DNA from: a virus
Taxonomy: Duplodnaviria > Caudoviricetes
Length of the DNA: 42,496 nucleotides
Virus record (IMG/VR): IMGVR_UViG_3300020045_002569
Location: 1 to 42,496 of that record
Direction: 5' to 3' (one strand)
Shown here: piece after piece, positions 1 through 42,496 of the stretch
Layout of the letters: every line of letters starts with the position of its first letter
Position numbering within the stretch: the stretch's first letter is position 1
Made by a program: the position numbers and the translations under genes
The notes under the pieces: model-generated
Database searches by the model: none
What the model was told of the DNA's origin: nothing
Seen by the model: the letters and a program-made list of their open reading frames with translations, nothing else

Positions 1-36
1 AAGTCAAATTAACTTTAGACCATATTTTTCCAGTAT

Positions 37-237
37 CTAGGGGTGGTGATATTCTTTGTTATATTGTCTAATTTTGTCTATATTTTTTTCCTTGTAGTCC
101 CGATATTGTTTATTAAGACAACTCTTACACTGCCAAAATACAAAGGTGTATGGTTTTCCACTTTGTAATTTTGTTTGAACGCGAAAGTCACTTTTTGACT
201 TCTCTATAAAACATATCTTGCATGTTCTAGTTTCCAT
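37..237 (-). CDS. small Zn-finger protein resembling the N-terminus of phage HNH-associated proteins
   Basis: CKIC...CKSC followed by a basic helix (YRDYKEKNIDKIRQYNKEY); starts 8 nt after the GroEL stop. Confidence 0.55.
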   Translation of the reverse strand: METRTCKICFIEKSKSDFRVQTKLQSGKPYTFVFWQCKSCLNKQYRDYKEKNIDKIRQYNKEYHHP

Positions 238-245
238 AATTTCTA

Positions 246-1982
246 TCAGTCAATAACGCTGCGGATTAAATTGTCGTCCCTAGTTAAACTATCCCGCTCT
301 ATTTCTTCACGATTACTAGCGAGAATTCCTTCCACTTTGGCATAAAGTCCTGCATAAAGTCGGAGCGCGTTAGCGATTTCTTCATACCCCTCGGCTGGAG
401 ACTTTTCTCTGATTTCAGGAATAATCATCTTCACTGTAATGAGATTTGAGGCACCTGATACTGCGTGCTCTACAGCAAGACGTACTACTTTAGCAGGGTC
501 GATAACCCATTCGTCTATCACTAAATTGTTATCAGCGTTTTCTTGGATTTGTTCGTAGGGTGCTAAAAGAGCGGGGCGTAGGTAGTCATCTGGGGGCAAA
601 GTCTCGGCTATTTCTTTCAAGCACAACCCACCACCCTTTACATAGCCTTCTTCTAAAGCCCCCTTGCAAGCGTTGATACCATCCTCTACTTTCTTTTTAA
701 GGTAAAATAGTTCTGATTCAGATTGTGCACCGACGCGGATTATACCCACAGCCGATGAAAGTCCAGCAATACGCCTACGGGTTAGATTTTTATCTGCTTC
801 GTCTTTCTGCTCTTCGATTTGCTTTTTAAGTGTTTCAATCCTTTGCTTTACTAGACTACCTTTACTTACAAGGGCTTCACCTTCGAGTGAGGTTAATTCT
901 TGTGTGCCTTTTCCACCGATAGCGATAGCGTCTTCACGAATGTCAGAGTCTTTGACTACTAACTTTGAAAGGAAACCTAAATCAGTCTCACGGATATTGT
1001 GTGTTTTATCTCCGTCGTCTTTGTTTATGAAACGCGCACCGGTGTAGATTGCGATGTCTTGGATTTGTTCCGTTCGGAGTGAAGGGATCTGCACGGGGTA
1101 GATATTTACAGCAGTTTTTTGTTTACTAAATCCACCTTTTCCGTCTGGTACTAACTTATAGCACACTTTAAACAATTCTTCGGCTACGTCTTTTGAAAAT
1201 CCTGGAGCGAGAATGGCTAGATTAGGATGCTTTTCTAAAAGAGGTTCAAGAAACTTTGCTACTTGAGCGACACTTTCAAGTTTATAGTTCGTCAAGACTA
1301 CTTCCACATCGTTAGCTACCATTTGAAACTTGGAAGCGTCGTTGATAAAACCCTTAGCCACAGTTTTAGCAGGGAAGCGAGCACCTTTGACCACTTCGGT
1401 TTCGATAATTCCTTTGTGGCCTTCGGTAATATCAATAAAACCATACTCGCCTATTTCCCAAGCCATACCACCGATGATCTTTCCAAGCTCTTCGCTTTCG
1501 GTTGAGACTGTAGCTATTTTAATAAGCTCTTCCTCGCTCTCTACTTTCTTGGCTACTTTCTTAATTTCTTCTACTACCCATTTGCACGTTTCCTGTAGTT
1601 TTCGCTTGATAGACATTGTATTCTGCCGACCGCCGCCGATTGTAGAGGCTTGCTGTAAATACGAGAATAGATTGTTTATGAGTGAGCCTTCTATCACAAT
1701 ACATGATGTCGTTCCGTCTCCTGCTTTGTCGTTAGTCTTTTTGGCTCCGTCCTTAAATGCTTTGGCGGCTAAATTTTCATATTCATTCAAAGGTTCAATA
1801 ACTTCCGAGCCAGTAACGCCGTCATTAGTCAAGCGATGAGAGCGACCATACACTCCGTAGGTTAGGAAGTTTGACCCCGAGGGGCCGATAGTCCGGCGGA
1901 TAGGTTCGTATATTGCGTTCACTCCTCGTAAGATTGCACTGCGGGCTTCGTTGTCTAACAAAGTTTTCGTTGGCCTATTCAT
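246..1982 (-). CDS. groEL: group I chaperonin, GroEL-like (copy A, divergent)
   Basis: TIGPSG, LTNDGVT, AGDGTTS, IIRVGAQSESE, KKKVEDGINA, EEGYVKGGG, VIDPAKVVRLAVEHA motifs; no GGM tail, charged C-terminal extension. Confidence 0.93.
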   Translation of the reverse strand: MNRPTKTLLDNEARSAILRGVNAIYEPIRRTIGPSGSNFLTYGVYGRSHRLTNDGVTGSEVIEPLNEYENLAAKAFKDGAKKTNDKAGDGTTSCIVIEGSLINNLFSYLQQASTIGGGRQNTMSIKRKLQETCKWVVEEIKKVAKKVESEEELIKIATVSTESEELGKIIGGMAWEIGEYGFIDITEGHKGIIETEVVKGARFPAKTVAKGFINDASKFQMVANDVEVVLTNYKLESVAQVAKFLEPLLEKHPNLAILAPGFSKDVAEELFKVCYKLVPDGKGGFSKQKTAVNIYPVQIPSLRTEQIQDIAIYTGARFINKDDGDKTHNIRETDLGFLSKLVVKDSDIREDAIAIGGKGTQELTSLEGEALVSKGSLVKQRIETLKKQIEEQKDEADKNLTRRRIAGLSSAVGIIRVGAQSESELFYLKKKVEDGINACKGALEEGYVKGGGLCLKEIAETLPPDDYLRPALLAPYEQIQENADNNLVIDEWVIDPAKVVRLAVEHAVSGASNLITVKMIIPEIREKSPAEGYEEIANALRLYAGLYAKVEGILASNREEIERDSLTRDDNLIRSVID

Positions 1983-2256
1983 TTTTGTTTTTTATTAAAT
2001 TGATACCATGTGGAAAAATTGCACCTCTATCTTCTTTGTTTTTCAACTTTGGCGGAAGTGCGCCATCAGTTATTTCACATTTTACACCATAAACGGTTGT
2101 TAAGTCAGATAGTTTTAATCTTTTTAGTTCATCCCTTTTGCCTGAAATTAGGAAGTCGGGTTTCGAGTCAACTCCGTTTCCAGTTAGACGAACGATCTCC
2201 TTTTCTAGCTCCTCTCGGAGTTCAAAGTCTTTTGCTTGGATTCTAGTTATTGGCAT
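1975..2256 (-). CDS. hypothetical protein overlapping the start of GroEL copy A
   Basis: 93-aa ORF, first gene after the 2266-2294 promoter; no clear GroES motifs. Confidence 0.7.
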   Translation of the reverse strand: MPITRIQAKDFELREELEKEIVRLTGNGVDSKPDFLISGKRDELKRLKLSDLTTVYGVKCEITDGALPPKLKNKEDRGAIFPHGINLIKNKNE

Positions 2257-2265
2257 ATTTTAGTT

Positions 2266-2294
2266 ATTATACCTTATTTATTAGAAAAATAAAA
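2266..2294 (-). promoter_or_regulatory. sigma70-like promoter for the GroEL-A operon
   Basis: TTTTAT-17bp-TATAAT in the intergenic gap; same position as the 41760-41798 promoter in the other allele. Confidence 0.55.
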
Positions 2295-2304
2295 CTGTGC
2301 GTAT

Positions 2305-2613
2305 CTATTTCAACATCTCTAATACAGCGTCTAAAACCTCATTCTTAGATTCTCCAGCACATCCTTCGTCCCAATCAGTCCCGTAACAAATATCTAATGA
2401 ATGAGGTATGCATTTCATTCCTTTTATCCGTTCAGCTAACTCCTCCTTATAGGCTTTGAGGATGGCTTCTTGTTCGGCAATTCTATGCTCGCAATTTTCG
2501 TGAGGAGAAGTGGTAAGTAGAGGCATTTTGCTTGAAAGTTCCGCATTTTCTTTTATGGCATTTAGTCCTCTATCGAGCCACACTTCTTCTGGCGATTTTC
2601 GTTCTTCACTCAT
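2305..2613 (-). CDS. hypothetical phage protein
   Basis: 102-aa ORF tightly packed in the operon. Confidence 0.65.
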   Translation of the reverse strand: MSEERKSPEEVWLDRGLNAIKENAELSSKMPLLTTSPHENCEHRIAEQEAILKAYKEELAERIKGMKCIPHSLDICYGTDWDEGCAGESKNEVLDAVLEMLK

Positions 2614-2615
2614 AG

Positions 2616-2637
2616 TTTATTCTTGGTTAGGGAGTAA
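2616..2637. repeat. 22-bp gene-end linker, identical to 42201-42222 (13 bp of it also at 41942-41954)
   Basis: TTTATTCTTGGTTAGGGAGTAA; encodes LLPNQE* at the end of two unrelated ORFs. Confidence 0.9.
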
Positions 2638-3222
2638 GTCGCTCCATTGGTCTGCCATAGCGTTAGCTATTCCCGTCCAAAATTTCGACCTGTTCTTTTG
2701 GCGGTCTTTGCCTCCTTTATTAAACCAGTTGCCAGCGATTTTTGTTGATTGATAATTTTTCATAACTTTTGTTGGTTTTAGTGGTGGTAGCCCTTTAAGC
2801 CAAAGACAAGTTTTCTTTGAGTAAGGGTGGCCAAATTGATAGGGCTGTATGGTCTGCGTATACGGTGGAAGTTCAAAAATCTTTGAGGGTATAGGATTTT
2901 CTACGCACACTCTATCGCAATTACTTTCTAAAAACTCCATAAAAAACTGCTTGGCGGTCAATCCTAGTATCAGTCTGTCAGTATTTAGCTTTCCTTTAGG
3001 GTAAAGGTGTACTGCTCCAGCGTTCGTGAGATAAGTGCAAGGCGGATGAGCGATAATCAAATCCCATTTCTTTTTTAGTAGCGGTAGCACATCCCCTTGT
3101 ATGTGCCACTCTGGGTGTCCACCACTTGGGGGTAGTATGTCGCAAGAGTAGGCTTCGTGTCCTTTGGCGCGGAACGCTTTGCATACTGTTTGGCTTTCTT
3201 CACACGCTACTAATACTTTCAT
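2617..3222 (-). CDS. short phage DNA (cytosine-5) methyltransferase-like protein
   Basis: VLVACEESQ SAM-binding variant, AHPPCT catalytic motif, VENP, K.TCLW, RSKFW.GIA.AMADQW. Confidence 0.85.
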   Translation of the reverse strand: MKVLVACEESQTVCKAFRAKGHEAYSCDILPPSGGHPEWHIQGDVLPLLKKKWDLIIAHPPCTYLTNAGAVHLYPKGKLNTDRLILGLTAKQFFMEFLESNCDRVCVENPIPSKIFELPPYTQTIQPYQFGHPYSKKTCLWLKGLPPLKPTKVMKNYQSTKIAGNWFNKGGKDRQKNRSKFWTGIANAMADQWSDLLPNQE

Positions 3223-3337
3223 ATCTCTCTTTATTCTCCATTAATTTTTTCCTTAATAAGTTTTATCACTGCTTCCCATCCTTTTCGCAAGCCATTCATT
3301 TCAGCAATCAATCCTGCGGGCATCTCTGTAATGTCTA
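3217..3337. repeat. 121-bp direct repeat, copy 1
   Basis: identical to 42376-42496; offset 39,159 bp. Confidence 0.97.
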
Positions 3338-3617
3338 CACCTTTTTCATAGTGCATACCATCTTCGATTTTGAACTCGTCAGTATCAAGTAGTTTTAGTA
3401 TCCTCTCTCTTTCGTTAGCTCTTATGGCGGAGGCGAAGGAGAGCATTTTAATCCAAATTGACGGATTAAAATTATTGTAACAATTTAGTATAAGAGATTG
3501 TGTTGGCGAGTATGGAGTAAACTCATCAAGAGGGTCAAGCGTATTTAACAGGCTTTGAAATTTAGTTTCGTATTCTTGTTTTATCTCCTCTATCAACTTT
3601 TCTTCTAGTTCGTTCAT
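3231..3617 (-). CDS. hypothetical phage protein
   Basis: 128-aa ORF; its 3' end is duplicated at the window end. Confidence 0.7.
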   Translation of the reverse strand: MNELEEKLIEEIKQEYETKFQSLLNTLDPLDEFTPYSPTQSLILNCYNNFNPSIWIKMLSFASAIRANERERILKLLDTDEFKIEDGMHYEKGVDITEMPAGLIAEMNGLRKGWEAVIKLIKEKINGE

Positions 3618-3826
3618 TTGGGTTTGGATTTAGGGGGAAGCTGGTAGGAGATGGTGCAGGGCAAGAAAGTTTGATAAGTGTGGTTTCCGTTAAGCATAGC
3701 GTCTCCAATTTCTTGTGTTGGTACAATTATAAATTCGCCAAATGATTCTCTTACTGCGTGTCTTTCATTTTGTTTTAGATATAGAATCCACGCCTTCACT
3801 ACCTTCCCTTTGTTCTTTGTGGTCAT
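3614..3826 (-). CDS. hypothetical protein
   Basis: 70-aa ORF with ATGA overlap to the next gene. Confidence 0.65.
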   Translation of the reverse strand: MTTKNKGKVVKAWILYLKQNERHAVRESFGEFIIVPTQEIGDAMLNGNHTYQTFLPCTISYQLPPKSKPK

Positions 3827-3832
3827 AGAGTG

Positions 3833-4264
3833 TTATTTATACTTTAATGAGTTTGCATACTTTTCATTTACCATAGGATTTTTCCCGCAATCTTCGTGGC
3901 CTTCGTCTTTCATTTCTCCATCGCACATACAGATTGAATCCTCGTCCGCCATTACTATTTCGTACAATTCTTCTACAGTTTTGTCTTTAATGAAATCCTT
4001 TACATATTCTCCACAACTTGTAAGCCACCCATATCTCGATGATGTTCCCCACTCAATCACATTACCTTTATCAAAAGCATTTATGAGAAGCCACGTTACA
4101 GTATCGCCAAGTTTATCCTCGAGTATTTTGTGGTCGTAACTTCGCCCGTCCTCTAGGCTATCAAAAAACACCTTAACAACTTTTAGTATAGGAAATTCAC
4201 CAGAACCATATCCTGCCCCAAATACTCGACTTTCCCAATCCTTGAATTGCAGTGCTTCTTTCAT
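3833..4264 (-). CDS. hypothetical protein
   Basis: 143-aa ORF in operon context. Confidence 0.75.
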   Translation of the reverse strand: MKEALQFKDWESRVFGAGYGSGEFPILKVVKVFFDSLEDGRSYDHKILEDKLGDTVTWLLINAFDKGNVIEWGTSSRYGWLTSCGEYVKDFIKDKTVEELYEIVMADEDSICMCDGEMKDEGHEDCGKNPMVNEKYANSLKYK

Positions 4265-4320
4265 TTCTTTTCCACTATTACTTGTAATGTCATCTTTTTT
4301 ATTTGTTATCGGGGAACACT

Positions 4321-4522
4321 GGCAAATGTGGCGGGAGGGAGAAAGGGGGTAGAGGTAGAGTACTACTTACCTCATTTGCGTTTTTTAAACACCCTCCTTT
4401 AATCCCCCTCTCGACACACTTGCCTTTTGTTGTGGGCGGGAGGGGAGCCACTAACCTCAACTTGGTGAGGCTAGCTAATATGTGCCACGTTCGCACACTT
4501 CTACGCCCCCTTCCACCCGCAA
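4321..4522 (-). ncRNA. candidate structured RNA with two multibranch domains
   Basis: long closing stems (GGCAAGUGUG/CACAUUUGCC; UUGCGGGUGGAAGGGG/CCCCUCCCGCCCACAA), each enclosing two hairpins; several mismatches read as G-U on the minus strand. Confidence 0.55.
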
Positions 4523-4535
4523 CTTTGATAATGAG

Positions 4536-4730
4536 CTACATTTGCCCGATAATAGTCAAAGCTATCCAAATATATGTTATCCAAGTAGCTACTTTTTGAA
4601 CCTGAGACCTATCCTTGTAAGCTAGTTTTTCTGATATTGCTGTAACGATGATTGATGCGATTGCAAAGAATCCGATGACTATGTAGGTTGTTTCTTCCAT
4701 GTTATTTATTTTTTGTATTATTACGAGCAT
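4536..4730 (-). CDS. small two-TM membrane protein (true start may be the ATG at 4700)
   Basis: two hydrophobic helices. Confidence 0.6.
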   Translation of the reverse strand: MLVIIQKINNMEETTYIVIGFFAIASIIVTAISEKLAYKDRSQVQKVATWITYIWIALTIIGQM

Positions 4731-4836
4731 CCGAGACTTTTTTCATTATCTCAGAACGCTTTTTCTTGTTAATTTTCGACCATTTTATTGTTGCTGCTCT
4801 GCGAGCATTTTCTGATACAGTCAGTTGTTTTTTCAT
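4702..4836 (-). CDS. small basic protein (44 aa; not in the ORF track)
   Basis: translated by eye: MKKQLTVSENARRAATIKWSKINKKKRSEIMKKVSDARNNTKNK; fills the gap between neighbours. Confidence 0.55.
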   Translation of the reverse strand: MKKQLTVSENARRAATIKWSKINKKKRSEIMKKVSDARNNTKNK

Positions 4837-4837
4837 A

Positions 4838-4981
4838 TTATTTCTCCCAGCATTTACCACACGCCCCGTCTCCGTCGGCATACTCTTTTCGACTTATGAG
4901 TTCACCACAGACAACACAGGCTAGTAATTCTATTTTGCTAAAGGCTTCACTTATTTTTTCCTTAAGTTCTTCTTTGTTCAT
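4838..4981 (-). CDS. small Zn-finger protein (47 aa; not in the ORF track)
   Basis: MNKEELKEKISEAFSKIELLACVVCGELISRKEYADGDGACGKCWEK; ATG lies just after the 4988-5031 promoter, so probably leaderless. Confidence 0.6.
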   Translation of the reverse strand: MNKEELKEKISEAFSKIELLACVVCGELISRKEYADGDGACGKCWEK

Positions 4982-4987
4982 AATCTA

Positions 4988-5031
4988 AGTATATCATATA
5001 AATATCTATCGTGCAAGCATGATGGGGATAA
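4988..5031 (-). promoter_or_regulatory. promoter with a DnaA-box-like site
   Basis: TTATCCCCA-6bp-TTGCAC-17bp-TATACT. Confidence 0.75.
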
Positions 5032-5349
5032 CTACAGTCCTAGCTCTATTACGTCATCAATACTTCGCACGACATAATATTCCCCGCCAGCTTCTTTGCA
5101 CATTCTTTCAAACTCCTTTTGATTTTCCGATTGTTTGGTTTTAGGTTGTTTCACTTCGAGGCCGATATACCAGCCGTCTTTTATTATTTCAATATCGGGG
5201 CGTCCCTTGAGAGCGTATTTGGGCATAGAGCGAAAGCGTGGATTGCCTTTATCAAATTGGAATATTGGTGTGTTGTTGTTACGCCAGAAAAAAACTTTGC
5301 GGTGGGCTAAGTAGTCGCATATTGCTCGTTGTATATCAGATTCACTCAT
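5032..5349 (-). CDS. VRR-NUC domain nuclease (resolvase-like)
   Basis: E.DIQ.AI..YL, GRPDI, LEVK.PK.KQSENQ..F, YYVVRSIDD. Confidence 0.88.
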   Translation of the reverse strand: MSESDIQRAICDYLAHRKVFFWRNNNTPIFQFDKGNPRFRSMPKYALKGRPDIEIIKDGWYIGLEVKQPKTKQSENQKEFERMCKEAGGEYYVVRSIDDVIELGL

Positions 5350-5548
5350 AAATCTTTTTTAGTTCTTGGTCTTTTCCAAGATAAGCGGGTATTCCATAAT
5401 ACAAACAAGTTTCTTTGTGATACTCCACAAATTCTGGTTCCATAGCACCTTCTTTTGACATTGTACCGATTATTAAATCCATATCATCAAGATAATCTTT
5501 ATCTTGGAGTATGAAATATTTACCTTTGTAGTCAACTTTATCAAGCAT
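5342..5548 (-). CDS. hypothetical protein
   Basis: 68-aa ORF overlapping both neighbours. Confidence 0.6.
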   Translation of the reverse strand: MLDKVDYKGKYFILQDKDYLDDMDLIIGTMSKEGAMEPEFVEYHKETCLYYGIPAYLGKDQELKKIYE

Positions 5549-5852
5549 AAAAAGCGTCGAGATAATTCCGATAATGTTCCCAGTTTTTCGCTTTGCTTAT
5601 ATCCGCAATCTCTTGGTCTGTAGCTCGGTGGAGAGCAATCCACTCATTTTTGCGTTTATCGAGGCTTTTACCGAGGTGGTGCTCCCAGCATAAATCTAAA
5701 ATCGCCCAATCTTCTTGTAGTTGCTTTCCTTTAAAATACATAGCGTGTTCTTTGGTCATTCTGCCAGAACATCCACCATCTTTTATACGCATACAAACTG
5801 GCTTTGGTTGCTTCGACCACTTTTCTTTAAGATGTTTAGGGGTGTTGTTCAC
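5541..5852 (-). CDS. HNH-like Zn-binding nin-region protein
   Basis: C..(x7)C.GR.T.EH...LC..HH pattern; GTG start. Confidence 0.6.
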   Translation of the reverse strand: MNNTPKHLKEKWSKQPKPVCMRIKDGGCSGRMTKEHAMYFKGKQLQEDWAILDLCWEHHLGKSLDKRKNEWIALHRATDQEIADISKAKNWEHYRNYLDAFYA

Positions 5853-5862
5853 TTTATTCTTC

Positions 5863-6033
5863 TTAAGTATTGAGAATTAGTTTCTTTATTACGTTTAGTC
5901 TTTCTAACATGACAATTAGGGCATGTTCTATCGTGATACGGCCATCACAGCCCCCGTCTTTTAGCCTTGCACATGTTTTGTAGTACGGGTCTTCGGCTAT
6001 CTCTGCTCTAAGTTTTGTGGGAATTTTTCTCAT
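5863..6033 (-). pseudogene. truncated paralog of 5541-5852 (56 aa)
   Basis: CARLKDGGCDGRITIEHA versus CMRIKDGGCSGRMTKEHA, then unrelated sequence and an early stop. Confidence 0.65.
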
Positions 6034-6818
6034 ACTAAATTATAAACTCCAGCTAATCTTCTAGCGTTTTCTAACGTACCGAAGTGTCGAGCAAACGTAG
6101 TGTAGTGTGGTAACATGCCTTCTCCTAAATCAGAATATCTAGGTATGCGTCGTGTTTCTTGTGTCCGTAATGATAAATATTCAAGCAGTATTTCTGAATT
6201 ATATTTATGTATAACAAATGGTGAAGAATTATTTGACGGCACTTTCTTTTCTAGTCCAGCCATCTTTAGTGCATTTTCCCATGTCTTGAAAGTTCTGCGA
6301 ATCAAATGCCAATATCGTTCACCAAATTCGTATCTTCTAAATTCTGTAAGGGATGGGACGTGACCAATTTCCTGTTCTACTTGAAAAATCTTTGAAAGTA
6401 TCTGGTCTGGACATGAACCACGTTTGTTTTTTACTTCCAACCTCAAATCTTGTTTGCGAGACCTTCGTATTTCTGTAGAGTTCTTATCACTTGAAAGAGC
6501 TTTTGCGGTGGCAAGTTCTCTAATCTTGATTCTTTTGGCTTCGTCAAATTTAAGTAAGTACGCCTCTCTTTTTTCCTTTGAGTAAACTGGGGAAACAAGT
6601 TTTGATTTTCGTGCTAAGCCAAATTTTTCTTTATAATCAGCTTGTTCCATCTGATGTTTGCCACGAATGTGAAAAATTAAATTTTTTCCCAAAAAACCAC
6701 AAATATGGCACTGGATTTTGGTCATATCCTCGGTTCCACTGATACATCCATAATAACCGAAGCCGAACTCTTTTGGTATTTCTCTTAGTGGCTCTTTGTA
6801 ATTATAAACAATGGTCAT
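6030..6818 (-). CDS. Ros/MucR-like Zn finger plus homing-endonuclease-associated repeats
   Basis: IQCHICG..HIRGKHQM...YKEKFGL; two repeats ending F.TW/LENA...AG. Confidence 0.7.
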   Translation of the reverse strand: MTIVYNYKEPLREIPKEFGFGYYGCISGTEDMTKIQCHICGFLGKNLIFHIRGKHQMEQADYKEKFGLARKSKLVSPVYSKEKREAYLLKFDEAKRIKIRELATAKALSSDKNSTEIRRSRKQDLRLEVKNKRGSCPDQILSKIFQVEQEIGHVPSLTEFRRYEFGERYWHLIRRTFKTWENALKMAGLEKKVPSNNSSPFVIHKYNSEILLEYLSLRTQETRRIPRYSDLGEGMLPHYTTFARHFGTLENARRLAGVYNLV

Positions 6819-7089
6819 CTCTTGTTTTTTTATTTTTTATAAATTTAACAAAACTCGCCCAGTGTTCTTTGCCTATCCATCCACATTCCATTGACTCGTC
6901 AATATCATAAACTTCATCCACCTCTTTTCCGTCTGCTAGTTTAGTGAATCGCCTGCGTTGCTCGTCATACCACGCACTCCACTCTGGGGATTCAGTAATT
7001 GTTTTCCAAAAGGAAGAATGCCCGTCTTTACATCCAGGACAAGACTTCCAATAGTGTCCACTTTCTTTACTTACTTGTTGCTTTTTCAT
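6802..7089 (-). CDS. hypothetical protein
   Basis: 95 aa, CPGC motif, coupled to neighbours. Confidence 0.65.
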   Translation of the reverse strand: MKKQQVSKESGHYWKSCPGCKDGHSSFWKTITESPEWSAWYDEQRRRFTKLADGKEVDEVYDIDESMECGWIGKEHWASFVKFIKNKKTRDDHCL

Positions 7090-7553
7090 ATATTTCTAAA
7101 AATAAATCCATCAAGATACACATTAGTGATATCGAGAGCTAATTGTGGGTCTTTTCGACATAGATATTTCACAACCTTACCTGTAGCCCTTGTCTTTTTT
7201 TCTTTTGTCAACTTTTTGCCAAAATACTTTAGAACAATTTTGGCAACCAAAACTTCAACGTCTTTGTGGATAGCACGTCCAGAAAATCGCTCAAAAGTCC
7301 ACCCCTGTGCTTCTAGTCGAGTTTGTCTATATTTATCTCTCATTTTTTGGTCAGGTGTCGAATGAAACTCATAACCATCTGCTTCTATCGCCAACTTAAT
7401 CTCAGGGAAAGCCAAGTCTATAAAAAATGGTGCGACTGGATATTGGGTTTGTGGTTCAAGACCATACTCTTTAAATTCTTGATACAGTTTTTCCTCAATA
7501 GGAGAGTCGGTACGATTATCTACCCTTAATATATTATTTATTCGTTTCATCAT
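7086..7553 (-). CDS. DUF559/Vsr-like endonuclease
   Basis: SPIEEKLY, QYPV..FFIDLAF, LAIEADG.EFH, RD..R...LEAQGW...RFSG. Confidence 0.85.
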   Translation of the reverse strand: MMKRINNILRVDNRTDSPIEEKLYQEFKEYGLEPQTQYPVAPFFIDLAFPEIKLAIEADGYEFHSTPDQKMRDKYRQTRLEAQGWTFERFSGRAIHKDVEVLVAKIVLKYFGKKLTKEKKTRATGKVVKYLCRKDPQLALDITNVYLDGFIFRNI

Positions 7554-8238
7554 TTTTTATAAGTTTATTTAACTTCCAGAGAAACATTTTCCACTTTAGT
7601 TCTTTATTGGGATAGTCAAGACAAAATGCAAGTGATGGGTTTATGAGTTTTGGATATTTTTTAGCAAGACGAATACACTCAGCTTTTTTATTTATGGGCG
7701 CACCAGTTTTTTCAAAAACCTCAAGACCAAGAAATTGGTAGTCATACTGTATTCCTTTAGAGTCAAGTTCTTCTAAAAGATTTTCAACTATGTCACCTTT
7801 AGGTGGAGCATTATTACTAATCTTATCTACTCTAGGCTCTTCTATCCTATCCTTACCTATCCTATCCTGCGTCGCCAATTGGTGTACCACTGGTATACCT
7901 TCGGTATACGAGCCATTTTCCTTAGTAATTAAGCCGTTTTTTGCCTCAAGATACTTTGTTTCTTTGTATCTGTCGCCTCGCAAGTAGTTATTTATTTTCC
8001 AGTGTTTTATCACCAAAAGGCCATTATTAAAAGACAATAGGAAGCGTTTTGTAAACAAAATCTTCAAATCATCACTCGAAGTGCTGGTCATTCGAGATAT
8101 AGTTTTGGCGTTATCTACAAAACCGTCATCGTCTGCCTCCATTCCTAGTTGAAAGTAAAGAAGTTGTGAACTCACTGGCATATCCAAAAATGCGTCCGAG
8201 CGTACTATTTCTTTACTAAACATTCGTCTTGTTGCCAT
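7534..8238 (-). CDS. phage replication initiator (replisome-organiser type); start re-assigned to MATRRMF
   Basis: MA.RRMFSK.IV.SD.FLDMP.SSQLLYF.LGM.ADDDGF and VIKHWKINNY motifs; internal CTATC repeats (DRIGKDRI) at 7841-7868. Confidence 0.88.
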   Translation of the reverse strand: MATRRMFSKEIVRSDAFLDMPVSSQLLYFQLGMEADDDGFVDNAKTISRMTSTSSDDLKILFTKRFLLSFNNGLLVIKHWKINNYLRGDRYKETKYLEAKNGLITKENGSYTEGIPVVHQLATQDRIGKDRIEEPRVDKISNNAPPKGDIVENLLEELDSKGIQYDYQFLGLEVFEKTGAPINKKAECIRLAKKYPKLINPSLAFCLDYPNKELKWKMFLWKLNKLIKNDETNK

Positions 8239-8249
8239 ATATTTTACGA

Positions 8250-8357
8250 ACTCAAAAGGCCATACCATGATGAGTAGATAATTCCGTAAGGAAGAACCTG
8301 CATGGCATGACCTTTGGAGTCAATAATTATTAAATTGTCCTTACTAAATCTACTCAT
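8250..8357 (-). promoter_or_regulatory. structured 5' leader of the initiator gene (interleaved inverted repeats)
   Basis: 8338-8357 pairs with 8270-8292; 8301-8320 pairs with 8250-8269. Confidence 0.7.
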
Positions 8358-8409
8358 ATTGTAATATTAACATGTTTCACACAACTAATAATGAAGATAA
8401 GACTAAATC

Positions 8410-8418
8410 TGTGGATAA
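8410..8418 (-). promoter_or_regulatory. perfect DnaA box upstream of the replication gene
   Basis: TTATCCACA, intergenic. Confidence 0.7.
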
Positions 8419-8419
8419 A

Positions 8420-8674
8420 CTAAAATAACTTACTTTGTCCCTCTAACTTCAATCTGTACTGCACCACTTTCGGTCCCCTTCCACTTGGATTTGGTACATA
8501 CTGCGCCTCAAGAATTGGGTCTAAATCTTCCTGCGCCATAACTCGCAACATCCTTTCGACAGTAGACGGCTTATGTTCTGTTTTGTATCCCACATGCTGA
8601 CTGATGGTTCCTGCGTACTTCCAAGTTCCGTCTCTCAAAAAATTTAGCGCACATTCTTTTATTTTTTGTTGCAT
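8420..8674 (-). CDS. small winged-helix-like DNA-binding protein
   Basis: KPSTVERMLR...SGRGPKVVQYRL. Confidence 0.55.
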   Translation of the reverse strand: MQQKIKECALNFLRDGTWKYAGTISQHVGYKTEHKPSTVERMLRVMAQEDLDPILEAQYVPNPSGRGPKVVQYRLKLEGQSKLF

Positions 8675-9177
8675 TATTTTAGTCTGTTAAGGTGTTTGAG
8701 ATAGTCGATATAGCTATCAAATTCACCATTTGAATAAATAACATCTCGAAAATATTTGTAATGTTCTGGGTCTAACACTTTTGTTCTGTCGATAGCGTAG
8801 TTTTCTTCTAGGTATTCGATAACCGACTCCACCAAGCCATCGTTTAGTTTTCCCTTACTAGATAGCCCGATTTTTTCAAGTTTTCCAGAGCGCATTATCA
8901 TTTCACCGTTAAATTCTTTATTAGCCTCGCCGTGATAGTGCTTATGGATTCTAGCGTCTCGGTAGTCGTGTCCATCAAGGTAAATCCAGAGAGTAATAAC
9001 TGCACCTTCGTAAAAGCCACGTTGGCTTTTTGATTCTGCGGTTATGCGTTCTATCTTGTATTTTGCTCCTGGATTTTCGGCCAAGTCTTTTCTCAAACGC
9101 AGTCGATTGTAATCACTCCCAACATTAAGATTACCGTCCACTGACCTAGCCCAGAATACGTTAGAATGGCGTATCAT
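8674..9177 (-). CDS. hypothetical, possibly NinB/Orf-like recombination accessory protein
   Basis: ESKSQRGFYEG.VI resembles the NinB-type RS..QN.Y.GVV motif; position after SSB. Confidence 0.45.
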   Translation of the reverse strand: MIRHSNVFWARSVDGNLNVGSDYNRLRLRKDLAENPGAKYKIERITAESKSQRGFYEGAVITLWIYLDGHDYRDARIHKHYHGEANKEFNGEMIMRSGKLEKIGLSSKGKLNDGLVESVIEYLEENYAIDRTKVLDPEHYKYFRDVIYSNGEFDSYIDYLKHLNRLK

Positions 9178-9403
9178 TTGGGTCTATTTCATCCGTGTTA
9201 AGGTTTTCTACTTGATTCTCTTTCGGTTGCTCGATTCTTGGATGCGAAACGTAAATTTGCCAGTCTGGATGCTTGGATTCACTCTTGCGACTATTTGTGA
9301 AGCACACAACTCGAACTTCCTGGTCTCCCACTTTTATGCTTCCACTCATAAACTTGCCTTTTGCACCGTTCTTTTCCCACAAAGCTCCTATTGATTTTTC
9401 CAT
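9161..9403 (-). CDS. small ssDNA-binding protein (DUF736-like)
   Basis: IGALW....KGKFMSG.I...HPDW.IY and acidic tail ending DTPF. Confidence 0.7.
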   Translation of the reverse strand: MEKSIGALWEKNGAKGKFMSGSIKVGDQEVRVVCFTNSRKSESKHPDWQIYVSHPRIEQPKENQVENLNTDEIDPNDTPF

Positions 9404-9405
9404 AG

Positions 9406-10041
9406 TTAGAATATTTTAGATTCTCTTTTATAAACTTCGCTAATTTCTTTGGCTGCTTTTTGGATTCGTGCAGCCATTTTCAGAATGTCTACCAATTCAA
9501 GATTAACTTGAAAATACAGAACATTCCCAGTTAATTCTATTTCGCCTTCTTCACTGTCTTGCGTTTCTACCCAGATAAGTTCGATTTTTTTCGTAACTAT
9601 TTTGTGATTGAGATAAATCATCAGAGCGTAGAAAGCAAGTTGCCCGTGATTTTGAGCTTTGCCTTGCGTCCATTTTGTTTTCCCAGTCTTGCGCTCCCCG
9701 ATGTAATGAGTCTCGGCAAGGTAGTCGTCCACTTCTCCTTCGAGATTGATTATTCCGTTCTCTGTTTTGAGTTGTGCTTTCATTCGGCACTTTCCACCCT
9801 TACGAGGAACAACTTTTGCAAGCAAGTCTTCAATATGGTCTTCGGCTTGACCTTCTTCCATCGCTTTGTCCATTTTAGTTCCGTATCTGGTTCCAGAATT
9901 ATCTATCCCTGTACTTTCTCCGTGAATGTAATGGGCGATATATCTTTCGGGACTACTCTCCCAAAGTGAAAGTGAGGACCAAGACAGATAGGACCTCGGA
10001 AGGACAATATTATTCTTTTGGGTTAGAGAGGATTTCGACAC
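9406..10041 (-). CDS. PD-(D/E)XK (Cas4/RecB-like) exonuclease
   Basis: YLSWSSL, GEVDD..IGERKTG, QLAFYAL. Confidence 0.78.
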   Translation of the reverse strand: MSKSSLTQKNNIVLPRSYLSWSSLSLWESSPERYIAHYIHGESTGIDNSGTRYGTKMDKAMEEGQAEDHIEDLLAKVVPRKGGKCRMKAQLKTENGIINLEGEVDDYLAETHYIGERKTGKTKWTQGKAQNHGQLAFYALMIYLNHKIVTKKIELIWVETQDSEEGEIELTGNVLYFQVNLELVDILKMAARIQKAAKEISEVYKRESKIF

Positions 10042-10663
10042 GGCTAGACATTAAGGCTTGTAATTCTTCTTTTTGTTTTGCGTTAAATATCTTGTTGACT
10101 TTGAGTTTTTCAGCCCATTCAATCAGACCGTCAATGTTACGAGAGGCTGCAATGAGCTTTTTGGCCCTCTCGAAGTCCGCAGTATTGTCTTTTTGGGGCA
10201 TTTTGCCACCGCCACGCTGTTTTTGGTCATTTTCCGCATCATCCCCAGTCTCCACTAGAAACGTCTTACTAAGGTAGTATTTCATCGCACCAGTGAGGGC
10301 TTTATAGACGGCCTTGTCTCCAATATCCTTTCCCACACCATATCCGATAGAAACGAGAGTGTCTTTGCCATCCAAATCGTGCAAAGTGTACTCAATTTCG
10401 ACAAAAACGGTCTCATTTTCACGTTGTTTTTCGTCAGTTGATGTATACCTAGTGATGCTCTTTCCGCTATTGGTTAGAGCCAATCTGTATTTCCCGAGAA
10501 GTGGTTTTATCTCTCCAATAATGTCTACCTCGCGAGCATAGGCGTATTTGTTGAAATCATTATAGCCACCCTTAATAACTGTTTGGATATCTTGTTGAAC
10601 TTTGCTGATTTTCTCGACGAGAGACATCAATTTAGGTCTCCCTTGAACTTGTATTTTTTCCAT
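10010..10663 (-). CDS. erf: ERF-family single-strand annealing recombinase
   Basis: K.GYNDFNKY.YA, G.G.D.GDKAVYKALTGAMKYYL.K.F..ETGDDAE. Confidence 0.88.
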   Translation of the reverse strand: MEKIQVQGRPKLMSLVEKISKVQQDIQTVIKGGYNDFNKYAYAREVDIIGEIKPLLGKYRLALTNSGKSITRYTSTDEKQRENETVFVEIEYTLHDLDGKDTLVSIGYGVGKDIGDKAVYKALTGAMKYYLSKTFLVETGDDAENDQKQRGGGKMPQKDNTADFERAKKLIAASRNIDGLIEWAEKLKVNKIFNAKQKEELQALMSSRVEILSNPKE

Positions 10664-10664
10664 A

Positions 10665-11252
10665 TTAGATTAAGGTTAATTCTTTTTCTTCGTAAGCCTC
10701 ACAACCTGGAACTGAAACTCCTTTCTTGAAACTTGCCTTGATTGCTACCATGTCTGGTTCCATGAACTCAAGTGGAATTTTTGTTTTGTCGGTTACTCGA
10801 TATTTGATAACAGTTTTGGTAACAGCTTTCGCTTCATCAGTTGCGACTGTTTTTTCTGGAGCTTTTATCTCCTCGATTTTGCGTACAGCAGTTTCCACTT
10901 TCATAGTTCCGCGTTCCACACGTTCGGCCAATTTGATTTTAGCTTCTTCGGCTTTGCGTGTTTGCTCTGCGGTGTACGCAAGCATTTTTTGTTTGATTGT
11001 ACGCAGTGCGTTATCACCAGCCGTTTCAATAGGCTTAAACAAATCTCGCACACTTTTAAGCGCAGCGTTAAGAGGCTTGGTTATCTCCTCTTTACGAGCG
11101 ATGTACAAATCTAATTTTTCCTTGATTGCTTTCCCTTCACCAAGCGCAGAAGTGTAATCCTCTGCACTAACTATCTTTAAGGTTCCTGCGTAATTTTCCG
11201 CTTTCAAAACCTCGGCTGTGTAAGCCTGTATTTCTTTTGTAGGTATTTCCAT
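10665..11252 (-). CDS. coiled-coil phage protein of recombination modules (Gp157-like C-terminus)
   Basis: R.EITKPL...K.V..LFKP; D..KIP.EF..PD..AIK...G..VPG. Confidence 0.6.
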   Translation of the reverse strand: MEIPTKEIQAYTAEVLKAENYAGTLKIVSAEDYTSALGEGKAIKEKLDLYIARKEEITKPLNAALKSVRDLFKPIETAGDNALRTIKQKMLAYTAEQTRKAEEAKIKLAERVERGTMKVETAVRKIEEIKAPEKTVATDEAKAVTKTVIKYRVTDKTKIPLEFMEPDMVAIKASFKKGVSVPGCEAYEEKELTLI

Positions 11253-11376
11253 TAGGGTTAGACTCTAGCGTGAAACTCATAGAGTTACTTTGCTTTTTTG
11301 AGTCGTTAATTTTGTTAATTGCACGTTCGCTATCCATTTCGATGGACCGCAGTGCATCTTGACCATCGTAATCCAT
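11167..11376 (-). CDS. hypothetical protein
   Basis: 69-aa ORF, 3' end overlaps the next gene. Confidence 0.4.
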   Translation of the reverse strand: MDYDGQDALRSIEMDSERAINKINDSKKQSNSMSFTLESNPNGNTYKRNTGLHSRGFESGKLRRNLKDS

Positions 11377-11378
11377 AC

Positions 11379-11606
11379 TTAGTTTACTATGCCTTCAAGC
11401 CAAACACCAACTACGAATTGAATGATATTTAACGCGATAGCCCAACACAATAAATACCAGAGAATTTTACTGTAGTTACGTTCAGTCCAGTTGCGAATAG
11501 ATTTCTTGCTTCGCCAAATTTGCATAGACATTTTTTTTAAGATTGATAATCGCTCGTTCGACTGCGAGCTTGTGCATGGGGACATAGTTGAGCCATTTCG
11601 ATTCAA
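11379..11606 (-). CDS. small membrane protein (start uncertain)
   Basis: C-terminal TM helix. Confidence 0.4.
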   Translation of the reverse strand: MNRNGSTMSPCTSSQSNERLSILKKMSMQIWRSKKSIRNWTERNYSKILWYLLCWAIALNIIQFVVGVWLEGIVN

Positions 11607-11671
11607 TCAGCATTACCCGACGGGTCGTCTGTGCTCTTTTCCATCCCCACACGCACGAACTCACATAGTCT

Positions 11672-11715
11672 AGTATACACGGATTCTATCTGTCGTGCAA
11701 GCACGTTGTGGATAA
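11672..11715 (-). promoter_or_regulatory. promoter with a DnaA box, driving the recombination/replication operon
   Basis: TTATCCACA-6bp-TTGCAC-17bp-TATACT; palindrome CGTGC-AA-GCACG over the -35. Confidence 0.8.
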
Positions 11716-11716
11716 A

Positions 11717-11746
11717 CTAAAAGCCACCCTTTTGAGGTGGCCGTTA
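11717..11746 (-). terminator. intrinsic terminator after the lysis genes
   Basis: GCCACCUC-AAAA-GGGUGGC followed by UUUUAGUUU. Confidence 0.8.
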
Positions 11747-11759
11747 GTGCGGTTAGTCT

Positions 11760-12146
11760 CTAAATTATACCACTAGCAATCTTCTGTGTACATACAACCC
11801 AGTGTCTATCCGCTATCTCGTCAAGATACATCCTGCGAGCGACGTTCCTTTGCAATATTGGGTCATGAATTATGTTCAGAATTTCACCGTCTTCTGAATA
11901 TTTTATGTACCCGTACTTCTTCGCATATTGTAAGAACGTAGTCTCTTGAAACTGATACAGACCGTAAGAATATTTGTTGTTTGAATCGAGCACTATTATG
12001 TTCGGCCTGTTAGAACTTTCACACATTGCTAACTTATCTAAGAAGATTTCTGTTTCATCTGGAGCCACATATGCTGACCTGGATGTCTGACTGAACACAA
12101 CCCAAAGTATCGTTACTATCGCAACGACTATAGATATTTTTTTCAT
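11760..12146 (-). CDS. lysozyme-like/lytic transglycosylase with N-terminal signal anchor
   Basis: LAMCESS catalytic Glu motif, SYGLYQF..TTF; hydrophobic N-terminus. Confidence 0.78.
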   Translation of the reverse strand: MKKISIVVAIVTILWVVFSQTSRSAYVAPDETEIFLDKLAMCESSNRPNIIVLDSNNKYSYGLYQFQETTFLQYAKKYGYIKYSEDGEILNIIHDPILQRNVARRMYLDEIADRHWVVCTQKIASGII

Positions 12147-12183
12147 AATCGACCAGTTTCGCTCTGGTCAAACGCTGTATAGG

Positions 12184-12420
12184 TTATCGCTTTAGGAAAA
12201 AAGCGTAAAACGTAGACGCTGCACCGAGAACGCCCAAAACCGAGCCATACCAATTAGTCGCACGAACCCAAACATACAGACCACCGACTAATAATGACAG
12301 ACCAACGAGCATAAACTTAGTTACCCAGGATGTTGTACCGAGTTTTTGCTTTAGGTACTGAACTAATAAAGACAACCCCGAACCTACTATCGCGATACCA
12401 ATAAAATCTTGTAATTCCAT
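12184..12420 (-). CDS. holin-like three-TM protein
   Basis: 78 aa, three hydrophobic helices, basic C-terminus, adjacent to a muralytic enzyme. Confidence 0.7.
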   Translation of the reverse strand: MELQDFIGIAIVGSGLSLLVQYLKQKLGTTSWVTKFMLVGLSLLVGGLYVWVRATNWYGSVLGVLGAASTFYAFFLKR

Positions 12421-12442
12421 TTTTATTATTTTACTAATAAAC

Positions 12443-12716
12443 TAGAGTCATCCGTTACCAACTCTATTAGGCCCGTCCGAGTCGAACGGACACCAAGCAT
12501 CGTAGCACCTCGAACTCTTTGTATATAAAGTTTGATTCCTGGTTACTACATAATGTTTGGCCCACCACGAAGGCCCGTGAGTGCGGAGTTGATTTTTGTC
12601 TGCTCCGCTCAGACATGCTGTGGGCCGTAAACTCCGTGTGTTGAGTGAGAAGTTTTGGCCGTTGCAATCCTACAGGTGATAAGCCGTTATGGTTGCCCGA
12701 CTGCACCTACCACCTA
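12443..12716 (-). ncRNA. candidate ~270-nt structured RNA with two pseudoknots and a T-loop hairpin
   Basis: pairings listed in findings; GC-rich gap with no convincing ORF. Confidence 0.6.
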
Positions 12717-12734
12717 GATTCGACCACCCCCTTT

Positions 12735-12947
12735 CTACCTGTTCTTGCGCGACCAGCCTTCCTGCCCGATGACCTTGCCGTCTGCGAGCGTGTACACAAT
12801 GAACGCGTGTGTACATGTGCAGAGGAAGTAATGCCTCCCTAGAACGTCCCGATAGCTCTCTTGCACGCGCAAGGAACATTCAGGACATTCGATTACTAGC
12901 TTCGGGGTATGCGTCGCATACTCCTTCGGTTGATGCGACATAGCCAT
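12735..12947 (-). CDS. small Zn-ribbon protein
   Basis: CPEC...CTC. Confidence 0.6.
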   Translation of the reverse strand: MAMSHQPKEYATHTPKLVIECPECSLRVQESYRDVLGRHYFLCTCTHAFIVYTLADGKVIGQEGWSRKNR

Positions 12948-13085
12948 TTACACACCCCAGGGTTCCTTGTCGGCTTTGGTTGCTTTTTCGTACAACTTCT
13001 CCTGTCTGCGAAAGCGTAGCCACGCTACAACTAGAACTGTGATGCCTATGATTAGCACCACACCGATTACGATGAGTGCCCTCAT
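12948..13085 (-). CDS. small single-TM protein (45 aa; not in the ORF track)
   Basis: MRALIVIGVVLIIGITVLVVAWLRFRRQEKLYEKATKADKEPWGV; stop abuts the next start. Confidence 0.55.
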   Translation of the reverse strand: MRALIVIGVVLIIGITVLVVAWLRFRRQEKLYEKATKADKEPWGV

Positions 13086-13313
13086 TCTTTTCATCTTTCA
13101 AGGTCCTTTGTATTCTTCATTGAATACAAGAAACACCATCCAGGTTAGTAGATAGCGTTTTTTGTTCTCAAGCGAGTTTTCTCACGAATTTTATTATATC
13201 TTGCCTTTCTTTTTTGTTTGCAACCGTAGCACACCGCCTTTTTTATAAAAGTTATGCACCGTTCTACTGGTGTTTGACACTTAGAACACCGAGTCCACAT
13301 TTTTTTGTAACCT

Positions 13314-14063
13314 TCATGCATATATTTGATTCATTTTTGCACGACTTTTGGGACCAAATGTACTTCCTTTCAAAATATATTTTTCATACCAAGATAGTGA
13401 AAGAAACTTCTTTTGAAATTCAAAAACTGCGTTCTTCGTTATATTTCCGTAGTATCCAGTTATTTCATGGTCAAAAAGTCTTTGAGCTTTAAGTGCAAGT
13501 TGTACTCCAGCGACTTCGTGTCCAGATTCTCCTAACTCTACATCTTGAGCAAAAGCTAGTTCGGTTGCGTTGTGATAAAAACGATTCATAAACGGACTCG
13601 GGTCTATCGCACCTCTGTAGCCGTTGCTCTGTTCGATATTATCCCATTGCCAATCTTGTTCACCTTGATAGACAGGCTTGAGACCGAAGTGGAGATGAGA
13701 ACCTGTGGATAACCCAGTATTGTCGGCACTAGCGATGTATTGACCTTGAATTACTAAATCTCCAGCTTTGACCTGGAATGTTCCTCTTTTTAAGTGTCCG
13801 TAGATTGTCTTGTAAAATGCAGTTGAGTCGTTGTAGTCGAATTTCTCAGTTGTACGAATTACGATTGTCTGACCGCCCGAGCCGTCCTCACCAGAGAAAG
13901 AAACAATCCCAGAATGAGTGGCATAGACTGGAGAGTTGTCCAGAGCGTAAAGGTCAAGTCCGTTATGTCCCAGAAGACCGAGATTGGTGTAAATGGGGTC
14001 CTTAACGCCAAATGATTGATTGACTTTGTGCAGAGTTAGGGGATAGGAAAGCTCTAATTTCAT
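13314..14063 (-). CDS. endolysin: M23 metallopeptidase with a peptidoglycan-binding domain
   Basis: HNGLD, YGHL, STGSHLHFG, IDP; C-terminal V..VQ.AL....TGYYG.IT..AV..FQ. Confidence 0.92.
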   Translation of the reverse strand: MKLELSYPLTLHKVNQSFGVKDPIYTNLGLLGHNGLDLYALDNSPVYATHSGIVSFSGEDGSGGQTIVIRTTEKFDYNDSTAFYKTIYGHLKRGTFQVKAGDLVIQGQYIASADNTGLSTGSHLHFGLKPVYQGEQDWQWDNIEQSNGYRGAIDPSPFMNRFYHNATELAFAQDVELGESGHEVAGVQLALKAQRLFDHEITGYYGNITKNAVFEFQKKFLSLSWYEKYILKGSTFGPKSRAKMNQIYA

Positions 14064-14066
14064 AAC

Positions 14067-14110
14067 CTTATAATAGCACTTGTGGTTATTGGCAAGTCGA
14101 GTTATCCACT
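14067..14110 (-). promoter_or_regulatory. promoter for the M23 lysin with an inverted DnaA-box-like site
   Basis: TTGCCA-17bp-TATAAG; TTATCCACT on the + strand (14102-14110), 6 bp upstream of the -35. Confidence 0.55.
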
Positions 14111-14287
14111 ATGCTTGGATATCTCCTTCTCAGAGACAACTTTGGCGATTCCCCACGGTGTCTTTTTGGTTATGTACTTCATTTTATTTACAACTCTGGA
14201 AACAGTTGCCTTATCTTTATACGGTTCGCCTTTGTAGTTCTTGAGTAAGCCTAGACGGAATACCTCTCCTATTGTGTAATATTTCAT
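14102..14287 (-). CDS. small HTH/excisionase-like DNA-binding protein
   Basis: YYTIGEV....DKATVSRVV; basic. Confidence 0.55.
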   Translation of the reverse strand: MKYYTIGEVFRLGLLKNYKGEPYKDKATVSRVVNKMKYITKKTPWGIAKVVSEKEISKHSG

Positions 14288-14463
14288 TAGAATTTTTGGT
14301 TAATTCGGTCTTCAATCTTTTCCATAATAATCAGGACACAGCCCTCAAGATGTCTAATAGAATTAGCTCCATTTCCGATAATTGGCTCAAGTTGTTTATA
14401 AAGTGTAGCCCATTCGTGGGGAGCTAGATTCATCTCACTTTTTGTTTTGTTTGCTTGTAACAT
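14287..14463 (-). CDS. hypothetical early protein (58 aa; not in the ORF track)
   Basis: MLQANKTKSEMNLAPHEWATLYKQLEP...RINQKF; TAATG-coupled to the next gene. Confidence 0.5.
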   Translation of the reverse strand: MLQANKTKSEMNLAPHEWATLYKQLEPIIGNGANSIRHLEGCVLIIMEKIEDRINQKF

Positions 14464-14464
14464 A

Positions 14465-14647
14465 TTATCTTGATTTTAATACTTCTTTGAACGTAAAGCC
14501 GAGAAACCTTAGAGGTTCAATCTGATAATCGCACAGGGTTCCAGTTCCAGTCAGAGCGGTTATGGCCTTTTTCATATCGGGATTGACAATGTATCTTAGG
14601 TCCCTTCCGTATTGCTTTTCGATGTAGTATTCGATGACTTTTTCCAT
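14465..14647 (-). CDS. hypothetical early protein
   Basis: 60-aa ORF in the operon. Confidence 0.6.
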   Translation of the reverse strand: MEKVIEYYIEKQYGRDLRYIVNPDMKKAITALTGTGTLCDYQIEPLRFLGFTFKEVLKSR

Positions 14648-14651
14648 AAAT

Positions 14652-14864
14652 TTAGTAGTTATACGACCAGCTTACTTTTTGACCATTCTCATATTCGACC
14701 CATTGAGAATCTTTAGACTTGTGGAGCACGACATGATGGTACTTTCCGCTCAGACTAGCCTTTCGAGCGTAGTTGACCGCATCAGAAAGACTTATGGCGT
14801 GATGGAGAGGCATGTGGAAGCTCGTGTTTCGGGAGTCAAACAATTCTAAGTAGTATTTAGGCAT
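14652..14864 (-). CDS. hypothetical early protein
   Basis: 70-aa ORF. Confidence 0.6.
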   Translation of the reverse strand: MPKYYLELFDSRNTSFHMPLHHAISLSDAVNYARKASLSGKYHHVVLHKSKDSQWVEYENGQKVSWSYNY

Positions 14865-15114
14865 GTTTGATGTATTTAGACTTATAAAGAGCGTCGTAGA
14901 GCTCGTCTCTGGTTCTAAACGCTAAGATTGGAGCAAAATCGTTCTTACTTGCGTCCTCGAAGGTCTCCTCGTTCTCTATAATCATCCAGGGATTACTTTT
15001 CCAGACCACACGACAGATTTTTACACCATCGACGACCATATCACGATTGAACATTCCTTTAGTTATCTTGTTGAATTGAGTTTTGGTCATAATTTTAGCT
15101 GTTAATGTACTCAA
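14857..15114 (-). CDS. hypothetical early protein
   Basis: 85-aa ORF overlapping neighbours. Confidence 0.55.
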   Translation of the reverse strand: MSTLTAKIMTKTQFNKITKGMFNRDMVVDGVKICRVVWKSNPWMIIENEETFEDASKNDFAPILAFRTRDELYDALYKSKYIKHA

Positions 15115-15655
15115 CCTTGAATATCGGAGTGAACTTTCCTTCGTAGACCGAGTTGTAAGTGGCTCCAGAGTTATCGAATGTCCAGTTTATAGCAGTCCCG
15201 AAGTCAAGATGACTGCGACCAGTTTCACCCTTTCGAGTTACCACCGATTGAGTCTTTGTTTCGATGACTTCTGTATCACGAGTCCTGTCTGGGTTTTCTG
15301 TGTTCACAATACGAATCTTCGTTCCGACCGAGAGAAACTTCTTGAGCTGATTGAGATTGGAAGGCTTGCCGTTCGTGATTGGCTCAGACTTTGGAGCAAC
15401 CAACTCCGAAAACAATGGCTGATTGATGCCAAGCTCTTTGATGAACTTGTTGGCCGTGGCGTGATAAGTGGGATTGTCATAGTCCGTAACTTCAATGGAG
15501 TCTCCGTCCGCAAGTATTCTTTTCGCAAACATTATGGCACTCTTTTGGGTCTTGATGGCCCAGATTCCAGGAAAGTAGTCGGACATCGAATCACAGTCTG
15601 TCTCATTACTGAGAGAGAAGTGGGAGCCGACGATTAGTTTGTAGTGTTTGTTCAT
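15095..15655 (-). CDS. hypothetical early protein
   Basis: 186 aa, first gene after a near-consensus promoter. Confidence 0.7.
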   Translation of the reverse strand: MNKHYKLIVGSHFSLSNETDCDSMSDYFPGIWAIKTQKSAIMFAKRILADGDSIEVTDYDNPTYHATANKFIKELGINQPLFSELVAPKSEPITNGKPSNLNQLKKFLSVGTKIRIVNTENPDRTRDTEVIETKTQSVVTRKGETGRSHLDFGTAINWTFDNSGATYNSVYEGKFTPIFKVEYINS

Positions 15656-15713
15656 GATTTTTCTTTTTTAGTTGTTAATGGGAGGCGACCTTTCTTCCCA
15701 CCCCTCCAGATAC

Positions 15714-15757
15714 AGTATATACCCGTTGCCTACGGTTGTCAAGGGTTGTGTGGATAA
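15714..15757 (-). promoter_or_regulatory. strong early promoter with a DnaA box
   Basis: TTATCCACA-6bp-TTGACA-17bp-TATACT. Confidence 0.85.
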
Positions 15758-15844
15758 AGTAAGTAGGTTGAAAAAGCCTTATAACAGGCCGTATTATTGC
15801 TATGTTTCGAAAATATATTTTATGAAAAGGTTTTTGTTGGCAAC

Positions 15845-15867
15845 AAAAAAGCCCCTTTCGGGGATTC
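15845..15867 (-). terminator. intrinsic terminator ending the virion operon and the small RNA
   Basis: CCCC-GAAA-GGGG followed by CUUUUUUG. Confidence 0.8.
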
Positions 15868-15941
15868 TTTGTGAGGCCACGCGCTACCCATTGGGATTGG
15901 ATACCCACCATCTCCTTGCGGAGAAAGCCTTGTCCGCCTCA
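15845..15941 (-). ncRNA. candidate ~95-nt small RNA
   Basis: own promoter TTACAA-17bp-TATAGT with TG extension (15947-15975); UGAGGC/GCCUCA closing stem, GCAA tetraloop hairpin, UGGG-UAUCCAAU-CCCA hairpin, terminator. Confidence 0.6.
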
Positions 15942-15978
15942 ATTACACTATAGCATATTCAGTTTATTTTTGTAAGTC

Positions 15979-16194
15979 CTATCCGTTGTTCTCGTATTCT
16001 TCTTTAGTGATGATTTGTCCAGCCATCAATGCTTCCAAAAGTTCATCAGAGGTTTTTTTATCAACATTAAATTCTCGATTACCTATTTTTCGTTCGTAAG
16101 TATTTGGCTTAGTTCTTGTGAACTTTGCATCATAATACTGGAAATAGAGAGGGAAAGTAAGTACATCAATTGGTTTTCTAGTGTCTTTACTCAT
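15979..16194 (-). CDS. putative immunity/antitoxin protein for the upstream RelA/SpoT domain
   Basis: 71 aa, 11 nt downstream of the toxin-like domain; ends G.IITKEEY. Confidence 0.6.
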   Translation of the reverse strand: MSKDTRKPIDVLTFPLYFQYYDAKFTRTKPNTYERKIGNREFNVDKKTSDELLEALMAGQIITKEEYENNG

Positions 16195-16205
16195 ACATGG
16201 GTATC

Positions 16206-19200
16206 CTAGCGTAGTTTTGAATAATAGTCAAGGCTTTTCTTCGCGAGTAGAGCTTTTTTCTGTGCATAATTAGAATCTGTCTCATCTAAAACCCTTATAT
16301 CTTCTAGTATTTTGTGTCCCAGTCCTGGTTCCACTCCAGTCTCTTTTTTGATTTTTTCGAAGGTTTCTTGACCCAAAACGGCCTTAGAAAATTCTGGAGT
16401 GTTTTTACCGTAAGTCATTTTGGGAGATACAACTTGTGTCTCAGAAACGAGCCCGTTAGGAGATAATATTCTGTACAAAACACCCTCGTATCCATAATAA
16501 TCTTCTGGCTTTTGTGGTTTTTCGTTTAAGAAATCACTGCGTTTTCGCATCAACTCTACCACTTTAGTCTTAGCTTCTGGTGTGTCGACAATGATACTGT
16601 TTCTTGCCAAGTCTTTAAGTTGGTCGGCATCTCCAGAATATTCTCGCATCACTTTTTCTGTTGAGCGTTTAAGAGATTTAACAGCAGTCTTGGCTACTTT
16701 CGTTCCAGGGACCATTGAGACAATCTTATCGGCTTCTTTGTCAATATGAATCTTAGCTTCTGGAGCTTTGGAATACATTTCATCTAAACGATTTCTTACA
16801 AAAGAAGGTGTTGTGTCAAATTTAGGTTTCTTTAGAGGATTAAAGGCACTTCCTGTTTCTTCTAGTCGTCTACCACGAATGTTGTTGTGTTCCGCAATAT
16901 ACTGCATTTTTGCATCTCTAATCCAATCTTTAGGCCAATATTTAGCGTAAGAAACATTTAATTTTTCCGCTTCTTTTTGGAGCGCATTAAAGTATGGAGA
17001 ATCAGCGTTCAAAGCAGCTTTCTCATCAATTAGTCCGTTGGTTTTAAGAGGGAGTCCAGTTCGAGAGTCTGTCATTTTGCCGTTAGTAATGACTGCGCGT
17101 GAAGGTATACTTTTTACTATTGGAGAATTTTTACCTAACATTCTGCGTTCGAAAGCGTCGAGTTGTGCCACCTTCGGCAAGAAAGTAGGCGATTGACTTA
17201 CATCGTCAGTTATCGAACCTCCTTTTCCTGCGCTCGCACCAACAGCACCGCCGACTGCTGCGCCAAGAAGTCCTTTTTGAACGTTGTATTTTAATTTGCC
17301 TTGCTCGTCTCGTTCGATACCAGTTGTAGCACCAGCCGAGGCTCCTGCGACAGAAGTGAGCGCACGAGGAGAGATTACACCACGATTGCCTGGAAGTTTG
17401 GAGGGTTTGGCTGTGGATACTGGAGTAGTCTCTGTTAATTTGGTCATCAAATTGTTCGAGAGTGTCAAGATATTTTTTCCACTACTTCGTAGTTCATCGA
17501 ATTTTGTTAATTCCTTACTTAAATCTATTCCCTTTTTAGTAGCAGTCTCATACAAGAAATTTTTATCCAATCCAAGAGATTGCGCTAATTGGTCAGCACC
17601 ATAAACATTCCTTTGAGGGAGAGGCATTTCATCTATTTTTACATAGCCCCCAAGAGGTTGTATTTTCCCCTCCGCTTGTGCATAAGTCGGAATCTTACCA
17701 CCCTCAAATTCAGCAATCATGTCATTTTTCACTACCATATTTCCCGTTCTGACATCTTCTCCAAGACCTTTGATTGGAGACTCTCTGAAATTTTTAGCCA
17801 AAAAAGATTTCAAGTCTGACATACTTTCTTTAGCATTTCCCACTCGGACGGGTTTAGTAGGTAGACTTGACTTTTTAGATGGTTTAGGTATAGTAGGTTG
17901 TATGTCAATCTTACTAGGAATAGCGGTTATATTGGGCTTGGGCTGGGCTTGCAATAGGCTCTTTCCAGGCGTTGTTGATTGGTTGAATCGTTGAGGTAAT
18001 TTTTCAGCCGTATCAAACATCTTTCTAATAGCCCTGTTAGGGTTATTTAGTGTTTTATAGACTTCCTTGATTGCCCTAGCGCCGAGTCCTTGAGCGAGCG
18101 TAGCTGGATTCATTGAAAGAATACCATTTACAATCTGTCCTCCAGTGAATATGTCAGTGAAGTCAATCAAGCCTTTTACATTCTTGCGAGCGTCTCGGAG
18201 CGAGGCTTTGATAACGTCTCTTTCTATATTTTTAAGAGCACCATATTGGTTTTTGAGTTGCTGATACTGTATTCCCGTTAGACCAGTGATTCCTTCATCG
18301 AGTGATTTGCGGATACGGTTAGCAAGCATAGCATCAATCGCCGCCTGTGAAGCAGTGTCATAGGAAGGATTGCGGTAAAACGCTTCCAGAGATTTGTTGT
18401 AGTTTTGAATTACGTCTTGAGCGGTAGTAGCGTCAAGTTTCCCTATATCCAAGTAGCGTTTCTGAACGCCTTGAGCATATTTTACTGCATTTGGATTCGT
18501 GATACCAAGAGCTTTGTTATTGATTACGGAGTCAAGCTCAGATGCGATGGGAACGGTATCTACTTCCATACCAGCTTTACCTGCCTGTTTTGCAAGCGCA
18601 TCGTATTTTGAAAATATAGTCTTCTTTGTTTGTTCGATAGAGTCAGCGAATTGTTGGAGACTTTCTGGTTTTTGGCCGAGGACTTCTTCTCCGAGGTCGT
18701 CAGTAAATTTAAGATTTGGTTTATTTTCTAGAATTGTTCGAGCTCCAGTTATTACATCGTCATTATACTTGCCGAGTTGTGATGGAGTAGTTTTACCAGG
18801 AAGGAGTGGTCGTACACCCTTTGTGAATCGTTCAAGTAGTTTATTTTCAAGTTCACGTTCGGATGGGGCGATAATACTTTTCGTCTTACCAAATAGTCGT
18901 GAAGTACCAGCGAGTCCACCTGTTAAGAATGAACCAGCTCCAGGAATCGCAGCATTGAAACCAGTTCTATCTTCGCCACGTTGACCTGCAACACCCAAAG
19001 CCACATCAGAAACGTAACCAGGAGCGACTTCACCAGCCAAACGGCCAAGTCTAGGAATAATACCTTTGACAACGGTTCCTCCAGGCAAAGCGGACGCAGC
19101 AGCACCAGAAAGACCTGATGCGATTGTTGCACCAGTATCTCCTTTGGTTTGTGCTCCAGTAATAATAGAGTCAATACCGCCTCCAGCAATAATGCGAGGA

Positions 19201-19718
19201 ATAAGTGGCAATCCTTTTACTGCACCAGCTCCAGCCATATACGGAGCAACGGTTCCGATGAGTTCTCCTACTTTACCACCTGTCGTTTCCAGAGTTCCTT
19301 GCATTGGTTTTTTGTAGATTTCTTCACCAGCCCTTTCGACTCCACTAGCTAAATATTTTGCTGCTTCACTTACCTTTCCACCAGTTAGTCCACCAGTTAG
19401 ATATTCACCCATTTTACCGTAGGCTTTTAGTCCCTCTCCCACCAGTCCAGTTACACCTGTACCGACTGCCGAGCCAATACCCGTACCGACACGAGCTCCA
19501 AGTGTTGCCAAGCCCCCCTGTGAGATTGTCTTGTCGAGTGATGACGCTGGTTGAGGAGCTTGTGGAGTTACAGAAGTTTGACTCTGCATCATTTCTGTAT
19601 TTCCACTGTTCTGTTTTGCCTTACCAGGAAAGTATCCAGTTCCAGCTCCAGAAGTAGGCACCGATGTGGTTCCCTGTTGTCCAGCGTTTGCTTTAGCTTT
19701 TCCTACTTGATAAGCCAT
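16206..19718 (-). CDS. large DNA-ejection/internal virion protein with a C-terminal RelA/SpoT-like synthetase domain
   Basis: Gly/Ala-rich amphipathic N-terminus, helical core, last large gene of the virion operon; C-terminal VKSLKRSTEK, LKDLARNSII, YGYEG, SETQV. Confidence 0.78.
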   Translation of the reverse strand: MAYQVGKAKANAGQQGTTSVPTSGAGTGYFPGKAKQNSGNTEMMQSQTSVTPQAPQPASSLDKTISQGGLATLGARVGTGIGSAVGTGVTGLVGEGLKAYGKMGEYLTGGLTGGKVSEAAKYLASGVERAGEEIYKKPMQGTLETTGGKVGELIGTVAPYMAGAGAVKGLPLIPRIIAGGGIDSIITGAQTKGDTGATIASGLSGAAASALPGGTVVKGIIPRLGRLAGEVAPGYVSDVALGVAGQRGEDRTGFNAAIPGAGSFLTGGLAGTSRLFGKTKSIIAPSERELENKLLERFTKGVRPLLPGKTTPSQLGKYNDDVITGARTILENKPNLKFTDDLGEEVLGQKPESLQQFADSIEQTKKTIFSKYDALAKQAGKAGMEVDTVPIASELDSVINNKALGITNPNAVKYAQGVQKRYLDIGKLDATTAQDVIQNYNKSLEAFYRNPSYDTASQAAIDAMLANRIRKSLDEGITGLTGIQYQQLKNQYGALKNIERDVIKASLRDARKNVKGLIDFTDIFTGGQIVNGILSMNPATLAQGLGARAIKEVYKTLNNPNRAIRKMFDTAEKLPQRFNQSTTPGKSLLQAQPKPNITAIPSKIDIQPTIPKPSKKSSLPTKPVRVGNAKESMSDLKSFLAKNFRESPIKGLGEDVRTGNMVVKNDMIAEFEGGKIPTYAQAEGKIQPLGGYVKIDEMPLPQRNVYGADQLAQSLGLDKNFLYETATKKGIDLSKELTKFDELRSSGKNILTLSNNLMTKLTETTPVSTAKPSKLPGNRGVISPRALTSVAGASAGATTGIERDEQGKLKYNVQKGLLGAAVGGAVGASAGKGGSITDDVSQSPTFLPKVAQLDAFERRMLGKNSPIVKSIPSRAVITNGKMTDSRTGLPLKTNGLIDEKAALNADSPYFNALQKEAEKLNVSYAKYWPKDWIRDAKMQYIAEHNNIRGRRLEETGSAFNPLKKPKFDTTPSFVRNRLDEMYSKAPEAKIHIDKEADKIVSMVPGTKVAKTAVKSLKRSTEKVMREYSGDADQLKDLARNSIIVDTPEAKTKVVELMRKRSDFLNEKPQKPEDYYGYEGVLYRILSPNGLVSETQVVSPKMTYGKNTPEFSKAVLGQETFEKIKKETGVEPGLGHKILEDIRVLDETDSNYAQKKALLAKKSLDYYSKLR

Positions 19719-19723
19719 ATATT

Positions 19724-21070
19724 TTATTCGTAAACTATCTGATAACCCTGAGCAGCGGCGTCGTAGATGTCTTCACGAGTGAGCGGACCACTGTCTACTT
19801 CTTTACCGTTCTGTAGGATTCTCACAGTAGTTGGAAGTCCAGCGTTTGAGCGAAGAACACCCGAAACATTTTTAAGAGCTTGAGAGAAGTCTTTTTCTGA
19901 CGTAAGACGTGATAGAGCATTTGTCGAATCTTGTAACATTCTAGCTTCGTAATCGGAGATTGCACCACTTCCCTTGATAAGTTGACGAGCACCGAGAGCA
20001 AGTACATTCTTGAGTTGGTCATAATCTCGTTTTGTCTGTGAACCAGCCGTGAAAGGAATAACACCTGATTGGAATTTCCCAGAGATGGTTCCTGCTTTTG
20101 GTAGAATCGAGTTCACGAGTTGTAGAGCACTTCCAGTTGTGGCATCTATCTGACCAGGAACCTGCGCTCCACCTGCTTTTTGTTTGTCTATGGCTAGTTG
20201 CGATTGTTTGATTGCATATTCGAGGCCAAATTGACGTTTATCTTCTGCGAATTTATCTTGAGCAAGTTTGGTTGCAGATTCACTTTGTTTAGCGTCTTGA
20301 GCCATCTGTCGTTCCTTTAGGGCGTAGTCTTGACCATATCTTCGAGTGTCTTCTGCGAATTTTTCTTTATCAAAGTCTGAGTCCATCAGTCCTTTTTCGT
20401 AATCTAAACGAGCTTTGATTGCCTCAGTATCACCCTTGCGATAATCGGTTAGAGCACCGAGAGCACCCGAAGCAGCATCGATGCCAAATTGATTTTGTTT
20501 ATTTACACGAGCAGCTTCTCCAGCAGCGAACCCGAGAGTTTCCCCAGTTCCCAGAGCTTTTTCGTAATCTTGTTTACTCTGACTCACCAAAGTGTTCAGA
20601 TATTCACGAGCTTGTTTTTCCTCTGGACTTACTCGCAAAGAATCAATATATGCTTGCATGGCGTCATCATATCCAGTTCTTGCTTTTGGTATTGGCTGAG
20701 TTGTGGTATTTGTTGCTTCCGTATTGTAAGTCGATGGAGTCGGTGCAGTTGGGTTAGAGAAAAACTGAGCATTGGGATTGTATGAGAATGGTGCTGTCGT
20801 GTTACTGGAAGCAAGATTATTTATATAAGATTGCTTGGCTGGGGAAGTTGTAGTCGGAGTTGTACCAGTAGCACCAGATGTGCCAAATTGACCAGCCGAT
20901 AGAGCAGTCGAGGTTGACTGAGAGTTTGGTTGTTGTGGTACGGGCTGTGATACAGGTTGCGCGGTGTTGGATTTTAGACCAGAAAGCGCACTCGCTATTC
21001 CGTAAGGAGGGTACAATGCCTTTGCTAACGTCTTCGCACCTTGATTGATTGTGTTTAGATTTATTGCCAT
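19724..21070 (-). CDS. probable DNA-ejection protein
   Basis: low-complexity N-terminus, repeated KFAED.R..G..YA.K, IKGSGAISDYE motif typical of podoviral ejection proteins. Confidence 0.65.
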   Translation of the reverse strand: MAINLNTINQGAKTLAKALYPPYGIASALSGLKSNTAQPVSQPVPQQPNSQSTSTALSAGQFGTSGATGTTPTTTSPAKQSYINNLASSNTTAPFSYNPNAQFFSNPTAPTPSTYNTEATNTTTQPIPKARTGYDDAMQAYIDSLRVSPEEKQAREYLNTLVSQSKQDYEKALGTGETLGFAAGEAARVNKQNQFGIDAASGALGALTDYRKGDTEAIKARLDYEKGLMDSDFDKEKFAEDTRRYGQDYALKERQMAQDAKQSESATKLAQDKFAEDKRQFGLEYAIKQSQLAIDKQKAGGAQVPGQIDATTGSALQLVNSILPKAGTISGKFQSGVIPFTAGSQTKRDYDQLKNVLALGARQLIKGSGAISDYEARMLQDSTNALSRLTSEKDFSQALKNVSGVLRSNAGLPTTVRILQNGKEVDSGPLTREDIYDAAAQGYQIVYE

Positions 21071-21086
21071 GATAATTTAATTTACT

Positions 21087-22283
21087 TTATGTAAGACCAC
21101 TCGCATCTTGCGTAGGGAAGTAATACGGAGCTTGTTGTAAATTAGCCAATATATTCCCTGATGGAGCAATATAGCTACCCTCCCAAGTTCCACTCGCTTC
21201 CTCTAGCATTTGACCTATCAGCCCACCGACAAGTTCTGATTTTCCTATTTCCTGACCACCATCATAAAGTCTCCAATATCGCTCAGAAAGTACCATATTC
21301 TCTTTATAATCCCAATATTGAGCCACAGCGCGGTAGATTGGAGCCATCTGATAGGCTTCTGGTTCGTAGGTTATCTGACCTACTGTATAAGCAGCAGAAG
21401 CGGCTGCAAGAGCGGTCCCTTCGTATGGTTTTGTTAGAGCGACTATAGTTGCAGAATAATAAGTTCCAATTTCGTACCAATACCCATCTCCACCACCAGC
21501 TGCGGTTGTCTCCGTGATACGCATATAGCGTCCTACCATGTCTGCGGTAAAAGTTGTACCCGATGCTGTTACAATCGAACCGCCACCTTCGTGAGAAACT
21601 GTGATTGCAGAAGTAGCAGCAGATGTTAGCGCGTTAGTCCAAGTTGCGGTTGTTGCAGAAGCCGTGAGTGTTACGAGTCTAGTTTCACTATTTGAAAATT
21701 TTACAAGGTAACTTCCTGTCGTAAGTCCCCATGCCCCAGAAAGAGTCGCGGAAGTTGCACCAGAGGCCACAGCTCCAGTAAATGTAGTTGTGTAAGGTAC
21801 AGAGGTTATGGTTCCTGTAGTATAGTCTGCAATGTTTACGTCTCTGATGTTCCTACGTCCTGTCATTATTACACTCGTGTCATCTACTGATGGAGTCGGA
21901 GCAAAAAGAAGTTTCTGACCTTGCTGATAAGCAAAGTACGGATACTGGTTAGAGCCAAGTCGATAAGCAAGTACCAACTGCCATCGTTGTATATCGCAAA
22001 GTTCTACTGGAAGATAAACTGTTGCGGAAGTTCCAGAGCCTATTACAACACGCACAGCCGTAATCTTACGCATGTCGTTAGGAATATACATATAATTCTG
22101 GTCCGCAGTCGTTAAAACTGTTTTTTCTAATTCAAGCCAGGGCCACGAACCACCCCGAATAGCCGAGACTGTTCGACGAGCATCATTCCAAAATTTTATT
22201 AGAGTTGCCGAAGTAGTTGTATCGGTTGACGGTACACCCGTTAGAGTTTGGAGAGTTGCTAAAGCTGTGGTATATGTAATCAT
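21087..22283 (-). CDS. head-tail adaptor (tubular-protein-A-like) with an inserted Thr/Ala-rich domain
   Basis: FWNDA...WPWL....Y.IP.D.RKI..V...L.FAPTP...PEAYQ.A.IY.A..YW. Confidence 0.65.
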   Translation of the reverse strand: MITYTTALATLQTLTGVPSTDTTTSATLIKFWNDARRTVSAIRGGSWPWLELEKTVLTTADQNYMYIPNDMRKITAVRVVIGSGTSATVYLPVELCDIQRWQLVLAYRLGSNQYPYFAYQQGQKLLFAPTPSVDDTSVIMTGRRNIRDVNIADYTTGTITSVPYTTTFTGAVASGATSATLSGAWGLTTGSYLVKFSNSETRLVTLTASATTATWTNALTSAATSAITVSHEGGGSIVTASGTTFTADMVGRYMRITETTAAGGGDGYWYEIGTYYSATIVALTKPYEGTALAAASAAYTVGQITYEPEAYQMAPIYRAVAQYWDYKENMVLSERYWRLYDGGQEIGKSELVGGLIGQMLEEASGTWEGSYIAPSGNILANLQQAPYYFPTQDASGLT

Positions 22284-22289
22284 TTGCGT

Positions 22290-22793
22290 TTAATTAAATT
22301 GTATCAAATAAACTGGGAAAGTAACTGTGTTTGCGAGAGTCCCTGTTACTGCCGCTCGAATAAGTATTCTATCGCCCTGTACGACGTTTAGGTCCCGCAC
22401 TGTAGATGTTAGGGTTAATGTCCTTTTTGTATTTGCGCTGATTGCGGTTCCACCAGTTGTTTTTGTTGTATTCGCAGCTGTCGCAGCCAAAAGCACTGTA
22501 CTACCAGCTCCAGCTTGACCAAGATTGGTTATGGACCACGTTATGTAATTAGTATCACTTGTGGCAAGAGCGTCCGTACCAGAAAAATCTACTTGTAAAA
22601 CAGTCATTGTTCGCGGAGCCAAAAAATAAGCATCATTGTTTCCAGTAGCGACTGCGATTGTTGCTGCAAAGACATTAAGGGGCTCCGTATAACCGAAAAT
22701 ATCAAAGAAGTTCACACGCTGAGAATAATTGCCATCGTGAATGTGGGTTTCTATCTTGTCATCAATATAACTTTTTAGTTCTTCTGGTTTCAT
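22290..22793 (-). CDS. tail structural protein
   Basis: H.HDG motif, beta-rich, tail cluster. Confidence 0.55.
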   Translation of the reverse strand: MKPEELKSYIDDKIETHIHDGNYSQRVNFFDIFGYTEPLNVFAATIAVATGNNDAYFLAPRTMTVLQVDFSGTDALATSDTNYITWSITNLGQAGAGSTVLLAATAANTTKTTGGTAISANTKRTLTLTSTVRDLNVVQGDRILIRAAVTGTLANTVTFPVYLIQFN

Positions 22794-24232
22794 GTCATGT
22801 TTGCTGGGTCTCCATAAAAGATAACTCGACGAATACCTGGATTGACACTCGTATCAATATATATCCTAAACTGTATCTGCTTTGCTCGATAATTTATATT
22901 GTTAATATCAATAAATGCAGATGCCGCACCCGATGAATTAGCAAGGTCAAATGCTCCAGTATCACCGAGCGAAGTAATGAGTCCATCCTGGTCATAGAGT
23001 CGAATAGAGCCTGGGTCTGCACCATTCGCAACCTGGCTTTTCCATATAATACGAATCCTTCTTATCCACTCCTCGTCATCAAAAGCGTAATCGTTAGAAT
23101 ACAAGTCACTAGAATTTGTTGTGGCAATACTTGATAAATCCCATATATAAAGTTTAGCCGATGAGAAAGACATACTAATAACATTACTACCCACATTAGA
23201 AATGCTCAAAAGTTCATTTACGTTTACTTGATTTTTGTAAGCGGGATAAAATACTTTTTCTCCACCTTGTCTAACTGGTCCGTGAGCTATAATCTTAGAA
23301 CCCTCAACCAAATATAATGTCGAACCCGCAGAGGTAAAATGTTGTTTATACAACAGTGAAGCAGATGCTAGACTTATACTAAATTTTCGCAAGAATGTGA
23401 TACCTGCACCGTTCCAGTAACCAAGATTCTGTCCATAAGCAGCGTAAAGTTGACCTTCTGTATAAGGAAAAGCTGTTATCATTTCATCCACAGGTACAAC
23501 TCTTGAGGCTTTATTGCTAAATCCATCATAGTATAAAACTTTTGCTGGAGAGTTCTTTGCGCTAGAGAGATTTATGCTGTCTATAACGCTTATTAGCATT
23601 TTTCCCGAACCAGGGTCTATACCAAGAGCAACAATCACTTGATTATCTGTGAGCGTCAAAATAGCAGCTGGGGTTCCTCCTGCTGATGTTTGTCGGAGTA
23701 ATAAGTTCCCATTACCATAAAAAGCGTTATTCTCATAAGCTAACGCTGGATGTGGTACGACAGAGGCGTTTCCATACGAACTTGACAAATCGTAAAAGGT
23801 AGTGTTAAAAGTTGCTGGTTGTTGCCATCGAACAATATACCTATCATTCGTTACATAAACTTCTCCTTGATAAGCAACCATGTCAGTTTTAGCAGAAACA
23901 TAGTTCGCTCCTGTATCTTCTGCACCACGAGCCGTTAAGGTCCCACTATCATAAGAGTAGAATCTGCCATCATTGTCTGAATCAGCTGAAACATACAATC
24001 GAGCTGAACCACCTATAACTTGCGGGTCTTCACAACTTGCTATTATATTTCCTGTCAATCCTGTACTTGCATCTGTGGGGACTGCTGGAGCGTAGCAAAC
24101 ACCTGGATTGTTAGTGAGCTGAACAGCATCCGTATTTGAAGAAAATCCAGCATCATCAATATCATCCGAAGAAGACATCCCTCGTATCATATCCCTCCAA
24201 TCCCATTGTACTAATTTACGTCCGAGTGCCAT
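22790..24232 (-). CDS. tail nozzle/DNA-stabilisation-like beta-propeller protein
   Basis: 480 aa, beta-rich, C-terminal RAKQIQFRI; location. Confidence 0.55.
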   Translation of the reverse strand: MALGRKLVQWDWRDMIRGMSSSDDIDDAGFSSNTDAVQLTNNPGVCYAPAVPTDASTGLTGNIIASCEDPQVIGGSARLYVSADSDNDGRFYSYDSGTLTARGAEDTGANYVSAKTDMVAYQGEVYVTNDRYIVRWQQPATFNTTFYDLSSSYGNASVVPHPALAYENNAFYGNGNLLLRQTSAGGTPAAILTLTDNQVIVALGIDPGSGKMLISVIDSINLSSAKNSPAKVLYYDGFSNKASRVVPVDEMITAFPYTEGQLYAAYGQNLGYWNGAGITFLRKFSISLASASLLYKQHFTSAGSTLYLVEGSKIIAHGPVRQGGEKVFYPAYKNQVNVNELLSISNVGSNVISMSFSSAKLYIWDLSSIATTNSSDLYSNDYAFDDEEWIRRIRIIWKSQVANGADPGSIRLYDQDGLITSLGDTGAFDLANSSGAASAFIDINNINYRAKQIQFRIYIDTSVNPGIRRVIFYGDPANMT

Positions 24233-24233
24233 T

Positions 24234-24521
24234 TTATTTGAATTTAGTAGTTAGATACTCCCAAATGAACTTCATTGCTTGGTCGCCAAAGAAACCACCA
24301 ACACCTGCAAAGACGTGTGGGAAAGGAGTGGGTAAATGTAACGTCTCTGCTATCAATGCAAACATATAACCAGAAAAACCTGCAACAAAAGCTGAAGCGA
24401 AAAAGATACTTAACTTGAATGTATGTCCAGTTTTGTAACTATTGAGATACCGTGCTATGCCACCACACATTGCTATCCCTCCGTAGATTAGTTCTATGGG
24501 AAAATTAGATAATAATTTCAT
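24234..24521 (-). CDS. holin (LydA-like)
   Basis: three TM segments, GG.ARYL...SAFVAGFSG...AGVGGF.G. Confidence 0.7.
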   Translation of the reverse strand: MKLLSNFPIELIYGGIAMCGGIARYLNSYKTGHTFKLSIFFASAFVAGFSGYMFALIAETLHLPTPFPHVFAGVGGFFGDQAMKFIWEYLTTKFK

Positions 24522-24523
24522 AA

Positions 24524-25312
24524 TTAGTTTAATCCATTAGCTGTTTTAACACTTGCAATCGCTAACCCTTCTACCGTTTTAACACTCGCTTTTGCTAACC
24601 CTAACCAAGTTTTTACATTAGCTGGCCCTGCCGCACTGTCTACTTCATAATGCAATCCAAAGTAGTTAGCATTTGAACCCTTATTGAAAGATGCTAATAC
24701 TGTAGCTGAAAACCCCGACATTTTCTTAAATTCAGGATAAGTTGCACCGTTTTCCACTTCCACCCACAAATTACTGTTGTCTCTATCCCAAGTTAGCCCA
24801 CCGTAAAAGTTCGAGATGGTAACAGACGTGTCAACTGTAGTGTTATAACCAGTCATACGAACAGCGCGTCCACTAGCACCTTGAACCATTACGATAAGTT
24901 TAGAATCTGTACTATTCCAAGCTACACCTCTTGAAGCATTAGCAAGAGTTAATGAAGCTCCTATCGTTGAGCTGAAACCTGTAAAACGATACGACTTTGT
25001 TTGTCCATACTGTTGAGCATATAAATTTACACCAACATCATCCCAGTGAGAATCACCTAGCAGAGTAGCCGCATCAGGCCAAGCAAAACTTGACGTAACC
25101 GTAGCAGAAAAACCAGTACCTTGTTTAACTGATGTAGTAGGGTTAGCATTTCCAAAAATAACATTACCACCACTGGTTAACCATGATGGACCGAAAAAGG
25201 CTGAGGTTGTAGTAAAACTCGTTCTTACCGTAGAGGAAAAACCCTGGAATTGATAAGCTTTAACTGTAGAACCTGTAGTATTTATTGATGCTATTAAATC
25301 ACCCGTTGCCAT
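24524..25312 (-). CDS. virion fibre/receptor-binding protein with ~44-aa repeats and C-terminal VKT..GL repeats
   Basis: recurring GFS.TV..SF units; NVKTWLGLAKASVKTVEGLAIASVKTANGL. Confidence 0.55.
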   Translation of the reverse strand: MATGDLIASINTTGSTVKAYQFQGFSSTVRTSFTTTSAFFGPSWLTSGGNVIFGNANPTTSVKQGTGFSATVTSSFAWPDAATLLGDSHWDDVGVNLYAQQYGQTKSYRFTGFSSTIGASLTLANASRGVAWNSTDSKLIVMVQGASGRAVRMTGYNTTVDTSVTISNFYGGLTWDRDNSNLWVEVENGATYPEFKKMSGFSATVLASFNKGSNANYFGLHYEVDSAAGPANVKTWLGLAKASVKTVEGLAIASVKTANGLN

Positions 25313-25946
25313 ATTTGAAGTCTAAAACATCTAATAAAGAAAGTTCTTTAATGTGGTCTGCTAGATAATCAAAGTGAGCCCAAACACGAAAGCCCTCTGC
25401 TTTTGCTCTATCACAAAAGTTAAAGTCTATACCCTTAACAGCAAAACCGTTCTCATCCCACAATCTAACAAAAGCGGGTCGTACTTTTTCTAAAACCCTT
25501 CTATGCACTAACATTGCACCAGAACCAACCGCGTCTACTTCTCTTAATCCAACCCTAGTTTTGTGGTCTAAGTAGTTACCATCTTCTTTTTTATCCATTG
25601 CTAGAAAAGCAATCTCTAATCCATTACCGTCATTTCTCCATTGTGGATAGGGCATACCTACTATGTCTAAATTCAAGAAAGCTAAATCTATAGGATTAGA
25701 CTTTGGTACTGTATCGGGGTCAATCATAAACATAAAGTCATAACCATCATCAAGCGTTTTCTTAACAGCACGATTTCTATTTTCTTCAGTCGGTCTTGAG
25801 ATAAAGTGTAATACTGTTATATCAGCGCGTGGGTCTTTAGCTATTTCTGGTATACATACACCTAACTGCCAAGTAGGGTCTTTTATCCCCGTCATAACAG
25901 CAACTAATATTCTTGGTTTAGATATTTGAGACTCCATAATCACCAC
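25299..25946 (-). CDS. family 2 (GT-A) glycosyltransferase-like protein
   Basis: ILVAV, NRNRAV....YDFMFMIDPD (DxD), VDAVGSGAMLVHR.V, D.NFC.RA...GF.VW. Confidence 0.82.
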   Translation of the reverse strand: MVIMESQISKPRILVAVMTGIKDPTWQLGVCIPEIAKDPRADITVLHFISRPTEENRNRAVKKTLDDGYDFMFMIDPDTVPKSNPIDLAFLNLDIVGMPYPQWRNDGNGLEIAFLAMDKKEDGNYLDHKTRVGLREVDAVGSGAMLVHRRVLEKVRPAFVRLWDENGFAVKGIDFNFCDRAKAEGFRVWAHFDYLADHIKELSLLDVLDFKYGNG

Positions 25947-26373
25947 ATAAATCTATAAAATCTTTACTCATTGAGACACCAGTTTCAGGATGGTTAGGGT
26001 CTAAGGCGTTACGTTCTACTTGAGTTAGTGTTTCACCTCTAGCTTGTTTAACTAAAATCGTCTTTACTTTTCTTTCATCATTCCATACTTCTGTACGAGG
26101 GTTATTACGGTCTGTTTTTTCTCTAACTTCCGCTAAAACAGGTGCAGAAAAGATATTAGTATCTGCTATAAACTCGTCATAAAGGTCGTCAGGTACAATC
26201 GCGTGAAGATATTTGTAGAACTTTCCATTCTCTACCGTTTCATCTTGTCTATTATCGTCTAAAACCGCACTAATTCTCCCTTTGTTTGACAACCAAACTG
26301 CGGGATAACCTACATATTCAGTAGAACCAGTATCAGGATGCGTAACCTCTATTTTTGCTTTTATTAATTTCAT
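25918..26373 (-). CDS. hypothetical protein in the tail cluster
   Basis: 151-aa ORF. Confidence 0.7.
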   Translation of the reverse strand: MKLIKAKIEVTHPDTGSTEYVGYPAVWLSNKGRISAVLDDNRQDETVENGKFYKYLHAIVPDDLYDEFIADTNIFSAPVLAEVREKTDRNNPRTEVWNDERKVKTILVKQARGETLTQVERNALDPNHPETGVSMSKDFIDLCGDYGVSNI

Positions 26374-26378
26374 ATATT

Positions 26379-28160
26379 TTATATGTGAGTTATATAATCA
26401 CTTGAAGGGTTAAAATACATTTCATCCGCAGTCAAAGCAAAACCAACCACTCTAATCACAACATCTGAAGTCGTAGGTTGTGTTTGTGTTACGGCACCTG
26501 CTGTTTCAGAAACGTAAACTGGGTTGTTAATAGTGAAAGCTGGGAAAGCCGCGTCTGCTCTAATAATTCCGTGTAGTAAGATTGTACAAGCATTACCATC
26601 TGCTCCACCTGCAACAACCACAATACCTACAATTCCTCTAGAATCACCATCTGCACCAGAAGCCGCGTTAGCATCACATTTCTCCCACCTTGAATCTGTG
26701 GGGTCAAGATAAACTAAATCACCATAAGTCTGTGCGTAACCTGCCGTAGCTGTAACAGTAATACCATTATATTTACCATCTGCCGAACCTGCTGGGTCTA
26801 GGGCAATTCCTGTATTTTCACCAAGAGTAATTGAACCAGTCAGAGTTCCACCTGCTACAGTTAAGATGTTTACACCTTCTATCGCCACTACACCTGCACT
26901 CACCCTTGAAAGAGTTGTGTCGGTTTGTCCCGCCCCTAACTCAATAGTTGTGAAAGTGGGCGCAGTAAGTGATGAAAGAATCGCAGTACCTCCAACCGTA
27001 GGCATATTTGAGCTTTCAATATCGGTGAACCATCCCTTTGTAACTCTTGCACCTGTCGCCGCGATACTACCTGTGAGAGTTAGAGAGTTAGTACCCAAAG
27101 CAAGGGCCGTAGCACCACTTCCACCAATCGTTAAAGTGTTTAGTGAATGAGTAAGTGTTGAAGCACCACCATTCCAGTTTATAACACCACCGTCTGCAAG
27201 GAATAAATCTGCAAAAGCAGTACCAGACTGGCCAAGATAAGCACCATCATTTGCGTCTGGCATAAAACCTGTATTTGCTGTGATTGTCGTACCAGTTATA
27301 GCTCCAGCAACCGCTCCCCCAATCGTAGCACCATCCAAAGTACCACCATTTATATCTGCCGTTGTCAATACAGCACTAGCCGAAGTTAATATTCCTGTAC
27401 TAGAATCAAAAGTTAAATTTGCATTTGATTTTGGCCCCAAATCACCCGTAGCCGCAGTAAAGAATCCAATAAAACAAGTAGCGTCGACAGCTTCATTCGC
27501 TACTGTTATAGTTGTTGGAACACCACCTGCCGCTACCCATGAAGTTACTCCAGCTCCATCAGTAGACAGAACTTGACCAGAATCACCATCGTTTACAGGC
27601 AAGGTTAGCGTCCAAGTTCCAGCTACGTCAGCCGATTTTACAGTTACGGTTCCACTTGTTGTACCTTTGAAAAGAATCGAACCAGTAGTACCACCAGCGG
27701 CTCCAAGAGTAATGTCATCAATAAATGTCGGAGAGTTTGCAAGTACGACAGCTCCCGTACCAGTTACAGCCGAGATTGCCGTACTATTTATTGAAAAAGA
27801 GTTACCTGCACCAGCAGTATCATAAGTTTTATTTGTAAAAGTATTAGTTGATGAACCAGTTACATAGTCCGTTCCAGCAGACGCCGCAGAGATGGCTGTA
27901 CCATTTCCTTTCAAAATACCTGTAACAGATGTAGTAAGAGTAATTGCTGGTGTTGTGGTCGCAGTTGCAACTGTTCCAGCAAATCCGTTAGCAGTAACAA
28001 CGGAAACAGAAGTAACTGTTCCAGAGCCACCTCCAGTAACATCACACAGTAAGCGTCCAGTTACAGAGTCAATCTGAAACTGTAAGGGGGTTGTACTATC
28101 AGCGTTTGATACGCCGAGTGCAACTGGAACATGGTTTGAGTCTCGTTTAGCGTCAGCCAT
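26379..28160 (-). CDS. tail/virion fibre protein
   Basis: Thr/Gly/Ala-rich; GSGTVTSVSV, TFTNKT, TLTLP..DG..GQVL.TDG.G..SW; C-terminal GD.VY..W...DA...G.VY.S..AG.VT...P domain. Confidence 0.8.
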   Translation of the reverse strand: MADAKRDSNHVPVALGVSNADSTTPLQFQIDSVTGRLLCDVTGGGSGTVTSVSVVTANGFAGTVATATTTPAITLTTSVTGILKGNGTAISAASAGTDYVTGSSTNTFTNKTYDTAGAGNSFSINSTAISAVTGTGAVVLANSPTFIDDITLGAAGGTTGSILFKGTTSGTVTVKSADVAGTWTLTLPVNDGDSGQVLSTDGAGVTSWVAAGGVPTTITVANEAVDATCFIGFFTAATGDLGPKSNANLTFDSSTGILTSASAVLTTADINGGTLDGATIGGAVAGAITGTTITANTGFMPDANDGAYLGQSGTAFADLFLADGGVINWNGGASTLTHSLNTLTIGGSGATALALGTNSLTLTGSIAATGARVTKGWFTDIESSNMPTVGGTAILSSLTAPTFTTIELGAGQTDTTLSRVSAGVVAIEGVNILTVAGGTLTGSITLGENTGIALDPAGSADGKYNGITVTATAGYAQTYGDLVYLDPTDSRWEKCDANAASGADGDSRGIVGIVVVAGGADGNACTILLHGIIRADAAFPAFTINNPVYVSETAGAVTQTQPTTSDVVIRVVGFALTADEMYFNPSSDYITHI

Positions 28161-28169
28161 AAATAATAA

Positions 28170-28439
28170 TTAAGAATCTACTAAAATTGCACCACTGGAC
28201 GTAACACTGACTGGCAATGGGGTAACTCCATCTGCCGAGGATACTCCCATCAAGATTGTTACGTTATTTGCATCTCTAAGAGCTATTGAGGACGGCGTAA
28301 AAGAAATAGTCGCAGATAAGTCAAATTTCACTCCGTTACTGGTCGAAGAAACCGCAATCGGTACAAGCGTTGTTCCATCAGTGTTTAATACACCCATTAA
28401 GACTGGAACGTAATTGTTGTCTCGTGGTGCGTTTGCCAT
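28170..28439 (-). CDS. small structural protein made of two RD.N....GV...DG.T..P repeats
   Basis: internal duplication; homologous to the N-terminus of 26379-28160. Confidence 0.7.
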   Translation of the reverse strand: MANAPRDNNYVPVLMGVLNTDGTTLVPIAVSSTSNGVKFDLSATISFTPSSIALRDANNVTILMGVSSADGVTPLPVSVTSSGAILVDS

Positions 28440-28440
28440 G

Positions 28441-28890
28441 TTATGCAGCTACTACGTTACCGTCGCTACTAACAGGAACCCAAGTACAGTAAAAAGTGAG
28501 CGTTCCTGCCGTCACTGTGTCAGTTGCAATCGTTTGAATTATATCTGTTCCAGCAGCCAATAGACTAAATCCAGCAAGAGCCTCTACTGTAGATGGAGCG
28601 TTATCGGTCCATATTTCGCCTACGTCAAGCGCAGTTGCAGCTACTTGAGCTACAAGTGCAGCAGTATTGCCCGAAATACCGACTTCTAGTGTACCTGCAC
28701 CAGTTAAATCAACTCCACTTACCACCGCAAAAACTCTGACCGCTACAGTTCCAGTAACAGTAAATAGTGTAGTAGCACCGACGGCTCCAGTAGTGAGCGC
28801 AGCGTATGTAATTGACTTGCTCTCTATAAGCCCAAGATTCGTTATTGGTGTGTAGTTTGCATCTCTTTGATAAAATGATGAGTTTACCAT
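28441..28890 (-). CDS. beta-rich structural protein
   Basis: RDANYTP N-terminal motif; jelly-roll-like composition. Confidence 0.65.
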   Translation of the reverse strand: MVNSSFYQRDANYTPITNLGLIESKSITYAALTTGAVGATTLFTVTGTVAVRVFAVVSGVDLTGAGTLEVGISGNTAALVAQVAATALDVGEIWTDNAPSTVEALAGFSLLAAGTDIIQTIATDTVTAGTLTFYCTWVPVSSDGNVVAA

Positions 28891-28891
28891 G

Positions 28892-29416
28892 TTATATTCT
28901 TCCTTCTTTTAATCTTTTAATTGCTCGTTCGAGAGTCCCACGGTCTGCATCAAGTTTTTTCTGTTCGTTCCGTATCTTTTCATGCTGTTTTTGAATATTT
29001 TTATGTTCTGCTTGGATGTAAGCCTTGTCTGCTACCATGTGTTTTTTTATTTCTTCGATTTCTTCTTCTTGCTTTTTGGTTTCGGCTTCCCAGAGACGAC
29101 TTTTTTCATTGAAACTGGCGATGAGGAGTTCGAGTGTTTCTTGGGACTCGACAACGCTAAGAGCAAGCGATGAAACAGTGTTGAGAAATTGTTTAATATC
29201 TTCATAATTTCCTTTCGTTTGTTTTACTAATTCATTACTTTCGCCAAGAATCCTCGAAACTCGCTCGGTAGCCTCTTTCTCTCTTTGCTCAAGATAAGAA
29301 ACTTCTTCTTTTTTGATAAGCGCAAGAGCATTTTTAGCCTCACTAATTTTCATATTAGTCTCGGCTAGAGCCTTAATCGCTTCCATGTGTTGTGCGGATA
29401 CTTCGTAATGTTCCAT
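28892..29416 (-). CDS. coiled-coil protein
   Basis: E/K/L heptads throughout. Confidence 0.7.
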   Translation of the reverse strand: MEHYEVSAQHMEAIKALAETNMKISEAKNALALIKKEEVSYLEQREKEATERVSRILGESNELVKQTKGNYEDIKQFLNTVSSLALSVVESQETLELLIASFNEKSRLWEAETKKQEEEIEEIKKHMVADKAYIQAEHKNIQKQHEKIRNEQKKLDADRGTLERAIKRLKEGRI

Positions 29417-29474
29417 AAATAAGCTGGTAACGGGCTTGCACCGTAATCCTCGTCTATGCGTCCAGCTTGACTGG

Positions 29475-30068
29475 TTAGGCGAGTAGTTTTTCTAAGTTAG
29501 CCTTGCCCTGTCGCTTGTCGTGAGCAATCCCACGCTTCTCAAGCTCTGCAATAACCTCTGCCTTGTCTTGATAGGTCGCTGGTTTCAACGGCTCATTGTT
29601 CTGAGCAATATCACCCGTGCCTACTGGTGGAGTGTCTGGTTCTGGTTTAACACCAGGAACATTTTGCTCTACCATCTTCCGCAATTCTTCGACTTTCGCC
29701 ATCAATATATCAGTCTCAGACTGACGTATCGGCTTAATCTCAGAGTAGAGTTCCTTTAGAAAAGAGTTTTTTAACGACTCTAATCCATCCTCACTCCACA
29801 AAGGTACTCCCGTCGGTATCCCAGCTGGGTCTACCGTCGGAGCCTTCCTTACCATCACGGCTTTGGCAAGGTTTCTGGCTAACTGGTGCCCTACATGATA
29901 GGGCAACGTCATTATCTCCCCAGCTTTTATGCCGAGGACTCCCGAAATACCAGAGACGGGGCGACTGTCATACATACAGCCCATTTCGGGAACGAAATCG
30001 AAGTCGGTAGAGTTATGAAACTGTACGACTACGAAATCTTTAGGATTCGAAACTTGTGCTTGTTGCAT
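29475..30068 (-). CDS. hypothetical protein with a C-terminal HeH/LEM-like domain
   Basis: DKAEVIAELEKRGIAHDKRQGKANLEKLL. Confidence 0.65.
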   Translation of the reverse strand: MQQAQVSNPKDFVVVQFHNSTDFDFVPEMGCMYDSRPVSGISGVLGIKAGEIMTLPYHVGHQLARNLAKAVMVRKAPTVDPAGIPTGVPLWSEDGLESLKNSFLKELYSEIKPIRQSETDILMAKVEELRKMVEQNVPGVKPEPDTPPVGTGDIAQNNEPLKPATYQDKAEVIAELEKRGIAHDKRQGKANLEKLLA

Positions 30069-30165
30069 TAGTTTGTTTCCTTAGCTAATAACAGAGGCTC
30101 TGTCATTCCTCTGGCGGTAATGTACCGCATCTTTCCCCCCATTTCTGAGGGGAAAAAGCGACACA

Positions 30166-30867
30166 CTATCGAATGAAATAACGGACGAGAGTACCCTGGT
30201 CTGCACCTGCGTTAGCAACGATACAATAACCGAGAGCTTGTTCGTCGAAGTCACCCTTTGCAGTAGTACCCTTGACAACTTCTCCAGCAGTGTCATCACC
30301 AGTTACGAATGACTTACCTACTACGAGAACTTCACCTGCAACTGCACGGCCATCTCCATCAGTTAGAGCCCAGCCATAGTCAGCAGCAGCAAAAGCTACC
30401 TGTACACCACCCTGCGCCATCTGAACCTTGTCAGTAACGGCGGCTGGGTCCCAATAACTCATCGTCATCAGAGTCAGGTCTGAGTCAGCAACCGCAAGAG
30501 CAGTTGCAAGAGCTGTTTCTGGATAAAGAGTCAAGGTTGTTGCGTTGTTAGTGCGAATCTTGAAGGTCTGGCCTACACCAGTACCATCATCGACAACACC
30601 GATACCGTCTTCGAAGGCACCGACTGTCATTGTGGAAGCGGCACGAGTAAGGTATACGATGCGACTCTGAGAGTCCGTTGCGGAACTCCAAAGGTCTGCC
30701 GAGGTAACAGCATCAGGAACTACGATAAATCCGATTGTAGAAACTGCTGACTGTGCTCGCCCGAACACCCACTCACGTCCATCAGGAGTTACTGCTCGCT
30801 CACCGAGTTTGAACTCGCCTCGCTGAGTAATAGTCTGATACACGTTTTGGAAAGAAATTCTAATCAT
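30166..30867 (-). CDS. capsid decoration/cement protein
   Basis: LGER...DGREW.F.RA, A..YGW...G; location after the MCP. Confidence 0.65.
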   Translation of the reverse strand: MIRISFQNVYQTITQRGEFKLGERAVTPDGREWVFGRAQSAVSTIGFIVVPDAVTSADLWSSATDSQSRIVYLTRAASTMTVGAFEDGIGVVDDGTGVGQTFKIRTNNATTLTLYPETALATALAVADSDLTLMTMSYWDPAAVTDKVQMAQGGVQVAFAAADYGWALTDGDGRAVAGEVLVVGKSFVTGDDTAGEVVKGTTAKGDFDEQALGYCIVANAGADQGTLVRYFIR

Positions 30868-30960
30868 TTTATTTTCAGCTTTTGGTTCTTAGCCTCCAGC
30901 CATTTGTGGTAGCACCACTTAATTTGTAATCTCCTTTTGACGGGTAGAGTAACCCAACTA

Positions 30961-32073
30961 CTAAGCTAGAGCTGTCCAGTTTGTAGTACCTGTACACCAG
31001 AACGCTTGTCCTGTTGCCGAACCATTAAGGAGAATATCTCCCTTTGTTCCAGAAAGAGCACCGTTTGGTGTGTTTTCATTACCGTACCAAATCGTGAAGG
31101 TTCCGATTGTGATGGCCTTGAAGAAGTTGGTAGTTGTAGGAGCATCTTGTGTGATAACAAGAGGACTTACATTCACAGCAGAGGCATGGTCGTTTTTGAT
31201 GTTTACCAAAGTACGAGTACCTGTGTCTGCGGAGTTTGAAAGCACATTGATTGCTGTTCCAGTTGTAAGAGCATCTAGTCCACCGAGGTCTAGGATGGTT
31301 CCAGTTGTTACTGCCGTACCAGAAAGGTCAAGCAAAACACCTGTAGCGAGAGCAGCCGAGGCCGTAACTCGCATTACGACAGTTTCATCAGCAGCAGCAG
31401 AAGCTACTTCGGCAATAACACCCGAACCCGTTGCGTTACCAGAGTGGTCTACCTTAAACAATCTACCTGTTGTCGTTAGAACAGTTGTGGCAACACTTGA
31501 TTGAATAAGGACGGCTTGACCTGTACTGACTGCATTAGCGGTTACTGTAATACCTGTTCCTGTTGTAGTAGCAGTTGAAACAAGAAGACCCGTTCCAAGA
31601 GCGTTAAGGTCCGAAGCAGTTATTTTTACAATAACTGTTTCATCATTGGCTGCCGAAGCAAATTCATTCAAGATACCAGAGGTTGAAGTTGCACCTGTAT
31701 GAGCAGAGTAAATCAAACGTCCAGCACCAGTGATTGCGGTAGCAGCAGAAGTAACATTGATACCAATACCAGAAGTAAGAGCAGCAAGGTCAATAATATC
31801 AATGGCCTTACCAGTCGTGATTGCAGTACCAGTAATGTTCACTGCGTCTGTTCCAGCTGCCGCAGTAAAGGTAGAGACACCTGTTACTGCAAGAGTATCA
31901 CCAGCAGCGTTACCGATAGTTGTGTTTCCAGTAACAGTTAAGTCAGTAAGAGATACGGCTGCAATCGAAGTTGTACCACCGACTGTAAGATTTCCAGCAA
32001 CTTCTACGTTTTCAGCAGTATAAATACCGTTTCCTGTTACACCTGGAAGATTTCGTTCTATAATATAAGCCAT
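30961..32073 (-). CDS. Thr/Ala/Gly-rich repeat structural protein (capsid fibre-like)
   Basis: internal repeats E.ASAA.DETV....TAS; directly after the MCP. Confidence 0.65.
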   Translation of the reverse strand: MAYIIERNLPGVTGNGIYTAENVEVAGNLTVGGTTSIAAVSLTDLTVTGNTTIGNAAGDTLAVTGVSTFTAAAGTDAVNITGTAITTGKAIDIIDLAALTSGIGINVTSAATAITGAGRLIYSAHTGATSTSGILNEFASAANDETVIVKITASDLNALGTGLLVSTATTTGTGITVTANAVSTGQAVLIQSSVATTVLTTTGRLFKVDHSGNATGSGVIAEVASAAADETVVMRVTASAALATGVLLDLSGTAVTTGTILDLGGLDALTTGTAINVLSNSADTGTRTLVNIKNDHASAVNVSPLVITQDAPTTTNFFKAITIGTFTIWYGNENTPNGALSGTKGDILLNGSATGQAFWCTGTTNWTALA

Positions 32074-32108
32074 AATTTTTTATTTCCCTATTGGGATTAT
32101 GCTTATAA

Positions 32109-33167
32109 TTAAGAAGCTCCAGAGAGTTGTCCCTGTAGGCGACACTGCGTGGCGACGAAGTTACCAGCGTAGATGAGATAGCCGACTTTCGTAAGTTGGT
32201 TGACTGGGCTCATCATTTTGCGGAACTGGAATCCACGAGTGCTTTTTACGTTACCTGGAACACCAGAAGGTGTAGCATCGGAGGTCTTCTTGAAGTTAGC
32301 AGTGATGATGTTTTCATCCTGGTAGTTGAAGCCTACAAAACCGAATCCCTTAGTGTTTGTGAGAAAGAATTTACCAGATGGAACTTGCTCATCTTTTGCA
32401 ATCGGAGTACCTCGGAATGTGAGGTATACGAAGCCTTGTTGAGCACCCATACCAGGAGTTGTAGGAACACCACCCCAAGCGTTCATCTTAGGATAACCAG
32501 CAGTCGAGAAGTTTGCTCGAACTGATGGAGTTAAGAGGGCTTCATACGAAGACCAAAGAGTCTTAGTAGTTAGAGATAGGTCTGGAGAATCGACACCAAT
32601 AGTTACTGCGTTGTCAGCAGTAGCAAGTTTAGCAAGAGTGATAGCACCAGCCGAAGCTAGGTAGTAACCACTCCATGTGGTGTAGGTTGCGCGAGCAAGT
32701 CCCCCATAACTAGCAAAGAGGGTACTGTCAGAAGCAGCGTTGTTTAGAGAGTCCCAGTCATTGCCCGAGCCATTTCCAGTATAGAGGTTCTGGCCCATCA
32801 AGGTCATAAGAGACTGAGCTTGAGAATCAAATTCAGTATCTAGGAGGTTTACAATCTGTTCGTCTCCCATGTTTGCAGTAGTTTCAGCGATTGCTACAAC
32901 TACTGGCTTGTTTGCAGCTTTGAGGTCAAATTCAGCTTGCACTCGAACATTTTGTCGGTCTGTGTCAAGTCTGTCAGCAATACCCATGTTACCACCGTTA
33001 GTGGTGTCCTGGTATTTGATGGCGAACTTGTAGGAGGTTCCCGAAGTCCACTCCTTTGGTTTCTGCAAATAAGTCATCAATCCAGGTGTACCTGTGGTAA
33101 CTTGGTCGAAGACTTTTGGCAAGATGTATTCACGAGTTGTCGTGGTTACAGCGGCGTTAAAAATCAT
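32109..33167 (-). CDS. major capsid protein (HK97 fold)
   Basis: 352 aa after the scaffold; LY.GNG...D..L, PD...TT...W..Y, F.G.P...DE..P.G..F.N. Confidence 0.85.
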   Translation of the reverse strand: MIFNAAVTTTTREYILPKVFDQVTTGTPGLMTYLQKPKEWTSGTSYKFAIKYQDTTNGGNMGIADRLDTDRQNVRVQAEFDLKAANKPVVVAIAETTANMGDEQIVNLLDTEFDSQAQSLMTLMGQNLYTGNGSGNDWDSLNNAASDSTLFASYGGLARATYTTWSGYYLASAGAITLAKLATADNAVTIGVDSPDLSLTTKTLWSSYEALLTPSVRANFSTAGYPKMNAWGGVPTTPGMGAQQGFVYLTFRGTPIAKDEQVPSGKFFLTNTKGFGFVGFNYQDENIITANFKKTSDATPSGVPGNVKSTRGFQFRKMMSPVNQLTKVGYLIYAGNFVATQCRLQGQLSGAS

Positions 33168-33171
33168 TTAT

Positions 33172-33867
33172 TTAATTCTTTAGACTACGCAAATATTGAG
33201 CAGCAGTTTCAAATCCACTTGGGTCTGGTCGTCCACCTGTGGCCCCAGGAGTAGCACTCACTGGGTCTGAGCGTTTGGCTATGTCAGAAGCGGTTGTTTG
33301 CTTGACTTTTTTTGCCATTTCACTCATGTCTCTCATGTTTTGATGAGCGACACGCAAGTCTCGAAATCCATACTTGTTGGCGTGAAGAAAGAGGGCATTT
33401 TCATTAAAGGATGGGTCAATCTTTTTTACTTCTTCTAATTGACTTGCTACCGCACCCTCTATGGCTCGTTGTTGGTCGAGCTTTGCCTGTTCTTTCGATT
33501 CAATTTCTTGAAGCGCGGCCACCTTAGCTGCGTCGATTATCTCCGCATAAGTCTGCGGAACATAATCTGGGTTAGCATAAGGGTTTGCTGTAGGTTCTGT
33601 TGGTAATGTATCTCTAGCTGCGAGAGCTTGAGACTTCCGAGTATAATCTGGTAGGAAATTTTCTTTCCATTCCCTTGTTAATGTCTCGGCGTCAACCTTT
33701 CTGCCGTCTGGCAACTCAAAGAGTTGTGGCTCAGCTGGTTGCGCTGGTTCTCCATTTTCAGCTGGAGCATCTGGTTTTGGCTCTGGATTTGGTGCCTCTG
33801 GAGCATCAACTGGGATGTTTCCATTATCAGCACTAGGCAAAGCCTCTACATTTCCGTCTGGTTCCAT
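33172..33867 (-). CDS. capsid scaffolding protein
   Basis: acidic Pro-rich N-terminus, DYTRKSQ.LA motif, helical; between portal and MCP. Confidence 0.8.
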   Translation of the reverse strand: MEPDGNVEALPSADNGNIPVDAPEAPNPEPKPDAPAENGEPAQPAEPQLFELPDGRKVDAETLTREWKENFLPDYTRKSQALAARDTLPTEPTANPYANPDYVPQTYAEIIDAAKVAALQEIESKEQAKLDQQRAIEGAVASQLEEVKKIDPSFNENALFLHANKYGFRDLRVAHQNMRDMSEMAKKVKQTTASDIAKRSDPVSATPGATGGRPDPSGFETAAQYLRSLKN

Positions 33868-33874
33868 AGTGTTT

Positions 33875-33929
33875 TTTCGACTGCCCTTTCTCTAGCTTGG
33901 TCTTTCGACTGAAAGAAAATTGCTTGGTC
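33875..33929 (-). repeat. tandem bipartite motif in the scaffold leader
   Basis: GACCAAGC-N10/11-CAGTCGAAA twice. Confidence 0.8.
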
Positions 33930-33976
33930 GTACTAGGTTTATAATTGGCCTTTTACCGTCATGCTTAGGACGCAAA

Positions 33977-35977
33977 TTACATTGTTGCTGTTACTTCTGA
34001 GGGTTGTCCCCTTTGTTTCTTAATTTCTAATTCTTGTTTCCCTTTATCCACTTGTGCTCTTTTCTCTGCAAACATCAATTCTGGACTTGCCTGTATGCCT
34101 ATCTTTTCCAGTAATTGAATCTGTGCGTCAGCTGGCATATCAGCATAATTGATGGATACGTTTGGCGGTTTTTCTTCTTTTTTGTCATTCTGTGGAGCAA
34201 TCTTTTGGATTTCTTCTGGAGAAAGACTGACCGCAGCAATAGGATTGATTTTGTATGTTATTGCGTTTTTAGCTAGGTCTTTAGCGTTATCGTACTGAGC
34301 AATTTCAAGATAATCGACTGGAGAGATGTAACCAGCGGCTACATCATTCTGAGCTTGTTCGAACTTAAATTCATCATCTACTGGTAGAGTCTTACCAGCA
34401 ATAACCTTAATCTCCGAACCAGTTTCAAAGTCGTCTTGGATAAGTTCAATCACTTCACGAGCTCCTTCCTTCCCCATCCATTTAGCGTAGTGGTATTCTG
34501 TGTACCTAGTCTTAGCAAGTTGCATACCCCATGAAAAGACTTCATGAGCAACAAAGTCCATAAGTTGCACCAATTCATTCAAGCGAAGATAAGATTGCTG
34601 GATGAGAGCGAGACGACCTGCTTTTGTTTCTTGACCTTCACGTTCTCCTCGGAAAGCAGAGGACGCAGCCATAATATTGTCAATCTCAGAGCGAGAGTCG
34701 AGCATGTCGTCAAATACCATTTGTGGTAGAGCTTGACCTGTTTCACGAATAACACCGTTTGCTACACCCTTACCCCAGATGATTCCTTTAGTTTCAAAAC
34801 GAATACGCTGTGCATCAGCTTTATTCATTACACTTGCGTCCACCTTTAATACTCCGTTAGCAAGTTCACAGTTTTCATCAATGTCCATCTTGCGCTTGTC
34901 GATACCACGCTGGAGTTCCGAAGAAAGTGTAATCATGTCGGTCCTTCCGATTGGAGAGTTTTCGTTATTTAGAATCGTGCCGAAAATGTATGGCTTGCGA
35001 GGATTATCAAAATAATTAAAGTAGTACGGTTTGTACTTTGGAGGAGTCGGTTCAGTTGGTTGTTCAACGGGCTCTGCTTCTGGAGTTGCGCCGTCAGTTG
35101 GTTCCACTTCTCCTTTCGGTACTGTTTGAATTTGCTGTAATTCTGCTTTGCGAGGCTCTTGCTCAAGTTTTATGGCTTGCATGAAATCTCGACGTGGTTG
35201 TCCTTCCATTTCAGAAAGTTGCTGTTCTTCTTCGTCTGTAATCAATATACCATCCCAGTCCCAGTATGGATTTTTAATCTTACCTAAAATGATGTTGTCT
35301 AGTTTGAAAATAACATAATCTTGAATCCAGGCTTCTTTATATTTTACATCTGGATTTTTGACATAAAGTTGGTCGTCAGTTGTGATGCCAAATTTTTTCA
35401 TCAACTCACCTTTCTGGGTAGGAAATCGCTGTACTACAGCACAAAGATTATCGTCTATCTCCTCAATAGCAAATTCTGATTCTTGTTCTTTGCGAGCATA
35501 CTTTCCTACTCGTAACTTGCGAGGGTCCACTGCACGAAAATCAAAATCATTTATGAGCGGATTCCAGAAAGCCTTGATAACGAGTAAGCGTCCGAAGTAA
35601 AGATTGCGTAAGGCCATGCGAGAAACTTCCTTGATGTTTAAGTCAGTGTATTTCTTGCGGAAAAAGCTCTCAAGTTTTCGTGCAAATTCTTGTGCTTCTT
35701 CGCCATCACGGGCTGGGAGAATATTTAATCCAGGAGGATTAGCAATGAGTGAGTTAATAACCGCTTCAGTATTTACGAAGATGCGGTTAGCTTGAACTTG
35801 ATATTTTTTTCGACGTTCTGGTACGAATTGAAGCCAATTAGCTTTGTTTTCGTAAATCGAAGTGTTGATTGTGTAAGTTTTAGAAACAGTATCCCAAAGT
35901 TCAGAAGAAGAAGACCACCTGGAGTCTACTAGCTCGTTAAGTTGGGTATCATTAAATTTTGAAATGTCAAATTTCAC
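33977..35977 (-). CDS. portal protein (P22-like)
   Basis: 666 aa, GTG start; N.I..N.E...SL..N.P, Q..I.K....I..N, RG.....ET.....L; location after TerL. Confidence 0.85.
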   Translation of the reverse strand: MKFDISKFNDTQLNELVDSRWSSSSELWDTVSKTYTINTSIYENKANWLQFVPERRKKYQVQANRIFVNTEAVINSLIANPPGLNILPARDGEEAQEFARKLESFFRKKYTDLNIKEVSRMALRNLYFGRLLVIKAFWNPLINDFDFRAVDPRKLRVGKYARKEQESEFAIEEIDDNLCAVVQRFPTQKGELMKKFGITTDDQLYVKNPDVKYKEAWIQDYVIFKLDNIILGKIKNPYWDWDGILITDEEEQQLSEMEGQPRRDFMQAIKLEQEPRKAELQQIQTVPKGEVEPTDGATPEAEPVEQPTEPTPPKYKPYYFNYFDNPRKPYIFGTILNNENSPIGRTDMITLSSELQRGIDKRKMDIDENCELANGVLKVDASVMNKADAQRIRFETKGIIWGKGVANGVIRETGQALPQMVFDDMLDSRSEIDNIMAASSAFRGEREGQETKAGRLALIQQSYLRLNELVQLMDFVAHEVFSWGMQLAKTRYTEYHYAKWMGKEGAREVIELIQDDFETGSEIKVIAGKTLPVDDEFKFEQAQNDVAAGYISPVDYLEIAQYDNAKDLAKNAITYKINPIAAVSLSPEEIQKIAPQNDKKEEKPPNVSINYADMPADAQIQLLEKIGIQASPELMFAEKRAQVDKGKQELEIKKQRGQPSEVTATM

Positions 35978-36060
35978 TTTTGTATAAAAATAAACGAATA
36001 TCCCCGATGAGATACTCGCCTTATGTTAAGGGTTGAGCTTATTTAATTACGAACAGACAT

Positions 36061-36111
36061 ATTATAACACAGAGAAAACAAAAAAACAATGCAAGTTATA
36101 TCTGTGGATAA
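36061..36111 (-). promoter_or_regulatory. promoter of the portal/head operon with a DnaA box
   Basis: TTATCCACA (36103-36111), then TTGTTT-17bp-TATAAT with TG extension. Confidence 0.65.
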
Positions 36112-36323
36112 CCCTCATGTTTTCTTGAATACAGGAAATCGGCACGTTGTATTGTTTGCAATACACCATTTTGGTCAAAATGCAGAGAAATAGCCGCATT
36201 TTTCTGCTCAAATACACCTTTTACCAGTAACAATGAGAATAGCTCGTAATGTTTCTGAAAAAGAATAAATTTTTTGACATCTTCATCGGGTAAATACACA
36301 GCAACTTCTATTTTTTTATTCAT
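36096..36323 (-). CDS. hypothetical protein
   Basis: 75 aa, coupled to TerL. Confidence 0.65.
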   Translation of the reverse strand: MNKKIEVAVYLPDEDVKKFILFQKHYELFSLLLVKGVFEQKNAAISLHFDQNGVLQTIQRADFLYSRKHEGYPQI

Positions 36324-37878
36324 TGTTGTCTGAAAATGCTCTACTTACATCATAAATATTGTCCGCACCGAGCACACTTGGTCTATCTGAGGTGGTAGCT
36401 TCACCATAAAACACTCCAGCACCGTTCCCAAGTCTCGCTAAATAGCCATAAAGAGTAGCGAAAACATAGTGGTCCACTCCAGTTGTAGACTGCCAGGTAT
36501 ATCGTTCGATTCCTTTTGAATTGGTCTCTTTTACACGACGTAAAGTCTCAAAATGCTTAATATATTCCAATAAATCTCGGTTCGTCTCTATCCCCAATAG
36601 AAACTTAGCTTCCACCATATCAGTCAACATTCTGTCAATAATACGGTCTCTGTGTGAGTAAACTATACCTTTGCGGTCATCGTCACCCCACCAAACGAGC
36701 ATTTGAGGATTATTCGTGTTCTCTTGAAAGAAGGACATCTGCATAAACGGGTATTTATCAACATAGTATTTCGACATCGTGTTATCAGGCATAGCATCAA
36801 TAACTCCAGCGTTCGGCTTATAAAAAGCCAGTAAATCATCCAATTCTTGCCATTTAGTAAACTTTCCCACTCTGGTTATGCCTTTATCGCTCCAAATCGT
36901 GTACCACTTGATATTTCCCACGTCCACTCCGATGTAAGTATTCGCAGTCGATATATCCCGAGGTGTCCAAATATCAAGAATAGTTCCCCTTGAAACACTC
37001 AAATCACCTGGGTTATATGGTTCACCGAGTACGAAATTATTGAAATATTCTTGGTCGCCTTCGCTATCTTCGATTATTTCCTTAGCGGTTATCTTGGTAG
37101 CAATTAAGTGGGAAAGATGATAGCCAGAAGTCTCGGAACTTGGATTCTGGGGAACCCAGCGTCCACTACGACGTACATCATTCGATATTGGAACCTTGCA
37201 TAAACGACATTGGAACTCTTTTTTTTCTAGGTTTATACTGTCAGGCCACACCATGAAATGTTCTACTTTGCAAGAAGGACAAGTGATACACCACTCGTTC
37301 TGATTGCTTTTGAGCCATTCTTGGTCAAGTAGGTCTTTTTCGGTAGTGGGGTTAGAGAATAGCCAGCGTCCTTTGTAGTCAGATGCTTTAAGACGAGACT
37401 TGTATGTTTCTAGCGCGGGCTGATTAGAGCGAGAGGCTTCATCATGCACGAGCAAGTCGGCACTATTTGAAATTGCTGCTGTTTTAGAGACGGTCCCTTT
37501 GAAGAATAAGAAGCGGTCATTTATTTCTTTACGTTCAATGCTATCAGTGTCCATGCCTTGAAACTCATGGTGATTCGCTTGCAGGATTTTATTGACTTTA
37601 GAGCTTACGAACTCACGCACATCATCATCAGTCGGAAAGGTGTAAATGACGTTGAAGTGTAGGTATTTAATTGCAAAGAGTGTTTTGAGTGTAAAGGTTA
37701 CTGATTTTCCTACCTGTGCACAGGCTTTGACTACAATGCGAGGGTTCCAATCAGTGAGGATGTCGAGGAGAAAAGGATGGTCGTGAAAGTCTAGGGCTTC
37801 GCTCTTTTCACTAACAATCCCACGTTCCGTAATCCACTGGAGAATAGAGACATATTGTTTAGTCTCGTTCTTTGACAT
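36316..37878 (-). CDS. terL: terminase large subunit (lambda GpA family)
   Basis: KACAQVGKS Walker A, LLVHDE Walker B, SNPT, CPSC..CRLC, F.N.VLGEPY, IGVDVG nuclease motif, DHY. Confidence 0.92.
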   Translation of the reverse strand: MSKNETKQYVSILQWITERGIVSEKSEALDFHDHPFLLDILTDWNPRIVVKACAQVGKSVTFTLKTLFAIKYLHFNVIYTFPTDDDVREFVSSKVNKILQANHHEFQGMDTDSIERKEINDRFLFFKGTVSKTAAISNSADLLVHDEASRSNQPALETYKSRLKASDYKGRWLFSNPTTEKDLLDQEWLKSNQNEWCITCPSCKVEHFMVWPDSINLEKKEFQCRLCKVPISNDVRRSGRWVPQNPSSETSGYHLSHLIATKITAKEIIEDSEGDQEYFNNFVLGEPYNPGDLSVSRGTILDIWTPRDISTANTYIGVDVGNIKWYTIWSDKGITRVGKFTKWQELDDLLAFYKPNAGVIDAMPDNTMSKYYVDKYPFMQMSFFQENTNNPQMLVWWGDDDRKGIVYSHRDRIIDRMLTDMVEAKFLLGIETNRDLLEYIKHFETLRRVKETNSKGIERYTWQSTTGVDHYVFATLYGYLARLGNGAGVFYGEATTSDRPSVLGADNIYDVSRAFSDNNE

Positions 37879-39412
37879 CGAATTTAGTCTCCTCTGTAAT
37901 TATTGCTGTCTCCATAGTAAGCAAGTCAGAGGTTATTGCGGTTGCTGATTCGAGAGCTAGGCGTACTACTTTGAATGGGTCAATGATGCCAGTTTCTAGC
38001 ATGTTCAGACGCTCTTTAGTTTTGAAATCTATTCCTGTTCCTAAATCATGCGCCATAATCATATCTCTTGGTATTCCATCCATACCAGCGTTTTTACACA
38101 TTTGTTCGAATGGAGCGAGTAGGGAACGAGTAAACATGGGCTCAGAAATCCTTTGAGCAGTTTCGAAAAGAGCAATACCACCACCAGGTAAAATGCCTTC
38201 TTGCAGAGCAGCTTGGGTAGCGTTGATAGCATTGTCGAATTTGTACTTCTTGGCATGAAATTCTGTATCAGTATACGCACCCACTCGCACCACACCTATC
38301 CCACCAGTCAAGTGAGCAAGACGTTCTTCGAGGATGAGTGTCTGATAGTCGGAAGTAGTAGACTCTAGTTCTTCCTTGATTGCCTGGATACGATTTTCTA
38401 GTTCAGATGATGGACTTCCACCAATCACAGTTGTTGTGTCTTTAGTTACGATAACTTTTTCAGCTCTACCGCAGACTTCTACTCGTGCCGTGTCTAAGCG
38501 CATACCAGTTTCCTCTGAGATGACAGTTGCTCCAGTTAGAACGGCCAGGTCAAATAAAAAGTCTCTCGCTCTTGATGCTGAGTACGGATTGCGGACACAA
38601 GCTATCTTGGCGATGCCTCTGACTGAATTTGTAGCCAGAGTCCCGAGAGCCACAGAGTCCACATCATCAGCCACAAAAAGAATGTTCTTACCAGTACCGA
38701 TTGATTCTAAGAGACCGATAACTTGCTCATTCGTACTCACCTTGCGGTCCACTAAAACGATGTAAACATCTTCGAGTACAACACGCTGGTTCGCTGGGTC
38801 ATTGACAAAGTACGGAGAAATGAAACCCTTATCAAAGCGAGCACCTTTGACTATTTCTTTCGAGTAGCCGAGTTTCGAACCTTTTTCGACTGTGATGACT
38901 CCGTTGATGCCAACTTCTTTGATGATTTCTGCGATGATTTTGGCGACTTCTGGGTCAAGACTTGAGATGGTTGCGATGCGCTCAATATCATCTTCTGAAA
39001 CATCTCGTTTAAGTTTTCCAAGTTCTTGAAGTGTATCTCTGAGACCTGTTGAAAGTCTATCGGAAACTTCACGGATACGGGAGCTATCATTGGCAATCTC
39101 CTTGAAAGCAGATTCGACAAGAGCTTGTGTGAGGACAGTAGTTGTTGCTGTACCATCACCGCCCTCTGTTGAAGTTCGGAGAGCTGCTTTTCTGAGCATT
39201 TGTAGACCAAGATTTTCATATTTGTTCTTAAATTCTAAGTTTTTTAATATTGTTACACCATCGTCGCACTTTATCGGGTCAAGTCCTGGAACTTCGATAA
39301 GTGCCGTCATGCCTACGGGACCGAGAGTAGGTCGCACAGCATCACAAGCCTTATCTATGCCAGCCTTGACTTTCAATCGTGCTTCGTGTCCTTTTGATAT
39401 TTCTTTATTCAT
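37859..39412 (-). CDS. groEL: group I chaperonin GroEL (copy B)
   Basis: TLGPVG, DDGVTI, GDGTATT, GVITVE, G.RFDKGFISPYFV, ERLA.L.GG.GV.RVGA, GIIDP.KV.R.ALE.A; no GGM tail. Confidence 0.96.
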   Translation of the reverse strand: MNKEISKGHEARLKVKAGIDKACDAVRPTLGPVGMTALIEVPGLDPIKCDDGVTILKNLEFKNKYENLGLQMLRKAALRTSTEGGDGTATTTVLTQALVESAFKEIANDSSRIREVSDRLSTGLRDTLQELGKLKRDVSEDDIERIATISSLDPEVAKIIAEIIKEVGINGVITVEKGSKLGYSKEIVKGARFDKGFISPYFVNDPANQRVVLEDVYIVLVDRKVSTNEQVIGLLESIGTGKNILFVADDVDSVALGTLATNSVRGIAKIACVRNPYSASRARDFLFDLAVLTGATVISEETGMRLDTARVEVCGRAEKVIVTKDTTTVIGGSPSSELENRIQAIKEELESTTSDYQTLILEERLAHLTGGIGVVRVGAYTDTEFHAKKYKFDNAINATQAALQEGILPGGGIALFETAQRISEPMFTRSLLAPFEQMCKNAGMDGIPRDMIMAHDLGTGIDFKTKERLNMLETGIIDPFKVVRLALESATAITSDLLTMETAIITEETKFDVKERD

Positions 39413-39413
39413 A

Positions 39414-39680
39414 CTATAAAACAGCTAAAATGTCATCGGCTCTAATAAACTTATACTTCTTACCTTCGTGTTCCACTTCATGAGTATCAGGTGAATACTT
39501 AGCAAAAATTACAACATCTCCGATTGATAACGGATGATTGTCAACATAGAGTGGCACATCGGGTCGCAAGACAATCTTACCTTTGTAGACAAAGTTATCT
39601 TGCACTTCGACTGTCTGGAAACCTTCTTTTTTTACTTCTTCGAGCCGTTCGACGGCTACATATCGTGATGATATTTTCAT
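39414..39680 (-). CDS. groES: co-chaperonin GroES-like
   Basis: V.VER.E...G, GKIV, GDVVIFAKYS...EVE.EG.KY....DDILAV; adjacent to GroEL. Confidence 0.9.
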   Translation of the reverse strand: MKISSRYVAVERLEEVKKEGFQTVEVQDNFVYKGKIVLRPDVPLYVDNHPLSIGDVVIFAKYSPDTHEVEHEGKKYKFIRADDILAVL

Positions 39681-40141
39681 TTATTTATTGTTATTAGTCC
39701 TCTATCCCAACGACTATGACACTTTGCACATAATCGTATCCAATCTGTCACGTCCTTTTTATATAATTTTGATATATTAGCCCAATGATAATCTTTAGTC
39801 GCTCTTGTTCCATCGTTACAATTACTGCATAAATTTGGCTTACCAATCTGTCTTCGCACCCATTTATGCAATCTTACATAACCAATCCTATCCAAACTCC
39901 AATCTATCGTATTTTCATTTCGTCTCTTAACACCAAACATCGGATTCTTGGCACCAATTTTAGACAAACTTAGTTTTGCTCTGTGCGTGGCCGAAAGTTT
40001 TTTTCCCAACCACACAGTATTCCCCTTCTTGAATCCACCAGTATGACTATTCGGATGCTTTCCCCTAGGATATTTGATTCTATCGCGGTTTTCCATACAA
40101 TAAATTATATCCTGTTTCAAATGGTTGAATAATAGAGTCAC
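39677..40141 (-). CDS. NUMOD3/HNH homing-endonuclease-like protein (start uncertain)
   Basis: GKKLS..HR.KLS..K.G.KNPMFG; GY..LH.WV....GKP..C..C...WAN.......W..LC..CH. Confidence 0.8.
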   Translation of the reverse strand: MTLLFNHLKQDIIYCMENRDRIKYPRGKHPNSHTGGFKKGNTVWLGKKLSATHRAKLSLSKIGAKNPMFGVKRRNENTIDWSLDRIGYVRLHKWVRRQIGKPNLCSNCNDGTRATKDYHWANISKLYKKDVTDWIRLCAKCHSRWDRGLITINK

Positions 40142-40544
40142 TGAATTTCCCTCTATCTCGGAACACAGCCTTTGAGCGGTAAAAGTAGTAGTCTTTGTGC
40201 TTGTCTGTAATCAAGCGAGAGCACCAGTGGCCTTTGAAACATTTGGTCTTATAGAAAGCGATGTTCTGAGTAGGATTCGTCCAGTCTACTTCGGTCTGCT
40301 TGATGGCTTGGCCGACAAAATCATCTCCGCAAGTCGTACAGTAGAAATCATGTGCGACTAGAATGGCGTTATCTTTGATAGTTCCATCTCGTTCTTCTTT
40401 AGCTTTGGCACGATTCTGATAATCAATGCGGTCTTGGGTACGTTTCTCTTGTCGCTCGATAAGCTCTCGGATGTGATAGTGATTTTCTATCTCGGGATGT
40501 GGCGTGTGGTCAAGATTCATAAGTTCTTTATTCTTTCGTACCAA
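40080..40544 (-). CDS. hypothetical Zn-binding protein
   Basis: FYCTTC...C..GHW. Confidence 0.7.
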   Translation of the reverse strand: MVRKNKELMNLDHTPHPEIENHYHIRELIERQEKRTQDRIDYQNRAKAKEERDGTIKDNAILVAHDFYCTTCGDDFVGQAIKQTEVDWTNPTQNIAFYKTKCFKGHWCSRLITDKHKDYYFYRSKAVFRDRGKFSDSIIQPFETGYNLLYGKPR

Positions 40545-40735
40545 GAAGCAGTCCCATCATCTTCCCGTTGTTGCTGGAGATATTCTTCGCTAGTACCTTC
40601 ACTAATAAAGACAGCTTTCCCATCACCAGAGTCAGGTATGACAGATAACTGCTCAGGCGTTAGATTTTCTAGGACTTTTAGAGCTTGCGGGTCTTTTTTT
40701 GACAATTCCCACAGCTTCTTTATTCTCTTGAACAT
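40517..40735 (-). CDS. hypothetical protein
   Basis: 72 aa, overlaps the TerS 3' end. Confidence 0.55.
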   Translation of the reverse strand: MFKRIKKLWELSKKDPQALKVLENLTPEQLSVIPDSGDGKAVFISEGTSEEYLQQQREDDGTASWYERIKNL

Positions 40736-41159
40736 TTGGATTTATTAGTCTAGCTTTTAGTTTTTCTTCGAACTCTTTTACGCTTGCTTGAGTCTCTGCG
40801 TTAAAGATGAAGTTGTAAGTTGTCTGAGATTGAGATTTAGGAGGTTCTTCATCCCTACGCACCATTCCTAAAACTTCTGCACCGAGTTTCAATTCTTGGA
40901 TTCTGTTCTGAGGTTTTTCTTTTATATCTTCTACAAGAGCAGTCGTTATCAATTCTTCTGTGAGTCCAAGTTCAGCGAGAGCAAGTTTGAAACCAGTTGA
41001 TTCAATGATTCTTTTCGGGTCTTGTATGATTTTATTGTATCCAACATTCTCCAACACTTGTCCAGTCGGGAGAGGCTTATCTTTACTAAGGTTCTCCACT
41101 ATTGCCCTAGCAGCTTTACGCTGTTTCGGAGTCGGATTTCGTTTCGGGGTTTTCTCCAT
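40653..41159 (-). CDS. terminase small subunit (probable)
   Basis: PTPKQRKA....G..L..VGY HTH-like N-terminus; upstream of TerL. Confidence 0.7.
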   Translation of the reverse strand: MEKTPKRNPTPKQRKAARAIVENLSKDKPLPTGQVLENVGYNKIIQDPKRIIESTGFKLALAELGLTEELITTALVEDIKEKPQNRIQELKLGAEVLGMVRRDEEPPKSQSQTTYNFIFNAETQASVKEFEEKLKARLINPNVQENKEAVGIVKKRPASSKSPRKSNA

Positions 41160-41343
41160 TGGATGTTAAGAAAGGCGAGGGAACCAAGCCATCTGGATTT
41201 GCTGGAGATTCCTCTACGCGTTTCATTATGTTTATTTGACTAGATACGCCTATTTCAGCGTTATATTTTTCTAAGACTTTGGTGATTTCTTCCGTGAGGT
41301 CCTTAGCTTCTTCGGGGGAAAGGTCTTCGAGTTTGTAATTCAT
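41116..41343 (-). CDS. hypothetical protein
   Basis: 75 aa. Confidence 0.6.
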   Translation of the reverse strand: MNYKLEDLSPEEAKDLTEEITKVLEKYNAEIGVSSQINIMKRVEESPANPDGLVPSPFLTSNGENPETKSDSETA

Positions 41344-41726
41344 AAGAGAGATATTACATGGTCTATCATTTCGACTTCTCCGACCTTTGGGTTATAAGTA
41401 GTCTTTTCAATAATGGGTTTTAGAGATTCTGGAGCGGAGAGTTCTACTTTTTCATTCAAAAGGGTTGTGAGTTCACCGTTTAACTCATCTAGTTTTTCTG
41501 GTGCGAAATAGTATTTGTTATCAGTTAAGTCAATAATGCCGTCTTCTTTGCGCGTAGCGTAGGTCTCGTATATTTTCTTACGGTCTGCGTAGAATATTTC
41601 AAGGACGTCGCCAAGAGTTTTCATAAATCCATCTCTAGTGCGAGATTCGGCCAAAGATAATATTCCTTCGGTTCCCTTGAGCGTTAAATAAAAGACTTCT
41701 AAATATTTCTTTTCAAGTTGTAACAT
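41340..41726 (-). CDS. hypothetical protein
   Basis: 128 aa, first gene after the 41760 promoter. Confidence 0.7.
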   Translation of the reverse strand: MLQLEKKYLEVFYLTLKGTEGILSLAESRTRDGFMKTLGDVLEIFYADRKKIYETYATRKEDGIIDLTDNKYYFAPEKLDELNGELTTLLNEKVELSAPESLKPIIEKTTYNPKVGEVEMIDHVISLL

Positions 41727-41759
41727 TCTTGTGTAAAGATTATGTTGTTAATTATGTAA

Positions 41760-41798
41760 ATTATACTACAGATTGTCTGTTTGGTACACTGTGGATTA
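41760..41798 (-). promoter_or_regulatory. promoter of the packaging/chaperonin operon
   Basis: TAATCCACA (DnaA-like)-1bp-TGTACC-17bp-TATAAT. Confidence 0.6.
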
Positions 41799-41937
41799 CT
41801 TTAACATCTCTAATACAACATCTAAATTCACACTCTTTACGAATTGCGAGATAATACGGTTCGGGAATTGCTATTACCCATTCACCTTTTAGGTTTTGCG
41901 TTTTAGTTACTGTTTTTAGTGTGTTTCCTGTAGGCAT
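41761..41937 (-). CDS. small ORF (58 aa), possibly a recombinant remnant
   Basis: MPTGNTLKTVTKTQNLKGEWVIAIPEPYY...; 3' part contains out-of-frame homology to the end of 2305-2613. Confidence 0.45.
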   Translation of the reverse strand: MPTGNTLKTVTKTQNLKGEWVIAIPEPYYLAIRKECEFRCCIRDVKVIHSVPNRQSVV

Positions 41938-41938
41938 A

Positions 41939-42199
41939 TTATTTATTCTTGGTTGATAATTTTGTATGTTTGCAAGGATGGCAACCGCAATAACATCTGC
42001 AAGTTTTACATCTTCTTTCTTTGCGGATAGATTCTAGTCTTTCTTGTTCTTGCTGTTCAATATATTTTTTAACCTTTTCTTCCCCATAAGCATACTTTTC
42101 TTCCCAGAGTTCTGCTTCTGATTTAACACTTTCCTTAGGAATAAAAACCCTACCTGCAATAACTATTTTTTCAACGACTTCAAGTTTATCTTCGTCCAT
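41939..42199 (-). CDS. hypothetical Cys-rich protein
   Basis: CKTCRCYCGCHPC. Confidence 0.6.
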   Translation of the reverse strand: MDEDKLEVVEKIVIAGRVFIPKESVKSEAELWEEKYAYGEEKVKKYIEQQEQERLESIRKERRCKTCRCYCGCHPCKHTKLSTKNK

Positions 42200-42201
42200 C
42201 T

Positions 42202-42381
42202 TTATTCTTGGTTAGGGAGTAATAAATCGTCAATTAACTTGTCTATGTGATGAATCCCCGACCTTTTGCCACAACCCGTGCAAAGAAAGCTCATCATTAA
42301 TTTTTCGCCCTCATAAAAAGCATCTGGTTTTCCGTAATTCCAGCCAAACAAATGAGCAATTTTATGTAGTATCCATTTCAT
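42202..42381 (-). CDS. small Zn-binding protein (59 aa; not in the ORF track)
   Basis: MKWILHKIAHLFGWNYG...CTGCGKRSG...LLLPNQE; occupies the same slot as the methyltransferase. Confidence 0.65.
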   Translation of the reverse strand: MKWILHKIAHLFGWNYGKPDAFYEGEKLMMSFLCTGCGKRSGIHHIDKLIDDLLLPNQE

Positions 42382-42496
42382 ATCTCTCTTTATTCTCCAT
42401 TAATTTTTTCCTTAATAAGTTTTATCACTGCTTCCCATCCTTTTCGCAAGCCATTCATTTCAGCAATCAATCCTGCGGGCATCTCTGTAATGTCTA
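42376..42496. repeat. 121-bp direct repeat, copy 2 (runs to the window end)
   Basis: identical to 3217-3337. Confidence 0.97.

Follow-up and report, generated by a model that had tools for sequence, protein, structure and literature searches.

The closest described relatives of the locus reported here are Apk1/Tas1, a PAAR/T6SS toxin neutralised by Tis1, and the Apk2 tips of phage MuF proteins. Tis1-type inhibition accompanies enzymes that make (p)ppApp (PMC11782079); (p)ppGpp can be a product of Apk1-like enzymes (PMC12691689), and Apk1 and Apk2 can be bactericidal (PMC12226406). For the MuF toxins, the reason why virion proteins carry alarmone enzymes, and whether injection takes place, is described as open (PMC10083569). 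In P22 and Sf6, the gene encoding gp20 (P22) or gp12 (Sf6) has gene 16 or 13 as its downstream neighbour, and P22 gp16 crosses the inner membrane and reaches the cytoplasm (10.64898/2026.09.03.749273).

We analysed a 42,496-nucleotide sequence of a tailed virus (IMG/VR record IMGVR_UViG_3300020045_002569; 'the window'), in which the virion operon has as its final large gene one for a protein of 1170 aa (16206..19718, minus strand), followed, 11 nt later and on the same strand, by an ORF of 71 aa (15979..16194). Our best explanation for the locus as a whole, favoured with moderate confidence, is an ejection protein with an Apk tip that would make (p)ppApp from ATP and with Tis1 as the antidote.

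The Tas1/Apk domain and its probable immunity protein

The last 210 aa of the large protein match Tas1 (6OX6_A, aa 976-1169, E=5.8e-29; 177,635 PDB sequences searched) and 780 proteins at E<=1e-3 (1.84 billion representatives searched); searches of NCBIfam and PADLOC gave no match. An earlier note on this DNA, made from the letters alone, had read a RelA/SpoT-type synthetase at this C-terminus; that reading stands but is narrowed to the Tas1/Apk family rather than generic RelA, and the HMM check that it proposed gave a weak Pfam RelA_SpoT match (E=0.032, below the cut-off) in place of which the Tas1 match is strong. We are nearly certain that aa 976-1170 (16206..16793, minus strand) have the Apk fold.

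The synthetase motifs are where the note had placed them (VKSLKRSTEK at aa 1013, LKDLARNSII at 1034, YGYEG at 1075, and SETQV at 1092), and a GHK motif is additionally present at aa 1134. The catalytic Syn residues (K..K, D..R, GY, E.Q, and H) are all present as K1014, K1022, D1036, R1039, Y1077, E1093, Q1095, and H1135; K1014, D1036, R1039, G1076, E1093, and Q1095 are invariant in 179/179 domains. By manual count on the Tas1 alignment, R1039, E1093, and Q1095 align with R330, E382, and the following Gln of Apk1, the residues named in PMC12691689. The window's domain belongs to a clade of 45 members, sister to the Bacteroidota MuF-type clade, in which Syn3 is GYEGxI (GYSGxN elsewhere) and Syn4 is ExQVV (ExQVN elsewhere; this Asn occurs in 129 of the 134 domains outside the clade and in two inside). 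The Syn3 GxN asparagine (Apk1 N370) is missing in the window, with L1081 instead; the column is hydrophobic in most of the clade and Ile in 29/134 domains outside it.

The 71-aa ORF does follow the toxin gene as the note described, although its quoted end, IITKEEY, falls four residues short of the true end, IITKEEYENNG. The sequence alone has no relative in sequence databases or the PDB, and no direct Pfam match to PF24154; the counterparts in two related loci do match this family (L005 above the cut-off with 27.7 bits, L001 with E=7e-5). When six of the small phage ORFs are combined in a profile, its top PDB match is Tis1 (6OX6_B; E=6.2e-5), and an outgroup-only profile, from which all of these phage ORFs were left out, matches the window's ORF (E=4.3e-6) and the small ORFs of 8/13 loci at E<=0.005. 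The AF2 model (pLDDT 71) superimposes on 6OX6_B with Z 8.2 (rmsd 2.0, 65 aligned residues); among 48,161 chains this is the only one with Z>=5, the next scoring 4.9. A pZFD antitoxin, considered because YFQY in the ORF resembles the YXXY motif, was ruled out by this fold search.

The note had also proposed a co-fold of the toxin domain with the 71-aa protein; the pair scored 0.90 and the best of three controls 0.00, with a mark that is reached by 116/157 solved pairs and 2/215 mismatched pairs. The runs agree in at least 97% of contacts with a partner pLDDT of at least 89, and the interface adjoins the Syn3 loop; because the model resembles the solved Tas1-Tis1 complex, close orthologues of which are present in both alignments, the score may reflect that known structure. 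Profile, fold, and co-fold agree with the immunity gene that the note had proposed, and the models indicate that the 71-aa protein is very probably a Tis1-family immunity protein to the adjoining toxin domain.

Twelve further phage-like loci have the pair (13 with the window); they were found by alignment-based searches after single-sequence pattern scans had found none. An adjacent Tis1 is present in 0/12 loci that have the same carrier without the Apk tip. HD hydrolase genes occur in 7/13 loci; the window encodes no such third gene of the Aph1 type. The hydrolases of locus L002 and the clade, with E 6e-19 to 2e-15 against SAH/Mesh1 entries and 3e-9 against the (p)ppApp hydrolase 7SMG, are nearer to the former.

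By analogy with its relatives, the main product of the enzyme is probably (p)ppApp. Alternatively, it could make (p)ppGpp or both alarmones, or pyrophosphorylate tRNA, and thereby impose a stringent-like state on entry; the clade-specific Syn3 and Syn4 changes, third genes that are SAH/Mesh1-like rather than Aph1-like, and the precedent of SaEAS, VpEAS, and AaEAS are in its favour. We consider this unlikely: to the toxin profile Tas1 (1.6e-74) is far closer than SaEAS (1.5e-5) or YwaC (2.3e-4), the sister clade is MuF-type, the immunity protein is Tis1 and not pZFD, and motif swaps failed to convert Apk2 (PMC12226406). Of the toxin types that the earlier note had listed, Tas1/Apk with Tis1 is thus retained and a tRNA-targeting toxSAS is disfavoured.

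The carrier protein and its interchangeable tips

The carrier contains a conserved helical core (aa 252-599; 17922..18965, minus strand; AF2 mean pLDDT 83.9) that is common to proteins with other tips or none and is joined to the Apk tip by a linker of ~370 aa with low conservation. Directly upstream lies a gene for a P22 gp20/Sf6 gp12-like ejection protein of 448 aa (19724..21070, minus strand; phrog_2534, E=1.6e-6). In tblastn it finds the gp20/gp12 gene region in 11/11 records (E 0.01-0.1), and its counterpart in locus L001 matches gp20/gp12 with E 2e-9 to 6e-9; phrog_2534 is matched by the upstream genes of only three of six relatives. Because the carrier closes the virion operon directly behind this homologue, it occupies the gp16 slot.

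Direct similarity to gp16 is weak: a narrow core profile gives 0.2-0.3% against Sf6 gp13, and a broad profile of 31 members gives P 26-37% (E 4e-4 to 7e-4) against gp16/Sf6 gp13, with 15 block-shuffled controls at <=0.6%. The Atlas feature match to the Phage_P22_gp16 cluster is 0.91 (161 shared features), and among the BFVD matches are an entry named 'Injection protein' (E=5.7e-3) and a virion protein of Mx8 (7.6e-3), with TM-scores <=0.46. The carrier profile matched no phiSG1, ZP9, PfAn1, or AP1 protein; a tblastn search of 50,697 phage records (INPHARED) found nothing for the carrier, and profile, Foldseek, and VIA searches of the PDB gave no match either (best Z 7.9, from short helical hairpins). 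In 4/13 carriers phrog_762, of unknown function, is matched.

PHROGs scans of 57 ORFs matched no integrase or repressor. A tape-measure identity was rejected: in these scans no family of tail tubes, sheaths, or tape measures was matched, and their tape-measure rows stem from the M23 domain of the endolysin. The presumed tail protein of 480 aa has no PDB sequence match; podovirus morphology is therefore deduced from gene order together with the gp20 homologue. Together these observations make the carrier likely to be a podovirus ejection protein at the P22 gp16 position, and by analogy with P22 we expect that it is packaged and ejected.

As the earlier note had maintained, this carrier in an ejection-gene position is not MuF: the protein has no Cys and no HxxCxC (H..C.C is invariant in nine MuF-type carriers), and HHalign gives 1.5%; a Pfam MuF search is insensitive, matching one of five MuF-type carriers. 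Nor does the window carrier match Pfam PAAR, whereas L014 gives 3e-16 in the same test. It is a third phage-type carrier for Apk-Tis1, neither MuF nor PAAR.

The Apk tip is found in four of the 120 best long carrier relatives; across the clade it is an in-frame C-terminal fusion on carriers of 580-1300 aa. The same core also bears ART-PolyVal, PBECR, SLT, and other polyvalent-protein domains, and some relatives have N-terminal SLT domains. A set of 106 tails forms 45 clusters, and P0005 and P0006 share 91% identity in their last 237 aa and 31% upstream. Like polymorphic toxins and polyvalent proteins, the family has a conserved N-terminal part and variable C-terminal enzymatic tips; from sequence comparison, the carrier accepts dozens of interchangeable tips. 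Many of these tips are unannotated, and the carrier represents a polymorphic-effector family that had not been described.

For two carriers, the names come from records of Bradyrhizobium and Clostridiaceae. The carrier profile was not found in 401 genomes of the phylum of L086; the Apk profile occurs in 3/401 genomes of the phylum of L100, and only that of L100 itself is this carrier-Apk-Tis1 system. Patescibacteria are a possible host.

The predicted embedded promoter and the proposed course of infection

A predicted sigma70-like promoter of the immunity gene (TTGACT-17-TAGGAT; 16203..16231, minus strand) overlaps the last codons and the stop of the toxin gene; the immunity ATG follows 8 nt further, predicting a leaderless transcript. 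Such a site is in register in 11/13 loci: the spacer is always 17, the -10 begins at the toxin stop codon, and the site ends 6-8 nt ahead of the ATG. Within it, the xTT codon is used in 10/10 cases (4.6 expected), GAC in 8/9 (3.4 expected), and T at stop+3 in 11/11 (3.9 expected); TAnnnT at the stop is found in 0/16 other Apk loci. Nine of 12 consensus matches are reached by only 3/13 loci (shuffles: mean 0.6, max 3). From these patterns we think it reasonably likely that the promoter is functional, and the codon bias beyond chance suggests immediate-early expression of the antidote. The geometry of the site is partly dictated by the conserved protein end, and the loci are related. On the 3' side of the immunity gene, a GC hairpin and T run seen by eye (15845..15863, minus strand; within a -22.3 kcal/mol fold) is a possible terminator that was not called by a terminator scan.

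We propose that toxin and immunity protein would be co-expressed late, which would shield the producing cell during packaging of the carrier. In the next infection, the carrier would be ejected with the gp20-like protein, and, on the precedent of P22 and T7, the tip would be in the cytoplasm before phage gene expression. A few Tis1-free enzyme copies would then convert ATP/ADP to (p)ppApp and the host would stall, as with Tas1 and Apk2; with the DNA inside, host RNA polymerase would read the immunity gene from the predicted promoter and the pulse would be quenched. In some relatives, the small alarmone hydrolase for which genes are observed would remove the product. The earlier note had confined the immunity protein to protecting the cell during assembly; cognate immunity is upheld, and the limit to assembly is probably incomplete, since the gene has its own conserved promoter-like site. 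The embedded promoter would explain in concrete terms how a phage can outlast the poison that it injects.

The same gene anatomy would serve an enzyme that, once injected, makes survival of the cell depend on the phage DNA: with the genome destroyed by restriction or CRISPR, no Tis1 would be made and arrest or death would follow, with Tis1-expressing lysogens or carriers immune. The antidote promoter is host-readable and lies in the toxin gene end, Apk1 and Apk2 can kill, and L100 lies within a published intact prophage (10.1101/2024.03.08.584096). We nevertheless doubt this account, which sequence does not separate from the quenched pulse: an ATP crash could stop antidote transcription, and because most carriers bear other tips or none, the toxin is dispensable for infection. 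Its broadest form, in which a large group of uncultured P22-like podoviruses, some on Patescibacteria, use the inner-membrane ejection protein as an injection platform for dozens of exchangeable enzymes and kill genome-destroying hosts with an Apk poison and a DNA-encoded antidote under the promoter in the toxin gene end, is a speculation that we offer tentatively.

Less probable still is that the tip does not enter the cytoplasm by ejection, that is, that the pair is a resident toxin-antitoxin cassette at the operon end or that the tip comes free at lysis or is cut off. The weak gp16 homology and the poorly conserved linker between core and tip would allow this, and delivery is undemonstrated even for MuF toxins (PMC10083569); however, the tip is fused in frame to the carriers across the clade, the core also bears polyvalent-protein domains that are predicted to be virion-delivered (PMC5512222), and a polyvalent protein is present in phi24B virions. 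Finding Apk-Tis1 on another carrier, recruited independently and placed in the slot of a cytoplasm-reaching protein, speaks for delivery at infection as the function under selection.

It is very improbable that the family is as described and the window's copy attenuated or dead: despite L1138 (Tyr in 177/179 domains), R1083 (Asn in 38/45 clade members), and T1011/A1012 in place of the usual AP, every invariant catalytic residue is kept, one of 35 clade-conserved columns differs (normal, in that 29/45 members differ at one or more), residue 1138 is within the Tis1 interface predicted by the co-fold, and the immunity gene and promoter site are retained. Judged by its residues, the copy is probably active.

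Comparison with known systems

P22 gp20/gp16 and Sf6 gp12/gp13 share with the window the upstream gp20/gp12 homologue, the gene order, and a helical core of similar size; there, neither a toxin tip with enzymatic activity nor an immunity gene is known, and the homology of the carrier to gp16 is weak. The toxSAS systems (FaRel2, CapRel, PhRel) share the RSH synthetase core and a small neighbour, but they are blocked at the donor site by pZFD antitoxins, whereas the neighbour here has the Tis1 fold. Polyvalent proteins (Iyer et al., 2017; PMC5512222) are likewise virion-associated with swappable domains (ART, PBECR, ParB, lysozyme, GGDEF, and RelA/SpoT); the RelA/SpoT cases there are those of Spirochaete and Epsilonproteobacteria (pro)phages, and MuF fusions, and the available part of that source does not mention this carrier core, the Tis1 linkage, or the promoter.

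The Apk2-IapK-Aph1 MuF toxins of temperate phages (PMC10083569, PMC12226406) are also phage-encoded with a C-terminal Apk tip, always a Tis1-like gene, and variably a hydrolase gene; in the window, however, the carrier is non-MuF and follows a gp20-like gene rather than lying beside portal/head genes, the hydrolases of its relatives are SAH/Mesh1-like, and the embedded promoter is absent from MuF loci. Apk1/Tas1-Tis1 of Pseudomonas aeruginosa PA14 (6OX6) shares the synthetase domain, the Tis1-fold gene directly downstream, and the predicted acceptor-side interface; in contrast, the window's carrier is a phage virion-operon protein and not PAAR/T6SS, the N370 position is Leu, and the target would be the phage's own host.

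The synthetase tip and its Tis1-family neighbor

The earlier note read four RelA/SpoT synthetase motifs in the C-terminus of the 1170-aa carrier (16206–19718, minus strand) and a small ORF beside it; both are present, the motifs at aa 1013, 1034, 1075, and 1092, and the ORF starting 11 nt after the carrier stop. The RelA/SpoT assignment holds through Tas1 and not through Pfam: RelA_SpoT is matched at E = 0.032 only, whereas phmmer aligns carrier aa 976–1169 with Tas1 (6OX6_A) at E = 5.8e-29, and the domain identity is established. On that alignment (offset 21), Apk1 R330, E382, and the following Gln, residues named in PMC12691689, are R1039, E1093, and Q1095 of the carrier; the N370 position is L1081.

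A domain search of 1.84 billion representatives returned 780 matches at E ≤ 1e-3 (35 at 1e-30). In a midpoint-rooted FastTree tree of 179 dereplicated domains (out of 217), the window domain belongs to a clade of 45 (support 0.92) that has motifs of its own (GYEGxIxN, ExQVV) and whose members are mostly found on 580–1300 aa carriers. The sister is a 29-member clade with Bacteroidota MuF-type loci; the Pseudomonas PAAR loci and two loci sharing the window's layout, L005 and L100, are placed elsewhere. The window departs at one of 35 clade-conserved columns (L1138 for a Tyr found in 177/179 domains overall) and has R1083 where 38 of 45 clade members have Asn. Apk-like domains also occur in P0034, P0045, P0077, P0078, P0132, P0137, and P0150, fused to haemagglutinin-repeat, Rhs, PT-VENN, VgrG-like, Mu-portal, and topoisomerase-I proteins. 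In a genome of L100's phylum, L116 (G062:C9) encodes an Apk-like synthetase of 283 aa that begins like a signal peptide and resembles exported alarmone synthetases.

The carrier-toxin-small-ORF layout was examined in 13 distinct loci (the window, L001–L009, L011, L086, and L100; L010 and L012 were left out as duplicates, and the carrier is truncated in L006 and L011, both of them short contigs), and a 56–79 aa ORF lies directly behind the toxin in all 13 (15979–16194, minus strand, in the window). Tis1 is the best PDB match of a profile from six phage small ORFs (E = 6.2e-5). An outgroup Tis1 profile, built only from 22 MuF, PAAR, and other loci and searched against 5,576 frames, matches 8/13 loci at E ≤ 0.005 (the window ORF at 4.3e-6) and three more at E 0.025–0.26, and misses the L002 and L003 ORFs. 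Of 12 loci that share the carrier core but lack an Apk tip (L103–L114), none has an adjacent Tis1-profile match; the sole weak match is 6 kb distant. The AF2 model of the 71-aa protein (pLDDT 71) superposes on Tis1 (6OX6_B) with Z 8.2 and rmsd 2.0 over 65 aligned residues (next row, 4.9). Adjacency, profiles, and fold show the Tis1 identity and linkage of what the earlier note called a cognate immunity gene. The co-fold that it proposed reached 0.90 for the toxin tip and the 71-aa protein versus 0.00 for the best control, a mark attained by 116/157 solved and 2/215 mismatched pairs (contacts agree by ≥97%; partner pLDDT ≥89; predicted interface on carrier aa 1025–1033, 1065–1075, and 1138–1155); because the Tas1-Tis1 complex is already solved, we weigh this as likeness more than as binding. 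No same-strand Tis1 gene was found directly downstream in MuF-type Apk loci L028, L083, L088, L089, L094–L096, and L099.

A carrier with interchangeable tips in an ejection-protein slot

The earlier note placed the toxin on an ejection protein rather than MuF, and gene position agrees. A PAAR carrier is ruled out (no Pfam PAAR match), as is MuF: nine MuF-type carriers share an invariant H..C.C, the window carrier has no cysteine, and HHalign gives 1.5%. The upstream 448-aa gene (19724–21070, minus strand) matches phrog_2534 (1.6e-6), annotated "released from the phage upon host infection", as do the upstream genes of 3/6 relatives scanned. The upstream gene of relative L001 matches 21 phage records, mostly P22-like (best E 2e-9), under names including Gp20, Sf6 gene 12, and DNA ejection protein; the window's own gene has 11 weak matches (E 0.01–0.1) to the same gp20/gene-12 genes. 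In Sf6, gene 12 is followed by gene 13, whose annotation notes a similarity to gene 16 of P22; with its gp20-like neighbor, the carrier therefore sits in the gp16 slot. P22 gp16 is described in two sources as the protein crossing the inner membrane (10.64898/2026.09.03.749273; PMC8954989).

Direct homology to gp16 is an unproven candidate from sequence comparison. Atlas features relate the carrier to the PF26808 Phage_P22_gp16 cluster at 0.91, and a broad 31-member carrier profile gives P 36.8% against Sf6 gp13 and 26.4% against a four-sequence gp16 profile (15 block-shuffled controls, ≤0.6%); a narrow core profile gives <1% against gp16-type proteins, and four other phages' proteins also give <1%. 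The core (aa 252–599) is modeled as a confident helical domain with no PDB match to its fold; in BFVD it matches (best E 8e-5, TM ≤0.46) uncharacterized phage proteins of 500–600 aa, some labeled injection or virion protein. The long linker, aa 600–960 (about 16840–17920), is about 350 aa longer than in most relatives and may hide further small domains.

The core stands alone (475–539 aa) in L105, L107, L108, and L109 and elsewhere bears other tips. Among the best 120 of 151 long relatives, four have the Apk tip, and 106 tails of at least 100 aa form 45 clusters. Precomputed Pfam assignments in these 120 include PF06414 (n = 9; presumably zeta toxin), PF18760 ART-PolyVal (n = 7), SLT (n = 3), PF13673 (n = 2; which we take to be GNAT), and one each of PF18809 PBECR1, PF18814, PF00959, and PF00990 (the last three presumably PBECR5, phage lysozyme, and GGDEF). 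The carrier relatives P0154–P0270, L103, L106, and L112 show many unannotated tips together with zeta-toxin-like, ART-PolyVal, PBECR, ParB, and lysozyme tips. Proteins P0005 and P0006 are 91% identical over the last 237 aa versus 31% upstream, a sequence mark of tip exchange.

Genome layout, predicted embedded promoter, and possible host

The window is the entire IMG/VR record, with nearly all genes on the minus strand; PHROGs name terminase, portal, major head protein, and holin in a block that ends with the 448-aa, carrier, and 71-aa genes in that order. From a 121-nt repeat (3217–3337 = 42376–42496), the record resolves into a 39,159-bp circle with an extra 3.2-kb arm (1–3216); the arm, likely a co-assembled relative or variant, bears a DNA methyltransferase gene and another copy of groEL. 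The two phage-encoded GroEL copies (246–1982, 37859–39412) are divergent, and GroES (39414–39680) is directly before terminase. A near-consensus promoter, TTGACA-17-TATACT (11/12; 15742–15714, minus strand), heads the next, probably early, gene block.

A promoter scan predicts TTGACT-17-TAGGAT at 16231–16203, overlapping the toxin gene end; this single call is weak alone because the region has six sites versus 2.8 by chance. The arrangement is in register in 11/13 loci (−35 in x-D-Y codons, spacer 17, −10 from the stop codon), with the immunity ATG 6–8 nt past the −10 site, so the transcript would be leaderless. Scores of ≥8/12 occur in 10/13 loci versus 5/22 carrier starts and 2/25 late-gene starts; 9/12 is reached in 3/13 only. 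Since the spacing is constrained by the conserved C-terminal residues of the toxin, we tested free positions: xTT codon (10/10, expected 4.6, P 2e-4), GAC (8/9, expected 3.4, P 2e-3), and T three bases past the stop (11/11, expected 3.9, P 1e-5); without four close relatives these are 6/6, 4/5, and 7/7 (P 3e-3, 0.04, 2e-4), all of these P values overstating the significance because the test was devised after the pattern was seen and the loci share ancestry. TAnnnT is absent at the stop in 16 other Apk loci. Two of these, L005 and L100, have longer gaps that contain TTGACA and TATAAT.

Patescibacteria are a possible host, at slightly below even odds. L100 (7838–11287) lies within an 864-kb SR1 contig; its carrier (867 aa) has 27 in-frame TGA codons and reads through only under code 25, a code-25 prophage version, and 10.1101/2024.03.08.584096 reports that record with an intact Absconditicoccaceae prophage. 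L086, a contig of 39 kb, comes from a Saccharibacteria MAG. SD-like words precede only 6/55 window genes, and leaders are AT-rich. Against this host, 401-genome samples of these phyla yielded no further member, and two carriers bear other taxon names.

Proposed action and known systems

Packaged and ejected, as we infer, the enzyme would most likely enter the cell ahead of the phage DNA and drain ATP into (p)ppApp until Tis1, transcribed early from the entering genome, shuts it off. Being blocked in the Tis1 manner is a mark of enzymes that make (p)ppApp (PMC11782079), but (p)ppGpp-making Apk1-like enzymes exist (PMC12691689). The benefit may be a brief host stall or the death of DNA-destroying cells, alike on sequence.

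Carriers described in PMC12226406, PMC12691689, and PMC11699363 are PAAR (Apk1), MuF (Apk2), LXG, XopAD, DUF4157, and Sec; likewise, RelA/SpoT domains were predicted in phage polyvalent proteins (PMC5512222), and a polyvalent protein was found in phi24B virions (10.64898/2026.04.10.717836). The literature searched, largely open-access, described neither an ejection protein with an Apk tip nor an embedded promoter for an immunity gene; supplementary homolog lists of PMC12691689 and PMC5512222 may hold members. The toxin-immunity module is real, and its carrier is a new variant for a known toxin-immunity kind. An HD hydrolase gene follows on the same strand in six loci and on the opposite strand in L100, and is absent from the window; that of L002 is nearer SAH/Mesh1 entries than (p)ppApp hydrolase 7SMG. 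Apk2 loci likewise have Tis1 always and a hydrolase sometimes (PMC10083569).
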